Positions 1 to 23,513 of a stretch of DNA of 23,513 nt are shown here, piece after piece. Origin of the DNA: a virus (taxonomy: Duplodnaviria > Heunggongvirae > Uroviricota > Caudoviricetes); IMG/VR virus record IMGVR_UViG_2737471866_000003. One strand, given 5' to 3'. Under the pieces are notes generated by a model. That model saw nothing but the letters and a program-made list of their open reading frames with translations, did no database searches and was not told the DNA's origin. Every line of letters starts with the position of its first letter. Within the stretch, counting starts at the first letter, position 1. A program made the position numbers and the translations under genes.

Positions 1-9456: not shown

Positions 9457-12400
9457 CGTCCACCTCCGGAGAACAGACCACCATCACGGGACTGCTGTTG
9501 CATAAAGTCCGCTGCTGCTTTTTTCCCGAGGTCATAAACCACCTTCAGGGCAGCCGGACCTATCTGCCCGTTCGTGCCATCGTTATTGATCTCGATGTTG
9601 TACTGCGGGGCAAACATCGCCATACCTGAACCACCAATATCCGCCACAACCCCCAGCTTACCGTCAGCACCACGACGCAGAGGCAGAATGGCTTCAGGCC
9701 CAGCTTCCCCCATCACACCTGCACCTTTTGCAAAAGCAAAAAACGTCGGACGGTTAACCACCGTGCCACTGTAGCGACTCAAATCAGCAGACTGATAAAC
9801 ACCACCATCAGCATTGGGCGTCACACTGGCAGTTGCTGCACTCCCCCAGCCAAACGCCGAACCAATCCCCTTAACTGCCTGCATCATGGACATCTGGGCC
9901 ATGATTTTTGCCAGATCAGAAAGGAGCGAGGCGGTAAAAGATTTGAAGTTCAGTTTTCCGGTAGTACAGAACGTTGCCAGTGCATTACCTGCACTGTTAA
10001 ATGCCGCTGTAAGCATCTGCTCAGCAGTGCCTGCCGCATTATCCGCATCTGCCGTGAAATTCTGAAACGCCCGCATAGCACCGTTTTTCCAGTTACCCTG
10101 AGCAATTTCAAGCTGTTGCCAGTAACGGCGATTCTCATTCAGTTGTCGGTTCAGGCTCTCCGTCAGCGCCTGCTCGGCCTTTCTGTAGTCATCCGTGTTA
10201 TATGTCCCTTTCTGCTCACTATCCCGCCTCAACTGCTCCAGCTGTTGCTGGTATTTCTGGCGAAGACTCAGTTGTACCTGATATCGCTGCCGCTGCTGAT
10301 CACCCATACCCACCGTGGCGATATCCAGGTCATGTTGCTGACGCTGAGCGCGCTCTTCTTCAGCCAGTTGACTGGTCAGCTGAATTGTTTTTTTCTTCAG
10401 ATCGTTGAGTGCCGTCTGTTTCTGAAGCTCCTGCTGTTTTACATCCAGCAGCGTCAGTGCCTGAATCAGTTCATCTTTACGGGCCAGCACACTCTTTTCA
10501 TCTGCCGTCAGTTTTTTCCCGTCCAGATCGCTGATGCGCTGCTGCAGAGCCAGAAGCTGTTTATGCGCTTCTGTCATCCTGTCAGTGGCAATGCCTGCTG
10601 ACTGTCTTGCAGCAGCAATCTGTCCTTCCACCTGTGCCTGTTGCTGGCTGTACTGCAGCAATAACCGGGTGGCCTCATCATTACGGGTTTCACGTGTTTT
10701 TTTCTTACCGGATGCCAGGGCTTTCTCGTAACGTTCATTTTCACGTTGTATCGCCGCATCCCTGACAGCCTGATCGGCGTACTGCATGGCATTAATACGC
10801 GCAATTTCACGCTGATGTCGTGCAGCTTCCGTTTCATTCATCCGGTTCAGTGCAGCATTTTCAGCATTACGGCGTTTCTGTTGCTCCTGATAATTCCGCT
10901 CTGCCTGCTCTTTTGCATCCTGCAAATCCTTCTGGCGTTTTTTCTCCTGAAGATCGTTAAGACGCTGCTGATCGTATTCAACCTGAGAAGATGATGCCGT
11001 CCAGGGGAGTCTTTTCGCCCGCGACACTTTCTCCTGCAAAGTGGCAATCTGCGCATCCAGCGAATCTTCACGACCAATATTCATGGCCGCATCCCAGAAC
11101 TGCTTCCACCAGTCAGACAAGGTTTGCAGCGTACTACCCAGCGCATTGAGGTTATTATCAATATCCGCAGTACGCCGACCGGTTTCCTCTGCCAGTGCAG
11201 ACATGGCTATCCGTGCCGCATCACTGGACCGCCCCTGCTCTCCAAGGACGCGTATCTGCTCAAGCTGAGTGGCAGTAAGAAAATGCAGCTCATTGTCCAG
11301 AGACTTCGCGGCATTTACAGGATCATCCTTCAGCCGCTTAAACTGATTTATGGTATCGCTGACCGACTGGCCAACCGATCGCTCCATCTGTGCGGCAGCT
11401 CTCGCCACCATACCGATATCGTTTCCACGAAATGCACCACTCCCCACCACCTGAGCCAGCGCACCGGCTGCAGCATGTTGCGTGATACCATTCCCGGAAA
11501 TAGCACGACTGAGCGTCCACAGCTGCCCGGCAGTGACTCCGGCATAATGCCCCGTCAGCGACAGCTGGCGGTTAAATTCTTCCCCCTCCTTCTGACCGTC
11601 ATACCAGGCTTTACCCAGACCATAGACAGCCGCGGCAATACCACCAATAACCCCGCCCAGCATCATGCCTTTCGGTGACATCAATGTGTCTATCCACCCG
11701 GCACGGTTAGCCAGCGTTATTCCGGATCCCCTCAGCGCACCTAAATTTCCGCGGGCCAGTTCACCTATCAGAACGCCTATCTCCTGACGGGCCGCTGCAC
11801 TTTTCAGACCCAGCGAATGCGTGGCTTTTCCTGCCTGCTCCATTTTGCGGATATACACTTCTGCAGCACTGCTTACCCCCAGCTGGGCAGCCTTAGCACG
11901 AAGCAACTCAGAAGAAGAAAGATTCTGGCGGGTTGCCTGCTCTTTAAGCTGACGGATAAACGCCACTTTCTGTCGGGTAGCCTCTTCCTCAGCCTGTGTA
12001 AGAACACGGGTTTTCGCCGTAACCTCAGAAATCAGCGCCAGATAATCCTGCTGACCAATCCCGCCACTGTTTCTGGCCTGTCGGATCTGCTGCTGAATAC
12101 GCTGTAATTCCTGCAGCCCCGCACTGGCCTGTTTCACACTGTCAATCTGACGATAAAACGCAGCAGCCGCTTTATCCTGAGCCTCCGCCAGAGCCATGGC
12201 CTGCGCCTGTTCCTCGCGCATTTTCTGGCTCAGCGCCTCCATGCGCTGGCGGGTTTTCTCCACCTCGCGGGCCATGCGTTCATGAGCCTGTGCGTTCTTC
12301 TCCACCGTCTGCGCATGGACGGATGCGGCTGTTGCAGCCGAAGACGCCGCCTGCGTTGTCTGCCGGGCGGCCTGAGTCTGACGCTCCATAAAACGCTGCA

Positions 12401-12527
12401 TACGGGCAGAAGACCGTTCTGCATCGCTGGCTGCACCATTCAGAAGGTTTTTGATACGGGGGATTTCATTTTTAAACTCTGCCGCATCAATCCCCAAATC
12501 AATGACCAGGTTGGCTATCTGGTCCAT
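9453..12527 (-). CDS. H: Tail tape measure protein H (about 1024 aa from the RBS-supported ATG)
   Basis: Track ORF 9453..12557 (-). The internal ATG at 12527 (MDQIANLVIDLGIDAAEF...) has a GGAGG RBS 8-12 nt upstream and aligns with the lambda H N-terminus. The C-terminal end (...INNDGTNGQIGPAALKVVYDLGKKAAADFMQQQSRDGGLFSGGGR) matches the lambda H C-terminus. The N-terminal half has long Q/E/R/A-rich coiled-coil-like sequence. Confidence 0.85.
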   Translation of the reverse strand: MDQIANLVIDLGIDAAEFKNEIPRIKNLLNGAASDAERSSARMQRFMERQTQAARQTTQAASSAATAASVHAQTVEKNAQAHERMAREVEKTRQRMEALSQKMREEQAQAMALAEAQDKAAAAFYRQIDSVKQASAGLQELQRIQQQIRQARNSGGIGQQDYLALISEVTAKTRVLTQAEEEATRQKVAFIRQLKEQATRQNLSSSELLRAKAAQLGVSSAAEVYIRKMEQAGKATHSLGLKSAAARQEIGVLIGELARGNLGALRGSGITLANRAGWIDTLMSPKGMMLGGVIGGIAAAVYGLGKAWYDGQKEGEEFNRQLSLTGHYAGVTAGQLWTLSRAISGNGITQHAAAGALAQVVGSGAFRGNDIGMVARAAAQMERSVGQSVSDTINQFKRLKDDPVNAAKSLDNELHFLTATQLEQIRVLGEQGRSSDAARIAMSALAEETGRRTADIDNNLNALGSTLQTLSDWWKQFWDAAMNIGREDSLDAQIATLQEKVSRAKRLPWTASSSQVEYDQQRLNDLQEKKRQKDLQDAKEQAERNYQEQQKRRNAENAALNRMNETEAARHQREIARINAMQYADQAVRDAAIQRENERYEKALASGKKKTRETRNDEATRLLLQYSQQQAQVEGQIAAARQSAGIATDRMTEAHKQLLALQQRISDLDGKKLTADEKSVLARKDELIQALTLLDVKQQELQKQTALNDLKKKTIQLTSQLAEEERAQRQQHDLDIATVGMGDQQRQRYQVQLSLRQKYQQQLEQLRRDSEQKGTYNTDDYRKAEQALTESLNRQLNENRRYWQQLEIAQGNWKNGAMRAFQNFTADADNAAGTAEQMLTAAFNSAGNALATFCTTGKLNFKSFTASLLSDLAKIMAQMSMMQAVKGIGSAFGWGSAATASVTPNADGGVYQSADLSRYSGTVVNRPTFFAFAKGAGVMGEAGPEAILPLRRGADGKLGVVADIGGSGMAMFAPQYNIEINNDGTNGQIGPAALKVVYDLGKKAAADFMQQQSRDGGLFSGGGR

Positions 12528-12828
12528 AACGCACACCTCCGGAAATACCTTCCCCAAGATGCATCAGTTCTTCGTCCGTTCGCTCCGGTATCCCGTTCTC
12601 TTCCGGTAAAAGGCTGAAATCAGCCACCGCAGCATCACTGCTGCCGGACACCATTCTCACGATCAATGCCTTCAGCGAGGCAAACTGCGCATCCATCCAC
12701 ACATCACTGAAGCTCTGCATCCGGAAATAATCGCCCCACTCACCAAGCTCAGTGGCCGACATTTCCGACAGCATCCGCCGCCAGTCTGCCCGCCGGAACT
12801 CCCGGGCAAGCCGCATGACAAACTGCAT
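12499..12828 (-). CDS. T: Tail assembly protein T reading frame, expected to be expressed only as a G-T fusion by -1 ribosomal frameshift
   Basis: Track ORF 12499..12828 (-) lies in the -1 frame relative to G, whose stop is at 12837-12839. The T frame stays open upstream into the last codons of G, the arrangement known for lambda G/G-T. Confidence 0.75.
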   Translation of the reverse strand: MQFVMRLAREFRRADWRRMLSEMSATELGEWGDYFRMQSFSDVWMDAQFASLKALIVRMVSGSSDAAVADFSLLPEENGIPERTDEELMHLGEGISGGVRYGPDSQPGH

Positions 12829-12836
12829 TTCCCGCG

Positions 12837-13226
12837 TCAGGACTTTTCCGGCGTCAGCACCTCATGCTCCAAATCCCCGGCATTCTCAATGGCTCCCATA
12901 CCGCTCAGCGACAGAACCATCTCCGCCCCCGCACCCAGGGCATCATACGACCATGTTGTAATTACGGATGCGCAAAGCGTCTCAACATCCTGAGACTGTT
13001 CCGCATTCCACAGTGAGCGGGAAACCAGCCAGGCATTGATATCCATCCCCATCCGCAGAAAAGCAATCTGTCGTTCAGCCTCCGGCAGTTCTCCCTCTTC
13101 GGCATCAAACTTTGCCGTTCGCTGCTGAACAAACGCCAGATATTCAATTCTCTGCAGCCCGGACAGCTCACTGAGCACCACGGACTGCTTTTCATAATTA
13201 AACGTGCCCTGTTTCAGAAACATCAT
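12837..13226 (-). CDS. G: Tail assembly chaperone G
   Basis: Track ORF 12837..13265 (-). Start placed at the ATG at 13226 (MMFLKQGTF...), which has a GGTGGAG RBS upstream and lies downstream of the V terminator hairpin; the lambda G N-terminus MFLK... aligns here. Acidic C-terminus typical of G. Confidence 0.8.
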   Translation of the reverse strand: MMFLKQGTFNYEKQSVVLSELSGLQRIEYLAFVQQRTAKFDAEEGELPEAERQIAFLRMGMDINAWLVSRSLWNAEQSQDVETLCASVITTWSYDALGAGAEMVLSLSGMGAIENAGDLEHEVLTPEKS

Positions 13227-13239
13227 GTTCTCCACCTGC

Positions 13240-13263
13240 AAAAAAGCCCCGGATAACCGGGGC
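13240..13263 (-). terminator. Candidate intrinsic terminator / attenuator after major tail gene V
   Basis: Minus strand reads GCCCCGG-TTAT-CCGGGGC followed by TTTTTT: a perfect 7 bp GC stem, 4 nt loop and T-run, sitting between the V stop (13284) and the G start. Confidence 0.55.
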
Positions 13264-13283
13264 AAATGATGAGTATCGTCCTG

Positions 13284-14027
13284 TTAACCTGCGGCGCTGA
13301 CAGTCACCGTAGCCACTGCCACAAAATCGCCGTCAGAAGTCATGCCCACAATGCTGACACTGCCCTGCTTCACGCCTTTCACCGTGGCCACAAGCCCGTT
13401 CAGGGTCACCGTGGCAGTCTGTGGATCTGTCGAATGCACACTGATCGCTTTGTCACTGGCTCCGTCAGGTTTTACTGTAAAGGTCAGCGTGGTGGTTGCT
13501 CCCACTTTTACACTGGCAGATGCCGGTGCCACCGTCAGCCCGGTAACGCTCACTGTTTCAGTGCCTTCCTCTGCCAGATACGGACGCCCCACACCGCTGA
13601 TTTTCACAGTGCGGGTCATCACGTCTTTTGAGGCAATGGTTTTACCCAGTGAACTCAGCCAGCCACGGAAAACATCAACAGTACCGTTGGGATATTTGAT
13701 ACGAAACGCGCAGACTTCACCGGAGTCGAACAACTGAACCAGTTTTTTCTGCCCGCTGTCACCCGGACGCCAGGCCAGCGTCGCCGAAGTATCACCGACT
13801 GATTTCTGCCCCTGGGTTGTCGTTTTCCAGTCTGCATCTTCATCATCGAGATAAGTGTCATCTTCTGCATCAGCGGTCATTTCGCCAGGTTGCAGATCCT
13901 TCACCATCGCAAGACGCAGCCAGTCAGTGTCCGACAAAGGATTCGCAAACGCATCGCCGTTGCCGGTATACATCCAGAACGTCGTCCCCGCACCTTTCGT
14001 CTTTGCCAGTGGATTTGGTGTGGTCAT
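13284..14027 (-). CDS. V: Major tail tube protein V with C-terminal Ig-like (Big_2-type) domain
   Basis: Track ORF 13284..14102 (-). The in-frame Met at track coordinate 14027 (MTTPNPLAKTKGAGTTFW...) aligns with the lambda V N-terminus and lies downstream of the U stop. The C-terminal about 90 aa is Thr/Val/Ser-rich and Ig-like, as in lambda V. Confidence 0.85.
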   Translation of the reverse strand: MTTPNPLAKTKGAGTTFWMYTGNGDAFANPLSDTDWLRLAMVKDLQPGEMTADAEDDTYLDDEDADWKTTTQGQKSVGDTSATLAWRPGDSGQKKLVQLFDSGEVCAFRIKYPNGTVDVFRGWLSSLGKTIASKDVMTRTVKISGVGRPYLAEEGTETVSVTGLTVAPASASVKVGATTTLTFTVKPDGASDKAISVHSTDPQTATVTLNGLVATVKGVKQGSVSIVGMTSDGDFVAVATVTVSAAG

Positions 14028-14037
14028 TACCACCTCC

Positions 14038-14451
14038 TTAATTCGTGTACGTGATCTGGTACGTGATTTCCGCCATCGCCCAGGTGGCCATCTCATTATC
14101 ACGTTGATAGTTAAAACCGAGTGGGATCAGGGTGTCGATGAGTCCGGAAAGTGCCGGTATATCATTCAGGGCAGGAAAAATGGTGCTCTCCATCCACATA
14201 TCCAGCTCTGAATCCGGTGCCTGTGCCCGGATGAAGACGGCAATATGCAGAACAGCCTGCCAGTCATCTTCATCCGTCATTTTTCCGGTGTACTGAGCAT
14301 CACTCAGCCACACCGCCACGGCAGGCAGTTCCTGCGCATCAATAAATGCCGGAAGCCCGTCAAAAAACGTGGCGCTGTCTCCACACTGTTCCCGAAGGCG
14401 TGCCAGTACGACCTGGCGGATTTGTGTATGTCGGTTCATCGGGTCAGCCAT
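14038..14451 (-). CDS. U: Tail terminator protein U (137 aa)
   Basis: Track ORF 14038..14451 (-). Segments such as ...ATFFDG...FPAVAVWLSDAQYTG...SELDMWMES...IPALSGLI... parallel lambda U as I recall it. Confidence 0.85.
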   Translation of the reverse strand: MADPMNRHTQIRQVVLARLREQCGDSATFFDGLPAFIDAQELPAVAVWLSDAQYTGKMTDEDDWQAVLHIAVFIRAQAPDSELDMWMESTIFPALNDIPALSGLIDTLIPLGFNYQRDNEMATWAMAEITYQITYTN

Positions 14452-15026
14452 AATCTCAGTTGTTGTTTCAGTGCATACCCCAGCTGTTTCGGCATTTCCG
14501 CAGCAATGATGCGGTCGCGGGCATCTTCAAATGCCTGTGTCAGCGGTCCGGACAGCGGGATTTTCACTACCTCCACAGGAAGACGATTTTTTCTTGGCCT
14601 GCCCTGATGGTCATGCCCTGTTGCAAAACGCGCTTCAGGAAGACGCCTCAGAACATGCCAGCGGCCATTCGCCAGTTGCTGAACAAATGCCCCCCGGAAA
14701 AAGTATTTTCCCACTCTCAGTCCTTCACCAGCACGCCGCCGTGTTGTGTTCAGTTTGATGGCGGGCAGATTGCCCCGGTTAACGCGGATCCTGGCCGTCA
14801 TTTTTCCTGACGGACTGGCTTTAAACACCCGGACACGCTGACGTACCAGTTTCAGGGGGATCCCTTTCACCTGGTTATCTCCCGCAACGGTATTCCCGGC
14901 AACCTGCCGGGTGGCAACCGAGACCGCTTTCTGTGCCACACGGTTTATCGCCCATGCGCTGGCCTGTGGCACCATACGGGTATCAAGGCTGTTCAGATTG
15001 CGGATGGCATTCTCAAGCCCCTTCAT
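14436..15026 (-). CDS. Z: Minor tail / tail completion protein Z (196 aa)
   Basis: Track ORF 14436..15026 (-). MKGLENAIRNLNSL...NGRWHVLRRLP...VVKIPLSGPLTQAF...LGYALKQQLRLWLTR parallels lambda Z as I recall it. Overlaps the U start by 16 nt. Confidence 0.8.
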   Translation of the reverse strand: MKGLENAIRNLNSLDTRMVPQASAWAINRVAQKAVSVATRQVAGNTVAGDNQVKGIPLKLVRQRVRVFKASPSGKMTARIRVNRGNLPAIKLNTTRRRAGEGLRVGKYFFRGAFVQQLANGRWHVLRRLPEARFATGHDHQGRPRKNRLPVEVVKIPLSGPLTQAFEDARDRIIAAEMPKQLGYALKQQLRLWLTR

Positions 15027-15037
15027 CCCGCACCTCT

Positions 15038-15313
15038 TTACTCAATAAAGATCATTGGCTTACCGTTAAAGCGTTCATGCCGTGTGACCGTCCATTGTTG
15101 TCCGTCATAAACAACGCGATCCCCGCGCCGTGGGCGGTATCCCGAAGAAAACACCACCAGAGAGACCGCAGGTCCGGACAGAGCATTTAGCTCTGCCAGT
15201 GTTTCTCCCGGGATCACAGTCATATCGACATCATTAATCGAGGCTGTCTTTCCCATCTTTCTGACCGTGATCGCATCCATACGCGCTGCCAGCCGGGAAA
15301 AGGGATCAGACAT
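15038..15313 (-). CDS. Small head-tail joining / head completion protein (91 aa), family not confidently assigned
   Basis: Track ORF 15038..15313 (-). It sits where lambda has FI/FII, between the capsid gene and Z, and overlaps the upstream gene by 8 nt. I have no reliable sequence match from memory. Confidence 0.5.
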   Translation of the reverse strand: MSDPFSRLAARMDAITVRKMGKTASINDVDMTVIPGETLAELNALSGPAVSLVVFSSGYRPRRGDRVVYDGQQWTVTRHERFNGKPMIFIE

Positions 15314-15629
15314 TGAGTTTTACCGGCACTTCTTCTGCACTGGTTCCGGCATCTGCCCAGACAACCCCGACCAGCGGATCAGAGCCGCTGTTAGTCAGCT
15401 GAACTTTTCCGGACTTCAGATAAACCTTCTTACCCGTTTTCATATCATCCGTTTTCAGCTTAGGCAGCATAAACACACCTTCGGTCATGCCGTCGCCTGT
15501 TTCACCCTGTGGAATATCGGTCAGCGCCACCGCAAAAACATCACCCACCTGCACCAGATCTCCGCTGCTGATGGCTGCACTGGCAACAATCGCCACCGTT
15601 TTTCCTTCTTCTACAAAATTCTTTGCCAT
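15306..15629 (-). CDS. Small head-associated protein (about 108 aa; possibly DUF2190-like capsid accessory protein)
   Basis: Track ORF 15306..15674 (-). The ATG at 15629 (MAKNFVEEGKTVAIVAS...) has a GGAGA RBS about 8 nt upstream and lies downstream of the capsid-gene hairpins; the longer start would begin inside the hairpin. Assigned by position and size only. Confidence 0.5.
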   Translation of the reverse strand: MAKNFVEEGKTVAIVASAAISSGDLVQVGDVFAVALTDIPQGETGDGMTEGVFMLPKLKTDDMKTGKKVYLKSGKVQLTNSGSDPLVGVVWADAGTSAEEVPVKLNV

Positions 15630-15672
15630 AACTGTCTCCGCACAGCCCCGTTCAGGGGCTGATTTCAGGTAC

Positions 15673-15691
15673 AAAAAAAGCCCTTACGGGC
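15673..15691 (-). terminator. Candidate weak intrinsic terminator after the capsid gene, followed by a second 7 bp hairpin at 15643-15661
   Basis: Minus strand reads GCCC-GTAA-GGGC followed by TTTTTTT, 25 nt downstream of the capsid stop; then CAGCCCC-TGAAC-GGGGCTG. Seen in the sequence. Confidence 0.4.
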
Positions 15692-15715
15692 CATCAGAGT
15701 TGTTGTCTGCGACGT

Positions 15716-17674
15716 TTACGCCGTACATTTCACCAGACCGCGGTGATCAACTGGCGCGACACCGGCGTCAATACGCACTTTCGTTGTCACGCCATCCACA
15801 CTGAAGCCCTCCATCTGATCAATATATGGCGTATCCACACCGTTGAGATAAGCCACTTCAATCGTATCGGAGCCTTTTGACGCAGCCAGGTAGAAGGTGG
15901 TCTGGCTGTTATCATCAAGACGAGGCTCTGCAATAACGGTCGCAAAATCTTTCACCGGGTTAATAATACCGGCGTTAATGTCAGCCCCCTTGACACTTGA
16001 GGAGCGAATGACCTGGTTAGCAACAGACTCCATCGCCGTCGGTACCAGTACGAACGCAGGACGAATATTCAGATGACGCTCCCCCTCTTTCTGAACGCGC
16101 ATCAACTGGCGGGCTTTATCCAGCGATGCCACGTCCATTGCAGCGCTCTCCAGTACGTTTGCATGTTTCGCTTTATCGAACAGACTTACATTATCTGTGG
16201 AGATTTTCGGGTTAGACGTCAGAATGGCATAAACCAGATCGGCAATAGTGGATTTCGCCGCACGGCCCAGCTTCATCGGGACATCGGTCAGCATATTCAG
16301 ATCATCATTGATAATGGCCTGACGGGTGATACTGAACAGCTCGCCATAGGTCGCCAGTGCAATAGTGGCCTGTTTATCTCCGGTGGTGACGTATTTATAT
16401 TCCGCCCCTTCACGCACCTGACGCAGAGCACTGAAGCCCCCCATACCCACACGATGGGCAATTTTAAAATCAGACAACTGACCTTTCCGCGTCCACTGTT
16501 CATAGGTTTCAGGGGCATCTTCCCAGCCCTGCAGAATGGCTTTGTTCGCAACATCCAGCAGAATATTACCGAAGTCAGACGTACTGTGTGTGAACGCCGC
16601 ACCGACCATCTGCATCGGGTTATAACTGGAAACCCCAATACCCCGTTCAGTCAGTGACATACGGGCATATTCACGCAGGGTCATCCCGTTGTAGACATTA
16701 TCACGTTCGGTTTTTTCAAATCCGGCACGCGCCATCAGCGCCTGGCGAATCCCGTCCCCCACAAAATTACCGTTACCGGCATAAATATGAGCCGGAGTAT
16801 TTTTATTGGATGGCGTGGACTCGCGCCCCATCTCGTTCAACAGCTTTTCGCGGGCCTGCTCCAGCGAACATTCAGGATCGGCAAGACACTGAGCCTGCAG
16901 CGTCTGATAACGCCCGCCAAACATGGCAAACAGATCATTAATACCGTTTACACGCGCTTTTTGCTCTGCCAGTACCTGCGCACGGATGCTGTTTTCATCC
17001 ACCACGGGTGCTGCTGCCTGCACTGGCGTCCGGGAGGCTGCAGGTTCATCATCCTGTACGCGTGGAGCACTGTTGCGTGGCGGAGTAATCATGTTTCGAA
17101 TGGATTCCGGCATCTTTTTAAATTCCTCTGTACGTTTTGACTGAATACATGCCATTGCCTTAACGGCTGGCGTCACCTGATCAGCAAATCCATGTGCCAG
17201 ACATTCGGCACCGGACATCCAGGTCTCATCCGCCAGCATGGCAGCAATTTCATCGGTGGTTTTCCCGGTTTTCTGTGCATAAGCGGGTAACAGAACCGCC
17301 TCAACCTTATCGAGCAGGTCGGCATAGGTGCGCATGTCCTCCGCATCACCGCCCGTAAAGCCAAATGGTTTATGAATCATCATGAAGGTGTTTTCCGGCA
17401 TAATGACCGGGTTTCCCACCATCGCAATGACCGACGCCATTGACGCCGCCACACCGTCGACATAAACGGTAATGGACGCACCATGTGTTTTCAGTGCATT
17501 AAAAATGGCGATGCCTTCAAAGACATCGCCACCCGGTGAATTGATATGGAGATTAATGTGGGTGATATCGCCCAGTGCATTCAGATCACTGATAAACTGC
17601 TTCGCCGTAACACCCCAGAAACCAATCTCGTCATAAATATAAATATCCGCGTCACTCTGGTGACCAGCCTGCAT
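15716..17674 (-). CDS. Fused prohead protease (ClpP-like serine protease) - scaffold-like linker - major capsid protein (HK97 fold), about 652 aa
   Basis: Track ORF 15716..17935 (-) overlaps the portal gene by about 250 nt; the first ATG after the portal stop is at 17674 (MQAGHQSDADIYIYDEIGFWG...). The N-terminal about 200 aa has ClpP-like motifs (GVAASMASVIAMVG Ser context, MIHKP His context). The middle is coiled-coil-like (AQVLAEQKARVNG...) and the C-terminal about 350 aa is capsid-like. Confidence 0.8.
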   Translation of the reverse strand: MQAGHQSDADIYIYDEIGFWGVTAKQFISDLNALGDITHINLHINSPGGDVFEGIAIFNALKTHGASITVYVDGVAASMASVIAMVGNPVIMPENTFMMIHKPFGFTGGDAEDMRTYADLLDKVEAVLLPAYAQKTGKTTDEIAAMLADETWMSGAECLAHGFADQVTPAVKAMACIQSKRTEEFKKMPESIRNMITPPRNSAPRVQDDEPAASRTPVQAAAPVVDENSIRAQVLAEQKARVNGINDLFAMFGGRYQTLQAQCLADPECSLEQAREKLLNEMGRESTPSNKNTPAHIYAGNGNFVGDGIRQALMARAGFEKTERDNVYNGMTLREYARMSLTERGIGVSSYNPMQMVGAAFTHSTSDFGNILLDVANKAILQGWEDAPETYEQWTRKGQLSDFKIAHRVGMGGFSALRQVREGAEYKYVTTGDKQATIALATYGELFSITRQAIINDDLNMLTDVPMKLGRAAKSTIADLVYAILTSNPKISTDNVSLFDKAKHANVLESAAMDVASLDKARQLMRVQKEGERHLNIRPAFVLVPTAMESVANQVIRSSSVKGADINAGIINPVKDFATVIAEPRLDDNSQTTFYLAASKGSDTIEVAYLNGVDTPYIDQMEGFSVDGVTTKVRIDAGVAPVDHRGLVKCTA

Positions 17675-17687
17675 CCTGAACCAGGAA

Positions 17688-23513: not shown

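What the first reader, a model, noticed from the sequence alone, without database searches (positions are those of the whole stretch)
12837..12852. G-T programmed -1 frameshift site appears to use a non-canonical heptamer
T is in the -1 frame relative to G and is open only across the last about 7 codons of G, so the shift must occur there. In my reading the only slippery-like sequence in that interval is G-GAA-AAG (0-frame ...CCG GAA AAG TCC TGA), not the canonical lambda G-GGA-AAG. Re-pairing would need a G:U pair in the P site. This may reduce or tune the G to G-T ratio, or my reading is off by one base.
Basis: partly seen in the sequence, partly recalled or inferred. Interest (0 to 1): 0.4.

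Follow-up and report, generated by a model that had tools for sequence, protein, structure and literature searches.

The report
Tail-chaperone frameshift site with N15-type heptamer
This is the ordinary ribosomal frameshift site that lambda-like phages use to make a second tail-assembly chaperone, and its one-base-different slippery sequence (GGAAAAG rather than lambda's GGGAAAG) is the commonest version among the related prophages sampled here and was already marked as the slip site in the phage N15 record.

Summary
On the minus strand, gene G ends ...ACG CCG GAA AAG TCC TGA. The T frame is -1 and is open for only 22 nt before the G stop. G GAA AAG (window 12849-12843) is the only place in that overlap where both tRNAs could re-pair.

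It is not an oddity:
- The same heptamer sits at the homologous position in 23 of 30 sequence clusters (85% nt identity) of lambda-type G/T modules from many enterobacterial genera.
- Lambda's GGGAAAG is the minority (3 of 30) and appears at least twice on a tree.
- The N15 GenBank record already marks GGAAAAG as its slippery sequence.

All seven bases are invariant while synonymous sites elsewhere vary. The first G stays fixed although its codon changes among Pro, Ala, Leu, Val and Thr. This favours a two-tRNA slip: tRNA-Glu from GAA to GGA (one G:U pair) and tRNA-Lys from AAG to AAA.

No downstream structure or upstream SD-like element is conserved. This window does have GAGGUG 8 nt upstream. 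T has no conserved start codon, so public records that call it a separate ORF are probably wrong.

Verdict: real, functional and ordinary. It is a new member of a known kind. Efficiency was not measured.

The parts
13284..14027 (-). Major tail tube gene (lambda V homologue), immediately upstream of G
   Evidence: Pfam Phage_TTP_12 at 1.2e-66 plus Big_2. Annotated as major tail protein in Ayreon, mEp460 and RefSeq.
13240..13263 (-). Terminator-like hairpin GCCCCGG-TTAT-CCGGGGC followed by a T run, between V and G
   Evidence: Found by the terminator scan. The centroid fold shows the 7-bp GC stem. The equivalent element is annotated as a terminator in mEp460, Ayreon and N15.
12837..13226 (-). 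Gene G, the tail assembly chaperone (129 aa from ATG 13226; RefSeq starts at the second ATG, 13223)
   Evidence: Pfam Phage_TAC_2 (lambda gpG family) at 1.8e-39. ORF and translation.
12858..12863 (-). SD-like GAGGUG 8 nt upstream of the heptamer; a possible local stimulator that is not conserved across the family
   Evidence: Duplex with the anti-SD is -9.2 kcal/mol, about the 6th percentile of windows in its own gene. The family median percentile is 0.30 and N15-type loci have none. Close relatives are polymorphic, GAGGTG versus GAGGCG.
12840..12861 (-). The 22-nt G/T overlap: the only stretch where a shift from the G frame into the T frame can occur
   Evidence: -1-frame stop at 12864-12862 and 0-frame stop at 12839-12837.
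12843..12849 (-). Slippery heptamer G GAA AAG (P-site codon GAA, A-site codon AAG; the -1 frame reads GGA AAA)
   Evidence: Invariant in 23 of 30 clusters and at 2.0 bits per position. All three codon third positions are invariant, unlike almost all other columns. The identical heptamer is annotated as the slippery sequence in N15.
12499..12843 (-). T segment, read in the -1 frame starting from the re-read G at 12843. Together with G codons 1-128 it gives a 242-aa G-T fusion (...LTPEK|VLTREMQF...)
   Evidence: Pfam Phage_tail_T at 5.1e-15. Fusion built. K128 and E133 are invariant in the alignment that includes lambda.
12826..12828 (-). Non-conserved ATG that public annotations use as the start of a stand-alone T ORF (109 aa)
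   Evidence: ORF list. Used by mEp460 and RefSeq. Weak SD of -4.0 kcal/mol. An ATG at this offset is present in only 2 of 30 clusters.
9453..12527 (-). Tape measure gene (lambda H homologue); its ATG at 12527 overlaps the end of T
   Evidence: Pfam TMP_2 at 3.2e-49 and Tape_meas_lam_C at 9.8e-24. Strong SD of -13.3 kcal/mol.

Best explanation
This is the programmed -1 ribosomal frameshift site of a lambda-type tail assembly chaperone gene pair (G and G-T) in an E. coli lambdoid prophage of the cdtI/mEp460/Ayreon group. Most ribosomes read G to its stop at 12839-12837 and make the 129-aa chaperone. A minority, with tRNA-Glu on GAA in the P site and tRNA-Lys on AAG in the A site, slip back one base on G GAA AAG (12849-12843). 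tRNA-Lys re-pairs perfectly with AAA. tRNA-Glu re-pairs with GGA through two Watson-Crick pairs and one middle-position G:U pair. Translation then continues in the T frame and gives a 242-aa G-T fusion (...T-P-E-K-V-L-T-R-E...). By analogy with lambda, this fusion links the tape measure protein to the tail tube protein. Shown here: gene order and homology, the frame relation, the 22-nt overlap, the exact heptamer, its nucleotide-level conservation, the lack of a conserved start for T, and the lack of a conserved stimulatory RNA structure. Inferred: that slippage takes place, that both tRNAs slip together, and that the efficiency is low (probably at or below lambda's few percent). The GAGGUG 8 nt upstream may help in this particular strain.
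For: (1) Identity: G matches Pfam Phage_TAC_2 at 1.8e-39 and T matches Phage_tail_T at 5e-15, and they lie between the tube and tape measure genes. (2) Frame and overlap. (3) Homologous position: in the alignment of G-T fusions with lambda, the slip-site Lys (K128) and Glu133 just after it are invariant. Lambda has GCG GGA AAG where this window has CCG GAA AAG. (4) Conservation: Gifsy-1, Gifsy-2 and Fels-1 (67-71% nt identity) keep CCG GAA AAG while the upstream sequence has diverged. 23 of 30 clusters from about 20 genera have GGAAAAG. It is the only invariant 7-mer around the junction. (5) Nucleotide-level selection: of 214 codon columns only 9 have an invariant third base, and 3 of these are the consecutive heptamer codons. 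Among 159 columns with three or more amino acids, only the codon before GAA (CCG/GCG/CTG/TTG/GTG) has a fixed third base. The other invariant Glu columns mix GAA and GAG. (6) In all 30 clusters, heptamer base 1 equals the first base of the P-site codon (G GAA, G GGA, G GCA, A AAA), as expected if the P-site tRNA must re-pair. (7) Stops in relatives confine the shift to the heptamer plus at most 6 nt upstream and 0 nt downstream (L061, L028). (8) T has no conserved start. (9) N15's depositors annotated the same GGAAAAG as the 'slippery sequence for -1 translational frameshift'. (10) A_AAG is the most shift-prone tetramer in E. coli (PMC4066793).
Against: There is no direct measurement for this or any GGAAAAG-type phage in the material I could reach. 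[quoted passage not shown] The A_AAG tetramer alone gave only about 0.15% in vivo without a stimulator. No conserved stimulator was found here. The expected efficiency is therefore uncertain and may be well below lambda's. The 30 clusters are related to each other, not independent. The loci were also retrieved with patterns built from an alignment in which 4 of 5 sequences were of the GGAAAAG type, which may inflate its share.
Confidence: 0.8

Rival explanations
1. Only tRNA-Lys slips, on the A AAG tetramer. This could happen in the A site, or in the P site after translocation while the next codon waits. tRNA-Glu plays no pairing role and the upstream G is irrelevant. The protein product would be the same (...E-K-V...).
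For: A_AA.G is by far the most shift-prone tetramer in E. coli, reaching 5.6% with a pseudoknot (PMC4066793). Peng et al. treat G GAA AAG as a one-tRNA site. Some relatives have a stop codon directly after the Lys codon (CTG GAA AAG TAG; CTG GCA AAA TAG; ATG GGA AAA TAG), which suits P-site slippage at a slowly decoded stop. In the GGCAAAA type the P-site tRNA-Ala could keep only one of three pairs.
Against: Heptamer base 1 is invariant G although its codon changes among five amino acids. It is the only one of 159 variable columns with a fixed third base. Base 1 equals the first base of the P-site codon in all 30 clusters, including A AAA AAG. A tetramer-only mechanism would not need either property. 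In this window the codon after AAG is an ordinary TCC, not a stop.
Confidence: 0.13
2. T is an independent gene translated from its own ATG at 12828, as GenBank and RefSeq records annotate it, and there is no frameshift.
For: An ATG exists 14 nt after the heptamer, and ORF callers annotate a 109-aa 'tail assembly protein T' from it.
Against: The SD is weak (-4.0 kcal/mol, against -13.3 for H and -14.5 for V). An ATG at that offset is present in only 2 of 30 clusters, and in 15 clusters the first ATG is 68 nt downstream, inside the conserved domain. Conserved T-frame residues (K-V/A-L-x-x-E) begin right at the heptamer, upstream of the ATG and in a stretch that is non-coding in the G frame. The heptamer's nucleotide-level conservation would be unexplained.
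Confidence: 0.03
3. The shift happens just upstream of the heptamer, so that GGA AAA is itself translated in the -1 frame as Gly-Lys. This would explain why GGN-AAA (Gly-Lys) is kept in the T frame in almost all heptamer classes.
For: The -1 frame reads Gly-Lys in the GGAAAAG, GGGAAAG, GGCAAAA and GGGAAAA types. In lambda the two models give the same peptide, so the lambda result (recalled from memory, Levin et al. 1993) does not separate them.
Against: -1-frame stops lie only 3 nt (L044) and 6 nt (L061) upstream of the heptamer in relatives, leaving no slippery sequence there. In this window none of the upstream codon pairs allows re-pairing. The Stx-phage type reads Lys-Lys, not Gly-Lys.
Confidence: 0.03

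Closest known systems
Phage lambda G / G-T programmed -1 frameshift (Levin, Hendrix & Casjens 1993; Xu, Hendrix & Duda 2004, 2013, 2014; as summarised in PMC5009743)
   Same: The proteins are homologous (Pfam gpG and gpT families). The gene order V-G-T-H is the same. T is in the -1 frame with a short overlap. The slip site is at the homologous codon, with an invariant Lys. No obvious RNA structure follows.
   Different: The heptamer is G GAA AAG rather than G GGA AAG, a one-base difference at position 3. The P-site tRNA is therefore tRNA-Glu with a middle-position G:U pair after the shift, rather than tRNA-Gly with cognate or wobble pairing. G stops 3 nt after the heptamer here, against 15 nt in lambda. 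The T part is shorter (114 aa after the slip-site Lys, against 144 in lambda).
Phage N15 genes 14/15 (GenBank AF064539.1)
   Same: The heptamer GGAAAAG is identical, lies at the homologous position, and was explicitly annotated by the depositors as the 'slippery sequence for -1 translational frameshift'. There is also a terminator-like hairpin between the tube gene and the chaperone gene.
   Different: The fusion protein is only about 36% identical. The preceding codon is GCG (Ala) rather than CCG (Pro). The G stop is 15 nt downstream rather than 3. There is no SD-like sequence upstream.
Salmonella prophages Gifsy-1, Gifsy-2 and Fels-1 G/T
   Same: These are the closest diverged relatives (54-60% aa, 67-71% nt). 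They share the identical ACN CCG GAA AAG YCC TGA junction. The Gifsy records describe T as made by translational frameshifting.
   Different: The acidic linker upstream of the junction has diverged. None has an ATG near the junction.
E. coli dnaX and IS911/IS3 -1 frameshift signals (A AAA AAG with an SD-like element and a hairpin or pseudoknot)
   Same: They use the same A-site event, tRNA-Lys slipping from AAG to AAA. This window has an SD-like GAGGUG 8 nt upstream, within the 6-17 nt range searched for stimulatory SD-like sequences in PMC4066793.
   Different: There is no conserved downstream stem-loop or pseudoknot. The SD-like element is not conserved in the family. The P-site re-pairing is near-cognate rather than cognate.
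'twofour' (XX-YYYY) alternative slippery motif proposed by PRFect from annotated actinophage chaperone frameshifts (PMC10885494)
   Same: By the paper's naming rule, GGAAAAG fits the XX-YYYY pattern. The paper also invokes G:U pairing to explain some non-XXXYYYZ motifs.
   Different: That motif class was derived from unverified annotations in unrelated phages. The figure that defines the motifs was not readable here, so the match rests on the naming rule alone.

Membership tests
Lambda-type G/G-T tail assembly chaperone with programmed -1 frameshift | Two ORFs located between the major tail tube gene and the tape measure gene | tested here: met
   V 13284-14027, G 12837-13226, T 12499-12843, H 9453-12527, all on the minus strand.
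Lambda-type G/G-T tail assembly chaperone with programmed -1 frameshift | Sequence homology of the two parts to lambda gpG and gpT | tested here: met
   PF06894 at 1.8e-39 and PF06223 at 5.1e-15, both above the curated cut-offs. The fusion is 35% identical to lambda G-T.
Lambda-type G/G-T tail assembly chaperone with programmed -1 frameshift | The second ORF is in the -1 frame, overlaps the 3' end of the first, and has no start of its own | tested here: met
   22-nt overlap. The ATG at 12828 is not conserved and has a weak SD.
Lambda-type G/G-T tail assembly chaperone with programmed -1 frameshift | Canonical X XXY YYZ slippery heptamer in the overlap | tested here: not met
   The heptamer is G GAA AAG, and its positions 1-3 are not identical. 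It differs from lambda's by one base and re-pairs with one G:U pair. This is a variant of the signal, not an absence of one.
Lambda-type G/G-T tail assembly chaperone with programmed -1 frameshift | A G-T fusion protein is made at a few percent of G and is needed for tail assembly | not testable with these tools
   Needs a reporter assay, western blot or mass spectrometry.
N15-type GGAAAAG slip site | GGAAAAG in the phase G GAA AAG at the codon homologous to the N15 gene 14/15 annotated slippery sequence | tested here: met
   The N15 misc_feature at 10027-10033 is GGAAAAG. It has the same phase and sits in the same alignment column.
dnaX/IS-type stimulated -1 frameshift signal | SD-like sequence about 6-17 nt upstream of the heptamer | tested here: inconclusive
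   GAGGUG lies 8 nt upstream in this window (-9.2 kcal/mol, 6th percentile). It is absent from most of the family and polymorphic among close relatives.
dnaX/IS-type stimulated -1 frameshift signal | Stable downstream hairpin or pseudoknot 5-9 nt after the heptamer | tested here: not met
   The single-sequence fold has z = -1.24. The RNAalifold consensus over 23 sequences is -1.57 kcal/mol, with 4 invariant pairs about 60 nt downstream and no covariation.
Single-tRNA A_AAG tetramer slippage | Only the tetramer is required, and the upstream bases are free to vary | tested here: not met
   The base at heptamer position 1 is invariant G across five different preceding amino acids. It is the only fixed third position among 159 variable columns.

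The most novel reading that the evidence does not exclude
G GAA AAG has been used in ribosome biochemistry as the poorly slippery control in which only one tRNA can slip. Here it appears to be the predominant, and possibly ancestral, natural shift site of enterobacterial lambda-type G-T genes, and it is selected at all seven bases. If so, middle-position G:U re-pairing of tRNA-Glu(mnm5s2UUC) in the P site is functionally sufficient in vivo. The textbook lambda heptamer GGGAAAG would then be a derived state reached by a single A-to-G change at least twice. The two heptamers might set different G:G-T ratios matched to different tape measure or tube proteins.
Probability: 0.3. Interest if true: 0.45.

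Novelty: new member of a known kind. Interest (0 to 1): 0.3.

Why it matters
The practical consequence concerns annotation. This tail module occurs in 1,848 of 5,426 complete E. coli genomes. RefSeq and most phage records call T as a stand-alone ORF from a non-conserved ATG, or truncate it, rather than as a G-T frameshift product. Searches that allow only canonical X XXY YYZ patterns, such as the pattern set used in PMC4066793, would miss it.

There is also a modest mechanistic point. A heptamer treated in vitro as nearly non-slippery is conserved base for base as a natural shift site, including the base that matters only if the P-site tRNA re-pairs through a G:U pair. This gives a natural one-base series at a single homologous site (G GAA AAG, G GGA AAG, A AAA AAG, G GGA AAA) for asking how P-site pairing sets frameshift efficiency and the chaperone ratio. 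None of this changes the known biology of G-T frameshifting.

Tried and rejected
- **Conserved downstream stimulatory structure.** None was found, either in the single-sequence fold (z = -1.24) or in the 23-sequence consensus fold (-1.57 kcal/mol, no covariation).
- **Conserved upstream SD-like stimulator.** It is present in this window but not across the family, so it is not part of the conserved signal.
- **Independent initiation of T.** Rejected.
- **Other slip positions in the overlap.** None allows re-pairing.
- **Transcriptional slippage.** The A run is only four bases. From general knowledge, RNA polymerase slippage needs runs of about seven or more. This was not tested further.
- **The 7-mer being rare by itself.** It is not: 7 copies against 3.4 expected.
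- **Literature searches** for GGAAAAG, 'G GAA AAG' and other spellings and the PRFect supplements. The only relevant hit was the in vitro control in PMC6924986.
- **Papers not held.** Xu et al. 2004, which tabulates chaperone slippery sequences, is not in the library. The title search for Sharma et al. 2014 failed, but the paper was reached by DOI.
- **A naive independence test of the first G** from codon usage. I replaced it with an empirical column-wise null, because the observed codons are single-base neighbours and could share the G by descent.

Full report
**1. What is in the sequence**

The genes lie on the minus strand. Listing and translating the ORFs gives this order:
- a tail tube gene at 13284-14027;
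- a 129-aa ORF at 12837-13226;
- a -1-frame ORF running down to 12499;
- a 1,024-aa ORF starting at ATG 12527.

Pfam identifies them as the lambda V-type tube protein (1.2e-66), lambda gpG chaperone (PF06894, 1.8e-39), minor tail protein T (PF06223, 5.1e-15) and tape measure protein.

The G frame ends GAG GTG CTG ACG CCG GAA AAG TCC TGA. The -1 frame reads TGA GGT GCT GAC GCC GGA AAA GTC CTG ACG CGG GAA ATG. The T frame is therefore open for only 22 nt before the G stop, and the heptamer G GAA AAG lies at 12849-12843.

Scoring every P/A codon pair in the overlap shows this is the only position where both tRNAs could re-pair. tRNA-Lys goes from AAG to AAA. tRNA-Glu goes from GAA to GGA, with a purine-for-purine change at the middle position. 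For anticodon 3'-CUU-5' that is a G:U pair (standard pairing rules).

**2. Where it comes from**

The region is 98-99% identical to the E. coli lambdoid phages phi458, Ayreon, cdtI and mEp460. It occurs in 1,848 of 5,426 complete E. coli genomes.

None of these records annotates a frameshift. T is called from the ATG at 12828 (mEp460, RefSeq) or from a later start (Ayreon).

**3. Comparison with relatives**

- The Salmonella prophages Gifsy-1, Gifsy-2 and Fels-1 are only 67-71% identical in DNA. They still keep ACN CCG GAA AAG YCC TGA, while the acidic linker just upstream has diverged freely.
- Lambda has GCG GGA AAG at the position that aligns with it. In an alignment of the predicted fusion proteins, the slip-site Lys (K128) and Glu133 are invariant.
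- A scan of one genome per species returned 69 loci at 33-99% identity. A scan of viral contigs returned 80 close relatives.

I extracted the junction from each locus:

| Level | GGAAAAG | GGGAAAG | GGCAAAA + TAG | GGGAAAA + TAG | AAAAAAG |
|---|---|---|---|---|---|
| 107 distinct G-T sequences | 96 | 6 | 2 | 1 | 2 |
| 30 clusters at 85% nt identity | 23 | 3 | 2 | 1 | 1 |

The GGGAAAG clusters are lambda, E. albertii/Stx2a and Edwardsiella. The AAAAAAG cluster is Stx phages. The GGAAAAG clusters come from Escherichia, Salmonella, Citrobacter, Kosakonia, Kluyvera, Leclercia, Atlantibacter, Enterobacter, Trabulsiella, Phytobacter, Pluralibacter, Superficieibacter, Sodalis, Symbiopectobacterium, Providencia and others.

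On a neighbour-joining tree of the fusion proteins, GGAAAAG is spread throughout. GGGAAAG appears in two separate places. That tree has no support values. The loci were also found with patterns built from an alignment dominated by GGAAAAG-type sequences. The proportions are therefore indicative only.

**4. It was already recognised**

The N15 GenBank record (AF064539.1) carries a misc_feature labelled 'slippery sequence for -1 translational frameshift' at 10027-10033. Its sequence is GGAAAAG, in the same phase and at the homologous codon. The Gifsy-1 and Gifsy-2 records also describe T as a frameshift product.

PRFect (PMC10885494) lists a 'twofour' motif among the alternative backward motifs seen in annotated chaperone frameshifts, and it mentions G:U pairing as one rationale. 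By the paper's naming rule GGAAAAG fits that motif. I could not read the figure that defines it.

Xu et al. 2004, which tabulates such sites, is not held in the library.

**5. Is the heptamer under selection as nucleotides?**

Anchoring the 23 GGAAAAG clusters on the site, the heptamer is the only run of seven fully invariant positions from 45 nt upstream to about 30 nt downstream.

In a codon alignment of the 23 fusion genes:
- Only 9 of 214 ungapped columns have an invariant third base.
- Three of the nine are Trp or Met, which have no synonymous choice. Three are near-invariant residues. Three are the consecutive codons NNG, GAA and AAG.
- The other two invariant Glu columns mix GAA and GAG (5:18 and 13:10).
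- None of 15 control four-fold-degenerate columns is invariant (mean major-allele frequency 0.52).
- The codon before GAA is CCG, GCG, CTG, TTG or GTG among the cluster representatives, and ACG in one further sequence (L063). It is the only one of 159 columns with three or more amino acids whose third base never changes.

That base is heptamer position 1. It matters only if the P-site tRNA re-pairs in the -1 frame. In all 30 clusters, whatever the heptamer type, position 1 equals the first base of the P-site codon. This favours simultaneous two-tRNA slippage over slippage of tRNA-Lys alone.

**6. Where the shift must occur, and whether T can start by itself**

Stops in relatives narrow the permitted window. 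In L061 a -1-frame stop lies 6 nt before the heptamer and a 0-frame TAG follows it directly. In L044 (a GGGAAAG type) the upstream stop is 3 nt away.

In 15 of 30 clusters the first ATG in the T frame lies 68 nt downstream, past the conserved LAREF(R/G)RPDW motif. The ATG at 12828 in this window has an equivalent at that offset in only 2 of 30 clusters. Its SD is weak (-4.0 kcal/mol, against -7.0 for G, -13.3 for H and -14.5 for V).

**7. Stimulators**

The 113 nt starting 3 nt before the heptamer (12852-12740) fold no better than shuffles (z = -1.24). A consensus fold of 23 diverged sequences finds only four invariant pairs about 60 nt downstream, with no covariation (-1.57 kcal/mol).

An SD-like GAGGUG lies 8 nt upstream in this window (-9.2 kcal/mol, about the 6th percentile in its own gene). 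The family median percentile is 0.30 and N15-type loci have nothing. Close relatives alternate between GAGGTG and GAGGCG. The conserved signal is therefore the heptamer alone. The SD-like element is at most a strain-level modifier.

**8. Expected efficiency**

This was not measured. In E. coli in vivo, the A_AA.G tetramer alone is barely above background (about 0.15%) but is the best tetramer when stimulated (5.6%). G_GG.A_AA.G is among the three most efficient heptamers (PMC4066793). In a purified system, AUG GAA AAG gave mainly 0-frame product and was described as unfavourable because of the second-position mismatch (PMC6924986).

Lambda needs only about one G-T per 30 G (PMC5009743), so a weak site may be enough. 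Whether GGAAAAG gives a lower ratio than GGGAAAG is the obvious open question.

**9. Verdict**

The site is a typical member of a widespread heptamer class that was already annotated in N15. It is not an exception, so it is a new member of a known kind and of modest interest.

The points of value are:
- the likely mis-annotation of T in a very common E. coli prophage module;
- comparative evidence that all seven bases are selected, including the one needed only for P-site re-pairing;
- the contrast with the use of this heptamer as a non-slippery control in vitro.

Noticed in passing
window 13240-13263 (minus strand), between V and G: There is a strong terminator-like hairpin (7 GC pairs, GCCCCGG-TTAT-CCGGGGC) followed by TTTTTT, between the tube gene and the chaperone genes. 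The equivalent element is annotated as a terminator in mEp460, Ayreon and N15. It could lower expression of G, G-T and H relative to the tube protein.
   Followed up: partly
window 12499-12828; L162 12413-12742; L001 2039-2302: Public records annotate T inconsistently and never as a frameshift product. RefSeq and mEp460 start it at a non-conserved ATG, and Ayreon starts it 66 nt further downstream. The module is present in 1,848 of 5,426 complete E. coli genomes.
   Followed up: partly
L015, L017, L028, L045, L061 (junctions listed): Some relatives place a stop codon directly after the slip codon: CTG GAA AAG TAG, CTG GCA AAA TAG and ATG GGA AAA TAG. In the GGCAAAA type the P-site tRNA-Ala could keep only one pair. 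These may work by P-site slippage of tRNA-Lys at a slowly decoded stop, which would be a different mode at the same homologous site.
   Followed up: partly
L159, L161 (Stx2 and Stx1 converting phages): At the homologous position these phages carry TCA AAA AAG, the dnaX-type A AAA AAG heptamer. The family therefore holds at least five heptamer types at one site.
   Followed up: partly
L047-L052, L055-L058, L067-L069 (genome-contig hits): Across the stretch compared (the last 16 codons of G), these loci read exactly as lambda does, and the complete ones collapse into the same distinct G-T sequence as lambda. They sit on short contigs, most with coverage of about 1x to 10x in the contig name, in assemblies labelled Kitasatospora, Neobacillus, Oceanobacillus, Pseudomonas, Shewanella, Leeuwenhoekiella, Chromatium, Paenibacillus, Pseudoxanthomonas and Psychrobacter. 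This looks like laboratory lambda DNA contaminating the assemblies.
   Followed up: no
window 12858-12863 and close relatives L008-L013, L117-L151: The SD-like hexamer upstream of the heptamer is polymorphic among near-identical prophages: GAGGTG, GAGGCG, and the preceding codons TTG GAG, GAT GAG or GAT GAT. If it stimulates slippage, frameshift efficiency could differ between strains.
   Followed up: partly
window 15716-17935 (minus strand): This long ORF corresponds to a RefSeq 'ClpP-like prohead protease/major capsid protein fusion protein', so the head protease and capsid protein are encoded as one polypeptide.
   Followed up: no
window 12499-12527 (minus strand): The tape measure ATG at 12527 lies 29 nt inside the end of T and is preceded by a strong SD, GGAGGTG (-13.3 kcal/mol). 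That SD is itself encoded within the conserved G-G-V-R-Y-G C-terminal motif of T.
   Followed up: no

Follow-up and report, generated by a model that had tools for sequence, protein, structure and literature searches.

Does a single gene in this viral DNA supply the prohead protease, a scaffold and the shell subunit of the capsid and, if so, to what kind of phage head does it belong? The question is raised by one long open reading frame in the 23,513-nucleotide stretch of Caudoviricetes DNA analysed here as a whole (IMG/VR record IMGVR_UViG_2737471866_000003, hereafter the window), for which the original prediction had proposed an N-terminal ClpP-like protease, a scaffold-like linker and a C-terminal capsid domain joined in one polypeptide. 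Our answer is that it is very probably a Gifsy-2-type "tripartite capsid gene" of a lambdoid E. coli phage or prophage of the mEp460/cdtI kind, with the parts and the processing set out below.

The reading frame and its start codon

Both the ORF list and the translation of the window gave a single uninterrupted frame at 15716..17674, with 652 codons plus a stop. It lies on the minus strand; the original prediction gave no strand. On the 5' side the frame remains open as far as 17935, leaving room for a start codon upstream of the ATG at 17674 from which the 652-aa form is counted. No Shine-Dalgarno sequence was found before this ATG, which is located 13 nt past the stop codon of the portal gene, and an AAGGAGG sequence is present 5 nt before an in-frame GTG at 17743, 69 nt upstream of the ATG. 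Moreover, the residues around the ATG, SWFRMQA (N-S-W-F-R-M-Q-A), constitute a conserved motif, W-F/Y-x-hydrophobic-x-A, with counterparts in distant homologs such as K-S-W-F-H-M-Q-A, D-K-S-W-Y-S-L-K-A and K-N-W-Y-S-I-K-A, where the column of the Met is usually occupied by Ile or Leu. The Gifsy-2 protein has an Ile in this column and no in-frame start there or later, and RefSeq/PGAP annotates the 675-aa form for a 99.8% identical prophage gene.

The spacing of the AAGGAGG sequence, the motif that runs across the ATG, the Ile of Gifsy-2 and the PGAP annotation make GTG 17743 the most likely start. The gene would thus span 15716..17743 on the minus strand (GTG start, TAA stop at 15716-15718) and encode 675 rather than 652 aa, with 23 residues from 17675-17743 preceding the protease domain and an overlap of 56 nt with the 3' end of the portal gene. 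The ATG at 17674, without a Shine-Dalgarno sequence and inside a conserved motif, was rejected as the start in favour of the GTG. Residue numbers throughout follow the 652-aa numbering, counted from ATG 17674.

The C-terminal capsid module

HMM searches of the protein returned CLP_protease for its N-terminal half and Phage_capsid_4 for its C-terminal one. The Pfam profile Phage_capsid_4 (PF25209) matched aa 352-649 (15728-16621, minus strand) with E=7.4e-55 and 187.5 bits (threshold 27), and a weaker match to the capsid part was produced by Mu-like_gpT (PF10124; E=3.7e-8, 33.5 bits, threshold 20.1). In addition, a profile built from 22 diverse homologs of aa 293-652 matched the solved capsid proteins 9jod and 8rkc/8rkx ("Mu GpT domain-containing protein") at E values of about 1e-11. 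The Pfam score and the matches to solved capsid proteins bear out the capsid-like C-terminal domain that had been predicted, and they support its assignment as an HK97-class major capsid protein related to Mu gpT. AlphaFold2 yielded unusable models of the fusion protein (mean pLDDT of 39.3 from the single sequence and of 35.4 with 20 homologs of 76-96% identity), and both the fold and the domain borders are therefore taken from the profile matches only.

The capsid module was delimited as aa 293-652 (15719..16798, minus strand), and four lines of evidence would place its N-terminal border between roughly aa 293 and 362. First, homologs of 362 and 367 aa that have neither protease nor scaffold, and that may be incomplete genes, start around 15 residues N-terminal to the position that corresponds to aa 307. 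Second, most homolog alignments to the capsid part begin at aa 306-311. Third, sharp changes of identity were detected at about aa 205, 300-306, 320 and 346 in close homologs from E. coli, Shigella and Salmonella: in homolog P0062 the identity rises from 51-81% to 100% after aa 306, and in homolog P0070 it drops from nearly complete to 70% after aa 319. Fourth, the Mu-gpT-type solved capsid proteins and the Pfam core start only at about aa 350-362. As this evidence is spread over aa 293-362, the conserved aa 293-351 may constitute an N-arm, or else a propeptide that invariably accompanies the capsid domain. The Gifsy-2 paper of Effantin et al. (2010) is said to describe a central domain of about 200 residues, which would favour a mature N-terminus near aa 350. 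A literature search for cleavage sites returned nothing; a CBASS preprint on protease-scaffold fusions deals with other phages.

The linker and the scaffold-like segment

Between the protease and the capsid module, aa 171-198 are conserved and are followed by a Pro/Ala/Gln-rich linker, PPRNSAPRVQDDEPAASRTPVQAAAPVV (aa 199-225; 17000..17080, minus strand). This hypervariable, indel-rich linker is the only poorly conserved and length-variable stretch among homologs of 76-96% identity, and in diverse homologs the segment 170-226 ranges from 30 to 139 aa in length. Next comes a conserved helical segment, DENSIRAQVLAEQKARVNGINDLF...EKLLNEMG... (aa 226-292; 16799..16999, minus strand), which belongs to no curated domain family: searches of aa 226-292 against Pfam produced noise only, and the matches obtained were limited to the corresponding part of fusion or protease-scaffold PHROGs. 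It is also the only region predicted as helical, with pLDDT values of 62-80, inside the otherwise unusable low-confidence AlphaFold2 model. A central part of scaffold-like character is what had been predicted. By analogy with the delta domain of HK97 or with Nu3 of lambda, this segment is probably an internal scaffold, a role that is a conjecture because the segment matched no family.

The presence of a scaffold within a longer frame recalls lambda, which nests Nu3 in C, and exactly such nesting could operate here. Two primary products would then be made, the full chain and a commoner scaffold-capsid chain initiated internally, for example at Met188, so that only a minority of the subunits would carry the protease. 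In favour of this, Met188 does not vary among close homologs, a weak GAGG sequence lies 11 nt upstream of it, and some database proteins, of 411-471 aa, start within the scaffold segment. However, the match to a Shine-Dalgarno sequence is poor and its spacing long, the Met188 column is mostly occupied by A, V or I in the wider family, and the short database proteins could stem from separate genes or from gene calls that were truncated. We regard a second product of this kind as improbable, and Met188 was rejected as an internal start on account of its weak Shine-Dalgarno sequence and its lack of conservation.

The ClpP-type protease domain

With translation of the full chain as the preferred reading, every subunit would begin with a ClpP-like (peptidase S14) prohead protease domain, which was located by Pfam, NCBIfam and phmmer at aa 1-170 (17165..17674, minus strand). 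Pfam CLP_protease (PF00574) matched aa 23-168, well within the N-terminal 200 aa, with E=4.4e-36 and 124.9 bits (gathering threshold 20.2). The NCBIfam model NF045542 (Clp_rel_HeadMat, head maturation protease, ClpP-related) matched aa 9-167 with 215.8 bits over a cut-off of 120, and phmmer matched the fusion protein to solved ClpP chains with E values down to 3.9e-16. Ser78 (codon 17441..17443, minus strand), in the sequence GVAASMAS, aligned with the active-site Ser of ClpP GMAASMG, and His101 (codon 17372..17374, minus strand), in MMIHKP, with the His of ClpP MIHQP. The ClpP-like Ser/His context that the prediction had placed at the N-terminus is thus in place, within an S14 domain.

Ser78 and His101 are invariant in all 20 close homologs and in 79 of 79 diverse ClpP-class fusion homologs, a set that reaches down to ~32% identity and in which the sequence around both residues diverges. 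The third residue of the ClpP triad, Asp149, is invariant in the 20 close homologs, and its column contains A, D or E in the 79 diverse ones, where the alignment is possibly imprecise. Given this variation across the broader family, catalysis may rely on a Ser-His dyad, or else the Asp149 column may be misaligned.

The unconserved third residue could also be read as the mark of a catalytically dead domain acting only as additional scaffold, with processing carried out by a host protease or absent. Canonical ClpP is active only as a tetradecamer, an assembly not easily imagined when the domains are attached to capsomers. Against this stand the persistence of Ser78 and His101 while the neighbouring sequence diverges, the score above cut-off of the head-maturation-protease model, and the fusion of the same capsid family to S49 and S78 proteases as well, which argues that selection retains the protease as such. 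A dead protease is very improbable on this evidence.

Integrity, identity and prevalence of the fused gene

The NCBIfam model NF045540 aligned with the fusion protein from end to end (aa 9-651 with model positions 2-651 of 652; 985.2 bits, cut-off 475), which excludes a hidden frameshift or stop, and PHROG 133 also matched over the full length with 1187.6 bits. An unrecognised frameshift or stop inside the gene was rejected for this reason together with the continuous frame. The claim of one ORF for protease and capsid consequently holds, with no frameshift or stop that splits two genes and with both halves matching their families far beyond chance. That protease, scaffold and capsid are separate genes, fused only in appearance through the loss of a stop in the window or through a frameshift introduced by sequencing or assembly, has next to no probability: database proteins with capsid only (362-367 aa) or with scaffold and capsid (411-471 aa) do exist, so that unfused arrangements may occur in nature, and the window has one apparent single-base frameshift, in lom, but the alignment to the 652 positions of NF045540 is unbroken, an independently sequenced phage encodes a protein of 100% identity, and the single ORF is also found in RefSeq, in more than 2000 complete genomes and in Gifsy-2.

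The identical protein is the "Major Capsid Protein" of Escherichia phage Tritos, in which the order of the portal and fusion genes is the same as here. At the DNA level, the fusion gene is at least 98.7% identical in mEp460, cdtI, phi458, Ayreon and other deposited phage records, which, like the identity to the Tritos protein, speaks for a functional gene. Alignments of the whole window to these phages cover 73-82% of its length at 95-97% identity. The gene was detected in 2125 of 5426 complete E. coli genomes (about 39%), and at an identity of at least 99% in 1510 E. coli records; PGAP names the 99.8% identical gene of E. coli genomes [quoted passage not shown]. The fusion gene is a member of an already known, named and experimentally characterised family, the Gifsy-2 type. 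Its occurrence in enterobacterial lambdoid prophages, as had been suggested, is confirmed by the match to NF045540, by the E. coli genomes and by Gifsy-2 STM1034.3n, with which the protein is colinear at 70% identity over 662 aligned positions.

The names given to this gene are far from uniform, public phage records labelling it variously as Nu3, protease C, scaffold protein, major head protein or ClpP. For Gifsy-2 itself, an automated capsid-gene pipeline obtained no HK97-fold capsid protein (PMC8814770). The main value of the present result lies in annotation, as records need no longer show a "missing capsid gene" or a spurious host "ClpP" once the fusion is recognised.

Neighbouring genes

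Upstream of the fusion gene are the genes for a small terminase subunit (DUF1441), for TerL, with gpA ATPase and nuclease domains, and for a portal of the lambda gpB family (17688..19196, minus strand; Pfam Phage_portal_2, E=5.9e-82; 22% identity to lambda gpB). Downstream, a capsid cement/decoration protein of 107 aa is encoded (15306..15629, minus strand; Pfam Phage_cement_2, E=9e-21), followed by Z, U, V, G and the remaining lambda-type tail. Identity to the lambda proteins amounts to 22-25% for TerL and the portal, 33-55% for Z, U, V, G and T, 26% for H, and 98-100% for M, L, K, I, J, lom and stf. An apparent single-base frameshift is present in lom, outside the fusion gene.

When compared by BLASTP with all lambda late proteins (E<=1e-3), the fusion and cement proteins produced no match, whereas TerL, the portal and all the tail proteins did, from which we conclude that the shell genes are of another lineage than those of lambda. 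The distinct head lineage joined to a lambda-type tail that had been proposed therefore stands for the protease, scaffold, capsid and decoration functions; it does not extend to the terminase and the portal, which belong to the lambda gpA and gpB families. In the same way, the statement that lambda encodes C, Nu3 and E separately is correct for the capsid protein E, which has its own gene, and needs amending for C and Nu3, as Nu3 is nested in frame inside C.

Modularity of the wider capsid family

The capsid part retrieved more than 10,000 representatives of 50%-identity clusters at E<=0.001. Among the best 134 of these in phmmer, 79 have a ClpP-like N-terminus, and ten sampled from the remaining representatives had Peptidase_S78 (HK97-type), Peptidase_S49 (lambda C-type) or no protease domain. 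Judging from these S14, S49 and S78 fusions and from the existence of a second NCBIfam fusion model, NF045541, the fusion of a protease to the Phage_capsid_4 family is thus a recurrent theme that has already been catalogued.

Recombination breakpoints among the E. coli genes, at about aa 205, 300, 320 and 346, coincide with the proposed domain borders, which would make the fused gene a mosaic of modules. That Phage_capsid_4 is a recurrent acceptor for protease fusions, and that the fused gene is less a fixed unit than a mosaic whose modules can be exchanged, is nevertheless a reading that we hold to be rather unlikely. If it were true and not systematically described, it would make a modest new point, namely selection that links the dosage of the protease to that of the capsid subunits. 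Internal initiation giving a protease-free scaffold-capsid chain would be a second novelty, and it is less likely than the mosaic.

A model for head assembly and maturation

The model of a Gifsy-2-type gene builds on the domain identities, the active-site residues, the colinearity with Gifsy-2, the synteny and the prevalence observed here; for the processing, the T number and the order of events it draws on Gifsy-2 and on general knowledge of HK97 and lambda. One polypeptide of ~675 aa would be made, consisting of a ClpP-fold serine protease (Ser78/His101), a flexible Pro/Ala-rich linker, a helical scaffold and an HK97-class capsid domain. Full-length chains would form a T=7 procapsid on the lambda-family portal, their N-terminal parts directed inward. 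The protease domains, crowded in this way, would be switched on and would degrade the protease, linker and scaffold parts, either in trans, in cis or both. The fragments would then exit, and of each chain the C-terminal capsid domain, about 300-360 aa, would be all that remains. Finally, the shell would expand as DNA is packaged, and the 107-aa cement protein from the next gene downstream would stabilise it. That the mature capsid protein is freed by proteolysis, as the original prediction had already put forward, would be expected by homology to Gifsy-2.

No new principle is at stake in this gene. The fusion represents a well-established variant of capsid assembly, in which protease, scaffold and shell subunit are provided at a fixed 1:1:1 ratio.

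Comparison with known systems

The head genes of lambda (C, Nu3, D and E) resemble those of the window in having protease and scaffold in one frame, Nu3 being nested in C, and in encoding a separate decoration protein; the terminase and portal families and the tail genes are also common to both. In contrast to the window, the C protease of lambda belongs to family S49 and not to S14, the capsid protein is encoded by a separate gene, and no BLASTP similarity links the fusion protein to C, Nu3 or E, or the cement protein to gpD.

In HK97, the scaffold (delta domain) is built into the gp5 capsid precursor and is removed by a phage serine protease. A scaffold built into the capsid precursor is what the window has in common with this system. 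The differences concern the protease, which in HK97 is the product of a separate gene (gp4) and of the S78 family, whereas that of the window is of the S14 family and in the same chain as the capsid, and the cement protein, which is encoded separately in the window. Furthermore, we know of no covalent cross-linking for the capsid type of the window, unlike that of HK97.

A protease-scaffold-capsid design is likewise shared by the proteins of NF045541 (scaf_prot_MCP2) and by the S49 and S78 fusions. NF045541 matched the scaffold-capsid part of the fusion protein (aa 197-649) with 400 bits, below its cut-off of 525, and in these proteins the N-terminal protease is Peptidase_S78 or Peptidase_S49 instead. 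Of NF045540 (scaf_prot_MCP1, ClpP-like prohead protease/major capsid protein fusion protein), the protein of the window is a typical member.

The closest parallel is Salmonella phage Gifsy-2, for which the "tripartite capsid gene" is mentioned, with credit to Effantin et al. 2010 (Virology 402:355, pmid 20427067), in a passage of PMC12315714. [quoted passage not shown] The E. coli version, known here from sequence alone, differs from it in the length and sequence of the linker, in its N-terminal parts, which are much less conserved between the two than the capsid part, and in its tail-tip genes, which are 98-100% identical to those of lambda in the window and not in Gifsy-2. In both, ClpP-like, central and capsid parts follow one another in the same order; the 107-aa cement protein is 61% identical to Gifsy-2 STM1034, and the gene order is the same, from terminase, small ORF and portal through the fusion and cement genes to a lambda-type tail.

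Mosaicism within the fusion gene

Comparison of the fusion gene (15716-17674, minus strand), which joins a ClpP-like protease, a linker/scaffold-like segment and the major capsid protein, with its database homologs (P0062, P0070 and P0083, among others) revealed a mosaic pattern inside the gene itself. Identity along the fusion protein changed suddenly at around residue 205, at residues 300–306, and at residues 320 and 346 (numbered on the 652-aa product). Such abrupt switches in the aligned sequences indicate that the protease, linker-scaffold and capsid parts of this gene are exchanged independently among prophages.

The capsid family (Phage_capsid_4), which forms the C-terminal part of the fusion protein, was also found with other partners, being joined to an S78 (HK97-type) or S49 (lambda C-type) protease in place of ClpP. 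It also occurs in shorter proteins that comprise the scaffold-capsid part only or the capsid part only. The proteins behind these non-ClpP and short forms were P0142, P0145, P0180, P0186, P0200, P0233, P0137, P0139, P0222 and P0228.

Annotation of the head genes in public records

Labels given to the fusion gene vary from one public record to another, and include Nu3, protease C, scaffold protein, major head protein, ClpP and ATP-dependent Clp protease. Certain database "proteins" fuse it with portal, terminase or tail genes (e.g. P0006, P0033 and P0061), joins that are probably artefacts of gene calling or assembly.

Downstream of the cement-protein gene, and separating it from the Z-like gene, a 91-aa gene (15038-15313, minus strand) occupies the expected place of a head-completion or connector protein. 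It is assigned to Pfam PF13856, whose family label is "ATP-binding sugar transporter from pro-phage", and carries the PGAP label "DNA breaking-rejoining protein". Neither of these names seems correct.

Comparison of the tail genes with phage lambda

M, L, K, I, J, lom and stf, which make up the tail-tip and fibre genes, showed 98–100% protein identity to phage lambda itself. Identity to lambda was just 26% for the tape-measure protein H, and 33–55% for Z, U, V, G and T. The H/M gene border is an abrupt mosaic joint (582-9456 versus 9453-12557, minus strand).

In the lom homolog (2971-3590, minus strand), a G run at around position 3381 is one base shorter than in lambda lom (GTGGGGG to GTGGGG), shifting the frame and leaving an ORF of only 135 aa, compared to 206 aa in lambda. 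Either lom is a pseudogene here, or the homopolymer was misread in sequencing.

The side tail fibre gene (582-2912, minus strand) is a single intact 776-aa ORF spanning lambda orf-401 and orf-314 with more than 99% identity. As one uninterrupted ORF covers both, this gene lacks the frameshift carried by the side tail fibre gene of laboratory lambda.
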